Assembly (NCBI GenBank): GCA_964514415.1
Contig: CAZEQL010000002.1
Coordinates: 1-60,637, forward strand
Reading direction: 5' to 3'
Source of the DNA: an uncultured Dehalococcoidales bacterium
Lineage (GTDB): Bacteria; Chloroflexota; Dehalococcoidia; GIF9; AB-539-J10
DNA: 60,637 bases
Shown here: positions 1 to 60,637 of the stretch, piece after piece
How the letters are laid out: every line of letters begins with the position of its first letter
How positions within the stretch are numbered: position 1 is the first letter of the stretch
Program-made: the position numbers and the translations under genes
The notes under the pieces: generated by a model
What the model was told of the DNA's origin: nothing
The model's input: the letters and a program-made list of their open reading frames with translations, nothing else
Databases searched by the model: none

Positions 1-261
1 AGTGGCGCAAAGTTGGTCTACATTATAGAAATTCAATTCCATAGTGCCTTACGCTAAGATTATCACAATTTATGATTTTCTATCAACCACAACATAGGTT
101 TTTTGACTTTTGTGAATAGTTTCGCAGGCATACGAAGAAGAAATCAATGAAAGACTATGCGGAATACCAAAAATAACTGACGCCGCCTTAATATGGCGGC
201 ATCGTTACTCCTTCTACTCATGATAGATGAGCTGTTATTATGGTAGTGTATTATTTGGCTC

Positions 262-291
262 TTGTCAAAATACATTTGCCCTGGCTATTCA
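262..291 (+). promoter_or_regulatory. Possible sigma70-type promoter of the DUF262-hsdR operon (TTGTCA, 18-nt spacer, TATTCA)
   Basis: Hexamers read by eye at 262-267 and 286-291. A 9-nt direct repeat TCATGATAG occurs at 218-226 and 289-297, and the second copy overlaps the -10. Confidence 0.25.
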
Positions 292-363
292 TGATAGCCC
301 TTAAGGGAGATACTCTGCGCGAGGCATGCTAAAGGATGCTGAGAAATTATTGGAGGTGGAACC

Positions 364-2202
364 ATGAACAAACAAGTAGACGCGTATCCAAAGACTGTGC
401 GAGGCTTGCTGGAAAACGTTAAGTACAAAATCGACTATTATCAGCGAGAGTACAAATGGAAAAAAGAGAACATCTCAGTATTGCTCGAGGATCTCGAGAG
501 CAAGTTCCTACAAAGCTATGAAGAGGGGCATGCACGTACCAAAGTACAGGAATACCCCCACTACTTCCTGGGTTCGATAGTAATCAGTCGCAAGAACGAC
601 CAGAATTTCATTATCGACGGACAGCAGCGACTTACATCACTAACGCTTCTTCTGATATATCTGAGCCATCTACAGATGGATGAGCCGGACTCTGATAGAG
701 TTGATGTCAGTAAGTTTGTCTATTCCGAAAGGTTTGGACAGAAGTCTTTCAATATTGATGTACCGGAGCGCTCAGACTACATTAGGGCTCTTTTTCGCGG
801 CGAGGATTTCCCGACAGATGCACGGCCGGAGTCAATACGTAACATTGTCGCACGCTACAAGGACATAGAGCAGCTTTTTCCGGACACGTTGAAGAACAAC
901 ACCTTGCCGTATTTCATAGACTGGCTAATCGATGATGTGGATCTGGTAGCGATTACAGCATATTCAGATGATGACGCCTATGCTATCTTCGAAACTATGA
1001 ACGACCGCGGCTTGAGCCTGAGTCCTACTGAAATGCTTAAGGGCTATCTGCTGTCCAGAATCGACGACCCGGAGCTTAAGCAAAAAGCCAACGATCTGTG
1101 GAGGGCGAGGTTGCTTCAATTCCTTGAGAGGGAAGAAGCCGAAGCTGATTTCTTCAAATCATGGCTCCGCTCCCAGTACGCGGATACCATACGCGAGCGC
1201 AAAAAAGGCGCTGTCAACAATGATTTCGAAGGCTTAGGCACCAGCTATCATAAATGGGTACGGGATAACCAGAAGCGAGTTGGGTTGACGACACATTTGG
1301 ATTTCTATGATTTCATACACCGCCTATTCGACCACTACAGCACACACTATCTGCGACTTCACCAAGCAGCTAAGGAATTAACACCTGGATTGGAATACGT
1401 GTACTACAGTGCACATAACGACTTCACACTGCAGGAGCCGCTAATCTTGGCAGCTATTAGACCCGAAGATGACGTGGCGACTGTGGACAAGAAGATGCGA
1501 CTGGTAGCTGGCTACATAGACATTTTCATCGCACGCCGTATTGTAAATTCCCGAACGCTCGGCTATTCATCAATAGTCTATACCATGTTCAACCTCATGA
1601 AGGAAATACGCGGGCTCGATGTTCCAAGTCTAGTCGAATTCCTGAAGAGCAAAGTGCAGCAAATGGAGGAAACTTTTGAAGGGGTAGAGCATCTCTACGT
1701 GCATCAGCAGAATCGTTATCGGATTCATTTCTTACTAGCACGAATTACCCACCATATAGAGAAAAGGTGCGGGGTAGAAAGCAGTTTCCTTACTTACGTG
1801 TCAAGGGATATCAAGAAGCCATTTGAAATAGAGCATATCTGGGCTGATAAATATGAGCAGCATACAGATGAATTTGACCATCCTTACGAGTTTGACCAAT
1901 ACCGTAATCGTATCGGTGGATTGATATTGCTACCACGTGGTGTTAATCAGAGTTTCAGTGCCGATACCTACGAAGACAAACTGGATGAATACTTTGGCCA
2001 GAACATGCTTGCGAAGACTCTTCACGCCAATTGCTACAAGAGCAATCCATCATTTCTCAGTTACAAAGAGCGATCCGGTTTGCCTTTCAAGCCATATCCC
2101 GCACAGTTTACCAAGACGTCCTTGGACGAACGTCAGAAGCTATATCAGTATATCTGTGAGGAGATATGGAGTCCGGAGCGATTTGATCGAGAATTGGCAT
2201 GA
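364..2202 (+). CDS. DUF262 (ParB-like, DGQQR motif) plus C-terminal DUF1524-like His-Me nuclease; GmrSD-family type IV restriction-like protein
   Basis: N-terminal [15 protein letters not shown] motif. The C-terminal FEIEHIWA...[16 protein letters not shown] resembles DUF1524. Stop TGA 2200-2202 overlaps the hsdR ATG at 2199 (ATGA). Confidence 0.8.
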
Positions 2203-5200
2203 CGAGTATCTGCATTACAGAATCCGTTGTCGAAGAAGCCACCATTGACTGGTTCAAGAAACTGGGCTATCAGTATCTGCCCGGGCCGGATATCGCCTGC
2301 GATGGTCCTTATCCTGAGCGGGGAAGCTACGCTGATGTAGTGTTGGAGGAACGGCTGCGCTCCGCTCTGGTTGCTCTAAACCCAGATATACCGGCCGAAG
2401 CATTAGAGGATGCCTTCAGAAAGATCACCCGTCCTGGTAGTCCCAACTTCATTGTTAATAACCGCCAGTTTCATAAGATGCTGACCGAGGGTGTGGATGT
2501 GGAATACCACAATGAAGAGGGACGGATTGTCGGTGATAAGGTGTGGTTGGTGGATTTTACCCACCCAGAGAGTAACGATTGGCTGGTAGTCAATCAGTTC
2601 ACAGTTATTGAAGGACAGCAGAACCGACGCCCTGACCTGGTCGTTTTTGTGAATGGCCTGCCACTTGCGGTGATAGAGCTAAAAAACCCCGCTGACGAAA
2701 ACGCCACGATAAAGGCAGCCTACAAGCAGTTTCAGACCTACAAGATGGATATACCCTCCCTTTTCACATATAACGAAATGCTGGTCATTAGCGACGGCAC
2801 TGAGGCTCGCGGGGGGACGATAACATCTGGCTGGGAGTGGTTTCTGCCCTGGCGCACCAGCGACGGGGCAACCGTTAACCAAAAAGATATTCCAGAACTG
2901 GAGGTGCTGCTCAATGGCATATTCGAGAAGAGTCGCTTCCTCGATTTGGTACGCCACTTCATCCTTTTCGAGGTAGACGGCTCTAAGATAACCAAGAAGA
3001 TGGCAGCCTACCATCAATATCACGCTGTTAATGCGGCGGTAGCTGCCACGGTGAAAGCCACTTCACCAAGGGGAGACAGACGCGTTGGCGTGGTGTGGCA
3101 CACGCAGGGGGCGGGCAAGAGCCTTACCATGGTGTTTTATGCCGGTAAGATAATCCTTCATCCGCTCATGGAAAATCCTACGCTGGTATTGCTCACTGAC
3201 AGGAACGACCTCGACCAGCAACTGTTTGATAACTTCGCATTAGCCCAGGATCTTCTCCGACAAGAGCCGGAGCAAGCCGAGAGTCGGGAACATTTGAGGA
3301 GACTGTTAAAGGTAGCTTCCGGGGGCATCATATTTACAACCATTCAAAAATTCCTGCCAGGAAATGGGGATAGATTTCCTCCGCTTTCAGACAGACTTAA
3401 CATTGTAGTTATTGCTGACGAGGCTCATCGCAGTCAATATGACTTCATTGACGGATTAGCGCGGAACATGCGGGATGCTCTACCCAATGCTTCATTCATA
3501 GGGTTCACCGGAACGCCCATAGAAAAGGCAGACAGAAGTACTCCGGCAGTGTTCGGAGATTACATCAGCATCTATGATATACAGCAGGCAGTGGCTGATG
3601 GCGCTACCGTTCGCATCTTCTACGAGGGCCGCCTGGCGAAGATTGAGCTGAAAGAAAACGAAAGACCGCACATAGACCCTGAATTTGAGGAGGTAACCGA
3701 AAGCGAGGAGGAGAGTGTTAGAGAGAAGCTCAAGAACAAGTGGGCCCGGCTGGAAGCAATGGTTGGCACGGAGAAGCGGATAAACCTTGTGGCAAGAGAC
3801 ATTGTAAATCATTTTGAGCAGCGCCTTGAAGTAATGGATGGTAAAGGGATGATAGTCTGTATGAGCCGTCGTATCTGTGTAGACCTCTACGATGCCATCA
3901 TTAAACTCTGTCCCTCCTGGCATCATCAAGATGACGATAAAGGTGCTATCAAAGTGATTATGACCGGTTCAGCGAGCGACCCCGCAAACTATCAGCTTCA
4001 TATACGCAACAAACTTCGCCGTGAGACTATCAAAAAGCGAATGAGAGACCCCTCAGACTCGATGAAATTGGTTATCGTCCGTGATATGTGGCTTACCGGC
4101 TTCGATGCGCCCTGCCTGCATACTATGTATATCGATAAACCAATGCGTGGTCACGGTCTGATGCAAGCCATAGCCCGTGTTAATCGTGTTTTCCGAGATA
4201 AACCTGGTGGCTTGGTAGTGGACTACCTTGGTATAGCGGATGAGCTAAAGAAGGCACTGGCTGACTACACGGAAGGCTCACGCCGTGATACAGGCATCCC
4301 CCAGGAAGAGGCCGTAGCAATCATGCTGGAGAAATATGAGGTCGTCTCTGCCATGTTCCATGACTTTGACTACTCCAAGTTCATAATCGGCACCCCTGCT
4401 GAACGATTGGCGGTTATTCCAGCAGCTATGGAGCATATCTTAAGCCAGGAGGATGGAAAGGCACGGCTGCTACAAGCTGTGACTGAACTGTCGCAGGCTT
4501 TCGCTCTGTCTGTCCCGCACAGCGAGGCATTGAGAATCAAGGACGATGTTGGCTTTTTCCAGGCTATTAAGTCAGCCATAGCCAAGAACACACGTGTGCC
4601 TGGCAAGCCAGAGGAGGAACTGGATTTAGCTGTTCGCCAAATCGTGTCCAGGGCCGTATCATCCGATGAAGTAGTTGATATATTCAGTGCCGCTGGCCTC
4701 AAAAGACCTGACATCTCCATCCTATCCGACGAGTTTCTCTCTGAAATTCAAGGAATGCCGCATCGCAATCTGGCTCTTGAGGTGTTGCAGAAGCTCCTTA
4801 ATGACGAGATTAAAGCGCGAGCGAAGAGGAATCTGGTTCAATCCAGGTCGTTTGCGGAGATGCTTGAAAGAACCATCCGGAGATACCAGAACCGAACCAT
4901 TGAGGCTGCCCAGGTTATTTTGGAGCTTATCGAGTTGGCTAAAGAGATGCGTGAGGCTAAATCTCGCGGTGAGAAACTGGGCCTAACAGAAGACGAAGTG
5001 GCTTTTTACGATGCTCTTGAGGTCAATGATAGCGCGGTGAAAGTGCTTGGCGATGAGACTTTGAAAACAATAGCTCGGGGGCTAGTAGAAGCGGTGCGGC
5101 GTAATGTCACCATAGATTGGACTGTGCGGGAAAGTGCTCGTGCTAAGCTGCGGATAACAGTCAGGCGGCTGCTGCGAAAGTATGGGTATCCACCAGACAA

Positions 5201-5267
5201 GCAGGAGAAGGCTACATTAACTGTCCTGGAGCAGGCTGAATTACTGTGTAAGGACTGGGTTGATTGA
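2199..5267 (+). CDS. hsdR: Type I restriction enzyme R subunit (HsdR), apparently intact
   Basis: PD-(D/E)xK core [18 protein letters not shown], then [20 protein letters not shown] and QAIARVNR. The C-terminal helical tail ([10 protein letters not shown]...[12 protein letters not shown]) is typical of HsdR. Confidence 0.9.
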
Positions 5268-5269
5268 AA

Positions 5270-5713
5270 ATGCGACCAGACTCATCCAAAGCTTTGGCCC
5301 TGTGGAAGCTAATCGCTGACCACTACGAGCAAAAACAAGAATTGACTACCGACGAAAAGGTGATGCTATCTCACCTGGCAAAGATGTCTGTGTACCTCAA
5401 CTCGATTGACGAAGAATCTCTTGGCTGGCTAAAGCTGACTGCAAAGTACGCGGACCGAGGTCACGACACTCCTACGCTTGTGGAGAACTTAAATCGGCTG
5501 GCCGACGCTTCACCACGCAACGCTGGCCTGGTGGTTCTTGAGATGCTGAATAACGACATATACCCTGACTATGACGTCCAGCACATAATCTCAGCGGTTG
5601 AAAAGGTCTACTTGGCTGGTGAGCGGGAGCTTGGAAACTCGATCTGCAATATGTATTTGCAACGTGGCCACGAATTCTTAAGAGAACTGTTCGACCGGTA
5701 CAACACTGGATAG
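5270..5713 (+). CDS. Hypothetical 147-aa predicted all-helical protein, coupled to hsdR
   Basis: ATG at 5270 lies 2 nt after the hsdR stop; an alternative TTG at 5264 overlaps it. I recognise no motif. Confidence 0.55.
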   Translation: MRPDSSKALALWKLIADHYEQKQELTTDEKVMLSHLAKMSVYLNSIDEESLGWLKLTAKYADRGHDTPTLVENLNRLADASPRNAGLVVLEMLNNDIYPDYDVQHIISAVEKVYLAGERELGNSICNMYLQRGHEFLRELFDRYNTG

Positions 5714-6115
5714 CCCGGCCTACCTACCTGGAAGAGGGCTACTCAACAGATGGGAGTAACGGTCTTCTCGAACGTCTTGGTTTTACCTTTTGTACGAAAT
5801 GACGGGCTTGAGTGGATTAGAACTAATCGGCGGTTCACACAGTATGAATCAAATGGCGACCGGACAGATAAGCAGTGCTTTAATCGTCTGGTCCTAAAAT
5901 ACTATCTTAAGCCAATTGTTGCCTGGCAGGCAAGTATGGTAAAATCGGGCAAGCAAGTGGCGGTAGGTCAGGAAAAACCGGTCGTCTGACTCGCTGGGAA
6001 AAGAGGCTGGTTTCTCTTGCTTTTCAGGTTCGAAAAGCGTGTATAATAGGGCTGAGCGGCAAGCCCCCTTCCAAGCATGTTATCTCGCTATTCTTCAAGC
6101 AGAATGAAGCTAAAG

Positions 6116-6334
6116 CTAGTCTCTACTACGCTGACCGTTTTGGGCAACCAGCCTGTCCATAGGCGAAAGGCAGAATCTCAAGACTATTACATGGGAAGCG
6201 GTTTGATTAACATACCACCGTGTCACTTCCAGGGTCTCGTATCCCAATATCCTCTGCAAAGTCAGACCGTTCCCAACACCGATAAGGTAGTTTGTGGTAA
6301 AGGTACGAGCGAAACAGATATATATGTAGATTGG
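6116..6334 (-). pseudogene. C-terminal remnant (~72 codons) of a tyrosine recombinase/integrase
   Basis: The minus-strand frame reads CFARTFTTNYLIGVGNGLTLQRILGYETLEVTRWYVN. This matches the box II pattern hxlRHtfat-l---G-dl--iq-lLGH----T--Y-H, with LGH changed to LGY. There is no N-terminal 3/4 and no start codon. Confidence 0.45.
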
Positions 6335-6395
6335 CTAATTTAGCTTCAAAGTACCCCTATTGACAATACATATTTTACAATATCTTCAGAGAAAG

Positions 6396-6425
6396 TTGAC
6401 AATATTACAAATTATGGGTTACAAT
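6396..6425 (+). promoter_or_regulatory. Sigma70-like promoter (TTGACA, 18-nt spacer, TACAAT) for the wHTH-GHKL-DUF4325 gene, embedded in TTACAAT/TTGACAATA repeats
   Basis: TTGACAATA occurs at 6360-6368 and 6396-6404. TTACAAT occurs at 6375-6381, 6419-6425 and 6463-6469, the last copy overlapping the ATG. Confidence 0.4.
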
Positions 6426-6467
6426 AATGCAAGTAAAAGTTACCAATAAATTAAAGGGGAATTTACA

Positions 6468-7505
6468 ATGACAAAGCGAGTTGCTGAAATCAGAAGCTAT
6501 ATCCTGAAGAATGTTAGTAAACATCCTGCTGACATCGTCAATGTAACGGCGTCGCAGTTTCATATCACACGGCAAGCAGCAGCAAGGCATGTGCGCCAAT
6601 TAGTGAATAATGGGACACTCACAGCTAATGGCAAAACAAAAGCTAGGAAATATGAACTGAAGAAGTTGGTAGACGAGATATTTCATCTAGATGTGACACA
6701 AGGCTTTGAAGAAGATGTGATATGGCGACAGAATGTATTGCCCTTGATGACTAACCTTCCCAAGAACGTTTTGGATATTTGCCAGTATGGGGTTACTGAG
6801 ATCCTAAACAATGTACTTGCGCACTCAGAAGCCGCTAAGGCATGGGTCAAGATAGAACGTGATGCCGCGCTCGTTACGATACAGATTTACGACTACGGAG
6901 TTGGTATATTCAATAAGATTCAGAGAGCATTCAACTTACATGACCCAAGGCACGCATTACTTGAGCTTACTAAGGGGAAACTGACCTCAGAACAAGCACA
7001 TCATACAGGAGAAGGGATTTTCTTCACATCGAGGATGTTCGATGAATTCTCGATTCTTTCTAGCAACCTTTTCTTTGATAGGGTAAATAAACAGGATGAC
7101 GACTGGCTAATAGAGGTTGAGGAGCGTAATCAATCCGAAGGAACATTAGTTACAATGAAAATTCATACACAAGCACGCCAAACAACTTTGGAAATATTTA
7201 CAAGGGCTACATCAGGGGAATTGGGTCATGATTTTTCACGCACGCACGTTCCTGTCAAACTAGCACGATATGACACCGAGCAGCTAGTGTCACGTTCCCA
7301 GGCAAGACGTGTATTGGCCCGTTTTGACCAATTCAAGGAAGTTCTGTTAGATTTCCAAGGCATTGCTGAAATTGGTCCTGCCTTTGCAGACGAGATTTTC
7401 CGCGTTTACCAAAATGAGCATCCCGAAATACATATTCGGGCAACACGTGCCTTATCACAAGTTCAGCAAATGATTTCCCGAACGAAGCAAGCCATCGAGG
7501 TCTAG
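6468..7505 (+). CDS. Fusion protein: N-terminal winged HTH, GHKL (SpoIIAB/RsbW-like) ATPase, C-terminal STAS-like DUF4325
   Basis: N-box EILNNVLAHS, G1 DYGVGI and G2 GEGIFF. The C-terminal VLLDFQGIAEIGPAFADEIFRV is typical of DUF4325. The N-terminal ITRQAAARHVRQLVNNG is HTH-like. Confidence 0.7.
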   Translation: MTKRVAEIRSYILKNVSKHPADIVNVTASQFHITRQAAARHVRQLVNNGTLTANGKTKARKYELKKLVDEIFHLDVTQGFEEDVIWRQNVLPLMTNLPKNVLDICQYGVTEILNNVLAHSEAAKAWVKIERDAALVTIQIYDYGVGIFNKIQRAFNLHDPRHALLELTKGKLTSEQAHHTGEGIFFTSRMFDEFSILSSNLFFDRVNKQDDDWLIEVEERNQSEGTLVTMKIHTQARQTTLEIFTRATSGELGHDFSRTHVPVKLARYDTEQLVSRSQARRVLARFDQFKEVLLDFQGIAEIGPAFADEIFRVYQNEHPEIHIRATRALSQVQQMISRTKQAIEV

Positions 7506-7506
7506 C

Positions 7507-7752
7507 TTAAGTAATTCTGGCACTCCATCTTACACGGGCAGCTTTCCTTGCAATTTCCTTACGCTGGTCTTCCGTCAATTTTTGTGCTCTAACAACACCA
7601 CCCTTCTTGCCACCCAACTTGCCAAGAGCAACTGCATGTGGATTCTTTTCAGGCGGAGGTCCCTCAGTTTCATTAGCAGCTTCTTCCACAATGAAAGCAG
7701 CTGATTCATTTGTGTCTTTAGGAATTTTCTTCTTACTTGAACGCTTAGGCAT
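7507..7752 (-). CDS. Small basic protein (81 aa) with the C-terminal motif LGKLGGKKGG...RKEIARKAARVRW
   Basis: Lys/Arg-rich termini. I recall this C-terminal motif from many small hypothetical proteins. The gene is convergent with the previous gene, with a 1-nt gap. Confidence 0.5.
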   Translation of the reverse strand: MPKRSSKKKIPKDTNESAAFIVEEAANETEGPPPEKNPHAVALGKLGGKKGGVVRAQKLTEDQRKEIARKAARVRWSARIT

Positions 7753-7935
7753 ACTATGATTATCACATGCCTGAACTTTTTTTGTCTAGCTCCCCATATT
7801 TCAAATTGACCCACTACCAAATATTCAGCAGAATGATATGGGGTAGACCCTGAAATTAATGAATCCTACACAATCCACACTTCATACCTAGTTGTCTGTT
7901 ACAGCGCCTTGTGGGGTGGCTCATAGTATCAAATG

Positions 7936-8295
7936 CTACTCTTCAATATCTCGAGGTTCGGTAAGCAGTTGGATTCCTTCCATGATTTGATAGACACGAT
8001 TACGGGACAGCGAACCAACTTTTTCGACCAAATCGCTTTTGTTTACGGTGAAGACCTGGGATATGTTTACGACGCTTTGTTTGGACAAATTTGCTTCGCC
8101 CTTCTCCAAAAGTACATTGCCTGGAGCCCTGGCACGCTTAAGATTTGAAGTCAAAGTACACACTACCACTGTCTGAATGCGACTGCGGTTAAATACATTG
8201 TTCTGGATGACCACGTGCGGGAGACGATAGCCCGGCTCTGACCCTGATGGCTCACCAAATTCGACCCAGAATATGTCACCTTGGTTGATTACCAT
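7936..8295 (-). CDS. mazF: MazF/PemK-family type II toxin (endoribonuclease)
   Basis: GDIFWVEF...GSEPGYRLPHVVIQNN...VVVCTLTS matches the PemK/MazF fold signature. It overlaps the upstream antitoxin by 7 nt. Confidence 0.85.
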   Translation of the reverse strand: MVINQGDIFWVEFGEPSGSEPGYRLPHVVIQNNVFNRSRIQTVVVCTLTSNLKRARAPGNVLLEKGEANLSKQSVVNISQVFTVNKSDLVEKVGSLSRNRVYQIMEGIQLLTEPRDIEE

Positions 8296-8543
8296 TGGTC
8301 CTTCACCAGCTCACGGTGTCGGGCTCGCATGTATCGCTGTGTGGTTTGTTCCTCTGAGTCAGGTAGGTCAGCGTAGGCGGTATTGATAGCGTCGAGCAGT
8401 TTTTGATTCTTATGACGTTGGATGAATTCGCGAGCAGCTAACGCAAATAGATGGCTACGCGAGATTTCTAATTCATGGGCTAAGGCATCCACTTGTTCAA
8501 AAAGTGGCTTTTCCATTGAAATAGCAGTTTTCATATTTGCCAT
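8289..8543 (-). CDS. Ribbon-helix-helix (CopG/MazE-like) antitoxin
   Basis: N-terminal KTAISMEKPLFEQVDALAHELEISRSHLFALAAREFI is an RHH. SD AGGAGGG lies upstream. A CCATTGGT repeat occurs at 8540-8547 and 8576-8583. Confidence 0.8.
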   Translation of the reverse strand: MANMKTAISMEKPLFEQVDALAHELEISRSHLFALAAREFIQRHKNQKLLDAINTAYADLPDSEEQTTQRYMRARHRELVKDQW

Positions 8544-8683
8544 TGGTTATACCCTCCTTAGGATTACTAGTATAACCATTGGTATGCATCATGTCAATAC
8601 TTCCATCAAAAGCTATTGGTGTTAGCTGCCCAACATCCAAACTTCTTCGTGGGAGTAGATTGTGTTTGATGGAATATGTTATG

Positions 8684-8760
8684 TGGTACCCCTGGGGCGA
8701 CTCGAACGCCCGACACGCGGTTTAGGAAACCGCTGCTCTATCCACCTGAGCTACAGGGGC
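8684..8760 (-). tRNA. tRNA-Arg (anticodon CCT), CCA encoded
   Basis: The reverse complement folds as a cloverleaf: GCCCCTG / GCTC-AGGTGGATA-GAGC / GCGGT-TTCCTAA-ACCGC / GTGTC / GGGCG-TTCGAGT-CGCCC / CAGGGGT-A-CCA. The 5' end overlaps the last 10 nt of coaD. Confidence 0.9.
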
Positions 8761-9257
8761 ATGTTCACTTTAGAATGCCCAGCAAGGGACTTCTCTTGTA
8801 GAGCAATAGCAACATGGTCAGGAACCATGCCTTCAAGACAGCCACCCAGCATAGCCACTTCCTTAATCAAGCTAGAACTAAGGAATTGATATTGAGTGCT
8901 GCTCATTAAGCAAACTAGCTCAACATCCGGTGCCAACTTTTTGTTCATCAGCGCCATTTCGAATTCTCGCTCGAAATCAGAATTTACCCTTAACCCACGA
9001 ATTATAACTTTCCCCCCTACCTTACGTACAAAATCCACGGCAAGCCCCCCAAAAGGTTTAACCTGGACATCGGGTAAACCAGCTATTGCTTTCTTTGCTA
9101 ACTCTAGCCTTTGCTCCAGAGAGAAAAGAGGCTGTTTACCAGGATTCTCATAGACGCCGATAATCAACTTGTCGAACAGCGCTGATACTCGCTCAATAAT
9201 ATCCATGTGCCCATTGGTAATGGGGTCAAAGGTGCCGGGATAAACTCCTACTGTCAT
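8751..9257 (-). CDS. coaD: Phosphopantetheine adenylyltransferase
   Basis: YPGTFDPITNGHMDII and the overall CoaD pattern. Confidence 0.9.
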   Translation of the reverse strand: MTVGVYPGTFDPITNGHMDIIERVSALFDKLIIGVYENPGKQPLFSLEQRLELAKKAIAGLPDVQVKPFGGLAVDFVRKVGGKVIIRGLRVNSDFEREFEMALMNKKLAPDVELVCLMSSTQYQFLSSSLIKEVAMLGGCLEGMVPDHVAIALQEKSLAGHSKVNMPL

Positions 9258-9259
9258 AA

Positions 9260-9808
9260 TTAACCTCCCCTTTGATATATGGAAATAAAAGTGTCACCGT
9301 AGCGACGTTGTTTAACCAGATGTAATCTATCATAGTCAGAACTTAAGGGAAAGCGATTTGCGTGACAAACCACTACTCTAGCGTTTTCTCCTACTAATTT
9401 TGAGTTAGCAAGCTTCACCAATAACTTATTTGTAGAAGGGTCCGAGTAAGGCGGGTCTATAAAGACAACATCATAACTATTATTAAGGAAGGTCACTGCT
9501 CTGTTTACACTGCAGCAGTAAATATGAGCCTTATCTAATCCCCCTGTTTTCTCCAAGTTGTGTCTGATAATGTCACAACATTTTTTCCTATGATCAACAA
9601 AATCAACCCACTCTGCGTCACGGCTTAGAGCTTCAATACCTAAAGTACCACTACCAGCGTATAAATCAAGAACTCGCCCCCAACTGCTAGCAATATTCTC
9701 CAAAATAGAGGAAATAGCTTGTCTTGTTACATTGGTTGTAGGTCGAATTGAGTGCTTTTGCAGGGTTTTTAACCGACTTCCTTTTGAGTTGCCACCGGTG
9801 ACTCGCAT
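9260..9808 (-). CDS. rsmD: 16S rRNA (guanine966-N2)-methyltransferase RsmD
   Basis: LDLYAGSGTLGIEALSR and the FIDPPY motif. The coaD-rsmD pairing is common. Confidence 0.85.
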   Translation of the reverse strand: MRVTGGNSKGSRLKTLQKHSIRPTTNVTRQAISSILENIASSWGRVLDLYAGSGTLGIEALSRDAEWVDFVDHRKKCCDIIRHNLEKTGGLDKAHIYCCSVNRAVTFLNNSYDVVFIDPPYSDPSTNKLLVKLANSKLVGENARVVVCHANRFPLSSDYDRLHLVKQRRYGDTFISIYQRGG

Positions 9809-10003
9809 TCCGCTAACCTCTAGTAAGCTTTGTATTGTACTATGATTATGTCACTTGGTTCAAGTAACCTAGGCTTGTGTTATTGTTCAATGAAAATGCC
9901 ACCATCTCCTTCACATGGTGACATTTTCGCTTAACAGTTAGAGATGACAAAATCGTATAACATCAACAGCGTTAATTCGCAGCATTGACATTGCCTCGTA
10001 TAA

Positions 10004-10132
10004 TACGATACACTAGCTGAGGAAAAGGGAGATAAAAATCCACAGGCTATAACTCCTAAAAATGGGAAGCTAGCAGTGCGTGAAATTTGCTCCACATGCA
10101 GAACCAAGGTATTCAGAATAGGCGCGGCTTAA
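10004..10132 (+). pseudogene. C-terminal half of a DUF5679-like zinc-ribbon mini-protein; no start codon
   Basis: The frame reads DKNPQAITPKNGKLAVREICSTCRTKVFRIGAA*. Compare MKNPKVVTLKNGRPAVQGVCPVCGTKVFRIGKA* of the intact gene at 16500-16643. The first CxxC knuckle is missing. Confidence 0.5.
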
Positions 10133-10303
10133 TTCTCAACAGTTAGTCTAGATTAGACTAGCGAAGCTTCTTTCTCTGAAGCAATGTCACTCAGAGGAAG
10201 CCAAGCAACTTAATTGATGATAAAACAGCACTAAGGAAAGTATAAGCGCGAAGAAGGATTGTTTTGGAGGCTGTAAGCCTCCGCATTTAAGGAGGTGCTA
10301 AAG

Positions 10304-10570
10304 ATGGCATATAAAATTACTGATGAATGCATTAACTGTGGCGCTTGTGAATCGGAATGCAAAAATGAGGCAATAAGCGAAGGGAAAGAGATTTGCGTTA
10401 TTGACCTCGATAAGTGCACTGAATGTGTCGGCTGGTTTGAATCACCCAAATGTGCTGAGATTTGTCCTGTAGATGCCTGCATTCCCGATCCTGATCACAA
10501 AGAAACACATGAGCAACTTCTAGAAAAGTGGCATAATCTCCACCCGGACAAGACTCCAGTTGTTACTTAA
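10304..10570 (+). CDS. 4Fe-4S dicluster ferredoxin (YfhL-like)
   Basis: CINCGACESEC and CTEC...C motifs. GGAGG at 10291-10295 favours ATG 10304 over GTG 10295. Confidence 0.85.
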   Translation: MAYKITDECINCGACESECKNEAISEGKEICVIDLDKCTECVGWFESPKCAEICPVDACIPDPDHKETHEQLLEKWHNLHPDKTPVVT

Positions 10571-10581
10571 GATAAAGTTCA

Positions 10582-11583
10582 TCAAAAATTTCGGGTGAAA
10601 GCTTGTTTGCCATACTGAGGGATATTTCTTAGCTGGCTCCAAAATGATGGCTCGCTATAGGATCTTATAGCAACATAGCAATCACCACATCGGTTGGTTC
10701 GCGAAAAACCTTCAATCATCTCTTTTTGGGTGGAATACATGCTGCGATGCAGGGAACATGGAACGAAACTTCCGTCAGGCATTACAACAAAAAATCTCTT
10801 GCCTGCCTGGCAATTTGGCATGTATCCTTGCTCAAAGAACTTCAGAGTACTTAAAAGCACAGCTTTAGAATTGACTACATGATTACTTTCCCTCTTTAAC
10901 TCTATAAGTTCGTTAATGGATTGGCGTAAATTTTCCAATTCCTCTCGGGTATCAACGCAGTAATCCTTATCTCCTGTTCGCAGTGCAGTATATGCACTAT
11001 ATGATATAGCGACATCCCAGTCCATGGCCTTTTTTGCCAGAGGCAATATCTCTTTCAGATTAGCTCGCGTTATGGCTGTGTTCAAAATAATATCCCGGTA
11101 ACCAAATTTTGCTAACCGAGGAATTGTTTGCTCCAAGTGTCCATATAAACCCCGGTGTCGTCGAAATTCCTCATGTCGCTCATCAGGGAAATCAAGCGAT
11201 ACGGAAAACTGATTTACCCCAGCCTCATGCAACGGCAGATAATTGCTCTCATTTAGTAACACTCCATTGGTAACAAGTATCAAGTACGGCAGCCCATTGG
11301 ACTGTTTGATGGCCTTGACTATATCTACTATATCTTTACGCAAAAGTGGTTCACCGCCAGAGATTTGCACTACCGGCGGGTTCAGAAGTCGCGTTAAATT
11401 ACCATAATCATCTGGTTTAAGTTGCTTCTCATCCTTTATTATCCCACCAAGATCACAATGCCGACAGTTGCAATTACAAGAAAGCGTTACCTCGCAAGAA
11501 ACTACTAAGGGACGATTAGTTATATAGTTATAAAGTCCCCTTTTGCCCAGCTTAATTCCCTGCAACAGAGAAAGTTTTGCCAT
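10582..11583 (-). CDS. Radical SAM protein with a Cys-rich (SPASM/twitch-like) C-terminus
   Basis: CNCNCRHCD cluster motif. C-terminal CQAGKRF...CSLH...CGDCYV. The AGGAG SD favours the MAKLSLL start at 11583; the longest ORF starts at 11607. Confidence 0.75.
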   Translation of the reverse strand: MAKLSLLQGIKLGKRGLYNYITNRPLVVSCEVTLSCNCNCRHCDLGGIIKDEKQLKPDDYGNLTRLLNPPVVQISGGEPLLRKDIVDIVKAIKQSNGLPYLILVTNGVLLNESNYLPLHEAGVNQFSVSLDFPDERHEEFRRHRGLYGHLEQTIPRLAKFGYRDIILNTAITRANLKEILPLAKKAMDWDVAISYSAYTALRTGDKDYCVDTREELENLRQSINELIELKRESNHVVNSKAVLLSTLKFFEQGYMPNCQAGKRFFVVMPDGSFVPCSLHRSMYSTQKEMIEGFSRTNRCGDCYVAIRSYSEPSFWSQLRNIPQYGKQAFTRNF

Positions 11584-11593
11584 TTTTGAACTC

Positions 11594-12526
11594 CTATTTA
11601 AAACCAAGCATGCTGCAGTTGTCGAGTTTTGAGGGATAAATAAACTGCACCTTATCCATAACCTTTGCTAAGATAGAATTGGGGTAAAGCAGGGCCTTTA
11701 ATGGTTCATACACCTTCAAGAGCCTTAGTATCGGTATAAATAGCATAAGTAAACTTATGGTTTCCCTATAACAAACAGAAGACATATTTTTGAACCCGGC
11801 ATTCTTAAGGATATCCTCAAGGGTTTCTGTGGTAAATTGGTTGACATGAAGCCTCCTTACATTCCACCACCTCCTTCCAAGAATCCTCGCAGGCATCCCC
11901 CCAATATCTGGAGTTGATACCACCAGCAGCCCTTCAGGCTTGAGTATCCGGTGAACTTCTTTAAGGGTCACAAGTGGGTACGGAACGTGTTCCAAAACCT
12001 GCCATAGGGTAACTACATCGAAACAATTTTCTGGAAATTGTGCTTCCTCAAAGTGTTTTGCTTCTACATCTAAGCCAAATTCCCTTTTTGCGTATGCTGC
12101 TGCGTCTCGTGATAACTCAACTCCTTTAGTAATATATCCTGCCTTGGAGGCATTAAACAGGAAAAACCCCTCTCCACAACCCATGTCTAAAAGGCTTGTG
12201 CCATTCTTGTACTTTTTAATTAGTTGTACCTGTGATTTACTGGCTCGCAAGCGACTCCTTCGAACAATAGAGGCATCGCCGCCTTCCATCTCAGAGTAAT
12301 CCTCATTGATCTTGCTCGCTCTCTCAATGGGATTTACATATGTGAAATGACATTTCTTACACTTAACGTGCCTACCATATTTGCTTCCCGGTAGCATATA
12401 CACAGTCTCTACCCCTTCTTGGAAATCGCTATTTTCCATGTTAGATTCGAAAATCACCTCAAAGTCATTCTGCCCACAATTGGGACAATTGCGATATTCA
12501 AGCAGTGAATCCATCATCTCTTGCAA
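11594..12526 (-). CDS. Class I SAM-dependent methyltransferase with an N-terminal zinc ribbon
   Basis: CPNCG...CKKCHF, then LLDMGCGEGFF (motif I). Confidence 0.8.
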   Translation of the reverse strand: MQEMMDSLLEYRNCPNCGQNDFEVIFESNMENSDFQEGVETVYMLPGSKYGRHVKCKKCHFTYVNPIERASKINEDYSEMEGGDASIVRRSRLRASKSQVQLIKKYKNGTSLLDMGCGEGFFLFNASKAGYITKGVELSRDAAAYAKREFGLDVEAKHFEEAQFPENCFDVVTLWQVLEHVPYPLVTLKEVHRILKPEGLLVVSTPDIGGMPARILGRRWWNVRRLHVNQFTTETLEDILKNAGFKNMSSVCYRETISLLMLFIPILRLLKVYEPLKALLYPNSILAKVMDKVQFIYPSKLDNCSMLGFK

Positions 12527-12531
12527 CTTAC

Positions 12532-13323
12532 CTAAAGATGCTTAGCTTTGTCATAGGCAGCAGTAACAGCTTCGAGTAAGAGAGCGCGCAAGCCCCCTCT
12601 TTCCAACCGAAGAAGAGCTTCAGTGGTGGTTCCTCCCGGTGAAGTAACCATGTTTCTCAGCTCAGCGGGGTGTTTGCCTATCTTTTGCACGGCAAGGGTA
12701 GAGCCAATCATGGTTTGTATGACCAATTTTTGAGCTATCTCTCGAGGCAAGCCAATATGCACGCCGGCATCGCTAAGCGCTTCAATAAAAAGAAACACAT
12801 AAGCTGGCCCGCTTCCACTCAAAGCTGTAGCCATGTCTACATATTTTTCATCAGGAACATAAATTTCCTCGCCTAAAGCCCCAAGGACAGATTGCACCCC
12901 CTCCTTCTGTTTTTGGCTGACTTCAGCAGTTGCTGTCCACACAGTCATACCCTCGCCAATTTGCGCTGGCATATTAGGCATAGCCCGAACTACAGAGGAA
13001 TGGTTTAAACTTTGACATAAGTCAGGTAAATTAGCACCAGCCACTATAGATAACACCACTTGCTCCGGCGATAGATTCTTTAATCCCCCCATCGCCTGAG
13101 ATAAATTCTGAGGCTTTACCGCTAAAATAATCAAGTCGGCACCCTCTACTGCTTTCCCATTATCAGCTAAAGTGTTGATTCTATATTCTTGGCTCAACAA
13201 CTCACGCCGTGGTAAGCTAACATCGCTAACTACAATATCCCGCGGTACAACTACCCCCTTGGTCAGAAGACATTTAACCATCGCTTCTCCCATAGTGCCA
13301 CCGCCAATAAAAGTTATCCGCAT
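12532..13323 (-). CDS. proC: Pyrroline-5-carboxylate reductase
   Basis: ITFIGGGTMGEAM Rossmann motif and the C-terminal SPGGTT signature. Confidence 0.9.
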   Translation of the reverse strand: MRITFIGGGTMGEAMVKCLLTKGVVVPRDIVVSDVSLPRRELLSQEYRINTLADNGKAVEGADLIILAVKPQNLSQAMGGLKNLSPEQVVLSIVAGANLPDLCQSLNHSSVVRAMPNMPAQIGEGMTVWTATAEVSQKQKEGVQSVLGALGEEIYVPDEKYVDMATALSGSGPAYVFLFIEALSDAGVHIGLPREIAQKLVIQTMIGSTLAVQKIGKHPAELRNMVTSPGGTTTEALLRLERGGLRALLLEAVTAAYDKAKHL

Positions 13324-13331
13324 TTTTTCTC

Positions 13332-15776
13332 TTACTTCGTTACGATATTTACCACCCGCTTGGGAACATAAATAATATTCTCAATTTTCTTACTATTAGT
13401 ATAAGCTTTCACTCGTTCCCGCCCCAACGCCAGTTCTTTAGCCTCAGTCTCGTTGATGGAAGCAGGCACAAATACCTTATCCCGTAGCTTGCCATCTACC
13501 TGAATGACTAGTGTGATCTCTTCTTCCCGAGTTAGTTGTTCATCAAACTTGGGCCATGATTGATTGTGAATGCTGTAAGGATGCCCAGTCCTGTCCCATA
13601 ATTCCTCAGTAAGATGGGGAGCAGTAGGGGCGAGGAGAAGCAAAAAATAGCTAACGGCTTCTTGCCACAGTAAATCTGAGACTTTTCCTGTCTCTTTGAC
13701 CTTGGACAAATAATTGCTACATTCCATGAGGCTAGCTAGCATAGTGTTAAAACGGAATTTTCCCAAATCCTCGGTTACTTTCTTAATCGTCTTATGAGTA
13801 ACATAACGAAATTCTTTCTCTGCCCCAGGCTCGACAGCCTGTCTAATGTAGCTCGTTTCTACTAAGTTCCAAATCCTGTTTAGCCAACGGCTAATGCCTA
13901 TAATGCCGCTATCGCTCCATTCTCCACCCATCTCCCAAGGACCGATAAACATAAGATACCCACGAACAGCATCAGCCCCCAATTTAGCTACATATTCGTC
14001 CGGGGCGATTACATTACCCTTAGACTTGCTCATCTTGCTACCACGATAAATTATGATTCCTTGATTGAAAAGGCGAGTAAATGGTTCGTCAAACTCAACC
14101 AAGCCCATATCCCTCAACGCTTTAATAAAAAAACGGGCATAGAAGAGATGCATAACGGCATGCTCCGCGCCCCCAGTGTATAAATCCACAGGCAACCAAT
14201 ACTTCACCTTTTTAGCATCAAAGGGAGCATCATCGGTTTTAGGGCTGGCGTAGCGCAAGAAATACCAGGAGGAACACATAAAGGTATCCATGGTATCAGT
14301 TTCCCTTCGTGCTGGTCCAGAACACTTAGGACAGGTGGTATTGACGAATGATTGGCAATTTTTAAGAGGAGATTCCCCGGTGGGCTTAAACTCGGCATCA
14401 GGAGGAAGCAAAACAGGCAAGTCCTCCTCAGGCACAGGAACTATGCCACATTTATCACAATAAACCATGGGTATAGGTGCCCCCCAATACCGTTGCCTGG
14501 AGATAAGCCAATCACGAAGGCGATAGGTAATAGCTCGCTTGCCCCATCCTTTTCCCTCCAACAGATCGCAAATTGCCTCGGTCCCTTCCTCACTCGATAA
14601 GCCAGTAAACCCACCGGAATTTATCATCACACCTGGCCCTGTATATGCCTCTAACAACTCTTCACCTGGCCATCCTGGAGGAGCAATGACTGAGCGAACA
14701 GGAAGGTTAAATTTCCTGGCAAATTCAAGATCTCGCTCATCGTGAGCAGGAACTCCCATTACTGCTCCAGTGCCATAAGTCGGCAACACATAATCAGTAA
14801 TCCAAATAGGCACTCGCTCCCCATTTAACTTGTTGATGACATAACTCCCCAAAAAGACTCCTGTCTTTTCCCTACCCAAGGCTGTTCGCTCATATTCAGC
14901 TTGCCGCCGACACCAAGTAACATATCTCTCCACTTCAGCCTTGTGCTCCGAAGTAGTCAATTGAAAAACCAAAGGATGCTCTGGAGCCAGAAGAAAAAAG
15001 GTCACTCCAAAGATAGTATCGGGGCGGGTGGTAAATACCTTTATCTCCCTCTGCTGCACTCCCTCACGTTCCAATTCGAAGGAAATCTCAGCGCCTTCGC
15101 TTTTACCAATCCAGTTTTCCTGCATTATCTCTATGCGTTCCGGCCAGTCTATACAGCTATAGTCAAGGAGTTCTTCAGCATATTTGGTAATTCGGAAGAA
15201 CCACTGCTCCAAATCCTTCTTGGTCACTGGTGCACCACAACGCTCACAAAATCCCTCACTCACCACTTGTTCATTAGCCAACACTGTCTGACATCTAGGA
15301 CACCAATTAACTGGCGCCTTAGCCCGATACGTCAAATCAGCATGATAAAGCTTCAAGAAAAACCACTGCGTCCACTTATAATATTCGGGAAGGCAGCTAA
15401 TTATCTCACGGCTCCAGTCATAGATCGCCCCTATACTTTTAAGCTGACGCCGCATAACCTCTATATTTCTCGTTGTCCACTTATAGGGATGAATCCCATG
15501 ACTGATAGCGGCATTTTCCGCCGGTAATCCAAAAGCATCGAATCCCATGGGGTGAAGCACATTATAGCCCTGCATCCTCTTAAACCTAGCATAAACATCC
15601 GACGGAGCCATGGCATACCAATGACCAATGTGAAGAGCTCCCGAAGTGTAAGGGAACATAGTCAGAGCGTAGAATTTGGGGCGATTACTATCTTCTTTTA
15701 CTTCATAGAGGCGGTCAGTTGCCCACTTCTCCTGCCATTTCTTTTCAATTTCCTGAGGATCATACTTCTGCGCCAT
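13332..15776 (-). CDS. leuS: Leucyl-tRNA synthetase
   Basis: YTSGALHIGH (HIGH) and KMSKSKGN (KMSKS) motifs. The N-terminal YDPQEIEKKWQEKW is typical of LeuS. Confidence 0.95.
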   Translation of the reverse strand: MAQKYDPQEIEKKWQEKWATDRLYEVKEDSNRPKFYALTMFPYTSGALHIGHWYAMAPSDVYARFKRMQGYNVLHPMGFDAFGLPAENAAISHGIHPYKWTTRNIEVMRRQLKSIGAIYDWSREIISCLPEYYKWTQWFFLKLYHADLTYRAKAPVNWCPRCQTVLANEQVVSEGFCERCGAPVTKKDLEQWFFRITKYAEELLDYSCIDWPERIEIMQENWIGKSEGAEISFELEREGVQQREIKVFTTRPDTIFGVTFFLLAPEHPLVFQLTTSEHKAEVERYVTWCRRQAEYERTALGREKTGVFLGSYVINKLNGERVPIWITDYVLPTYGTGAVMGVPAHDERDLEFARKFNLPVRSVIAPPGWPGEELLEAYTGPGVMINSGGFTGLSSEEGTEAICDLLEGKGWGKRAITYRLRDWLISRQRYWGAPIPMVYCDKCGIVPVPEEDLPVLLPPDAEFKPTGESPLKNCQSFVNTTCPKCSGPARRETDTMDTFMCSSWYFLRYASPKTDDAPFDAKKVKYWLPVDLYTGGAEHAVMHLFYARFFIKALRDMGLVEFDEPFTRLFNQGIIIYRGSKMSKSKGNVIAPDEYVAKLGADAVRGYLMFIGPWEMGGEWSDSGIIGISRWLNRIWNLVETSYIRQAVEPGAEKEFRYVTHKTIKKVTEDLGKFRFNTMLASLMECSNYLSKVKETGKVSDLLWQEAVSYFLLLLAPTAPHLTEELWDRTGHPYSIHNQSWPKFDEQLTREEEITLVIQVDGKLRDKVFVPASINETEAKELALGRERVKAYTNSKKIENIIYVPKRVVNIVTK

Positions 15777-16499
15777 ATTTGCTAAAGTTTAACTCAATCT
15801 AAAGCGAATTAAAAGCCTTTGTACTCGCCCACATGATCAGTGATACTCTGCCTCCTCCCATTGCCATTGTGAACAGCGAAGCTTCGAAGCAAACCTTAAG
15901 GAAGAATTGCCTGATGTGCCACCCGTCTATCTGAACTAGATCACATAGGGCTTGCACTCCATAGGATTTTCCACGGCGCTAATCTGGTAGAATCAAAAAT
16001 AGGCACAGGGTATATCCACAAAGAGCATAAGAAGGGGAAGAGAAGCCAAAAAAGATTTGCCCGCAGAATTGAGGAGCAGAAGAAGAATTTCCTTAGAAAT
16101 GTTTACAAAAAATTGAAGAGAGATTTAAGATTTATACTTTGGATTACATCTTTCCCGGAGGGAACAGATTAATCCGCGAGCCATTATTAAAAGAGTGCCG
16201 CTGTCTTAAACAAGAAGCCGATAAAATTTCAGGAGGAATTTTGGCTATAACGCACACCAACACAGAAATAAAACTCAGCCCTCCAGCCAAGCCTTAGATT
16301 CAACCAACTAGAATGACAAGAAGGTGCAACACTACTAACCCTCCTAGCCTTCAGCACAGCTATACAAAACTCCCTTCGAAGGAAGGGGAGAATTAGGCAA
16401 GGCTAAATTCTCCCTCCCACCTACGAGGGAAACCTATAAAAGGTTTTGCACTTCGCTATAATTCCTCTAGACGTTCGGTAAAGACTATAAAATAAATAT

Positions 16500-16643
16500 T
16501 TAAGCTTTCCCTATTCTGAATACCTTTGTGCCACAAACAGGGCAGACACCTTGTACCGCCGGCCTACCATTCTTAAGTGTAACTACCTTGGGATTCTTCA
16601 TCTCCCTTTTCTGTCTGCACTTCATACAATAAGCTGTTGCCAT
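16500..16643 (-). CDS. DUF5679-like zinc-ribbon mini-protein (47 aa)
   Basis: MATAYCMKCRQKREMKNP...CPVCGTKVFRIGKA. The GGAGG SD precedes the internal ATG at 16643 rather than the longest-ORF start. Confidence 0.7.
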   Translation of the reverse strand: MATAYCMKCRQKREMKNPKVVTLKNGRPAVQGVCPVCGTKVFRIGKA

Positions 16644-16794
16644 TATTCCCTCCTTCCCAATTTTGTTTCCCATATTGTTACTACACGAACAAAGCTTTGT
16701 CAATAGTTTTGAGCCCATAATCCCTTATTTTGTTCACCTTTACCCTGTACATGATATAATTAGCATCAATTCAATATGTACAAGGAGGCAACAA

Positions 16795-16936
16795 TTGGTA
16801 AGAGACTTGAAGTTTATTGCTTGGTTTGATGAGCTCGCCAAAGAAGATATCGCTTTAGTTGGCAGCAAGGGAGTAAATTGGCTGAGATGACACGCGTTAA
16901 TATGGCAGTGCCTTCATATAAATCAGGAGGTAAATT
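16795..16936 (+). pseudogene. Fossil 5' end of a second ppsA-like gene, keeping its own promoter-like TATAAT, SD and TTG start and carrying one frameshift
   Basis: MVRDLKFIAWFDELAKEDIALVGSKG resembles PpsA MRFVKWFEEIGARDVALVGGKN. After a 1-nt shift, LAEMTRVNMAVPS resembles LGEMIRNLAKNGVNVPS. TATAAT at 16755-16760, AAGGAGG at 16782-16788. Confidence 0.5.
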
Positions 16937-19345
16937 ATGAGGTTCGTGAAATGGTTTGAGGAAATTGGAGCAAGAGATGTAGCCTTGGTCGGGGGTAAGA
17001 ATGCATCTCTTGGCGAGATGATAAGGAATCTAGCTAAAAATGGAGTAAACGTTCCTTCTGGATTTGCTATTACTGCTGAAGCATATAAATATTTGATAGA
17101 GAAAGCAGGCATACGCGAGAAAATCAGAGACTCCTTAGCAGGCTTGGATACGCATAATATGGAAAATTTGTCGAGCAAGGGCGCAGAGATAAGAAACCTG
17201 ATAAGAAAAGCGTGTTGCCCTGAAGAAGTGAAAGAGGAAATAAAGATTGCCTACAGGGAGATGGAAAAGAGATATGGGAAGAATGTCGATGTTGCCGTAA
17301 GAAGCAGCGCCACTGCAGAAGACTTGCCTACAGCCTCGTTTGCGGGACAGCAAACGACTTATCTGAACGTGCGAGGGGAAGAAGAATTAGTAAGGAAGGT
17401 TAGGGAATGCTTTGCATCTTTGTTCACAAACCGGGCAATATCCTACCGTGTGGATAAAGGGTTTAACCATCTCAACGTTTATCTCTCTGTGGGGGTGCAA
17501 CGGATGGTTCGCTCTGATTTAGCGTGTTCCGGTGTTATCTTTTCCATAGATACAGAATCGGGCTTCAGGGATACAGTTTATATAACCGGCGCATATGGTC
17601 TAGGGGAGAACGTCGTACAGGGGATTGTAAATCCCGACCAGTTTTATGTTTTTAAGCCTACGTTAAAGGAAGGGTTTAGACCTATTGTGGAAAAGAAAGC
17701 GGGAACGAAAGAAAAGAAATTGGTTTATAAAGGAGATGGGGCAGGAACAGAGCAAAAAAGGACCAACGTAGAAGAGCGAAGAAGGTTTGTGTTAAGCGAC
17801 GATGAGGTTCTGCTTCTTTCGAGATGGGCTTGCATTATAGAAGAACATTATGGAACACCTGTAGATATTGAATGGGCCAAGGATGGAATAACCAACGAAC
17901 TTTTTATAGTTCAAGCGAGACCAGAGACAGTGCATTCACAAGAGGACTTATCTTTGCTCAAGACTTATGTGCTTGAAGAGGAGGGGAGCTTACTGCTCAA
18001 AGGGGAAGCGGTTGGCACAAAAATAGGGCACGGTAAAGTGAATGTAATAGAACATAGTGGCAACATCCATGAATTCAAGAAGGGTGAGGTTCTGGTTACA
18101 GATATGACGGATCCCGACTGGGAACCGATAATGAAGATCGCTAGTGCTATAGTTGCGAACAAAGGTGGGAGGACATGCCACGCAGCCATAGTTAGTCGTG
18201 AGCTCGGGGTACCTTGTGTAATTGGCACTGGCATCGGGACAAAGGTCCTAAAAGATGTAGAAGAGATTACGGTAGATTGTTCTAAAGGCGAGGGTAGAAT
18301 ATATCAAGGGAATTTGAAATATAGGGTAAATGAGGTGAAAGTGGATAACCTCCCAAGACCACGCACCAAGATAATGATGAATTTGGGTATTCCAGGGGGT
18401 GCGTTTGTTCAAGGTCAAATCCCCAATGATGGTGTAGGGCTAGCCAGGGAAGAGTTCATTATCAATTCCTATATCGGTATACATCCAATGGCGCTGATAG
18501 AATATGATAAGCTGAAGAAGGCAGCAGATGAGGACAACAAAATAGCAAAAGTAATTAAGGAGATAGATAAGAAGAGCATCTTGTATAAGGATAAAGGGCA
18601 GTTTTTCATTGATAACTTAGCAATGGGAATAGCCAAAATAGCGGCGGGGTTTTATCCCAATGATGTCATCGTTCGTTTTTCTGACTTCAAGACGAATGAA
18701 TATGCAAATTTAATTGGCGGGTATCTTTACGAGCCAAAGGAAAGTAATCCAATGATAGGTTGGAGAGGAGCGTCTCGTTACTATGACCAGAATTTCAAGC
18801 CGGCATTTGGTTTAGAATGCAAGGCGATAAAGAAGGTGAGGGATGAAATGGGGTTGACAAATGTGAAGGTGATGGTTCCTTTTTGTCGGACGCCAGAAGA
18901 GGGGAGAAGGGTAATAAGCGCAATGGAAGACTTTGGCTTAAAGCAGGGGAGGAATGACTTGGAGGTATATGTAATGTGCGAGATACCGTCAAATGTGATT
19001 TTGGCGGAGGAATTTGCAAATGTGTTTGATGGATTCAGTATAGGGTCGAACGACCTAACGCAGTTAACCCTTGGTTTAGATAGAGATTCTGCCCTCGTCG
19101 CACACATATTTGACGAGAGAAACGAAGCGGTGAAAAAGCTGGTGAAACAAGTGATAGAAGCTGCACATCATCATGAACCAAAGAGGAAGATAGGGATATG
19201 TGGTCAAGCTCCGAGCGATTTCCCTGAATTTGCCGAGTTTCTGGTTGAATGCGGGATAGATTCGATGTCCTTGAACCCAGACGCAGTATTGTCAACTAGG
19301 TTAAACATAGCGGAAGTGGAAAAGAGAATAGAGGCTGAAAGGTAA
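16937..19345 (+). CDS. ppsA: Phosphoenolpyruvate synthase (pyruvate, water dikinase)
   Basis: GGRTCHAAIVSRELGVPCV phosphohistidine swivel motif, an N-terminal ATP-grasp and a C-terminal PEP-utilising domain. Confidence 0.9.
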   Translation: MRFVKWFEEIGARDVALVGGKNASLGEMIRNLAKNGVNVPSGFAITAEAYKYLIEKAGIREKIRDSLAGLDTHNMENLSSKGAEIRNLIRKACCPEEVKEEIKIAYREMEKRYGKNVDVAVRSSATAEDLPTASFAGQQTTYLNVRGEEELVRKVRECFASLFTNRAISYRVDKGFNHLNVYLSVGVQRMVRSDLACSGVIFSIDTESGFRDTVYITGAYGLGENVVQGIVNPDQFYVFKPTLKEGFRPIVEKKAGTKEKKLVYKGDGAGTEQKRTNVEERRRFVLSDDEVLLLSRWACIIEEHYGTPVDIEWAKDGITNELFIVQARPETVHSQEDLSLLKTYVLEEEGSLLLKGEAVGTKIGHGKVNVIEHSGNIHEFKKGEVLVTDMTDPDWEPIMKIASAIVANKGGRTCHAAIVSRELGVPCVIGTGIGTKVLKDVEEITVDCSKGEGRIYQGNLKYRVNEVKVDNLPRPRTKIMMNLGIPGGAFVQGQIPNDGVGLAREEFIINSYIGIHPMALIEYDKLKKAADEDNKIAKVIKEIDKKSILYKDKGQFFIDNLAMGIAKIAAGFYPNDVIVRFSDFKTNEYANLIGGYLYEPKESNPMIGWRGASRYYDQNFKPAFGLECKAIKKVRDEMGLTNVKVMVPFCRTPEEGRRVISAMEDFGLKQGRNDLEVYVMCEIPSNVILAEEFANVFDGFSIGSNDLTQLTLGLDRDSALVAHIFDERNEAVKKLVKQVIEAAHHHEPKRKIGICGQAPSDFPEFAEFLVECGIDSMSLNPDAVLSTRLNIAEVEKRIEAER

Positions 19346-19442
19346 AAAGAATGCGTGTGAGCGTATGCTGGCTACCGCGATGAGGGTACTACTTAGTTAA
19401 ACCAAGGACCCTACCCCAATTTACTGCGAATACTCTGACTCT

Positions 19443-20456
19443 ATGGTTAACGGACTTAATATACGGAAGCAGACAGAGGAGAGGGAGGAAAGCCTTTCGC
19501 CTTACGCCGTTAAGAGCAAATTCAGCCGTGGCAGGTTAAAGTGGGAAGAACCATGCCCTATAAGAACTTGTTTTCAGCGTGACCGTGACCGCGTCATTCA
19601 TTGCAAGGCCTTCCGCCGACTGAAGCATAAAACGCAGGTTTTCATCGCTCCTTTAGGCGACCACTATATGACCAGGCTTACTCATACGCTAGAGGTATCT
19701 CAAATCGCTCGAACCATATCCCGCGCTCTAAACCTTAATGAAGATTTAACCGAGGCTATCGCATTAGGACATGATTTAGGACACACTCCTTTTGGTCATA
19801 TAGGCGAGGAGGTTTTAAATGAACTATACCCTGGTGGCTTCAGGCATAATGAGCAAAGTTTACGAGTAGTTGATTTATTGGAAAAAGAGGGGCAGGGACT
19901 CAACCTTACCTGGGAATCGCGGGATGGCATCCTCAAGCATTCCAAGGGGCAAACTGAGATCCTGGGAGAAGGATGGGAAAATGTTGGTACTCTGGAGGGG
20001 CAGGTGTGCAAAATAGCAGATGTTGCGGCTTATATTAACCATGATATTGATGACGCTATAAGAGCTGGTATAGCCAGCGAAAATGATTTGCCTAAACCAG
20101 TAATAACAATTTTGGGGGCTACGCGCTCCCAAAGAATTAATACCCTAGTTTGTGACATCGTATACTGCTCCTGGCAAAAACCAATTGTTGGCATGAGCCC
20201 AGAGATCCTCAAAGTAACTAACACCCTGCGCCAGTTTCTGTTTGAGAGAGTATATAATCCTAGTCTAGCCACCAAAGAAGCAACTGAGGCAAGGGAAGTA
20301 GTGCGTCTTTTATATTTTTATTTCTTGAGACATGAGGATAAATTACCCCAAGAATTCGTTTCTCTAGATGATAGTAAGGAGCGCAGAATCACTGATTACA
20401 TTGCTGGAATGACTGACCAATATGCATTGCAGTTAGCCGGGGGAATATCCAAATGA
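19443..20456 (+). CDS. dgt: dGTPase-like HD-domain dNTP triphosphohydrolase
   Basis: RLTHTLEVSQIAR...GHDLGHTPFGH. It sits upstream of dnaG, as in many macromolecular-synthesis operons. Confidence 0.85.
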   Translation: MVNGLNIRKQTEEREESLSPYAVKSKFSRGRLKWEEPCPIRTCFQRDRDRVIHCKAFRRLKHKTQVFIAPLGDHYMTRLTHTLEVSQIARTISRALNLNEDLTEAIALGHDLGHTPFGHIGEEVLNELYPGGFRHNEQSLRVVDLLEKEGQGLNLTWESRDGILKHSKGQTEILGEGWENVGTLEGQVCKIADVAAYINHDIDDAIRAGIASENDLPKPVITILGATRSQRINTLVCDIVYCSWQKPIVGMSPEILKVTNTLRQFLFERVYNPSLATKEATEAREVVRLLYFYFLRHEDKLPQEFVSLDDSKERRITDYIAGMTDQYALQLAGGISK

Positions 20457-22243
20457 GCATAATCTCCGAAGTAAAGCAAAGGGTGGATATTGTAGATCTC
20501 GTTTCTGAGTATGTTACTCTGCAAAAAGCAGGACGTAATTTCAAAGGTTTATGTCCCTTTCATAGTGAGCAACATCCCTCCTTTTTCGTTTTCCCCGAGC
20601 AACAGACCTGGCATTGCTTCGGTGCTTGCGGCACTGGCGGTGACGTTTTCTCCTTCCTTATGAAAAAGGAGGGAGTTGACTTTGGTGAAGCTTTCCGTCG
20701 CTTAGCTCAAAGGGCAGGTATAACCCTAGGGCCACCTGAAATGGCGGATAAAGCCAAAGATAAAGAAAAGGAGAGATTATTCCAGCTTAACGAAGCAGCA
20801 GCTCAATATTATAACCACCTGCTTATAAATACCCACATTGGTGAGGAAGCTAGAGGCTATCTTGCCAAGAGAAAGATTACACTTGAGACTATCAAGGAGT
20901 TCAGCCTGGGCTTCGGCCCTGATAGCTGGGAAACAGTTAAGCAATATTTAATGCACAAAGGCTATGAGGAAAAGGAATTAGTGGAAGCTGGTCTGACAAT
21001 AGAGAAGGAGGGCGGGAATAGCTACGACCGATTTCGTAATCGGCTGATATTCCCTATATGTGATATCCAGGGTCGAGTTACTGGCTTCGGAGCTAGAGTA
21101 CTAGATAATTCCTTACCCAAATATATTAACTCACCTCAAACACCTGCCTTTGATAAAAGTAGCAGTTTATATGGCATTAACAAGGCCATATCCCACATTA
21201 GGGAAAAAAACTTGGTAATACTCGTAGAAGGCTATATGGACGTTCTTCTAACCCATCAACATGGTTGGCAAAATGTGGTTGCTTCAATGGGAACCTCTAT
21301 AACCGAAAAACAGATGGGTATTATTAAAAGGCTAACTAAGAACATCTCTTTAGCACTTGATGCCGATGCTGCCGGAGAAGAAGCTACTTTACGAGGGGTA
21401 GAGGTATTAGCTCCTTTCTTAGACAAAGCCGAGATAAAAGTTGTGTCTTTGCCCCAAGGCAAAGACCCGGACGAAGTAGTAAACGAGAATCCCGCCTTGT
21501 GGCAAACTCTGGTGGAACAAGCTCAGCCCATATTAGATTTCGCCTTCGAGGCCGTGCTAAGCAAGGTCGATGCCAATAAAGCCAAAGACAAGTCTATAGC
21601 CGCACAAAAACTTCTGTCTTTAGTTACTAAAATTAAAGACCCCATATGGCAAACCCATTATATACAAAAACTGGCACGCCTATTAAAACTCAATGAATCT
21701 GACTTGGTAGCCAGTATGCCAAAATCACAAGCCAGTAAAAGGAAATACCAATCAAGTGAAGCCATAAAACAAGCTCGCTTTGCTCACCTTCTTGTGTCCA
21801 GCCCTGTTGAAGAATATTGTTTGGCTTTGCTACTCCAATACCCAGAGCTTCGTCAGACAACTCAAGAATTGTCGCTAGAACACTTCGCTCATACTGAGAA
21901 TCGCGAGGTTTTTGCCAAATGGCAACACTCTCCAGATATTTCCAATCTTCAAAACAAACTTGACGCCAACTTACTAGAACATTTAAACTATTTATTGGAT
22001 AAATCTTTCCCGCCAGCCATACGAAAAAATGACAGGGAACGACAACTCGCTTTGAGTGATTGTGTCCTTCGATTGCAAGAGAGGTTATCAAGGAAGTTAG
22101 AGGCCACAAAAGAGTTAATGTTCGATCTCACCAGAGAGAAGGAAGGTATAAATGCTGAGCTAGCTAAACTAGAAGAGGAGGGAATAAGTTCTAGTCAGCA
22201 GCTTCACGAAATCTTTGTCAAGAGGACAAAAGGATTTAAATAA
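20453..22243 (+). CDS. dnaG: DNA primase
   Basis: [11 protein letters not shown] zinc finger and EGYMDV TOPRIM motif. Its start overlaps the dgt stop (ATGA). Confidence 0.9.
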
Positions 22244-23712
22244 TGGATTCAGTTAAGAAGGAAACTCTCAACCTAGATAATAATGATGAGGAATTGGCGA
22301 AAGACTTCCTCGGCGATGAGGTCGAAACCGAAGAGGATGTTACTGCTCTAGCTGAGAGAAAAACAGGAGAGGATACGGACGAACATCTTCCTGAAGAAGC
22401 TAAGCCACAAATAGGGCTAGAAGAACATGAAATAATTGATGACTCAGCTCGCATGTATCTACAAGAAATTGGCAGGGTGACGCTTCTCAAAGTTGCTGAA
22501 GAAAGGCTGCTATCCAGCAAGGTAGAACAGGGCAGATATTTAGAAAAAATTGAAGATACGTACTTCAAGAAACACAAGAGTTTTCCCTCAGCGGTTGACA
22601 TGGTTATCTACTTACTCTCTTATTTATTTAAGACTTATCCCTTTGTTCAGGCTATCGAAGAATGCTTAGATATCGATGTTTCCTGCAGCATGGTGGAGAC
22701 AATTACAAATCCCAAATTCCGCGCTGCCCTCGATGATGTTTCAGACCCAGCATTAATAACTGCGCTTGCCCAAAAAACACTCAAGGAAACGGGTGTAACG
22801 GAGGAAGCCATAGTAAATCTTTCCTTAACCAGCAATCTTTTACCTCCGCAATTGCTAGTTCTTATTGGAGATAAAACTTCCTGGGAGGAAATAAGGTCTC
22901 TCCTGACCAGCAATGAATTCCTGTCTCAACTTAATTCCCACAACACTCAATTTAAAGCTCACTTTGAAAAGGTGAAAGGTGCAGCGGAAAAAGCAGGGGA
23001 AAAACTTACTGAGACAAACCTGCGCCTAGTGGTTAGCATAGCCAAGAAATACATTGGACACGGCATATCCCTTCTTGACCTTGTCCAAGAAGGGAATATT
23101 GGACTCATCCGCGCTGTAGACAAGTTTCAATACAGAAAAGGTTACAAGTTCAGTACTTATGCTACTTGGTGGATCAGACAAGGAATCACTCGATCTATAG
23201 CTGACCAATCCCGCACTATTCGCATTCCGGTACACATGGTAGAAACAATTAACAAATTACTCCGAACAACACGACAGTTGACTCAAGAAAAGGGGCGTGA
23301 ACCAAGCCACGAAGAAATTGGAAATCGCTTAAACATAAGCGCAGAGAGGGTAGAGGAAATCTTGGACTTGTTTTTTCACGAGCCTATGTCTTTAGAGACG
23401 CCTGTTGGCGAAGATGCGAACAGCCGCTTAGGTGACTTCGTTGAAGATCACACCAGTTTAGCGCCAACCGAAGCTGCCTCACAGCAGCTACTCAAAGAGC
23501 AAATAGATAGAGTGCTTGACGAGCTTGGCGAGCGAGAGAAAAGGGTATTACAGCTCAGATTTGGTCTCAAAGATGGACGTGCTCGAACGCTGGAAGAGGT
23601 AGGCAAGGAATTCAACGTAACTCGTGAGAGAATACGGCAAATTGAAGCCAAAGCTCTACGCAAGCTACGCCATCCCACCCGCAGTCGGAAACTCAGGGAT
23701 TACTTAGACTGA
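22243..23712 (+). CDS. rpoD: Primary RNA polymerase sigma factor (RpoD/SigA) with an acidic N-terminal extension
   Basis: [17 protein letters not shown] (region 2.4) and the region 4 [23 protein letters not shown]. Confidence 0.9.
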
Positions 23713-23714
23713 TT

Positions 23715-25070
23715 TTACTTGAAAGGAATATTAAACATATTCATCATATTCCTAGGTAACTTGTTCCCAGGTAACTTGCCTCGCGTTAGTGATTTGGTCA
23801 ATTTCTGTACCTGGTAAAATTGATTAGTGAGTTGATTAACATCTCTGGGTGTAGTACCACTCCCTAGAGCAATACGGCGCCGTCGGCTTCCATCGATAAT
23901 AGCTGGATTGTGTCGTTCTTCAGAAGTCATAGACAAGATGATAGCTTCCACCCTTTTTAATCGTTTCTCTTCTTCACCATCAGGGAGAGAAGAGGCAACC
24001 TTAGAGAAGCCTGGTATCATCTCAACTAACTGACCTAAAGTACCCATCTTGTGAATTTGACGCATTTGGCTGAGAAAATCTTCAAGGTCGAAACCCGTAG
24101 CGCGCATTTTTCTTTCCAAATTTTTAGCCTGTTGCTGATCAAAAACTTTCTCAGTTCGCTCAATGAAAGTGAGCATATCTCCCATCCCCAAAATGCGAGA
24201 TGCTAAACGATCGGGATGGAAAGGTTCTAATGCGTCTATCTTCTCACCTATGCCCATAAACTTTACAGGTAACCCGGTAACAAACCTAATAGAAAGAGCA
24301 GCTCCACCCCTGGCATCGCCATCCATTTTCGTCAGGATAAGCCCAGTGAGTCCAACTCGGCCGTGGAATTCCTGGGCTACTCTTACCGCATCCTGTCCAG
24401 TCATAGCATCCACCGTAAGCAACACCTCTGAAGGCTGTAGCATGGCTTTAATATCATCTAATTCCGTCATCATAACTTCATCAATATGCAAGCGTCCTTG
24501 CGTATCTACTATGACCCAGGTTAACGCCGCTTCTTCAGCTTCCTTCAGAGCATGCTGACAAATGATGACTGGGGATACTTTATCATCCTCACTATATACG
24601 GGTATATCTTGCTGTTTACCCAGTAATTTAAGTTGTTCTATGGCAGCAGGTCGGCGGGTATCAGCAGCTACCAATAATGGGCTCTGCCCCATCCGTTTAA
24701 GTTGCGCCGCTAATTTAACTGCCGTAGTGGTTTTCCCAGAGCCTTGCAATCCCACAAGCAAAACAACCGAAGGCGGGTGAAGGGCTGAAGCTAAACAGTT
24801 AGGCTCCTTACCTAAGATAGAGATTAACTCTTCGTTGACAATCTTAATAACTTGCTGAGCCGGTGTTATGCTGTGCAATACTTCAGAGCCAAGGACACGC
24901 TCCTTTACCCTGGACAAAAATTCCTTAACCACCTTAAAATTTACATCTGCTTCCAAAAGTGCTAATCGCACTTGGCGTAGAGCTTCATCAATGTCCTTTT
25001 CATTAAGCTTACCCTTCCCGCCAAGCTTATCGAATACCTTAGTTAACTTTTGGGTTAAGACTTCTAACAT
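23715..25070 (-). CDS. ffh: Signal recognition particle protein Ffh
   Basis: GLQGSGKTTT and DTAGR-like (DTQGRL) motifs, plus a Met-rich M domain. Confidence 0.95.
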   Translation of the reverse strand: MLEVLTQKLTKVFDKLGGKGKLNEKDIDEALRQVRLALLEADVNFKVVKEFLSRVKERVLGSEVLHSITPAQQVIKIVNEELISILGKEPNCLASALHPPSVVLLVGLQGSGKTTTAVKLAAQLKRMGQSPLLVAADTRRPAAIEQLKLLGKQQDIPVYSEDDKVSPVIICQHALKEAEEAALTWVIVDTQGRLHIDEVMMTELDDIKAMLQPSEVLLTVDAMTGQDAVRVAQEFHGRVGLTGLILTKMDGDARGGAALSIRFVTGLPVKFMGIGEKIDALEPFHPDRLASRILGMGDMLTFIERTEKVFDQQQAKNLERKMRATGFDLEDFLSQMRQIHKMGTLGQLVEMIPGFSKVASSLPDGEEEKRLKRVEAIILSMTSEERHNPAIIDGSRRRRIALGSGTTPRDVNQLTNQFYQVQKLTKSLTRGKLPGNKLPRNMMNMFNIPFK

Positions 25071-25206
25071 GGCTATTACACAGCATTTTATTTCTAACTA
25101 CTCCCAATAGTCAACTTCTCCCAATGGGTTAAATTTATGGCGCTGATGGCAATGTCGGTGCGCCATTGCCTTTGATATAGAGACAAGCTAATATTAAGGC
25201 GAGATA

Positions 25207-25683
25207 ATGGAACAACTCTGGGCACCATGGCGAATAAAATATATAGAGTCTCCAAAAGAAAACGGATGCATACTTTGTCAAAAACCTAGAGAAAATAACG
25301 ATGAGGCAAACTTTATTCTTTACCGTGGCCAACACAACTTCATAATCTTGAACGCTTTCCCCTATAATCCAGGGCATTTAATGGTGGCTCCTTACCAACA
25401 TACAGCAAATTTACAGGACTTAACAGATGACGAAGGAAAGGAGCATTTCGATATTGTCAGAAAATGTCTGACGCTTTTGAAAGAAACATTGAATCCAGAT
25501 GGCTTCAATGTGGGATTAAATCTAGGCAGAGTTGCTGGGGCTGGAATAGAAGGTCATCTCCATACCCACATAGTGCCCAGATGGCAAGGTGATACTAATT
25601 TTATGCCTGTATTATCTGATACCAGGGTTATATCAATAGAGCTAGCCGCCACGTATAAAAGACTAAAGGATGCTATGGTTTAA
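25207..25683 (+). CDS. HIT-family nucleotide hydrolase/transferase
   Basis: GHLHTHIVPR histidine triad. Confidence 0.85.
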   Translation: MEQLWAPWRIKYIESPKENGCILCQKPRENNDEANFILYRGQHNFIILNAFPYNPGHLMVAPYQHTANLQDLTDDEGKEHFDIVRKCLTLLKETLNPDGFNVGLNLGRVAGAGIEGHLHTHIVPRWQGDTNFMPVLSDTRVISIELAATYKRLKDAMV

Positions 25684-26499
25684 TTGTTCTGCTTCAGGAT
25701 AGGAGCCGAGTATTTTAACGAAAGTAGCTTCTCGCTGCAGTTCCTTTATAGACTCCTGGTACATTTCACCATTTATGTGCCCTTCAAAATCAGTGTAAAA
25801 AACATACTCCCAGGGCTTGCTTTTGCTCGGTCTGGATTCTAATTTCGTCAGGTTTATATTTCTAGTGGCGAAGATGCCCAAGATGGTATATAAAGCACCA
25901 GGCACATTTTTAGTGGCAAAAACAAGGGAGGTTTTGCTTCTCTTAACTGGCTTTGCTTTTTGCTTAGAAATAGCAAAAAACCTAGTATAATTATTAACAT
26001 TAGTCTCAATCTTTGGTACCAAAATCTCCAGACCATAAATATTAGCAGCCCTCTCATTAGCTATAGCAGCACCTCCCTTTAACTGCGTCTCCTTTATCAT
26101 TTTGGCGCTACCTGCGGTATCATAGCCGGGCATAACTTCAACTTTCAATTTGCTTAAGAATTCCTCACACTGAGCCAGCGCTTGAGGGTGGGAATAAATC
26201 GTTCTTACATCAGCCAACTTTTCTCCAGGTAAAGCCATCAAGCAATGGCTTACCCTCAGAATAACCTCAGCAAAGATATTGAGAGAATATGTTAATAACA
26301 AATCATATGTCTCATTGATGCTGCCAGCTTGAGAGTTCTCCACAGGCACCACACCAAAACTAGCTTTGTCCTCCAATACAGCTTGGAAAACATCTCGGAG
26401 GCGAATACAAGGCAAAAAATCAATATCCCCACCAAAAAGCTTTATAGCGGCATCCTCACTAAAAGCGCCTCTTTCCCCCTGAAAAGCAATCTTTACCAT
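25663..26499 (-). CDS. pheA: Prephenate dehydratase with a C-terminal ACT domain
   Basis: IAFQGERGAFSEDA...TRF...ESRP pattern. Confidence 0.85.
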   Translation of the reverse strand: MVKIAFQGERGAFSEDAAIKLFGGDIDFLPCIRLRDVFQAVLEDKASFGVVPVENSQAGSINETYDLLLTYSLNIFAEVILRVSHCLMALPGEKLADVRTIYSHPQALAQCEEFLSKLKVEVMPGYDTAGSAKMIKETQLKGGAAIANERAANIYGLEILVPKIETNVNNYTRFFAISKQKAKPVKRSKTSLVFATKNVPGALYTILGIFATRNINLTKLESRPSKSKPWEYVFYTDFEGHINGEMYQESIKELQREATFVKILGSYPEAEQLNHSIL

Positions 26500-26585
26500 G
26501 GCTTACCTAAGTATAGCTTGAACTGTTTCCATATTTCCACTTTGACCGTTCACCTTGGTGTCCTACTGAGGAGCCTTTCACCATT

Positions 26586-26696
26586 GTTATTCTGAGCGTA
26601 GCGAAGAATCTCATACAGTTCTGGGTAAACTCCGCTGACGAAGCATCTCTGAGACCCTTCGTTTCACTCAGGGTGACATAGGAAGTGGCTGAACAC
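26586..26696. repeat. REP/MITE-like imperfect palindromic intergenic element, copy 1
   Basis: The 5' end GTTATTCTGAGCGTAGCGAAGAATCTC and 3' end CTCAGGGTGACATAGGAAGTGGCTGAACACT are shared with 30251-30332. Its arms CTGAGCGTAGCGAAGAATCTC and GAGACCCTTCGTTTCACTCAG are imperfectly complementary. Confidence 0.7.
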
Positions 26697-26702
26697 TAAA
26701 GT

Positions 26703-28124
26703 TTACCTTCTCCAAAAGTAAGGTGAGAATATCATGAAAACAGTAAATAATTCCAATCTTCCCAACCACATACAAATAATTAAAAGGAGCTTCCCTGCTC
26801 CAGGAAGCCAGGCATAATTCAAGGCAGGACCTACTCCACCTAAACCAGGTCCTACATTTCCTAAAGTAGCAACTGCTGCTGAGATCGACGTTTCCAAATC
26901 AAGTCCTAAAAACCCGAGTATTATGGAAGCTACAACCATAACAAGCAGGTAAAGAAAGATAAAAGAGATTATATCTCGAATTATTCCCTCGGAGAGCGGT
27001 TTTTGGTTATATTTCACCGGAATCACAGCTTTTGGGGAAACAGCCTTTCTCATCATCACTCTGCTTTGTTTCAGCAAAGTTAAAGCTCGCACTACTTTCA
27101 TTGCCCCTCCAGTAGAACCACCACAGCCTCCAATAAGCATTAAGGTTAAAAGCACCATTATGGCACCTGAATGCCACGAGCTGAAATCGCAAGTGACAAA
27201 ACCAGTGGTAGTCATGGCCGAAATCGTCTGGAAGAGCCCATATCTAAACGAGCCAACCCCTTGAGAAAAAATTACTAGAGAAGCAGCTACCACTAAAATA
27301 ATTAAGTAAAGCCTAAATTCCTCATCTTTAATTATTTTGAACTTTCCCCTTAAAAAAACTTGGTAATGGATTACGAAGTTTATGCCTGCTAAAAACATAA
27401 AGGCCATGATAATATATTCCGCTAAGGGATTAGCGTAGGCTCCAATGCTTCCCGTAGTAGGGGTAAATCCGCCAGTAGGGAGAGTGCAGAGGGAGATACA
27501 AATTGAATCAAAGAGTTTAAGCTTAGCCAGGAAATAGAGGAGCGCTATCTCAGCAACAGTGAAAGCCACGTAAATCGTCCAGAGAAGTCGTGCCATAGCT
27601 CCGACTCTAGGACGAAGTCTTTCAGGCAAAGGACCAGGGAATTCCCTTTCGAAGAGCTGAGAGCCTCCCACTCCCAACCTTGGCAAGACGGCAATAAATA
27701 ACACTACCACCCCCATCCCGCCTAGCCACTGAGTAAGACTGCGCCATAAAAGTACACTCTTAGGTAATTCTTCTACTCTTTGCACTATGGTGGCCCCAGT
27801 AGTGGTAAACCCAGACATGGCTTCAAAAAAGGCATCGAGGAAATTCCATCCCAAAAACATGTAGCAAGCGGCACCAAGAAGCGGCACAAAGAGCCATGTG
27901 AAAGAGACTATGGTAAACGCATCGGCACGTTCTATTTCTCGTGTGGTTTTAAATCCAAACTCAAAAAATAGCCCTACAGCTAAGGTGAGCAGTAGAGAAT
28001 ACAAGAAAATACGCCAGTCCTCACCATAATAAAAAGCAACAACTAGCGGGACAATGTAACCTAAAGCGAGGTATTTTAGGATTGACCCAACGACATGTAG
28101 GGTTAACCTTGCCCTTTGAACCAT
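26703..28124 (-). CDS. trkH: TrkH/KtrB-family potassium transporter membrane subunit
   Basis: A multi-TM protein with repeated pore-loop GGxxG-like segments (TTTGAT, PTGGFT, TTTGFV, LGNVGPG). Confidence 0.85.
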   Translation of the reverse strand: MVQRARLTLHVVGSILKYLALGYIVPLVVAFYYGEDWRIFLYSLLLTLAVGLFFEFGFKTTREIERADAFTIVSFTWLFVPLLGAACYMFLGWNFLDAFFEAMSGFTTTGATIVQRVEELPKSVLLWRSLTQWLGGMGVVVLFIAVLPRLGVGGSQLFEREFPGPLPERLRPRVGAMARLLWTIYVAFTVAEIALLYFLAKLKLFDSICISLCTLPTGGFTPTTGSIGAYANPLAEYIIMAFMFLAGINFVIHYQVFLRGKFKIIKDEEFRLYLIILVVAASLVIFSQGVGSFRYGLFQTISAMTTTGFVTCDFSSWHSGAIMVLLTLMLIGGCGGSTGGAMKVVRALTLLKQSRVMMRKAVSPKAVIPVKYNQKPLSEGIIRDIISFIFLYLLVMVVASIILGFLGLDLETSISAAVATLGNVGPGLGGVGPALNYAWLPGAGKLLLIICMWLGRLELFTVFMIFSPYFWRR

Positions 28125-28762
28125 TTATTCATAAAATTGGCTCCCTTCTTGGAAGATTCTCCATCCACGATGAGAGTCAGCCGATCTTCAGGCTCTATCT
28201 GAACATCCTCATATAAAACTTTCCCTCTCCTCTTCAACCAAATAAGTTTCACGCCTTTCGGGGTATCCATCTCAGAAATTTTCTTTCCTGCGCACTTCAT
28301 CCCCATCTCAGCTTCTACTTCAAAGAGCTCTGACCTGTCAATGGCTAGGAAATCCTTAATATAAGGTTGTAAAACCGTATGATAAATATGTTTTGCTACT
28401 ACGGCATCTGGTTTGACCTGGACATCAATCCCGGCTTCCTTAAAGGCTTCTGCATGCACAATATCATTCAATATAGAGATGACTTTCTTAGTGCCCATCT
28501 CTTTAGCTAGCATGCACGCCATTAAATTATCTGAATCATCATTTGTTGAAGCGACTAAAGCAGTTGCCTTCCTACCCCCCGCCTCTTCCAGAACCGCCCT
28601 TTTAGTAATATCCCCTATTATTACCATTACATCAGAAGATTCAGCCAGCTCATCACATCTCGTCTTATCCGAATCCACGGCCACCACCTCTTCCCCTTCC
28701 CTATGAAGAAGCTCAGCTAGATTTCTCCCGATGCTACTTAGGCCCGCTATTATGAAGTACAT
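28103..28762 (-). CDS. trkA: TrkA/KtrA potassium-uptake regulatory subunit (RCK N and C domains)
   Basis: IIAGLSSIGRNLA Rossmann motif and a TrkA-C tail. It overlaps trkH by 22 nt. Confidence 0.85.
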   Translation of the reverse strand: MYFIIAGLSSIGRNLAELLHREGEEVVAVDSDKTRCDELAESSDVMVIIGDITKRAVLEEAGGRKATALVASTNDDSDNLMACMLAKEMGTKKVISILNDIVHAEAFKEAGIDVQVKPDAVVAKHIYHTVLQPYIKDFLAIDRSELFEVEAEMGMKCAGKKISEMDTPKGVKLIWLKRRGKVLYEDVQIEPEDRLTLIVDGESSKKGANFMNKWFKGQG

Positions 28763-28831
28763 TCCTTACTTTCTCCTTAATAAAACTTTATTTTACCTGC
28801 GGTATCCATATTATCCCAACGGGTGATGATT

Positions 28832-29617
28832 TTAATTTGCCCCGCTGTTGTTGTCAACTAACGGCCTTTTCAACTCATCTAACCAAGCCATTGATTTAAC
28901 CTCTCTTTGTAAGAGATATACTATATACTCCTGTAACACCCGCTTCAATTCTGAAGATAATTCCGATTTTACCCTTACTCGCTTTGCGGTGGCATAATCA
29001 CTACTTTGCCACAAACGAAGTATTTTCAAGGCTTCAACCGATAGAGGATGAGGCATAAGTTCCCTTCGACTACAACGGGGGCACAGAATTCCCCCTTGGC
29101 TAGAGCTGAAAAAGTTGACTACTGGTTTTAAGGGCGAATTACAGCTAACACACTGGTGCAATTGGGGGCGATAGCCAAGAAGATGCAGGAGCTGAAGCTC
29201 AGAATAGCGCAACACGGATTCACTGTTATCAACCTGACATAGCCGATGTAAGGTATCAAGCAACAGGTCAAACAAAGGGCGGTTCTCATTATTTTCCACA
29301 GTAAAGGAATCGATAAGCTCCAAGATATAAATACCACAAGAGGCACGCCATAAATCATTTTTCAAAGCTATGAAACCATCAATAGTTTGACTTTGTGTAA
29401 CAATATCGAGGTTACGCCCCCTAGCTAACATCATCAAACTGTGAGTCAAAGGCGCTACGTTACCACCCAATTTACTTCCTGGACGACAGGCTCCCTTAGC
29501 TACCGCCTTCAACTTGCCAAGTCCAGGAGTGTACATAGTGACAATTCTATCAGCTTCGCCCAGCTTGGTTTGTTTAATGATAATGGCTTGAGTTTGATAA
29601 TTTCGGGGTGTTCCCAT
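28832..29617 (-). CDS. recO: DNA repair protein RecO
   Basis: N-terminal OB-fold pattern (AIIIKQTKLGEADRIVTMYT) and a zinc motif CVSC...CPRC. Confidence 0.85.
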   Translation of the reverse strand: MGTPRNYQTQAIIIKQTKLGEADRIVTMYTPGLGKLKAVAKGACRPGSKLGGNVAPLTHSLMMLARGRNLDIVTQSQTIDGFIALKNDLWRASCGIYILELIDSFTVENNENRPLFDLLLDTLHRLCQVDNSESVLRYSELQLLHLLGYRPQLHQCVSCNSPLKPVVNFFSSSQGGILCPRCSRRELMPHPLSVEALKILRLWQSSDYATAKRVRVKSELSSELKRVLQEYIVYLLQREVKSMAWLDELKRPLVDNNSGAN

Positions 29618-29626
29618 AGAAACTCT

Positions 29627-30226
29627 CTAGAATTCTTGTCTGCCTTCGAGTGCCTGACCCAGAGTCATATCATCAGCATATTCTAGATCAGCACCAAATG
29701 GCAAGCCGCGAGCCAAACGACTAATGTGAATGCCCAAAGGCACGATGTCACGTCGGAGGTACATAGCTGTAGCCTCACCTTCAAGATTAGGATTGGTCGC
29801 CACAATTACTTCGGTTACCGAACCATCTTGAAGACGGGATAAGAGATCTTTCACTTTTAACTCCGCAGGTCCTATTCCCTGCGCCGGGCTAATAGTTCCG
29901 TGAAGCACGTGATAAGTTCCGTTATACTTTCCAGTTCGCTCCAAAGGAGGAATGTCTGAAGGTCTCTCCACAACGCAAATTTTAGAATGGTCACGTCCTT
30001 CACCTCGGCAAAGAGGACAAGTGTCACAATCAGTGATATTAAAGCAAATCGAACAAAGTCTTATCTTCTCCTTCAAAGCCAAAATAGCCTCGGCTAAAGC
30101 AGCAGCTTCCTCATCTGAGCTACGCAATAAATGATAAGTCAACCGTTGAGCACTCTTTGGCCCAATTCCAGGCAACTTATTAAATTCCCCAATTAATTTA
30201 GCTACAGGCTCAGCAACAAAGGACAT
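29627..30226 (-). CDS. recR: Recombination protein RecR
   Basis: LPGIGPKSAQRL HhH, C4 zinc finger CSIC...CPLC and a Toprim domain. Confidence 0.95.
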   Translation of the reverse strand: MSFVAEPVAKLIGEFNKLPGIGPKSAQRLTYHLLRSSDEEAAALAEAILALKEKIRLCSICFNITDCDTCPLCRGEGRDHSKICVVERPSDIPPLERTGKYNGTYHVLHGTISPAQGIGPAELKVKDLLSRLQDGSVTEVIVATNPNLEGEATAMYLRRDIVPLGIHISRLARGLPFGADLEYADDMTLGQALEGRQEF

Positions 30227-30250
30227 TTTCCCCTAATTATTCACCTCGCT

Positions 30251-30332
30251 GTCATTTTGAGCATAGCGATGAATCTCCAAAGCTTCCTTAAACCCTTTGC
30301 TCTCTCAGGGTGACATAAAGTGGCTAAACGCT
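30251..30332. repeat. REP/MITE-like imperfect palindromic intergenic element, copy 2 (shorter core)
   Basis: GTCATTTTGAGCATAGCGATGAATCTC ... CTCAGGGTGACATAAAGTGGCTAAACGCT. It has the same orientation as copy 1 and likewise sits between tandem minus-strand genes. Confidence 0.7.
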
Positions 30333-30342
30333 GACATTGTTC

Positions 30343-30648
30343 CTAAAGAAACCCTGGTATATTAAACCCGCTAGTCAAACTGCCAAGATGATTGCTAACA
30401 AGCTCCTGCGACTTACTAATAGCTTCGTTAACCGCAGTCATGACTAAATCTTGCAGTAATTCAACATCTCCAGCATCGACCACCTCGGGTGATATCTCCA
30501 CTGAACGAATCTTCTGGTTACCATCAATCACTACTTTGACTGCACCTCCACCACTGGAAGCTTCCACAGTAATGTTACCTAACTCCTCCTGTGCTTTAGC
30601 CAACTTTGCCTGAAGTTGCTGTGCCTGACGTAATGCCGATTTATCCAT
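30343..30648 (-). CDS. ybaB: Nucleoid-associated protein YbaB/EbfC
   Basis: Its size and its dnaX-ybaB-recR synteny. Sequence GGGAVKVVIDGNQKIRSVEISPEV. Confidence 0.9.
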   Translation of the reverse strand: MDKSALRQAQQLQAKLAKAQEELGNITVEASSGGGAVKVVIDGNQKIRSVEISPEVVDAGDVELLQDLVMTAVNEAISKSQELVSNHLGSLTSGFNIPGFL

Positions 30649-30665
30649 CTCCCTCCTTCTAAGTA

Positions 30666-32231
30666 CTACTGGTCAACGATCTTTGCTCCCATTTTCAGAG
30701 CAGCTTGGATTAAAGGATTCTGCGCCTTCGCTTGAGATAGCTCTTCCCTTTTATGGTCAACTAAAACACATTGTATCTTATAGGGCCGACCAAAAACCTC
30801 TTCAATCTTTTTCTCCACTAAATGTCGGTATTTAGCATCTTCAATTTTCTCCTTGTGAAAGGAATATTTAAACCCCAACACTAGTGTATCATCCTCAAGA
30901 GCCACCGGCTCACAAGCATTGCGCAAAAAGGCGTCCAGGTTACCACTGGAACCTACCCCCCGCAAAGATTGAATGAACTCCTTCCACCGACTACACAAAT
31001 AGTCAAAATCCCGAGAAACCTTTGTGTCTGGAGTCCCAGCTTCATCTACTGCCCTAGGAACCTCAGCCTCTTGAAGAACCTGGGGTAGCTCCATTGTCTT
31101 AGTGGATTTTATTGCCTCCTGAGGTTTAATCGTAGTTGCTTCTTCTCTCTCTATCACTGAAGATAAAGCACACTCCACCAAAGCTAATTCTAAAGGCAGA
31201 GTAGAGTAATTATCACTACGAAAACCTATGCTGGAGAAAAGTTTAACTGCCTTGAGCAAGTAATCGGGTGTGGTATTTGCCATAAGAGTTCTCATTTCAG
31301 CTAAATCCTCAGCAGTAACATCCAGAGCCTCTTCGCATCCCGATTTAGCCAGTAACAAACCCCGAAGATAATCTACCAGCCCTAGATTAAACTGGCGAAG
31401 GTCAGTGCCATCACTATTAACGCTATTTATAACTTGCAAACCAGCAGAAATATCCTTATTGACAACACATTGTGCCAGTTGTCTAACTCGTGAATCACCG
31501 CTAACACCAAGCGCTGCCTGAACTTGGGCAAAAACAATTTGCTTGCCATGATAAGCGATTAACTGCTGCAATATGTTTTCCGCATCACGGAGGCTTCCCG
31601 TAGCTGCACGGGCAATGAGCTTTAGAGATTCAAGTTCAATATGAATATCCTCTTTTTGACATATTAGCTTCAGCTTATCACTTATCGCCGCTTGAGCCAG
31701 ACGACGAAAGCTAAACTGCTGACACCTGGATACTATTGTAGGTATTACTTTATGTGTCTCTGTGGTAGCTAAGACAAAAATTACATAAGGAGGAGGCTCC
31801 TCCAATGTTTTGAGTAAGGCATTAGAAGCTGCCTCAGTAAGCATATGAACCTCATCTATGATATACACCTTGTAGCGAGCAAGTCCAGGAGCATAATTTA
31901 CCTTTTCCCTGAGACTACGAATTTCATCAATACCACGGTTGCTAGCAGCATCTATCTCTATTACATCCAAAGCCCTGCCCTCAGTGATTGAGCGGCATAT
32001 ATCACAGGCATTGCAAGGCTCGCCACCTGTCTGATTAGGGCAGTTAACTGCTTTGGCTAAGATGCGCCCCGTGCTGGTCTTACCCGTACCACGAGGACCA
32101 CAGAAAAGATAAGCATGGGCTACCTTTCCACTCTCTATAGCATGACGCAAAGTTTGAGTTACTGGTTCTTGCCCTACTACTTCGGCTAAGGTCTGGGGAC
32201 GCCACTTACGATAAAAAACCTCGGAGTCCAT
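30666..32231 (-). CDS. dnaX: DNA polymerase III subunit gamma/tau
   Basis: HAYLFCGPRGTGKTS, a zinc module CNACDIC and SRCQ (sensor 1). Confidence 0.9.
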   Translation of the reverse strand: MDSEVFYRKWRPQTLAEVVGQEPVTQTLRHAIESGKVAHAYLFCGPRGTGKTSTGRILAKAVNCPNQTGGEPCNACDICRSITEGRALDVIEIDAASNRGIDEIRSLREKVNYAPGLARYKVYIIDEVHMLTEAASNALLKTLEEPPPYVIFVLATTETHKVIPTIVSRCQQFSFRRLAQAAISDKLKLICQKEDIHIELESLKLIARAATGSLRDAENILQQLIAYHGKQIVFAQVQAALGVSGDSRVRQLAQCVVNKDISAGLQVINSVNSDGTDLRQFNLGLVDYLRGLLLAKSGCEEALDVTAEDLAEMRTLMANTTPDYLLKAVKLFSSIGFRSDNYSTLPLELALVECALSSVIEREEATTIKPQEAIKSTKTMELPQVLQEAEVPRAVDEAGTPDTKVSRDFDYLCSRWKEFIQSLRGVGSSGNLDAFLRNACEPVALEDDTLVLGFKYSFHKEKIEDAKYRHLVEKKIEEVFGRPYKIQCVLVDHKREELSQAKAQNPLIQAALKMGAKIVDQ

Positions 32232-32285
32232 CTATTAAATATTATACTCCTCAACATCCAATCACTAAAGGAGATCTTGCCTAAT

Positions 32286-33125
32286 TTATGGACTCGCCTC
32301 ACTTTCTGCAACAAAAATTGTCTTATCGTAATACTCGGTTATGTCCTTGATAGCTTGCTCCAGAATAGGCTTGGTTTTTTCGGGAGTTTCTGCTAAGGCT
32401 GCTTGTAGCATATTTAAACTTCTGGCACGGCTGTCGACCAGCGTCACTTCCGTTTCTGTTACAGCTCTCCTTTCAGTCTTATTGTAATCCTTTGTTCTCT
32501 CGGACGAAGCTGGAGTCGGGGCTAATACCTTTGGCACACTCTCTTCAGCTTGCCCCGCCTTTCCAATTTCATAAACTTTATCTAACTGATTAGCAACTTG
32601 CTGAGTCAGCACAGGAATTTCATCACCCTTACCCTGACGAGCCATATAACTAATTTCCACTGCCCTGCGCTCAGCAAATTGAACATGAAGATTCGCCTTA
32701 TCCACATCCGAAAAAACTAATGCCACCCTCACATCTTCCGTAGCTAACTTTACAGGGTAAAGAGGATCACCAGGCAAAGCGTTCGCAGAGGCTCCAACCA
32801 CTCCCACTCCGATAAGCAAGATAGCCACAACAGTGGCCGTAGCCATGGCCCAACGCTTGTACCAGATAGGCACCCTTGTTCTCTTTTCCGCTAACTTTTG
32901 CTGCTTAGCATAAAGCATCCTTTGAAGCTGAGAATAAACTCTTGACTTAAACTCAGTAGCAGGTTGGATAGTGGAGGACTTCTGAATAAAGGCAGCGCTA
33001 GTTTTGAGCAAAGGCTCTAGTTCAGGTGCATGCTCGGGATAAGCTCTGAGGCAATCTTCAATGCTCTCGCCCTTAAACATGCGCTCTAGACAACTATCCA
33101 GAATATCTTCTATCTTCTGAGACAT
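32286..33125 (-). CDS. Putative anti-sigma factor / DUF5667-like single-pass membrane protein
   Basis: It lies immediately downstream of the ECF sigma gene, with an N-terminal cytoplasmic helical segment and one TM ([20 protein letters not shown]). Confidence 0.55.
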
Positions 33126-33129
33126 CTTT

Positions 33130-33669
33130 CTATTCCTCGCGCAGCATCATCTTCCTTAAAGCCGCTGTGCCATTGTATTGCAAGGCTTTCACTGTTCCCG
33201 GGCTTTTCCCCAGAGCTTTTGCTACCTCAGCGATGGAAAGCTCGGCGCCAAATCGAAGGGAAATCACCTCGCGTTGGGCCGGGGATAATTTCTTTATATT
33301 GTCAGTTACTTCTCCAAGTTCAATCCTTTGCTCAGCAATAAGTGCTGGGTTGGGGCCGTCTACCCGAGCTATATTATCATCCCAAGCTACCTTTTCCACC
33401 TTGCCTTCTTTTCTAAAATAATCCACTATCTGGTTATGGGCGATGCGAAATAGCCAGGAAGCAAAGGGTAAGTCTCGCCACTTATAAGAGCCAATCGCCT
33501 CCAGTGCTTTAACAAACGCCTCCTGAGTTAAGTCCTCAGCTTCAGTTTGGTTTCCCATCCTGAAATAAACATAACGATAAACCTTATCAAAATGCTCCTC
33601 ATAAAGCTGGGCAAAGGCTTCCCCATCGCCTTTTACCGCCCGAGTAACCACATCTTTTTCAATAGACAT
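33130..33669 (-). CDS. ECF-type RNA polymerase sigma factor
   Basis: Region 2 ([12 protein letters not shown]...[15 protein letters not shown]) and region 4 HTH ([20 protein letters not shown]). The start is set at the internal MSIEKD because the longer N-terminal extension looks non-coding. Confidence 0.8.
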
Positions 33670-34073
33670 CAACTTGATGTCTATTATACTGTAAAACGAG
33701 AAAAGAGAGGAAAGGTTTACAGCGGGCACAAAGGACAGCAAGGAATGGAATTCACAGCGGGACAACTTGGTATAATGCCCTAGACGTACTGACAAGGATG
33801 GAGAGAGTAAAAATATCACGCCCCACGCTATTCCGGTGTGGGCATAAGATTACGAAAGGCTCTTCTATATTACGAGGTAGCTCTCATAAGACCACTAGCA
33901 GTCTCACTTTCCCCAGCGAAACATCTCCACACACATCTCCACCATTTCCATTATTTTTGCACCAAGCACTATAACTCCACTCCCCCATCACCATCCACAT
34001 CACCTCCTGCCAGCCTTTTCCCGTCATCTGGGACTTATATCTTATAGCATGATGCTCTTGCGAATTATGCAAA

Positions 34074-34595
34074 CTATTTGCTCGCCCTCTTCTCGGCCCA
34101 CTTGCCGGCCCAGGGTACCTTCCACATCTTGCCGGTTCCCGCCAGAACCATAAGAGCAATCCAAAACCCAACAGTCACAACCCAAACAATTACGCTAAGG
34201 ACTCCTGAAGCAACAAGTAGCCCAGGTGAAAAGGTAGCAACCGCGATACCACTAAGAATTGGCGCTACAATAAGCTGAACCACACTCAATACACCAAAAG
34301 TCATAATGGACTGCCAGGCATGGAATTTAACAACTTTGCTCTTCTTCTCAAGTACCGCGAAGACTATCCCCGTTATCCAGCCAGCTACATAGCAAAGAAG
34401 CCCGGCAGTATTGGCTGACATCCCCGTGCTACTCTCCGCTTCCGGCTTGCTGGTTTCCACCTCGGTCTTGCTAGTTTCTGCTTTTGGCTTAGCTGCGCCT
34501 TTAGCTGGCTTTGCAGAAACGCCCATCTCAGCACCACATTTAGCACAAAACTTGGCATCATCAGAATTTTCCGCACCGCATTTAGGACAAAACAT
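34074..34595 (-). CDS. Zinc-ribbon plus DUF4870-like membrane protein
   Basis: MFCPKCGAEN...CAKCGAEM, a low-complexity linker, then 3-4 TM helices. Confidence 0.7.
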   Translation of the reverse strand: MFCPKCGAENSDDAKFCAKCGAEMGVSAKPAKGAAKPKAETSKTEVETSKPEAESSTGMSANTAGLLCYVAGWITGIVFAVLEKKSKVVKFHAWQSIMTFGVLSVVQLIVAPILSGIAVATFSPGLLVASGVLSVIVWVVTVGFWIALMVLAGTGKMWKVPWAGKWAEKRASK

Positions 34596-34728
34596 ATCCC
34601 ACCTCCTTATATTGAAGCTTTGATATTAACTTTACCATACATCATGGATATGTCAATAGTTTGAAGGTGGGGTAGCTACTTAAATGATTTGACATGGACG
34701 AAGTCTCTTCTATTAAGAAAATTCAAAA

Positions 34729-34818
34729 GTGAACCGTTCATGCCTGAAAAGTGGACTCCAATGGTACATCCCTCCGCGAAAAGGAGGGATGTATAGAACA
34801 GGTGCACAAACGGTTCAC
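34729..34818. other. Nested inverted-repeat element: outer 10-bp arms GTGAACCGTT/AACGGTTCAC enclose a perfect 11-bp hairpin TACATCCCTCC-GCGAAAA-GGAGGGATGTA (34765-34793)
   Basis: Read directly from the sequence. A further GGTTCACC copy lies at 34905-34912. Confidence 0.6.
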
Positions 34819-35184
34819 CTCTGAGCAAGTAAAAGCCCCGTTAAAAGGATACTGCCAGAGGCGGTCGCGAATTGAGCCTTTTTTGCTGCCGTGAGTTAGT
34901 TTCGGGTTCACCCTGGCGGAAACGGCAAAGGGGCATGAGCCGCTTGTCAGGGCTTTTCCGGATGGTTATACTGTGGTTGGTGAATGGGAATTGTTCTGAC
35001 AAGGGGGGAGTGGCATATGCCCTTGCAGCGGCTGAATTCGGACGTTAGCTGGCACAAACCACACACTTCGTTGGCGAGACATTCTTCTTGAAAACTGGTA
35101 TGATTCATAGTAGTGAATTGATGCCAACAAATCAGACCCATCCGGTCGGTCTCTCTAAACAGGGGTCGAAGGAGCGAGTGAAAC

Positions 35185-35955
35185 GTGGCTATAGATGAGG
35201 TATTCCCTAATTCAACGGTCAAGCAGGTGATTTTCCAAATCAGATTTCCTAATCTCTTCTATATTGAGAACAGGATTGGTGACTTTCAGACCCGCATAAT
35301 GACCGAATTTCCTCAATCCAGTCTGGTAATCCGGAAGCAGTTCCTATTGGTAGATCTAGGCCCTAAAGTAAAACTGTCTGACCTGCCCGATGATATTGAT
35401 TCCAGTACCGAGCAAGCAAACAAGATATGGCAGTTCCGATCACCAAAAGGCTTCGAGTTGAACGTATTTACGAACTCTCTAGATATAACGTCTTCTTACC
35501 ACAAAACTTATAACCTGCCAGGCGCCGACAGATTTCGCGATATCATCGAGTTTGTACTGACTAAATTCTTTGAAGTCATGGCACTGCCAATAGTAAATCG
35601 CATTGGCTTGCGCTACATCGATGAATGCCCAGTACCATCTAGAAAAGACTCGACCTTCAAGTCATACTACAATTCGGTATTTCCCCTCAAAAGGTTCCAT
35701 TTGGCTGATGCCCGTGAAATGCGTTTTCAAACATTGGTAAAAAGAGGGGATTACTTCGTGCGCTATGTGGAGAGTTTCCAGACAACTCCCGCCGGAGACA
35801 AGCTCATTCTTGACTTCGATGCATTCGCAGAAAATATCGATATGTCAGCTTGTTTGGCCATCACAGATGAACTCCACACACAAATATCGGACGAATACGA
35901 AAAGACGATCAAGGAACCAGTATACAAGTACATGCGGCAGGCCAAACGCACCTGA
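35185..35955 (+). CDS. TIGR04255-like uncharacterised protein (256 aa), first gene of a three-gene cassette
   Basis: The N-terminal FPNSTVKQVIFQIRF and central VNRIGLRYIDE match my memory of the TIGR04255 signature (NAPLxEVxFExRF ... RIGLRYIN). GTG start with AAGGAG 10 nt upstream. Confidence 0.6.
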   Translation: MAIDEVFPNSTVKQVIFQIRFPNLFYIENRIGDFQTRIMTEFPQSSLVIRKQFLLVDLGPKVKLSDLPDDIDSSTEQANKIWQFRSPKGFELNVFTNSLDITSSYHKTYNLPGADRFRDIIEFVLTKFFEVMALPIVNRIGLRYIDECPVPSRKDSTFKSYYNSVFPLKRFHLADAREMRFQTLVKRGDYFVRYVESFQTTPAGDKLILDFDAFAENIDMSACLAITDELHTQISDEYEKTIKEPVYKYMRQAKRT

Positions 35956-35976
35956 ACAATCACGGAGGTATGAACA

Positions 35977-36231
35977 ATGCATCCACGCCAAGATGATTAT
36001 TCTTTTACAGTCCATCCGTATTCTGTGCCATCCTCCACTGGTCAGCATGTGGAGAGCTGCAAGACTATCGTGTACCCTTTTGACAAGTATGATATCGTCA
36101 TGAAGTTAACCCAAAACAACGAGTTCGTGGACGTGATTGAAGTCAGAATCAGAAAGGATTTTCTCTCATATAAACAGAAGATAGCCCGCAAAGGATTCCA
36201 TGACGTCGAAGAGTTTTATCGTGATGAGTAG
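35977..36231 (+). CDS. Hypothetical 84-aa protein, second gene of the cassette
   Basis: GGAGG at 35964-35968, 8 nt before the ATG. There is a 21-nt gap from the upstream stop. I recognise no motif. Confidence 0.55.
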   Translation: MHPRQDDYSFTVHPYSVPSSTGQHVESCKTIVYPFDKYDIVMKLTQNNEFVDVIEVRIRKDFLSYKQKIARKGFHDVEEFYRDE

Positions 36232-36239
36232 GTAGTTGC

Positions 36240-36866
36240 ATGTTCTATGCACTAACTGTGGACGATGCTTTGCGATTCGGAGATGTTGTTGAGGGTTACA
36301 TATCAACTGTTCCCACTATAGTTAAACCGACTCTCACCATAATAGATGCACAAGGCTACAAGATTGATGTACGCATGCCTCGCTATTCAGTCATTCTGTC
36401 GCCATGTTGTTCTATACGTGAAGAAACCATTTCCCTTACCCCCCTAATTCCTGCTGCCCCAAACTTTTTCAAGAACCCCTATTTCGCTGAAGACCTCACC
36501 ATAATCAACCGGCCAATGGAGCCACAGCAAACTCTATCTCCCGACGGGTGGGAGAAACTTCCTCCCGAAGAAAAACAAACCCGCCTTGCTGAAGGCTTCA
36601 ACTATGCCCTCTTGCACTTCTTTGTGTATGAGCAACATGATTTGTTTCCATACTACGAACTTCGGGATGGGACCAAAAACAACTACTACATGATCGATTT
36701 CAGGAGCACCTACAGGCTGAACTGCGGGCTGATACTCTCACCCACCAATGCGCCATTACAATCAAAATGCTTGCAACTTTCCATTGAAACTCGCTCCGAG
36801 CTGCGCGACAAGTTGGCTTACTACTACTCAAGGGTGCCCGAAGAGGATCAATTACTTCAAGACTAG
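36240..36866 (+). CDS. Hypothetical 208-aa protein, third gene of the cassette
   Basis: It starts 8 nt after the previous stop. Notable segments are FGDVVEGY...RYSVILSPCCSI, YYMIDFRSTY and a C-terminal LRDKLAYYYSRVPEED. I cannot name a family. Confidence 0.6.
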   Translation: MFYALTVDDALRFGDVVEGYISTVPTIVKPTLTIIDAQGYKIDVRMPRYSVILSPCCSIREETISLTPLIPAAPNFFKNPYFAEDLTIINRPMEPQQTLSPDGWEKLPPEEKQTRLAEGFNYALLHFFVYEQHDLFPYYELRDGTKNNYYMIDFRSTYRLNCGLILSPTNAPLQSKCLQLSIETRSELRDKLAYYYSRVPEEDQLLQD

Positions 36867-36963
36867 CCAGTCTGCCTGATACCTTGCAGCACCAGCCATC
36901 ATAGCGACCTGTTCCCCCAAAACCAGGCAGCCAGGTGATATAATACATAATACAGGGGAGCGT

Positions 36964-37232
36964 ATGAAACTCACCGACAATGAAATCCGTGACATCACCC
37001 AATACCTTGAAGCGGGGAAGCCGTTGCCGGACAAGTACCGTTTTCTCCTGTTTGAAGAGAAACGGGAGGTTGAACTGGTATGGAACGGCTCAAAGAATGG
37101 TGCAAGGACATCAACAAAGCACAATCTGAAATCAAGTACGACTTCGTTTTCGTGGACGAGGAAAGCTTCAACCAATATCAACCCAAGAGTTTCAGGTCGC
37201 TGGTAAATTCGTTCCGTCAATACAGAGATTGA
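36964..37232 (+). pseudogene. Deletion scar of a type III-like R-M system: mod 5' end (about 42 codons) joined out of frame to a res/helicase 3' end (about 48 codons)
   Basis: In frame 1, LTDNEIRDITQYLEAGKPLPDKYRFLLFEEKREVELVWNG is the classic N-terminus of adenine methylases (..ELxWxGK). From 37086 the other frame reads RLKEWCKDINKAQSEIKYDFVFVDEESFNQYQPKSFRSLVNSFRQYRD*, which resembles restriction-helicase C-termini. TATAAT at 36939-36944 and the SD are retained. Confidence 0.6.
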
Positions 37233-37336
37233 AGCTATTGGCGAGGATGAAATATAGCAAGTCACTGCAGTCCAACCACCGGACTTAGTTTGAAGGTTAG
37301 AGCGAGCGCGGGCTATAATGTTTGAACTCGCAAAAT

Positions 37337-39163
37337 ATGAAAAACCTCGGGAGTATTCTAAATCAAGTTACCAAGCCCGCTCGCTATACTGGAGGTGAGT
37401 GGAATAGCATTATTAAACCATGGGAGACAACACCTGTCCGAATCGCCTTATGCTATCCCGACGTTTATGAAATTGGCATGTCCAATCTGGCATTACCTAT
37501 CCTCTATGAAATACTAAATAATCAGCCCGATGTTTTAGCCGAAAGGGTTTATGCGCCATGGATAGATATGGAGGCTGCTCTGCGGGACCAAAATATCCCG
37601 CTTTTTAGCCTGGAATCTAAACACCCATTAAAAGAATTCGATATCTTCGGTTTTTCCCTGGGCTACGAGCTTACCTATACCAATGTGCTGAACATCCTCG
37701 ACCTGGCTCAAATCCCCCTCCTCAGTTCCCAGAGAAAAGCTCCCTATCCCTTAATAATCGCCGGGGGTAGCTGTGCTCTTAACCCTGAACCAATGGCTGA
37801 CTTCATCGACCTGTTTGTAATCGGTGAAGGCGAAGAGGTAATACTGGAGCTATTAGAAGTCTTCCGTGCATATAGAGGCAACGAGGAGGAACTATTAAGG
37901 CAAGCAGCCAGGCTGGATGGCATATATATTCCCGCTTTCTATCAAGTCAGTTACAGGAAAGACGGCATTATCGACAGCATTACACCCCAGCTACCTGAAG
38001 CCAAGCCGAGGGTCAAGCGCAGAATAGTAACTAAGCTTCCTTCCCCGGTCACCAAGCCAGTTGTTCCTTACCTCGAGGTAGTGCATGACCACGGTAGCGT
38101 AGAAATTCAGAGAGGTTGCACTCGAGGCTGCCGCTTCTGCCAGGCAGGCATGATTTATCGCCCAGTACGGGAACGGCCACAAGAAGAGGTGGTAAATGCT
38201 GTAGGCGAACTGTCAAAACATTGCGGTTACAACGAGGTGTCTCTGCTTTCTCTAAGTACAGGGGATTACTCTGACATCAAAGGTCTTGTTACCAAACTAT
38301 CACATACGTATTACGGAGATAGCTTAACCTTCTCGTTACCAAGCTTGCGCCTGGATTCTCCCGCCGTAGAATTGATGGATTTATTACCATCACGGCACAA
38401 AGCAACTTTGACCTTCGCCCCCGAGGCGGGTAGTGAAAGATTGCGGCATGTTCTCAACAAAGGCATTTCCGAGGAAACTATATTAGCAACGCTAGCTTCT
38501 ATCCAAGATAGAAGTGGGATAAATGTCAAGCTATACTTCATGATAGGTTTGCCCAGTGAAACTATCGACGACATATACAGCATCATCAAATTGGTAACTA
38601 CGGTATGCCGCCCAAGGAGAAAAAATAAACTACACATTAGCACAACAATCCTCATTCCTAAACCTCACACTCCCTGTCAATGGCTAGCGCAAGAAACAGA
38701 GGAACAACTGCTACTCAAATATGACATATTGCGGGAAGGGCTGCGCCCGCTGAAAGTGAGATTTTCATGGCCTGACCCTAAAGCTAGCCGAATTGAAGCA
38801 GCTTTATCCCGGGGTGACCGCCGCTTAGGCAAGGTTATCTATCGCGCCTGGCAACTAGGCTGTAAATTTGATGCTTGGAGCGAACACTTCAATTATCAAA
38901 AATGGATTGACGCTTTCAGACAACTTGGACTCGATCCCTCCTTTTATGCCAATCGAGAACGAGCCCTGGATGAGTTATTACCTTGGGATCACATCGATAC
39001 CGGCGTGACTCCAGAGTTTCTCAAAAGGGAATACCACAACCTGTGGCAAGAAAAGGAAACCCCTTCTTGCCTTTATGGGAAATGCAACGCTTGTGGATTG
39101 CAGCGCTGGCAAACTAGTTGCCTGAATAAATTAATCTCCTCTCAAGCCGTGAGTACGGATTAA
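37337..39163 (+). CDS. B12-binding-domain radical SAM protein (TIGR03960-like)
   Basis: N-terminal KPARYTGGEWN and the cluster motif CTRGCRFCQAG. ATG 37337 is preferred over TTG 37322. Confidence 0.8.
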   Translation: MKNLGSILNQVTKPARYTGGEWNSIIKPWETTPVRIALCYPDVYEIGMSNLALPILYEILNNQPDVLAERVYAPWIDMEAALRDQNIPLFSLESKHPLKEFDIFGFSLGYELTYTNVLNILDLAQIPLLSSQRKAPYPLIIAGGSCALNPEPMADFIDLFVIGEGEEVILELLEVFRAYRGNEEELLRQAARLDGIYIPAFYQVSYRKDGIIDSITPQLPEAKPRVKRRIVTKLPSPVTKPVVPYLEVVHDHGSVEIQRGCTRGCRFCQAGMIYRPVRERPQEEVVNAVGELSKHCGYNEVSLLSLSTGDYSDIKGLVTKLSHTYYGDSLTFSLPSLRLDSPAVELMDLLPSRHKATLTFAPEAGSERLRHVLNKGISEETILATLASIQDRSGINVKLYFMIGLPSETIDDIYSIIKLVTTVCRPRRKNKLHISTTILIPKPHTPCQWLAQETEEQLLLKYDILREGLRPLKVRFSWPDPKASRIEAALSRGDRRLGKVIYRAWQLGCKFDAWSEHFNYQKWIDAFRQLGLDPSFYANRERALDELLPWDHIDTGVTPEFLKREYHNLWQEKETPSCLYGKCNACGLQRWQTSCLNKLISSQAVSTD

Positions 39164-39178
39164 CTTCAAATTTAATCT

Positions 39179-41569
39179 TCACTCTGCATCACCCTCAGAG
39201 GGAGATGAGATGCTTCGGTCTTTCAAGGTGGCGCTAAGTGCCTCATCAATGTTATCCACGAATATAAATTGAAGGTCTTCTTTAACCTCCTGGGGAATTT
39301 CTTCTAAATCCTTCTCATTTTCTCGGGGTAGAATCACTCTTTTAATGCCTGCACGGTGAGCCGCTAATACTTTATCTCTAACGCCCCCTACAGGGAGGAC
39401 TTTGCCTCTCAATGTTATCTCGCCAGTCATACCAATATCTTTGCTCACCAAGCGTCCAGTCACTGCTGAGACCAAGGCTACCGCCATAGTAATGCCAGCA
39501 GATGGCCCATCTTTGGGAATAGCGCCGGCAGGAACGTGGATATGAACGTCATTATCCTTATAGAAGTTTACAGGAACAACTAACTGGGGCTTATGAACAG
39601 CGGTGAGAGAGCGAACATAAGTAAGGGCTGCTCGAGCTGACTCCTGCATGACCTCACCAAGCTTACCAGTAAGGATAAGGTTACCCTTCCCAGGAACCAG
39701 GGTGGCTTCAACAAAGATGATATCGCCGCCAGTTGGCGTCCATGCCAATCCCGTAGCTACACCTACCTCATCAGCTTCTTCGGCTATTTCATAGTGGAAT
39801 TTTTTGGGGCCAAGGTAACCATGAAGTTCATCCGCGGAAACTATAGTTGTTTCTTCCCTCCCCTCGGCTATCTGACGAGCTACTTTACGACAGATAGTGC
39901 CAATTTCACGTTCCAAGTTCCTCAACCCCGCTTCTCTAGTGTAATTCCGAATAATACCAAGCACGGCTTCATCGTCAATCTCAAGTTGTTGTGCAGTTAG
40001 CCCATTTTCTTTAAGCTGCTTTGGAATGAGAAACTTTTTAGCAATATGCAACTTCTCTTTCTCCGTATAGCCTGGTAGCTCAATTACTTCCATTCTATCC
40101 AATAGCGCTGGAGGAATAGGATCGACAATATTGGCCGTGGTAATAAACATCACCCTGGATAAATCAAAGGGCACATCAAGGTAGTGGTCAACAAAGGAGA
40201 AGTTCTGCTCAGGATCAAGAACCTCGAGCAAGGCAGCAGCAGGATCACCCCTAAAATCCAGGCCTAACTTATCAATCTCATCGAGCATAAACAAAGGGTT
40301 ATTGGACTGAGCACGACGCAAACCTTGGATAATCCTGCCGGGTAAAGCACCTACATAAGTGCGCCGATGCCCTCGAATATCAGCTTCGTCCCTGGTGCCA
40401 CCCAGAGAGATGCGAACGAATTTTCTTCCCAAAGCACGAGCAATGGATTGCCCTACTGAAGTTTTTCCAGTACCTGGAGGTCCAACAAAACACAAAATAG
40501 GTCCTTTCATATCTGGCTTCAGCTTTCGCACTGCCAGATAATCAAGGATTCTTTCCTTCACTTTGTCCAAGTCATAATGGTCCTCGTCAAGTACGCGGGA
40601 TGCTAAGCTAATATCCAAGTTATCCTCAGTGCTTTTCTCCCAAGGAAGGGTTGTCAGCCAATCAAGGTAAGTGCGTGACACAGTGTATTCAGCAGCCGCT
40701 GGAGGCATCTTAGCCAGGCGATCGAGCTCTCGCTCCACTTCCTTGCTCGCCTCAGGAGGTAGCTTTGCCTCAACAATCTTCTCCTTAAGCTCACTTATCT
40801 CTACAGTTCGCTCATCGGCCTCCCCCAGCTCTTTCTGTATCGCCTTAAGCTGCTCCCGCAGGTAAAACTCCCGTTGCGCCTTAGTCATCTCCTCCTTAGC
40901 TTCAGATTGAATCTTACTTCCTAGCTGCAAAACTTCCAATTCGCGATTGACGAAAGTAGTTAGCTTTTTTATCCGCTCAGTGACATCAATGGCCTCTAAA
41001 ATCTCCTGCCTTTCCTCTAGGTTAAGGTTAATGTGAGCAGCGATAAAATCAGCTAAGTTCCCATGGTCTGGCATGTTCAGCACGGCGATATTGAGTTCAC
41101 TAGGCAAGTTAGGAGCCAACTCAACCACCTTTTGGAAAAGTCCTGTCAGGTTCCTGGTAATCGCCTCAAGCTCGGTAGTCTTCTCTATTTTATCCTCAAT
41201 TACTTCAATCTTGGCTTTCATATAAGGCTCAACTTGAGTAATTTTCTTCAATCCAACTCTAGAAAGCCCTTGGAAGAAAACATGAACTGCGCCATCAGGC
41301 AGCTTGAACATTCGAGCAATGAGAGCAACAGTGCCAACGGGATAAAGGTCGGTAGCTTCCTTTGAATCCGGACGCCGGGCGAAAAAGCAAACTAACTTAT
41401 CCCCGGCAGCAGCTTCGTCTATAAGCTTGATTCCTTTCTCTTCCGCTGTGCCTAGAGGCACAATAAGAGAGGGATAGACCACAACTTCATGTTGAGGAAG
41501 AATAGGTAATTCCCCGGGAATACGGAATTTCTCTCCAGTCCGTTCTCTATACTCTCCGACAATAACCAT
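39179..41569 (-). CDS. lon: ATP-dependent Lon protease
   Basis: GPPGTGKTS Walker A and the catalytic KDGPSAG serine motif. Confidence 0.95.
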   Translation of the reverse strand: MVIVGEYRERTGEKFRIPGELPILPQHEVVVYPSLIVPLGTAEEKGIKLIDEAAAGDKLVCFFARRPDSKEATDLYPVGTVALIARMFKLPDGAVHVFFQGLSRVGLKKITQVEPYMKAKIEVIEDKIEKTTELEAITRNLTGLFQKVVELAPNLPSELNIAVLNMPDHGNLADFIAAHINLNLEERQEILEAIDVTERIKKLTTFVNRELEVLQLGSKIQSEAKEEMTKAQREFYLREQLKAIQKELGEADERTVEISELKEKIVEAKLPPEASKEVERELDRLAKMPPAAAEYTVSRTYLDWLTTLPWEKSTEDNLDISLASRVLDEDHYDLDKVKERILDYLAVRKLKPDMKGPILCFVGPPGTGKTSVGQSIARALGRKFVRISLGGTRDEADIRGHRRTYVGALPGRIIQGLRRAQSNNPLFMLDEIDKLGLDFRGDPAAALLEVLDPEQNFSFVDHYLDVPFDLSRVMFITTANIVDPIPPALLDRMEVIELPGYTEKEKLHIAKKFLIPKQLKENGLTAQQLEIDDEAVLGIIRNYTREAGLRNLEREIGTICRKVARQIAEGREETTIVSADELHGYLGPKKFHYEIAEEADEVGVATGLAWTPTGGDIIFVEATLVPGKGNLILTGKLGEVMQESARAALTYVRSLTAVHKPQLVVPVNFYKDNDVHIHVPAGAIPKDGPSAGITMAVALVSAVTGRLVSKDIGMTGEITLRGKVLPVGGVRDKVLAAHRAGIKRVILPRENEKDLEEIPQEVKEDLQFIFVDNIDEALSATLKDRSISSPSEGDAE

Positions 41570-41597
41570 TGTTCTCCTAGTTAGCTCCTTCCCGAAG

Positions 41598-42047
41598 TCA
41601 GGACTTCGCTTTTATGCCTATATGCCGTGACTTTTCCTCGTCTAGTTTAGGCAAGACAACTTCCAAAAACCCGCCTTCATAAAAAGCTTTAATTTGATTA
41701 ACATTCACATTAGCAGGTAAGGTAATATCCCGCTCAAAAGGTCCCCACAAAATCTCCATTTGAGAATAAGTTCGCTTGATACCCTGCTTAATATCCCTTC
41801 TCTCTCCTTTAATAATAAGAATATTATTATGAACAACTACTTCGATCTCATCCTCTTTAAGGCCAGCTAACTCAACAAGGACCACTACATCTTTATCCGT
41901 TTCATAAACATCAATAGCTGGTTGCCACGTCTTGGGAGAAAAACGTACCATCGGCGGTTTGCGGCTAACAACATCCCCTATCAGCCATTCCACCTCCCTT
42001 TGTATGTTAACAACCGCTTCAGACCAATCTTTCCGTAATTCAACCAT
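41598..42047 (-). CDS. Hsp20/alpha-crystallin small heat-shock protein
   Basis: PAIDVYETDKDVVVLVELAGLKEDEIEV...GFLEVVLPK. The GGAGG SD favours the MVELRK start. Confidence 0.85.
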   Translation of the reverse strand: MVELRKDWSEAVVNIQREVEWLIGDVVSRKPPMVRFSPKTWQPAIDVYETDKDVVVLVELAGLKEDEIEVVVHNNILIIKGERRDIKQGIKRTYSQMEILWGPFERDITLPANVNVNQIKAFYEGGFLEVVLPKLDEEKSRHIGIKAKS

Positions 42048-42295
42048 AATCACTACCTCCTTAGCACAAATGTTAGCAGGAAAATAACATCTCCCCAAAA
42101 TTGCCACAAACCCCTTGGCGAACCATTTTTATGGCAGTAAAATTTGCCAAACTCACTGTGCGGCTATGCGCCGGAACCTCTCTATCCCGAGTTAAAGAAA
42201 GAAAAATGGGCAATTTCCTCACCACTTCATTCGGCATGTCAGCTTGATTACAATCAAGTGCAAAATGAGCCAGATTTACTTTTGCCTAAAGGATT

Positions 42296-44737
42296 TTATG
42301 TTGCCGGGAGATCCGAACTAGCAAAAGACACTACACTATCACCTTCAGCTAACATCATCAGGCGTACACCACGACTACTCCTTCCTTGAACTGAGATCTG
42401 CTCCATAGGAATACATACAACATTTCCCTTAGCTGACAACATCACCAAGTATTTATTATCTTTTTCCACAAGCTTAGCCGCCGTTATTTGCCCTGTCTTC
42501 TCACCGACTCTATAAGTTCGTACCCCCCTGCCACCGCGATTATGTATAGGGTAATTCTTTATCGGAGTTAACTTACCAAAGCCATTTTGAGTTACCATAA
42601 TCATATAAGCGCCCTCACTTTGCTTCGCTTCGCTCGAAATGACAGCCACCCCGATAACACAATCATCAACGAGACGAATACCACGAACACCACCACTAGT
42701 TCGAGATGCGTACCTCAAGCTCTCAACTCTAAATCTCATAGCCTGCCCCTTTTGACTTATCAAAATGACCTCATCCTCACCAGCAACTATTCTGGCTGAC
42801 ACCAGCTTATCCCCATTCCTGAGCCCCATAGCAATAAGTCCGTTCCTTCTGACTGAGGCAAATTTGCCTAAAGAGGTCCTCTTTGTCACGCCACGCAAAG
42901 TCACCATCAATAGGGACATGTCCGCGGGGAAATCTGACACGGCTAGCAACGCAGTCACTTCATCTTTTAGTTCAATAGGCAATAGATTAACCAGTGCTAT
43001 ACCTTTAGTAGTTCGAGATGAATCTTCAGGAATCTCGTAGCATTTAAGGGAGTAAACTTTGCCTGAGATGGTGAAAAAAAGCAGGTTATCATGAGTATCA
43101 GCTACCACGATATGCCTCACTAAATCATTCCCACGGAGAACCATTCCCATAACTCCCTTTCCCCCACGATGCTGCAACCGATAGGTACTAACAGGAACTC
43201 TCTTAATAAATCCCTGGTTAGTTAAGGCAATCACCATTTCGCCGTGAGCAACAAGGTCTTCCTTGTGGAACTCTGTAATTTCCTCCTCTCTCACGAAAGT
43301 GCGCCGAGGATCACCATACTTGGATTTAAGTTCTCCAACGTCCTGTGCGACAAGCGACAATACCTTTCGAGGGTTAGCTAACAATTCCTCTAGATAGGAG
43401 ATGTTCTTTATCACAGCAGCATATTCTTCAATTATTTTCTCTCGCTCCAAATGAGTCAGACGACGAAGAGGCATATCAAGAATAGCTTGAGCTTGAATCT
43501 GCGACAAATTAAAAACTGCCATTAAACTGGCACGGGCAGACTCCACAGTCTCAGACTGCCGAATAGTCCTAATCACTTGTTCCAGATTATCCAGGGCAAT
43601 CCTGAAACCCTCAAGGATATGAGCCCTGTCCTTTGCCCTATCAAGCTCAAATTGAGACCGCCTAGTAATGACCTCAGCCCGAAATTCAATATAGCAAGTT
43701 AGAGCTTCCTTAAGATTAACCACTTTTGGTTGCCCATTAACCAGAGCAACCATATTGATAAAGAAGGCAGTTTGCATCGGGGTATACTTATAAAGATTAT
43801 TGAGCACTTGCTGGGCTTGTGCTTCCTTTCTAAGTTCAATAACAAGGCGCATGCCTTCTCTATCCGACTCATCACGCACCTCAGCTATTCCTCCAAATCT
43901 TTTCTGCTTAACCAACTCGGCTATTCTCTCTACCAACGCTGCTTTATTTACTTGATAGGGAAGTTCAGTAACAACTATTTGCCTCTTGCCTCCCACCTCG
44001 CCAGCCTTAGCCCGAAGTATAATTTTCCCTTGCCCCGTAGCATAGGCACTCTTTATACCCTCTTCCCCCCAAATTATCCCCGCAGTGGGGAAATCGGGAC
44101 CTTTAATAAACTGCGTCAGTTCACCTGTGGTAGCTTGTGGATTATCAATGAGATAGGCGGCAGCATCACATACTTCTCCCAGATTGTGTGGTGGGATGTT
44201 AGTTGCCATGCCTACAGCTATGCCTGAAGCGCCATTGACCAGCAGGTTAGGCACTCTGGCAGGCAATACAGAAGGTTCTTTGAGAGAATCATCAAAATTG
44301 GGGACAAAATCAACAGTATTTTTATCAATGTCAACCAGCATTTCCTCAGCGATTCCAGCAAGGCGAGCTTCGGTATACCTCATTGCTGCCGGCGGGTCAT
44401 TATCAACACTGCCAAAATTACCTTGCCCATCAACCAGCATGTATCTCAAAGAAAAATCTTGTGCCATGCGCACCATGGCTTCATATATCGGAGCGTCACC
44501 GTGAGGGTGGTATTTCCCCATGACTTCACCAACAATACGGGCACTCTTTTTGTGTGGGCTATTGTGACGCAACCCCAAGCCATCCATAGAGTACAGCACA
44601 CGCCTCTGCACCGGCTTCAAGCCATCACGTACATCCGGCAATGCCCGAGACACAATAACGCTCATGGCATAATCGAGATAGGAGCTTTTCATCTCTTTCT
44701 CGATATCAATAGGTTTTATTATTCCAGTTTCCATCAC
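42296..44737 (-). CDS. gyrA: DNA gyrase subunit A
   Basis: [19 protein letters not shown] (catalytic Tyr) and C-terminal beta-pinwheel repeats. Confidence 0.95.
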
Positions 44738-44740
44738 ACC

Positions 44741-45559
44741 TTAAATCCTTCCTTCGTCTCCAATCTCACCGAGCACAGAAAAGCCCTCCGGGAAAGGTTC
44801 CTCTTTCTCTTCAAAATTTTCAACCCCCTCCATCACCTCTCCTTCATCGGTAATGACTCTGTGCCTAAGAAGACTTTCTTTAATATGCAAGCGGGGTCGC
44901 CCTATAGCTTTAACAGAGAAGGAAATACATCCAACCTGACTAGGATGTTGATACACCTCTCTAATGACCACCTGCAGTTCATCTTTCCCTACATTGAGAA
45001 TGGCTGCAGCATATCTATTCCCACCTCTTATCAGTTTGATAAGACGTAACGCATATTTTGGCTCTACTCTGCCTAAATATTCCCCGCATTCGCTCTCCAC
45101 GACTAAGTGCTGTCCTTTTAAACTCACCTGCACCTGATCACCATGGCCTAACTTAGCTAACACCTCTTCTAAAGCTAGCTCACAAAGATTTACTGACGCT
45201 GTTTTGCCTACCTCCTCAATAAAAAATTCAGGAACAACCTTGTGATGCCCTCCATCTGAGGTCGCCGTGGACTCAGCTAAGCTAGCTAGACGAGCCAAAT
45301 TTTTTTTAGCAATAACATTGTTAGGGACAAGTTCCAAAGCCTTAAGATAGGCTTCTTTAGCTTGGACAAAATCCCCCAATTCTGTTAAAGCTTTGCCAAG
45401 ACGATTATAAGCCCCCACATCAGCGGGGAACCTTTCAATTATGTTCTTGTTTACCGCCTCTGCCTCCTTCCAACAACCCTGAATAGCCATGTCCACAGCC
45501 TCCTTGCTTAGTTGCCGTATTAATCGAGCTTCCTCTTCTTCCTGCTGATAAGGCGCCAT
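44741..45559 (-). CDS. TPR-repeat protein with an uncharacterised C-terminal domain
   Basis: TPR-like AYNRLGKALTELGDFVQAKEAYLKALELVPNN. It lies directly upstream of gyrA (3-nt gap). Confidence 0.6.
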   Translation of the reverse strand: MAPYQQEEEEARLIRQLSKEAVDMAIQGCWKEAEAVNKNIIERFPADVGAYNRLGKALTELGDFVQAKEAYLKALELVPNNVIAKKNLARLASLAESTATSDGGHHKVVPEFFIEEVGKTASVNLCELALEEVLAKLGHGDQVQVSLKGQHLVVESECGEYLGRVEPKYALRLIKLIRGGNRYAAAILNVGKDELQVVIREVYQHPSQVGCISFSVKAIGRPRLHIKESLLRHRVITDEGEVMEGVENFEEKEEPFPEGFSVLGEIGDEGRI

Positions 45560-45610
45560 ATCCCTTAACCAATTACAATTATATAAACTTATGATGGCAA
45601 GCCGAGAATG

Positions 45611-46828
45611 TCAAGCAATTTCTATCTTAAAGGCTTTATGTAAAGCTTGAACAGCCTCCTTGCCCTTGTCCTCAGAAACAATGCAAGTTATCCTTATCTC
45701 CGAGGTGGTGATTAACTGAATATTAATGCCTTCCTCGTAAAGTGTGCGAAACATTTTAGCAGCATAGCCCGGCGTGTCTTGCATGCCTGTACCTACAATG
45801 CTAACCTTCGCTAACCTGGAGTCAATGATACATTGCTTGCCCCCCACAGATTTAGCCACAGGCTCCACAATGGACATCGCTTTAGTTAATTCATTTCGAG
45901 CTACTGTAAAGGTAAGGTCAGTGATATTCTCAACGCTGGCATTCTGGACAATGGTATCTACACTTATATTAGCTCTTGCCAGAGGCTCAAAGATTGCTGC
46001 AGAGATACCAGGATGGTCAGGAACACCAATAATAGTGATTTTAGCTACATTGGTATCCAGGGCAACGCCCCTAACCTTATTTTTTACTTCCATAGATGCC
46101 TCCTTGCAAATGATAGTCCCCTCGCTGTCGCTAAAACTGGAAGCCACCAGAATAGGCACATTATACAACTCGCCTAGCTCTACCGCTCTGGAATGTATTA
46201 CCTTGGCTCCATAACTAGCCAATTCCAGCATTTCTTCATAGCCGATCTCCTTTAATTTGCGCGCTTCAGGAACAACTCGAGGGTCAGCAGTATAGACACC
46301 CTCAACATCAGTGTAGATTTGGCATATCTCAGCACCCAAGCTGGCAGCAATGGCAACTGCTGTAGTATCAGAACCACCTCGGCCCAAGGTAGTAATATCC
46401 ATATCTTGAGTAACGCCTTGAAATCCAGCTACAATAACGATATTACCTTCCTCCAATTCATTGACAATGCGCTCAGGGCCAACACGAAGAATCCGAGCTC
46501 GACTATAGCTAGAATCAGTTTGGATGCCCGCTTGAGCACCGGTAAGACTGACTGCCTTGTAGCCCAAATTTTCCAGAGCCATGGCCAAAAGAGTACTGGA
46601 AATTAGCTCACCAGTAGAAAGTAGAACATCAAGCTCTCGCTCTTTCGGCTGTTCACTAATTTGATAAGCCGTTTTGATAAGTTCATCAGTGGTATCCCCC
46701 ATTGCTGAGACAACAACTACCACTTGATTTCCTTCGTCCTTAGCTCTGGCTACGCGGCGAGCTACACTTTTGATTTTCTCACTATCCGCAACTGAGCTGC
46801 CACCATATTTTTGAACTATCAGTGCCAT
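45611..46828 (-). CDS. lysC: Aspartate kinase with tandem ACT domains
   Basis: [21 protein letters not shown] and ACT repeats. Confidence 0.9.
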
Positions 46829-46848
46829 ATCTCCCCCACTACTTACTT

Positions 46849-48033
46849 TTACTTTATCAGCCTGCTCACAAGAGTATGCCCTTCCTCAATGAAAACGCCC
46901 GTTTTTTCAGCCTCAGCCTCGGTAAACTTCTTCGCCCCGCTAGATATAAACCCTGGACCCCACAGCACAAATGGAACTGGCTCATCAGTATGAGTCTGAA
47001 CCTCAATTGGCGTGGGATGGTCAGGCATAATTAACACTCGAAGCTCATCTTTATCCCAGGTACGGAGTTGGCTCACCACCTCTTTGTCTATCTCCTGGAT
47101 GGCCCTCATTTTGTCACCAATGGAACCAGCATGACCAGCCTCATCCGGTGCTTCCACATGAATAACTACCAAATCCTGTTCTTCAAGCGATCCCAAGGCT
47201 CCGACCGCCTGTGCAGCATAATCATTGTCTGAACCATCAGTTACACCAGGGACATATAATATTTCTGCCCCTATCATTTTGGCTAAGCCTCGCAAAATAT
47301 CAACTCCAGATGTCACGACAGTGTCAAGACCATAAATTTCCTTAAATGCTGGCATATCAGGTATTTTACCACTGCCCCAGAAAAGCCATATCATTGTAGC
47401 TGGAATATTGCCGCGAGACATACGCTCCACGTTTACAGGATGCTCCCGAAGCACGCCATCCGAGCGCACCATGAGGTCTCTCAACAGGTCACTTCCTGAA
47501 CCATGAGGAAGAAATTCCTGAAAGGGTTTGCCAGGGATATCATGCGGAGGAGTGCAGACAGCCAGAAGGGTGTCCTCCCTCCCTTTTATCTTGCATACAT
47601 GTCTATAGCTGACGCCGGGGTAAAAGTGCACCTTATCGCTGCCAAGCTTCTCATTTAGAGCAGCAATAAGAGACTGAGCTTCACTGGTGCTGATATGCCC
47701 AGCACTATAGCTCCACATCTTTCCATCGCGAACAGCCACTAAATTACAGCGGAAAACGACCTCTCCCTCACTAATGGGAATGCCCATGCTCCTGGCCTCG
47801 ATGGCGCTCCTGCCCCGATAATAAACCTTTGGGTCGTATCCCAGAATTGACATACAGGCGCAGGCACTGCTAGGCTCCATCCCGAGGGGAACAGTGCGGA
47901 CAAGTCCCACAATTCCTTCCTGTGCCATAGCATCCAGGTTTGGAGTGTATGCCAGCTCAAGACAGGTCTTCCCACCATGTTCAGGCAACGGCCAGCCCGC
48001 TGCCCCATCAATTATCAAAACGCAATACTTCAT
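46849..48033 (-). CDS. ApgM-family cofactor-independent phosphoglycerate mutase homologue (possibly the proposed alternative homoserine kinase)
   Basis: [10 protein letters not shown]...TPNLD...[12 protein letters not shown] metalloenzyme motifs. It lies 20 nt upstream of lysC in the same operon. Confidence 0.75.
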
Positions 48034-48100
48034 CAGCCTTCGCCGCTAATCCGCAAGTTTGTAAATTGTAATTAAAGCATTTTATAATAGCTAAGACAAA

Positions 48101-48173
<73 letters not shown>

Positions 48174-48444
48174 TTAGTTTATTTAAACAGCGCTAATTGA
48201 CACTCTCTGCTAGAAGCGCCCATGTAACTCTACGCTATTTCATTTATGTGCTAGCTATAACACAATATTCGACATATTCTTAGCGCTGAGGCCAAACGTC
48301 CTCTCCACTGTTTCGTCCTTTCTCCAGCTTGGTGGAGCACTTTTGGCGCATATCTTTCTAATCTTGACATCAATCAGGCTATGCCATATTCTATACCTAG
48401 CAAAGCGAGGTATCAGTTACTAACACAGTCCTGAGCATTGCACA

Positions 48445-49068
48445 ATGGAAGTGTTTTATTCGATATCATTGGCTGTGTCCGCTTTTTGCCTTGGGGCTTG
48501 TCCTTTCTCGCTATGGATCGGGCGATGGCTCCTGGGCAAAGACATCAGGAATTACGGAGATGGTAATCCAGGGGCAGCTAATGTCTTCCGAGCTGGAGGT
48601 CGCAAATCGGGGTGCCTTGCCGTAATTCTGGACATAGCAAAAGGTACGCCTTTTGTAGCTCTGGCACACCCACTCTTTGGGTTACCCGAAGTAACAGTTA
48701 TGATAGTAGCAGTGAGTGCGATATTGGGAAGTGCCTTCTCTCCACTACTTCACTTTAGAGGTGGCAAGTCGGTAGCCATTACTTTTGGGGTGCTGTTGGC
48801 GCTGCCTCAACATGAGCTGCTTATTACCTTTGCTGTCTTTATGTTCTTAGGTTTTCTTTTTATAGAAACTGCCGCTTGGACGGTCATGCTCGGCCCAACA
48901 GGCTCACTGGTCTATTTGGCAACTACCGGAGCAAGCTACTGGGAATTGTTATTCGTGCTAAGCGTGCTGGTAATATTAGCAGCAAAGCACCATTTCGAGC
49001 TAAAAACTATTCCTAAATGTAAAGTGAGACTCATCAGTTGGCTTCAGTCAAGGAGACATAAAACTTAA
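48445..49068 (+). CDS. plsY: PlsY-like glycerol-3-phosphate acyltransferase
   Basis: A multi-TM protein with GDGNPGAANVFRAGG (compare the GSGNxGATN motif). Confidence 0.7.
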   Translation: MEVFYSISLAVSAFCLGACPFSLWIGRWLLGKDIRNYGDGNPGAANVFRAGGRKSGCLAVILDIAKGTPFVALAHPLFGLPEVTVMIVAVSAILGSAFSPLLHFRGGKSVAITFGVLLALPQHELLITFAVFMFLGFLFIETAAWTVMLGPTGSLVYLATTGASYWELLFVLSVLVILAAKHHFELKTIPKCKVRLISWLQSRRHKT

Positions 49069-49092
49069 GTTGGCCATAATGGCAATAAGCGC

Positions 49093-50241
49093 ATGGTGTA
49101 CCAGGTAATAATAACCATCGGTTTGGCTATATTTGGGCTTAATCTTGTATTTAATTTGAGAGCTCTCAAGACGCCGCGCATAGATAGTAAGCTACCTGAT
49201 CCAGCTCCTCTTATCTCGGTTCTTATTCCTGCCAGAGACGAGGAAGCAAATATTGAGAACTGCTTGAAGTCTCTACAGAAACAGGACTACCCCAATCTGG
49301 AGATTTTAGTACTGGACGATAGCTCCTCAGATAACACAGCTAATCTTGTGGAGCGAATAGCAGCCACGGATGACCGTATTCAACTGGTCAGAGGCAAGCC
49401 TCTGCCCCTAGGCTGGGCCGGGAAGCCATTCGCCTGTTATCAACTTGCTGAGAAGGCCCATGGCTCCTGGTTATTGTTTGTTGATGCTGATACCACACAT
49501 GCTTCCCATATGCTACGCAGCATACTTTCCCTGGCGCTGGAGCGCAGGTGCTCTCTGCTCTCCGGATTTCCTCGCCAGCTTGCCGCTTCCTTCCCCGAGA
49601 AGGTAGCCATCCCCATACTGTACTTTATTATCCTGAGCTGGTTGCCACTATGGTGGCTTCAACAATGCAAAAACCCGAAACCATCGCTGGCTATAGGTCA
49701 GTTCCTCCTCTTTCCTAGGGAGGAATACTGGCGAATTGGGGGACACAGAGCTGTAAAGTCGAGAATACTGGAAGATGTCTGGATAGGGGTTGAAGTACAT
49801 CGGCATGGTGGCCGGCATGTAGCAGTTGACCTGTCGTCAGTGGTCTCATGTCATATGTACCACAGCTTGAGCGCGATGTGGGAGGGATTTATCAAGTGGA
49901 TTTACTCAGTGACAGCATTATCCGCAGTAGCACTGTTTGGATTGATGATAGCTGGCTATATTTTCTTTTTAGCCCCGTTCTACTGGCTTTGGAAGGCACT
50001 ATTTGTGGCAGCTTCTTCCACAGCTTGGCAGCTTCTGGTTACTCTCCAGGTAGTAATGATACTAGCTATGCGCCGAATGGCAGCCAAGCATTTCAAAGGG
50101 CCAATTGTTTCAGCTTTACTACATCCGCTCGGATTCTCATTCCTTTTTCTAGCCTGTCTCTATGCCGCTTCGCGCCGACTAGTTGGCGCTCGTGTGCACT
50201 GGAAAAAACGTCTGTATGGTGGCAAATCGGGGGTGGAGTAG
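49093..50241 (+). CDS. Family 2 glycosyltransferase, membrane-anchored
   Basis: VLIPARDEE...VLDDSSSDNT...FVDADT (DxD), with C-terminal TM helices. Confidence 0.75.
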   Translation: MVYQVIITIGLAIFGLNLVFNLRALKTPRIDSKLPDPAPLISVLIPARDEEANIENCLKSLQKQDYPNLEILVLDDSSSDNTANLVERIAATDDRIQLVRGKPLPLGWAGKPFACYQLAEKAHGSWLLFVDADTTHASHMLRSILSLALERRCSLLSGFPRQLAASFPEKVAIPILYFIILSWLPLWWLQQCKNPKPSLAIGQFLLFPREEYWRIGGHRAVKSRILEDVWIGVEVHRHGGRHVAVDLSSVVSCHMYHSLSAMWEGFIKWIYSVTALSAVALFGLMIAGYIFFLAPFYWLWKALFVAASSTAWQLLVTLQVVMILAMRRMAAKHFKGPIVSALLHPLGFSFLFLACLYAASRRLVGARVHWKKRLYGGKSGVE

Positions 50242-50368
50242 CCACAGCCACAAACCGCATCCAGCGAAACTCCGGGTTGTGCGAGCAGTAGACCTTGCAA
50301 TCTATAAATTAGATGCTAAAACTTGCTATACTTAACTGTTTCTTTAGTTTTTGTGAGGAGATGTGACT

Positions 50369-51439
50369 ATGGTAAAAGTAGCAATCGTGGGAGCCACGGG
50401 TATTGTTGGACAGCAATTTCTCGTAGCACTGAAAGACCATCCCTGGATTAAAATCGCAGCACTGGCTGCCTCCCAAAGGTCAGCCGGACGCAGCTATAAA
50501 GAGGCGATAACCGATGCCTCATCAGGAGCCCTGCACTGGTTCTGTGAGGAGCCCCCGGTAGAAGAGGTTATGGAAATGCCAGTCCAGAATGCCGCCGAAA
50601 TGGATATCTCCGCCATAGATATCATCTTTTCCGCCATAGAGTCCGACGCAGCGAAGATTCTGGAACCGAAATTTGCCGTGGACAAACCGGTTATAAGCAC
50701 CGCTTCGGCCTTTCGCTACAATGACGACGTGCCCATTCTAATCCCGGGCATAAACTCTGAGCACGCCAAATTAATCGGTGTCCAGAGAAAATCACGGGGA
50801 TGGAAGGGCTTCATCACCCCCATTCCCAACTGCACCACCGCGGGATTGGTAATATCACTAAAACCAATCTATGAAGCCTTTGGCCTGAATGCCGTCATAA
50901 TGACTTCGCTGCAAGCTATGTCAGGCGCAGGCCGAAGCCCCGGAGTGTTAGGGCTCGATATTCTGGACAACGTCATTCCTTACATTCCCGGAGAAGAGGA
51001 AAAGGCGCAGCGGGAAACACAGAAAATTCTGGGCATTTTTGCCGGCGCTTTGATCAGTCCAGCAAAATTCGACGTAAGCTGCACCTGTACTCGTGTTAAC
51101 GTACGAGAAGGACACACAGAATCGGTCTTCGTCTCTACCCAAAAAGCGTGCGCGCTAGAGGACGTGGCAAGGGCGATGAGAGAGTTCAGTGGTGAAACCG
51201 GGCTGCCGTCAGCACCTGAGCACATGATAATCGTGCGGGAAGACCCATTCAGACCCCAGCCGCGGCTTGATCGCGATGCTGAAGATGGCATGGCCACCGT
51301 GGTCGGCAGAATCAGAAAGGATACTGCTTTAGAAAACGGCATCAAATATGTCCTGGTATCCCACAACACCAAGATGGGAGCCGCCAAAGGAGCAGTTCTT
51401 GTCGCCGAACTCCTTATCAGGGATGGGTATATCTCTTAG
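50369..51439 (+). CDS. asd: Aspartate-semialdehyde dehydrogenase
   Basis: VAIVGATGIVGQ, the active-site NCTT and SGAG motifs. GAGGAG favours ATG 50369. Confidence 0.9.
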   Translation: MVKVAIVGATGIVGQQFLVALKDHPWIKIAALAASQRSAGRSYKEAITDASSGALHWFCEEPPVEEVMEMPVQNAAEMDISAIDIIFSAIESDAAKILEPKFAVDKPVISTASAFRYNDDVPILIPGINSEHAKLIGVQRKSRGWKGFITPIPNCTTAGLVISLKPIYEAFGLNAVIMTSLQAMSGAGRSPGVLGLDILDNVIPYIPGEEEKAQRETQKILGIFAGALISPAKFDVSCTCTRVNVREGHTESVFVSTQKACALEDVARAMREFSGETGLPSAPEHMIIVREDPFRPQPRLDRDAEDGMATVVGRIRKDTALENGIKYVLVSHNTKMGAAKGAVLVAELLIRDGYIS

Positions 51440-51443
51440 ATAT

Positions 51444-51488
51444 TGAGGCCGGAGGTTCAAATCCTCTCGCCCCAACTAATTTATTTAA
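51444..51488 (+). repeat. Direct repeat of the tRNA-Pro 3' end plus flank (att-like or tRNA pseudogene fragment)
   Basis: 41/45 identical (hand count) to 48142-48186, with a perfect 24-nt core CGGAGGTTCAAATCCTCTCGCCCC. It starts 5 nt after the asd stop. Confidence 0.85.
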
Positions 51489-51604
51489 CCCTAGCTGCTC
51501 GATATCCTCTGCCGAGAGCATCTATGCTGCCCTACCCAAAAGTCAAACAACGCGTCAAAAAGTGCGATCAAATATGCTTGACTACGCATATCTAGGTGCT
51601 GTTT

Positions 51605-51661
51605 AAAAATGTAGTTGCCTAATTTATTGGGCGCTTATGCCTGATATAGCAGGCAACTACA
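51605..51661. repeat. Hairpin element: TGTAGTTGCCT (51610-51620) pairs with AGGCAACTACA (51651-51661); the left arm plus flank recurs at 58844-58872
   Basis: AAAAATGTAGTTGCCTAATTTATTGGGC versus AAAAAGTGTAGTTGCCTGATTTATCAGGC, read directly. Confidence 0.6.
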
Positions 51662-51806
51662 AAATTCGGAGGTGATGTGCTTCCAAAATACCCAAAAATT
51701 GAACGGGAAATCAAAGTTAAACAGCCTCATTCACTTAAAGAGGTAAGGGGATAGAGATAAGAATCAGAGAGTTGCCTCTCAATGAGGGGCAGTCTAGACT
51801 TTAGTT

Positions 51807-52019
51807 ATGAAGTTGCCGGTAGTTCTTATGCCTGGAGAAGCTGAATACATTGTGGCTGAAGTGCCCATCCTTCCTGGTTGCATTTCCCAGGGCAAGACGG
51901 TGGAAGAGGCATTAGCCAACATCAAAGAAGCAGCAGTGCTATGCCTTGAGTGCATGGAAGAAGAAGGATAGAGACCAAGCGGCGAATACTCTATTGAGCA
52001 AATTGAAGTGGCTGCCTGA
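51807..52019 (+). pseudogene. hicB: HicB-family antitoxin interrupted by an in-frame TAG (51969-51971)
   Basis: MKLPVVLMPGEAEYIVAEVPILPGCISQGKTVEEALANIKEAAVLCLECMEEEG*RPSGEYSIEQIEVAA*. The UPF0150/HicB signature continues across the stop. Confidence 0.7.
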
Positions 52020-52234
52020 TGCCAAAGCTGCCGATAGTCTCTGGAGATAAATGCATAAAAGCTTTGGAAGGGCTTGGTTACTATGTGGCTCGGGCTAAAG
52101 GTGCCCATGTAAGGCTTAGATGCCCAGGGCGAAAGCCTGTTACTGTTCCCAGACATTGAGAGCTAGATCCTGGGACCGTGAGGGCCATCATTCGGGTAGT
52201 GGGGATTTCGGTAAAAGAATTCATTGCGTTGCTC
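52019..52234 (+). pseudogene. hicA: HicA-family toxin interrupted by an in-frame TGA (52157-52159) and lacking its normal stop
   Basis: MPKLPIVSGDKCIKALEGLGYYVARAKGAHVRLRCPGRKPVTVPRH*ELDPGTVRAIIRVVGISVKEFIALL.... The ATG overlaps the hicB stop (TGATG). The frame then runs on into the antiporter 3' end. Confidence 0.7.
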
Positions 52235-52282
52235 TTCTGCAAAGCAGAAGGCTTTGTCTTGAAGACCCTGGGTTTCGGCTTC

Positions 52283-53494
52283 TCATTCAACAAGTTCCAG
52301 TTTCTTGGCGAGGTATCCCGCAGTGCTCGCCTGGGCCAGTAACGTAAATAGAATAGCTACACATGTGGCATGCACGATGAAACTGGCATATTCCACATGT
52401 TGCGTTAGCAAAAGGCTAGCCAGCGCAGCCGGCATGACCCCAGTTTCCCGTGTCCAGGCGACAAATGCGGTCTCCTTCCACGACCAGTGTGGTTTCTTAA
52501 AGATTTTCAAGCAAATAACAGCCACCAAAGGTCTGATGGCAAAGACCAGCACAAGCGTAATTATGGCAGCACCATAAATATCCTGTGTTAAGCCGGCGAT
52601 ATCGATATGTGAGCCCAGTAGAATGAAGATAAACATTTTCATAATTTGAAAGATAGAATGAGAGAGCGTATGAGTTTCAACCAGATACTTGTGTTGAATG
52701 CTCAGTCTAAAATGTCTCATATTCCCTACCACTATCCCGGCAACGAAGACGGCGAGATACCCACTCTCGTTCATTTGATCTGCAAAATAGAACCCTCCAA
52801 GGACTGCAATGAGTATCGCCAGCGGAGTGAACTCATCTATCAGGTGCTCCCATCGTTTATTGATAAGGAGAGCAATAAGCAAGCCAACAAGCAGGCCAAG
52901 GATGATACTGCCAAGTATTTGCAGCCCAAGAAATTTCGCAATGCCGAGGGCATTCGAATTCACCTGGTTGATCTGCTGTAAGAGCAGAAAAACAAGCACG
53001 GCTCCAAAAGGATCATTAAAACCGGCCTCCCCTTCAATGAGAGTTTTCAACCGTGCCCGAATCTTTACTTTGTCAAAAATGGGGATCAGCGTGGCAGGAT
53101 CGGTGGGTGCGATGACAGCTCCAAGTAGCAAGCCATACAGAATGGGGCCAACTTCTATTAAAGCAAATGTACCTCCGATCGCAGCAGCGGTAAGTAAAAC
53201 CCCGACTGTAGCAAGGAGGAAAATGCTCACTCCTGTCTTTCTGAGTTCCTTTAAGTCAAGAGAAAGGCCCCCGTAAAAAAGAATGAATGCCGTTCCAAAG
53301 ACAACAACAAGTTGATTGGTCAGTGATTCCGGCTGGAGTACAATCCACCCCAAGCCACTTTTCCCAAGCAGTATCCCGCACAGAAGATATAGTACGACAT
53401 CAGGAAGACGGATGACCTTGGCTATTCTCCCGCTGATTATGCCAGCAACAAGCATAACCAGAACAAGGAGAAACTCTTGATGGACCGTCTCCAT
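52283..53494 (-). CDS. Cation:proton (Na+/H+) antiporter, CPA1-like
   Basis: About 11 TM helices, with the PTDPA and GEAGFNDP motifs typical of NhaP/CPA1. Confidence 0.85.
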   Translation of the reverse strand: METVHQEFLLVLVMLVAGIISGRIAKVIRLPDVVLYLLCGILLGKSGLGWIVLQPESLTNQLVVVFGTAFILFYGGLSLDLKELRKTGVSIFLLATVGVLLTAAAIGGTFALIEVGPILYGLLLGAVIAPTDPATLIPIFDKVKIRARLKTLIEGEAGFNDPFGAVLVFLLLQQINQVNSNALGIAKFLGLQILGSIILGLLVGLLIALLINKRWEHLIDEFTPLAILIAVLGGFYFADQMNESGYLAVFVAGIVVGNMRHFRLSIQHKYLVETHTLSHSIFQIMKMFIFILLGSHIDIAGLTQDIYGAAIITLVLVFAIRPLVAVICLKIFKKPHWSWKETAFVAWTRETGVMPAALASLLLTQHVEYASFIVHATCVAILFTLLAQASTAGYLAKKLELVE

Positions 53495-53988
53495 AATAGA
53501 ACCCTTCCTTTACTCCAAATGCGACTCGTATTTCGTGCTTCGCACTTTACATAGCACGCCTCATTATTCGTGACCCGTAGAAAACTCCAGTTTCAATTCC
53601 CTTTCAAAGATTAGTTCTTTTCGCACCGCTTGTTTTAGCTTTAACTTTGTTCTTCACCCATTGATAACATCAGTCGAATTTTGGCTATTCCCTTCGTATT
53701 CCAAAGCATTTTATACTTTGAGCGCCACACACGGCGAAATAAAGTTGAACCTGAACCGCAGATGGACTACTGCCAACCCCCATTTCCGGAATGTGCTTTG
53801 TGCATAGAACATACTAACGCACACTGTCACCTACAGCTAGCGTCCATCCAGACGAACCTTAGGATAGCTTAACCTCCTCCACCTTGTGGGACTCTACTAC
53901 TTGCTATAGTGGCTGTCAATGCTACCATACGTCTCGCATCCATCAGACGTATCATTGTATTGAGCGCCTAAGCTTTGCAATCACAAGG

Positions 53989-55098
53989 TCAGTAATCGTT
54001 CCCCAGAAGACGGACATTACCAATCCTTACCCTTTTTAGTCCTTGCGCCTTTGCTGCCTCCAGGCATTCCTCGGCGTGGCTCCTTGAGGTGGTAGGCAAG
54101 TCACGCATCATGAATTGGGGGTGAAAAGCTAGAAGGGAGTAAGGGATATCTGAATTAAGAGAAGAAATAAACCCAGCAATCTGGGAAACTTCTTGTTTAT
54201 CTACGTATCCCGGCACTAATAAGGTGCTGGCTATTAAAAAGGGAGGAGAGGGCCTCCTACGAGCATATTCGGCTAAAAGCTGGAAATTTTCCAGGGTTCT
54301 TCTATTGCTTACGCCACAAAGGGCAATGTGTAACCCTTCATCCCAGGCCTTTAGGTCGAACTTGATACAACCGCCAGAATCCGAGGCAATTTTGGCTGCC
54401 TGTCTTAATAGAGCAGGGTGCATAGAGCCATTAGTCTCCCAGCAAACGCGGAGAATCCTGCCCTTATTCCGTTGCCGCGCCAATCGCGCCACACGAATTG
54501 AATGAGGCAGTTGAGGCGTGGGGTCGCCACCAAAGTAACAAATGCATGAGGTTTGGTCATCAACAGCATCAATCAGCGTTGAGGCAGTAACCTTGCTTTC
54601 CTGTAATGCTTGGCTACGGAAGTGCCAATTCTGGCAAAATAAGCAATCGAACGAGCAAGCCTGGTAGAAAACAGCCAAGTTCTTGTAGCCATATTCTGGG
54701 CCATTGCGATAAGCAAATTGGGGATAGCCAGCTCCCGTGCCACCAGGACAAACCCAATCTGCCACGCAGTTGGTGGGCAAGGGATCGTAATACCAACTGA
54801 CGTTGGCTTTATCTGCCGTAACACCCTTGAGCTTGCCTCCTTCACTGTAGCGCAAGCCACAATAGCTTCTACCTCCTGGTGGCAAACGACATTCATTGAC
54901 ACAAATATGGCATTGTGGCCCCGTTTCGCTTTTAGGGGGATGAACGGGAAGGTTAAATAGCCTTCTAGCTTTAGTATGAGCTTCTTCTATCCTGGGCAAA
55001 ATTGCAGCAAAGTCCTGCCGAATACAATCGAGACATACCCCCAATGCCTGGGAAATAACACGAGATTCCTTACCACAATGCTGGCATTTAGCAAGCAA
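53989..55098 (-). CDS. Radical SAM protein (PflA / AmmeMemoRadiSam-like activase)
   Basis: CSFDCLFCQNW cluster motif and an N-terminal Cys-rich region. Confidence 0.7.
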   Translation of the reverse strand: MLAKCQHCGKESRVISQALGVCLDCIRQDFAAILPRIEEAHTKARRLFNLPVHPPKSETGPQCHICVNECRLPPGGRSYCGLRYSEGGKLKGVTADKANVSWYYDPLPTNCVADWVCPGGTGAGYPQFAYRNGPEYGYKNLAVFYQACSFDCLFCQNWHFRSQALQESKVTASTLIDAVDDQTSCICYFGGDPTPQLPHSIRVARLARQRNKGRILRVCWETNGSMHPALLRQAAKIASDSGGCIKFDLKAWDEGLHIALCGVSNRRTLENFQLLAEYARRRPSPPFLIASTLLVPGYVDKQEVSQIAGFISSLNSDIPYSLLAFHPQFMMRDLPTTSRSHAEECLEAAKAQGLKRVRIGNVRLLGNDY

Positions 55099-55104
55099 GA
55101 CAAA

Positions 55105-56055
55105 CTACCTTCGCCCCAATATAGAACCAATAAAGTCTGTTTTCCCTCGAACAAAATCTTCCATCGACATCTCCCGCTTTCCCTCCACCTGAACTCGACA
55201 AAGCCCCAAAATTCCCTCCCCAGTCATCACTCCTACTGTGGTTGGGGCTGACCGGGGCAAAGCTACCACCTTCCCGACTTTACTATTTTCTGCTCCATTA
55301 AGGGGAATAGCTTCATGAATTTTGAGCCGTTTACCCTGCCACCAAGTGTAGCAACCTGGCCAGGGATTGTAAGCCTTTACCCAACGCCAGAGCTTTACTG
55401 CCGAGAGATGCCAATCCACCTCGCCATCTCTTTTGGTTATCAACTTACTATAAGTAGCCCGAGCCTCGTCCTGGGGTTGTGGTTCTATCCTGCCATCAAT
55501 CCATAGAGGCAGGATTCCCGTCAAAAGTTGAGCTCCTATTTCTGCCAATTTAGCGGTGAGCGCTCCAGCGGTATCATTAGGAGAGATAGCCACTCTTCGT
55601 TGAACTAAAATAGGCCCGCTGTCAAGGAGAGCATTTATTAACATGATAGTGACGCCAGTAAATTCGTCCCCTAAAAGAAGAGTATTAACCACTGGAGAGG
55701 GCCCTCGCTGCCTGGGCAATAATGAAGGGTGAACATTAAGGCAACCGAACTTTGGTAAAGATAAGACCTCTGGAGGGAGAATATAACTAAAAGCCGCCAC
55801 TACGATTAGCTCTGGATTAAAGCTGGCCAATTCCCCCACCGCTTCCGCCGATTTAAGGGTCTTTGGTTGAATGACCGGGATGTTATGTTCTACAGCCAGC
55901 GTTTTTACCGGAGACCAAACAATTTGCTGACTCCTGCCAACTGGTTTATCAGGCCGAGTATACACAGCAACCACGTGATATAGACTGTGAAGTAAGGACA
56001 CCAATGTAGGTACAGCAAACTGAGGAGTTCCCATAAAAACAATGCGCAGTTTCAC
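55105..56055 (-). CDS. fmt: Methionyl-tRNA formyltransferase
   Basis: IVFMGTPQFAVPTL and HPSLLPRQRG motifs. Confidence 0.9.
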   Translation of the reverse strand: MKLRIVFMGTPQFAVPTLVSLLHSLYHVVAVYTRPDKPVGRSQQIVWSPVKTLAVEHNIPVIQPKTLKSAEAVGELASFNPELIVVAAFSYILPPEVLSLPKFGCLNVHPSLLPRQRGPSPVVNTLLLGDEFTGVTIMLINALLDSGPILVQRRVAISPNDTAGALTAKLAEIGAQLLTGILPLWIDGRIEPQPQDEARATYSKLITKRDGEVDWHLSAVKLWRWVKAYNPWPGCYTWWQGKRLKIHEAIPLNGAENSKVGKVVALPRSAPTTVGVMTGEGILGLCRVQVEGKREMSMEDFVRGKTDFIGSILGRR

Positions 56056-56218
56056 ATTAACTATTTTCGATAATTTCTTTCATTATGTCAAAGCTTGCCT
56101 AGAAGAGGTTCAAGATAACTTGATAGTATACCAAACAGTACCTCTGAAATTCTTGACCTCCTTGTAGTGCCCTTTTCTGCTGTCTTTGGGGTTAACCAAT
56201 ACAATCTAATTTGCGGGG

Positions 56219-57562
56219 GTGAAATTGGAATCGGCAAAAGAGATTTGGAAAAGAGCCTTAGGCGAACTCCAGATCCAGGTCAGCAAGGCAAATTATGTTA
56301 CTTGGCTTAGCAATAGCCGCGGCATAAGCTACCACGATAATATCCTTGTAGTTAGTGTTCCCAACACTTTTGTGGCTGAATGGCTGTCCAATCGCCTTCA
56401 TTCTCTAGTAAAAAAAACTTTAGCCAACATCATAGAGGGAGATGTTGCCGTCCAATTTGTCGTTCACAACCAAGACCAATTGCAAGCTAGTCCTCTGGTC
56501 TACGCCCATCAAACTGATGGAGGAACGAGCAGCAAAGCTACACGGAATAAATTTAATCCAAAGTATACCCTTGATAGCTTTGTTGTTGGTGGCTGTAATC
56601 GTTTAGCTTATGCTGCCGCTGTAGAAGTAACTGAAAACCAAGGACACACTTATAATCCCCTTTTCATTCACAGCAGCGTTGGCCAAGGTAAGACTCATCT
56701 GCTACATGCCATCGGGCATGTAGCAGAAAGCAATGGACTTCGGGTGGTCTATACTAATGGGGAACAATTTACCAATGCCTTTATCCTGGCTGTGAGGCAA
56801 AAGCAAGTTGAAGATTTCCGAAACAAATTTAAGTCTCTTCAGATGCTCCTGTTTGACGATATGCGCTTCATAAGTGATAAAAAGCAAACTCAACAATGTT
56901 TCCTCCATATCTTCAGTGAACTATATAACAATAATTGCCAAATTGTCCTTGCCGCTGACCATTCTCCCAAAGATATGCCTCTGCTTAGCAACAAATTAAG
57001 ATCACTCCTCGAATGTGGCCTTACTGTATCCATTGAGCCACCCGCTTTTAAAACACGCCTGGCTATTTTACGAGCCAAAGCAAGGGGATCGATGCCGCCA
57101 ATCCCAGATGATTCATCACAGCTCTTAGCGAAAAAAGTACACCAAAATGTCCGTCAGCTTGAAGGTGCTTTGACCTATCTATCAGCTCAAGCTAAGCTGA
57201 GTGGAACCAACATCTCCCCACAAATGGTTAATAACCTGTTAACAAACATCGGCGGTAAGGAAAATAAAAAGCCAATAATACACATAGTGGCTGATTATTT
57301 TAACCTCTCTCCTGAAGAATTAATTGGCAAACAGAGAACCAAAAATTTAGTAGTAGCGCGCCAAATCACCATGTATCTTATGCGAGAAAAAACCCACCGC
57401 TCTTTCGCTGAGATTGCTAAAGAGTTGGGTAATAGAAATCACGCAACAATACTTCACGGCTATAAAAAAATATCTAATGAAATAAATATCAACGCACAAC
57501 TACGCCACCAGATTCTGGAAATCAAAAGAAAACTTAATCCAGATGAATCTTCCGCAGAATAG
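56219..57562 (+). CDS. dnaA: Chromosomal replication initiator protein DnaA
   Basis: Walker A GQGKTHLLHA, box VII, and the domain IV HTH VVARQITMYLMRE...SFAEIAKELGNRNHATILHGYKKI. Confidence 0.95.
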   Translation: MKLESAKEIWKRALGELQIQVSKANYVTWLSNSRGISYHDNILVVSVPNTFVAEWLSNRLHSLVKKTLANIIEGDVAVQFVVHNQDQLQASPLVYAHQTDGGTSSKATRNKFNPKYTLDSFVVGGCNRLAYAAAVEVTENQGHTYNPLFIHSSVGQGKTHLLHAIGHVAESNGLRVVYTNGEQFTNAFILAVRQKQVEDFRNKFKSLQMLLFDDMRFISDKKQTQQCFLHIFSELYNNNCQIVLAADHSPKDMPLLSNKLRSLLECGLTVSIEPPAFKTRLAILRAKARGSMPPIPDDSSQLLAKKVHQNVRQLEGALTYLSAQAKLSGTNISPQMVNNLLTNIGGKENKKPIIHIVADYFNLSPEELIGKQRTKNLVVARQITMYLMREKTHRSFAEIAKELGNRNHATILHGYKKISNEININAQLRHQILEIKRKLNPDESSAE

Positions 57563-57795
57563 GATAAAAACTTGTAGGAAAATAATGTTACTTTATAAAC
57601 AAAATGTTAATAACCTCGCTTAAGTGATAACTTTAATACTAATAATCACCATACCTATTTTAAGTGCTCCATCTCCCTTTATTAACTCCTATTATGACTA
57701 TGATTATTAAAGTAATATATCTATTAAATAAAGTTTATTAGATATATTATAATAATCCTTAATAGATATAATTATATAGCTAAATTTATTTTTAA
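57563..57795. other. Candidate oriC / DNA-unwinding region: extremely AT-rich spacer between dnaA and obg
   Basis: It is visibly far more AT-rich than any other intergenic stretch in the window. It contains a near-palindrome ATATATCTATTAAATAAAGTTTATTAGATATAT and only degenerate DnaA-box-like words (TTATCCTAT, TTATCACTT on the reverse strand). Confidence 0.45.
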
Positions 57796-58854
57796 ATGAT
57801 TGATAAATTGGAATTTATAGCTCGTGGGGGTGGTGGTGGAGATGGCTTAGTTAGTTTTCGTCGGGAGAAGTATATTCCTTTTGGTGGACCCAATGGTGGG
57901 GATGGTGGGGATGGTGGGAACGTGGTTATTATGTCTGGCCCTAATGTGGATGATTTAGGGTTGGTGAAGCAAAGGAAGAAATTTGTAGCCGAGAATGGCA
58001 ATCAGGGCGGTAGCTGGCGGAAGCATGGTAAGAAGGGAGAGGATTTAACCATTTTAGTGCCTGTGGGAACTATGGTTTTTGTTACAACTGAAGCGGGAAA
58101 TGAGGTGCTTATAGCTGATTTGACTGCGGCGAAGCAAAAAGTTTTGGTGGTGAAGGGTGGTCGTGGCGGATTAGGTAATGTTCACTTTGCTACAGCGATA
58201 AATCAGGCCCCGGAGATAGCTAGCAAAGGAGAATCAGGCGAAAAGCAGCATATTCTCCTTGAGTTAAAACTTATCACTGATATGTGTATTATTGGCTATC
58301 CAAACTCGGGTAAGTCCAGCTTATTATCTGCTATATCAGGGGCTAGCCCTCAAATAGCTAGTTATCCATTCACTACACGTCAGCCGCTTTTGGGGGTTAT
58401 TCAGAGTAGCAAGCGAGATTTTATTATTGCTGAAATACCCGGGCTTGTTGAAGGTGCTCATGCTGGGAAGGGTATGGGGAATGAGTTTTTACGCCATATA
58501 GAAAGAGCTAAGTTGCTGATTTATTTATTAGATGGCACTTCGCCAACGGCTGTCGATGACCTAAGTAAATTAAACGAAGAGCTAGCTCTATATAAGAGTG
58601 ATTTGCTGCGGAAGTCTAAAATTGTGGTGGTAAATAAGGTAGACTTGCCGCAGGTTCAAGATCGCTTGCCTGATATCAAGCAAGCTCTTAGTAAGCTCGA
58701 AGTGCCCATTTTTTATATTTCAGCGGTTAGTGGCCAGGGTGTAATGGAATTGGCTTGTAAAGCTATGGAAATGGTTGGGCGAGCGAGCCAGGATAAGGGA
58801 ACAGTATTACCACCTCAAATAGCGGTATTCCGTCCCAGGCCTAAAAAAGTGTAG
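57796..58854 (+). CDS. obgE: GTPase Obg/CgtA
   Basis: N-terminal Gly-rich Obg fold (GGGGGDGLVSFRREK...GGDGGDGG) and G domain GYPNSGKSS. Confidence 0.9.
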   Translation: MIDKLEFIARGGGGGDGLVSFRREKYIPFGGPNGGDGGDGGNVVIMSGPNVDDLGLVKQRKKFVAENGNQGGSWRKHGKKGEDLTILVPVGTMVFVTTEAGNEVLIADLTAAKQKVLVVKGGRGGLGNVHFATAINQAPEIASKGESGEKQHILLELKLITDMCIIGYPNSGKSSLLSAISGASPQIASYPFTTRQPLLGVIQSSKRDFIIAEIPGLVEGAHAGKGMGNEFLRHIERAKLLIYLLDGTSPTAVDDLSKLNEELALYKSDLLRKSKIVVVNKVDLPQVQDRLPDIKQALSKLEVPIFYISAVSGQGVMELACKAMEMVGRASQDKGTVLPPQIAVFRPRPKKV

Positions 58855-58872
58855 TTGCCTGATTTATCAGGC
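58844..58872. repeat. Second copy of the AAAAA-TGTAGTTGCCT-RATTTAT hairpin motif, overlapping the obg stop codon
   Basis: AAAAAGTGTAGTTGCCTGATTTATCAGGC. The internal hairpin is GCCTGAT-TT-ATCAGGC. Confidence 0.6.
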
Positions 58873-58882
58873 TTAAAAGACG

Positions 58883-59506
58883 ATGAATATAGGCGTTCTC
58901 GGTGGCACATTTGATCCTATCCATTTAGGCCATCTCATCATAGCTGAGGAAGCAAGAATAAAGTTGAGTCTCAGTGAAGTCCTCTTCGTTCCTGCAGGGC
59001 AGCCATGGCTTAAAGTTGACCGTGCCGTTACTCCAGCAATTCACCGCGCAGAAATGGTGCGCCGCGCTATCTCTACTAATCCGTATTTTAAGCTTTGTCC
59101 TCTGGAGGTGGAGCGGTCCGGTCCATCTTATACTGTGGATACCATTATGATGCTTCAAAAACAGATGGGTGGGGAAGCAAGGTTTTTCTTTATTCTTGGT
59201 CATGATGTTTTGGGGGACTTGTCTTTATGGAAGGAACCGAATAAATTGGTTCAAGTATGCCGTTTAGTGGTTGCCCCCAGATGTGGGAAAGGCTTTCCAG
59301 CCTTGAGTTCGGATTTAAAATCCTTGGAGGAGGCCATACCCGGGGTGGTGGATGACATTATTCAACTTGATACACCTGTAATTGGAATCAGCTCCTCGGA
59401 AATTCGCAGGAGGTTAGCTCAGGGGCTATCCATTCGTTACTTGGTGACTGAGGAGGTGGAGAAATATATATTAGAACGAAAGATATATCTGGCAAGTAAC
59501 AGCTGA
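58883..59506 (+). CDS. nadD: Nicotinate-nucleotide adenylyltransferase
   Basis: GVLGGTFDPIHLGHL and ISSSEIR motifs. Confidence 0.9.
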   Translation: MNIGVLGGTFDPIHLGHLIIAEEARIKLSLSEVLFVPAGQPWLKVDRAVTPAIHRAEMVRRAISTNPYFKLCPLEVERSGPSYTVDTIMMLQKQMGGEARFFFILGHDVLGDLSLWKEPNKLVQVCRLVVAPRCGKGFPALSSDLKSLEEAIPGVVDDIIQLDTPVIGISSSEIRRRLAQGLSIRYLVTEEVEKYILERKIYLASNS

Positions 59507-59518
59507 TAGCTATCAGCT
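59501..59518. terminator. Perfect 18-nt palindrome AGCTGATAGCTATCAGCT between convergent genes (possible bidirectional terminator hairpin)
   Basis: It spans the nadD stop (59504-59506) and the stop of the gyrB remnant (59517-59519). There is no flanking U-tract. Confidence 0.35.
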
Positions 59519-59669
59519 AGATATCCAGGTTCCTCACGGCTTGAGCGTGGGTTTGGATGAATATTTTGCGAGGTAGAACTTCATCGCCCATCAGCATATG
59601 AAATGTTTGGTCTGCGGCTATAGCATCCTCTACTTCTACTTTAAGCAAGGTTCTGCTGGCAGGGTTCAT
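59517..59669 (-). pseudogene. gyrB: Orphan 50-codon C-terminal tail of DNA gyrase subunit B
   Basis: [50 protein letters not shown] matches the universally conserved GyrB end (..R-LLqV-leDA-eAd--F--LMGD-VePRR-FI--nA--v-NLDI). Its ATG overlaps the hydrolase stop (ATGA). Confidence 0.7.
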
Positions 59670-60637
59670 AGTTTGCCAAGACCTTCCAGCCATTCCTTGA
59701 CAACGGGTCGGACTTCAGCACCAACAACCACGCCCATGTGCGTTACGCCTTGCAGCAGCCTCACCTGAACTTCTGTGTATTGAGAAATCACTGGTTCATA
59801 TTGATCAACGATGAAGGATTCGTCTGCTGTGCCGGCGACAACCAACAATGGTTGCGTTATGGCCCTGAGATCTTTCTTATAGTTACGAGGGGCGTAGGCC
59901 GTGTTGAGTCGATAAGAGTACGACAGGGTTTCGGTCCCATCACGGGCTTCTTCCGGCATGTTGAACTGAATGACAGTCAGATCATTAAACCAACGAATTC
60001 CCACATTATTTAACATGACCAGCCCAGCGATGCGCCGAGTGTAGGGACGCGCCCACCCGCCCGAGTTGGAACGTATCGTAGGTCCTTTATATGTGAGGTA
60101 GGGAGTCAGCAGCAAGTAGGCGTCGGCTTGCTGCCCGTATCGGCTTCCCGCAAAGCGTATAGCCAGACCACCTCCAGATGAATGGCCGCCCACAATCAGC
60201 ATTGCGTTTGGATTATCCTTTCGAATCATGGCGATAAGATCCGCCAAATCATCTTCCAATTGGCCGATGTAGTCCACATCGCCTCGTCTCTCGGGAGTAC
60301 GTCCATGTCCCCGTAAATCTGGAGTGTATACCTGAGCTAGACCCTCAGAGCTAATGAACTCGGCTAAAGGTAGGAAATACTGGCTATGCCAACCTGAGCC
60401 GTGTAACAGGATGATCACCTTATCTGATTGAGCTGGATAGTGCCGATACGCTAATTGTTTGCCATCTCTAGCAGCAAAGGTTTTCAGTTGGGGCAGGTTT
60501 GTGTAATCGATAAACAACTCTTCAAAGGCCGGGCCGCTCTCATCTGGAGTTAGCTTCTTAGGTTTGTCACTTAGGATTAGCCCAGCGGCAATACCGAAAT
60601 AAATCACGACAGAGATGAGTAAAAATTTAAGGGTCAC
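59666..60637 (-). CDS. Alpha/beta hydrolase (lysophospholipase-like) with an N-terminal membrane anchor; the GTG start is at the window edge
   Basis: HGSGWHS oxyanion region, nucleophile elbow GGHSSGGG and an N-terminal [19 protein letters not shown]. The 5' end may extend beyond the window. Confidence 0.75.

What the first reader, a model, noticed from the sequence alone, without database searches (positions are those of the whole stretch)
35185..36866. Compact three-gene cassette (TIGR04255-like + 84 aa + 208 aa unknowns) next to an R-M scar: best candidate for an undescribed system
**Seen:**
- Three plus-strand ORFs are packed with 21-nt and 8-nt gaps.
- The first two have good SD sequences: AAGGAG before GTG 35185 and GGAGG before ATG 35977.
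- The cassette sits in an islet that interrupts a run of housekeeping genes.
- An IR-rich 590-nt spacer precedes it, and the fossil of a type III-like R-M system (36964-37232) follows directly.

**Gene content:**
- Gene 1 carries what I recognise as the TIGR04255 signature (FPN..VKQVIFQIRF, RIGLRYID). To my knowledge this widespread family has no assigned function.
- Genes 2 and 3 match nothing I can name.
- Gene 3 has an N-terminal GDVVEGY...RYSVILSPCCSI segment that loosely resembles MazF-type GDI...RPvvVlS barrels, plus a conserved-looking C-terminal LRDKLAYYYSRVPEED.

**Inference:** adjacency to decayed restriction genes, operon compactness and the lack of any metabolic logic suggest an accessory defence or toxin-antitoxin-like module.
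Basis: partly seen in the sequence, partly recalled or inferred. Interest (0 to 1): 0.75.

Follow-up and report, generated by a model that had tools for sequence, protein, structure and literature searches.

The report
Mobile three-gene cassette with MazF-like protein
Three tightly packed genes of unknown function are a real unit that moves between bacteria and archaea, and one of them has the fold of the MazF/CcdB toxins, so the cassette is most likely an undescribed three-part toxin-antitoxin or defence module.

Summary
g1 (35185-35955), g2 (35977-36231) and g3 (36240-36866) are intact plus-strand ORFs with 21-nt and 8-nt gaps. g1 is a TIGR04255 protein (84.7 bits, cut-off 30).

- **Synteny:** searching outward from g3 gave 44 of 45 genome loci with g1-g2-g3 in this order. 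Searching from g1 gave the trio in every metagenome contig long enough to hold it. Hosts span many bacterial phyla and archaea, including Promethearchaeum MK-D1.
- **Flanks:** no flanking gene is conserved.
- **Selection:** all three genes are under purifying selection (median dN/dS 0.19, 0.20, 0.29) and co-evolve (rho 0.78-0.86).
- **Fold of g3:** a confident AlphaFold model (pLDDT 92.6) retrieves almost only MazF and CcdB toxins from the PDB (probability up to 0.99, target TM 0.65). The core is split by a conserved helical insertion of about 50 residues. There is no sequence-level signal to MazF.
- **No annotation:** g2 and g3 match nothing in Pfam, NCBIfam, PADLOC, PHROGs or PDB sequences. 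No paper in the held library mentions TIGR04255.

Best reading: a mobile tripartite toxin-antitoxin or abortive-infection-type module with g3 as effector, g2 as neutraliser and g1 as an enzyme-like third partner. Function is inferred, not shown.

The parts
34880..35184 (+). Leader region that travels with the cassette. It holds promoter-like sites at 34944-34972 and 35076-35104 and the g1 Shine-Dalgarno AAGGAG.
   Evidence: This is the left end of the only block the window shares with L001 (34880-37089, 95.2% over 2214 aligned columns). Across 109 loci the only conserved upstream feature is the Shine-Dalgarno sequence, with no conserved palindrome.
35185..35955 (+). g1: a 256-aa TIGR04255-family protein and the most conserved of the three. 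It carries many invariant polar residues (H106 K107 Y109 R118 R139 R143 Y144 D146 C148 E196 D210 D212 D228 H231).
   Evidence: NCBIfam TIGR04255, 84.7 bits. No Pfam, PADLOC, PHROGs or PDB-sequence match. Conserved residues were read from 117 sequences. Median dN/dS is 0.19.
35977..36231 (+). g2: an 84-aa protein with a variable N-terminus, a conserved core (YPFDKYEI..NEF.GI.EV.VNKDF) and an acidic-aromatic C-terminus (HDVDEFY.E). It is the candidate neutraliser or adaptor.
   Evidence: Found between g1 and g3 in 43 genome loci, mostly with -4, -1 or small positive gaps. Median dN/dS is 0.20. No family or PDB match.
36240..36866 (+). g3: a 208-aa protein with a CcdB/MazF-type fold split by a conserved helical insertion (about residues 74-120). 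It is the candidate toxin or effector.
   Evidence: AlphaFold2 with 138 sequences gave pLDDT 92.6 and pTM 0.88. The top Foldseek PDB hits are almost all MazF or CcdB (probability up to 0.99, target TM 0.63-0.65), and the top viral hit is a PemK/MazF toxin. The family is small: 370 representatives at 50% identity, and the 150 listed are single-domain. Median dN/dS is 0.29.
36964..37232 (+). Deletion scar of a type III-like mod-res pair: the head of mod (36964-37098) joined to the tail of res (37080-37232). It is a neighbour of the cassette, not a conserved part of it.
   Evidence: blastx against the L001 728-aa methylase N-terminus gave 89% over 45 aa, and that protein carries the N6_N4_Mtase domain. 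tblastn matched the C-terminus of a DEAD/DEAH helicase downstream of a methyltransferase on NZ_AP017989.1.

Best explanation
The cassette is a self-contained, horizontally mobile three-gene conflict module of the toxin-antitoxin type.

- **g3** is the effector. It is a protein with the CcdB/MazF toxin fold, carrying a conserved helical insertion, and when free it poisons a nucleic-acid-linked target. RNA cleavage like MazF, or a protein target like CcdB poisoning gyrase, cannot yet be told apart.
- **g2** is made just upstream by coupled translation. It is the small cognate neutraliser or adaptor.
- **g1** is the TIGR04255 protein, with enzyme-like invariant residues. It is an obligate third partner that either controls release of the effector or neutralises it enzymatically.

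**Shown:** the genes are real, strictly linked, co-evolving, mobile across domains of life, and g3 has this fold.

**Inferred:** toxicity, who neutralises whom, and any anti-phage role.
For: **Linkage**
- g3-seeded search: 44 of 45 genome loci have the trio in this order, and the one exception is cut by a contig end.
- g1-seeded search: every contig with enough room after g1 has g2 and g3, except L079, where an IS element cuts g3.
- Clustering of flanking ORFs found no fourth conserved gene.
- Stop-start overlaps or very small gaps between the genes are the rule.

**Selection and co-evolution**
- Median dN/dS is 0.19, 0.20 and 0.29 for g1, g2 and g3.
- Pairwise identities of the three genes correlate with rho 0.78-0.86.

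**Mobility**
- Proteins are 55-65% identical between a Dehalococcoidales-like window and Methanophagales, Bathyarchaeia and KSB1.
- The window and L001 share only a 2.2-kb block around the cassette.
- One copy abuts a phage integrase, with PHROG-family (phage) genes on both sides.
- Other copies sit next to an IS element, integrases, type IIG or type III R-M genes, ParE/HTH or YefM/YoeB pairs, or Schlafen/AlbA_2 genes.

**Fold**
- The confident g3 model retrieves MazF and CcdB almost exclusively.
- To my knowledge, every characterised member of that fold class is a toxin.

**Decay pattern**
- g3 alone is disrupted in L079 (IS insertion), L044 (frameshift) and L033 (C-terminus lost).
- g2 is never disrupted on its own.

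**Precedent**
- A split MazF-like protein with a five-helix insertion, GajC, is a validated abortive-infection effector (PMC13069673).
Against: - There is no sequence-level link to MazF/PemK or CcdB.
- The position of the MazF catalytic arginine, before the VVLS strand, is variable in g3.
- g3 is acidic (window pI 4.9, family median 6.2), which is unusual for an RNA-binding nuclease.
- g2 has no recognisable DNA-binding antitoxin domain.
- No conserved operator palindrome lies upstream.
- Some copies sit among housekeeping genes with no defence or mobile neighbours.
- No copy was found on sequenced plasmids or isolate phages.
- The Foldseek E-values are modest (best 0.02).
- g1 has no precedent in toxin-antitoxin biology, and one locus (L013) has a frameshifted g1 with g3 intact.
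Confidence: 0.5

Rival explanations
1. The cassette is a dedicated three-component anti-phage (abortive infection) system rather than an addiction module. g1 senses infection, possibly by acting enzymatically on a phage or host molecule. g2 couples the sensor to the effector. g3, the split MazF-like protein, shuts the cell down.
For: - Several copies lie beside R-M genes: the window scar, L001, L134 and MK-D1.
- Others lie beside Schlafen/AlbA_2 and DUF4062, or next to a prophage integrase, where phage defence cargo is usually carried.
- GajC of type II Gabija has the same kind of split MazF-like architecture and acts as an abortive-infection effector (PMC13069673).
- The enzyme-like invariant residues of g1 suit a sensor or regulator better than a passive antitoxin.
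Against: - No PADLOC model, including the candidate PDC systems, hits any of the three proteins.
- Neighbourhood enrichment is modest and was not tested statistically.
- About a third of the annotated contexts are housekeeping.
- No helicase or ATPase partner like GajB is conserved.
- The cassette is rare: 45 of 185,579 species genomes.
Confidence: 0.25
2. The cassette has a non-conflict cellular role. A MazF-fold protein would serve as a nucleic-acid or protein-binding subunit of a small enzyme complex (g1 catalytic, g2 and g3 accessory), for example in RNA or nucleotide processing in anaerobic sediment microbes.
For: - g1 is the most conserved of the three and looks like an enzyme.
- g3 is acidic and lacks the MazF catalytic arginine at the expected position.
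- Several copies sit among housekeeping genes.
- Purifying selection on all three genes is strong.
Against: - The distribution is sporadic, crosses domains of life and disagrees with taxonomy.
- Flanks are never conserved.
- Copies occur in a prophage and next to IS elements and integrases.
- Decayed and IS-disrupted copies exist.
- To my knowledge, no non-toxin member of the CcdB/MazF fold class is known.
Confidence: 0.15
3. The three ORFs are not a functional unit: chance ORFs, or an unrelated gene pile-up in a decaying islet.
For: - The window copy sits next to a deletion scar, in an islet that differs from its closest relative.
Against: - More than 100 independent loci keep the same three genes in the same order and spacing.
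- dN/dS is 0.2-0.3.
- The g3 model is confident.
Confidence: 0.01

Closest known systems
MazEF / PemIK (Kis-Kid) and CcdAB type II toxin-antitoxin systems
   Same: - g3 has the CcdB/MazF fold.
- A small gene lies directly upstream of it, with coupled translation.
- The module is short, mobile and sporadically distributed.
   Different: - There are three obligate genes, not two.
- There is no sequence similarity to PemK/MazF or CcdB.
- The g3 core is split by a conserved helical insertion of about 50 residues.
- g2 matches no antitoxin family.
- No operator was found.
- g3 is acidic.
GajC of type II Gabija (Liu-DS1; PMC13069673)
   Same: [quoted passage not shown] The g3 model shows a MazF-like core interrupted by six short helices.
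   Different: - GajC works with the UvrD-type helicase GajB, and no helicase is linked to the trio.
- The partners here are TIGR04255 and an 80-aa protein.
- Homology between g3 and GajC could not be tested, because the GajC sequence is not in the held text.
TIGR04255 family (NCBIfam; function unknown)
   Same: g1 is a full-length member above the curated cut-off.
   Different: The family carries no functional annotation. No paper in the held library mentions it. The strict link to g2 and g3 shown here concerns this subfamily only; the wider family was not surveyed.
Tripartite toxin-antitoxin systems (TAC toxin-antitoxin-chaperone, PaaR-PaaA-ParE, omega-epsilon-zeta), from my own knowledge
   Same: Three co-transcribed small genes in which the third component modulates a toxin-antitoxin pair.
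   Different: Known third components are SecB-like chaperones or small DNA-binding regulators. g1 is a 256-aa protein with enzyme-like conserved residues and no match to either.
Type III ToxIN/AbiQ (Kid-like fold toxin with a repeat-RNA antitoxin), from my own knowledge
   Same: The toxin fold is related to Kid/MazF, and the system has a defence role.
   Different: No tandem repeat array lies upstream and there is no Rfam match. Protein partners take the place of the RNA antitoxin.

Membership tests
TIGR04255 (g1) | Full-length match to the NCBIfam model above its curated cut-off | tested here: met
   84.7 bits against a cut-off of 30, model positions 2-248 of 252
PemK/MazF toxin family (g3) | Sequence match to the Pfam PemK_toxin profile or to MazF/Kid sequences | tested here: not met
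   No Pfam hit at E up to 5 in 26 members. The PDB sequence-profile search found nothing.
PemK/MazF toxin family (g3) | CcdB/MazF-type fold (SH3-like barrel plus C-terminal helix) | tested here: met
   Model pLDDT 92.6. About 30 of the top 32 PDB hits are MazF or CcdB, with probability up to 0.99 and target-normalised TM 0.63-0.65, although the best E-value is only 0.02.
PemK/MazF toxin family (g3) | Catalytic Arg (E. coli R29) and Thr (T52) at the beta1-beta2 and beta3 positions | tested here: inconclusive
   The residue before the VVLS-like strand is variable, and the Thr in ISLTPLI is only partly conserved. No residue-level superposition was available.
CcdB family (g3) | Sequence match to CcdB, and gyrase-binding residues in the C-terminal helix | tested here: inconclusive
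   There is no sequence match. CcdB chains are among the top fold hits. Gyrase binding cannot be tested with these tools.
Type II toxin-antitoxin module | Small neutraliser gene adjacent to the toxin gene and co-translated with it | tested here: met
   g2 lies directly upstream of g3 in 43 loci, with gaps mostly -4, -1 or below 13 nt.
Type II toxin-antitoxin module | Antitoxin with a recognisable DNA-binding domain, and a palindromic operator upstream | tested here: not met
   g2 matches no Pfam family or PDB sequence. Palindromes upstream of g1 are no more frequent than in shuffled sequence, 17 against 17 of 109.
Type II toxin-antitoxin module | Toxicity of the toxin, relieved by the antitoxin | not testable with these tools
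   This needs expression experiments.
Known anti-phage defence systems (PADLOC-DB 2.0.0) | Match of any component to a defence-system model | tested here: not met
   No hit at E up to 1 for g1, g2 or g3.
Type II Gabija (GajC-GajB) | Split MazF-like effector encoded next to a UvrD-type GajB helicase | tested here: not met
   No helicase or any other gene is conserved next to the trio. The split MazF-like architecture itself is shared (PMC13069673).
Type III ToxIN-like systems | Tandem repeat array encoding an RNA antitoxin upstream of the toxin | tested here: not met
   The only tandem repeat in 34400-37400 is a 15-nt array (two copies of a 7-nt unit) at 36940-36954, downstream of g3. There is none upstream of the toxin gene.

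The most novel reading that the evidence does not exclude
The trio is a previously unrecognised three-component conflict system shared by Bacteria and Archaea, including the Asgard archaeon Promethearchaeum syntrophicum. In it, a TIGR04255 enzyme controls a split MazF/CcdB-fold effector through an 80-aa adaptor. This would give the first functional role for a branch of the TIGR04255 family and a new mode of regulating a MazF-fold toxin.
Probability: 0.3. Interest if true: 0.75.

Novelty: new variant of a known kind. Interest (0 to 1): 0.62.

Why it matters
- **A first context for TIGR04255.** The family has no function attached to it in NCBIfam, and no paper in the held library mentions it. 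Here one of its branches is tied, without exception in more than 100 loci, to a protein with a toxin fold.
- **A concrete experiment.** Express g3 with and without g2 and g1. The result could define a new three-part toxin-antitoxin or abortive-infection system.
- **Reach across domains of life.** The cassette is exchanged among anaerobic sediment bacteria, methane-cycling archaea and an Asgard archaeon. It is therefore also a marker of recent gene flow between domains in those communities.
- **Split MazF-like effectors.** If g3 proves related to GajC of type II Gabija, split MazF-like effectors would emerge as a wider class that pairs with different partner proteins.

Tried and rejected
- **First structure job.** AlphaFold2 of g3 with only 26 sequences failed (pLDDT 46). 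The second job, with 138 sequences, succeeded.
- **Sequence searches that found nothing.** These were Pfam, PADLOC and PHROGs for all three proteins, weak-hit Pfam scans of whole alignments and PDB sequence-profile searches.
- **MazF at sequence level.** hhalign of the g3 profile against MazF/Kid sequences found nothing.
- **Plasmids and isolate phages.** tblastn of g1 and g3, and of two divergent g1 copies, found no match.
- **Remote relatives of g3.** The exhaustive HMM search found only a compact family of 370 representatives. The 150 listed are single-domain, with no fusions.
- **Regulatory and RNA features.**
  - No conserved operator or motif lies upstream of g1 beyond the Shine-Dalgarno sequence.
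  - There is no credible Rfam match.
  - There is no tandem repeat array upstream.
  - There is no consistent tRNA adjacency.
- **Internal duplication in g1.** Not significant (probability 0.16).
- **Literature.** Searches for TIGR04255 and its synonyms returned zero papers.
- **GajC sequence.** It could not be obtained, because the supplement is either not held or was cut when stored.
Full report
**The observation**

The three plus-strand ORFs are present as described: g1 35185-35955 (256 aa, GTG start), g2 35977-36231 (84 aa) and g3 36240-36866 (208 aa). The gaps are 21 and 8 nt. AAGGAG and GGAGG sit at the right distance before the g1 and g2 starts. g1 is a full-length TIGR04255 protein (84.7 bits against a cut-off of 30). 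None of the three proteins matches Pfam, PADLOC or PHROGs.

The 589-nt spacer upstream is rich in inverted repeats. The downstream 'fossil' is real. 36964-37098 encodes the first 45 residues of an N6_N4 DNA methylase that is intact in the closest relative. 37080-37232 encodes the last ~50 residues of a DEAD/DEAH helicase of the kind that follows a methyltransferase. The scar is therefore an internal deletion of a type III-like mod-res pair.

**The trio is a unit**

- **From g3.** A g3 profile found 45 loci among 185,579 species genomes. tblastn shows g1-g2-g3 in the same order in 44 of them, and the 45th is cut 70 nt upstream of g3.
- **From g1.** A g1 profile returned 80 metagenome loci. Every one with room after g1 carries g2 and g3. 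The one exception is L079, where an IS3-type element is inserted after codon 21 of g3.
- **From viral contigs.** The three IMG/VR hits also carry the full trio.
- **Flanks.** Clustering of all flanking ORFs found no fourth conserved gene.
- **Spacing.** Gene junctions are mostly -4, -1 or a few nucleotides, which indicates coupled translation.
- **Selection.** Median pairwise dN/dS is 0.19 (g1), 0.20 (g2) and 0.29 (g3).
- **Co-evolution.** Pairwise identities of the three proteins correlate with rho 0.78-0.86, so they are inherited and transferred together.

**Mobility**

Hosts include Dehalococcoidales, KSB1, Zixibacteria, Marinimicrobia, Planctomycetota, Nitrospirota and Chlorobium. Archaeal hosts include Methanophagales/ANME, Methanosarcina, Methanothrix, Bathyarchaeia, Pacearchaeota and the cultured Asgard archaeon Promethearchaeum syntrophicum MK-D1.

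The window's proteins are about 60% identical to archaeal copies, but only 41-59% identical to copies in other Chloroflexota-type MAGs (Chloroflexia L022, Anaerolineales L038). The gene tree therefore does not follow taxonomy.

The window and its nearest relative L001 (95-98% protein identity) share only 34880-37089 at the DNA level. Everything else within ±8 kb is unrelated.

Pfam-annotated contexts are mixed:

| Context | Loci |
|---|---|
| R-M genes | window scar, L001, L134, MK-D1 |
| Toxin-antitoxin pairs | L001 YefM/YoeB, L133 ParE/HTH |
| Schlafen/AlbA_2, DUF4062 | L001, L135 |
| IS elements or integrases | L134, L140 |
| Prophage, abutting the integrase | L048 |
| Plain housekeeping | L129, L131/L132, L139 |

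A scan of the two nearest neighbours on each side in 45 loci gave a flat list, with only a sprinkling of methylases, integrases, HipA, a DRT reverse transcriptase and PDC-S02. No copy was found on sequenced plasmids or isolate phages.

**What the proteins are**

*g3.* The family is small and isolated: 370 representatives at 50% identity among 1.84 billion, and the 150 best listed are single-domain proteins of roughly 140-240 aa with no fusions.

A first AlphaFold2 run with 26 sequences failed. With 138 sequences the model is confident (pLDDT 92.6, pTM 0.88). Foldseek against the PDB returns MazF from five species and CcdB in about 30 of the top 32 places. Probability reaches 0.99, and TM normalised by target is 0.63-0.65 over about 195 alignment columns, but the best E-value is only 0.02. 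The top hit among viral models is a PemK/MazF toxin.

The model shows N-terminal strands (22-68), six short helices (74-118), further strands (127-178) and a C-terminal helix (182-196). This is a MazF/CcdB core split by a helical insertion. The insertion holds some of the most conserved residues: N79, D85, T87, N90 and W104.

At the sequence level there is no MazF signal. The position of the MazF catalytic arginine is variable. g3 is also acidic.

*g2.* It has a variable N-terminus, a conserved strand-like core and an acidic-aromatic C-terminus. It has no family or PDB match.

*g1.* It is the most conserved of the three. It carries about twenty invariant polar residues across 117 sequences down to 32% identity. 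That pattern suggests an enzyme or a specific ligand binder.

**Mechanism**

The best-supported reading is a mobile tripartite module of the toxin-antitoxin type, with g3 as effector, g2 as its co-translated neutraliser or adaptor, and g1 as an obligate enzyme-like third partner.

Support comes from the toxin fold, the operon anatomy, the selfish-element distribution and a weak decay pattern. In that pattern g3 alone is lost in L079, L044 and L033, while g2 is never lost alone.

A published precedent exists for a split MazF-like protein with a five-helix insertion acting as an abortive-infection effector. This is GajC of type II Gabija, which pairs with a helicase that is absent here (PMC13069673). 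Whether g3 and GajC are homologous could not be tested.

Several points count against a simple MazEF-like picture:
- there is no sequence similarity to MazF;
- g3 is acidic;
- g2 has no DNA-binding domain, and no operator was found;
- some contexts are housekeeping only.

The rival readings are a dedicated anti-phage system with g1 as sensor, and a non-conflict enzyme complex. A chance pile-up of ORFs is excluded.

**Novelty and verdict**

The cassette matches no described system in PADLOC 2.0.0, and the held paper library never mentions TIGR04255. Its fold class and general logic are known, but its composition is not. I rate it a new variant of a known kind, of moderate to high interest. The function is inferred and remains untested.

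Noticed in passing
window 34722-34825: A nested hairpin: a perfect 11-bp stem (34765-34775 / 34783-34793) inside 21-nt arms. The RNA MFE is -42.9 kcal/mol against -23.6 +/- 3.4 for shuffles (z = -5.8). It is unique in the window and absent from the 136 loci held at the time of the search. It lies 55 nt to the left of the block shared with L001, so it is not part of the cassette. Its role is unknown.
   Followed up: partly
window 36964-37232: The R-M scar is the head of a mod gene (45 codons) joined to the tail of a res-type DEAD/DEAH helicase gene (about 50 codons). This implies one clean internal deletion of a type III-like mod-res pair.
   Followed up: yes
window 34880-37089 versus L001 6645-8849: Only this 2.2-kb block is shared, at 95% DNA identity, between the window and a Dehalococcoidales MAG contig. 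All flanks differ, which points to recent transfer or rearrangement of the cassette together with the start of the methylase gene.
   Followed up: partly
L079 3409-4700: An IS3-family element (OrfA and OrfB on the minus strand) interrupts g3 after codon 21, while g1 and g2 stay intact. A tRNA-Met gene lies about 280 nt upstream of g1.
   Followed up: partly
L048 8987-11461 (IMG/VR contig IMGVR_UViG_3300027924_000681): The trio abuts a convergent phage integrase (phrog_1), with PHROG-family genes on both sides. This is the usual site for phage cargo genes.
   Followed up: partly
L131 versus L132, downstream of 10645: Two contigs carry the same g3 protein. The called genes upstream and in the cassette have the same coordinates and Pfam content, apart from one start site. 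The genes downstream are different, so a synteny break lies right after the cassette.
   Followed up: no
L042 / L137 (Promethearchaeum syntrophicum MK-D1, CP042905.2 around 959-974 kb): The cultured Asgard archaeon carries an intact trio (g3 is DSAG12_01450, g2 is DSAG12_01451) directly downstream of a 1071-aa MmeI-like type IIG R-M gene.
   Followed up: partly
window g1, residues 98-106 and 223-231: The two halves of g1 share a short motif that ends in an invariant histidine (SLDITS.YH and yL.vTD.LH). The profile comparison of the halves is not significant (probability 0.16).
   Followed up: partly
L001 6057-6586 and 8724-14652: In the closest relative the cassette lies between a PhdYefM/YoeB pair and a run made of an N6_N4 methylase, an 867-aa AAA_21 protein and a Schlafen/AlbA_2 protein. 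This is a small defence-type islet that the window has lost.
   Followed up: partly
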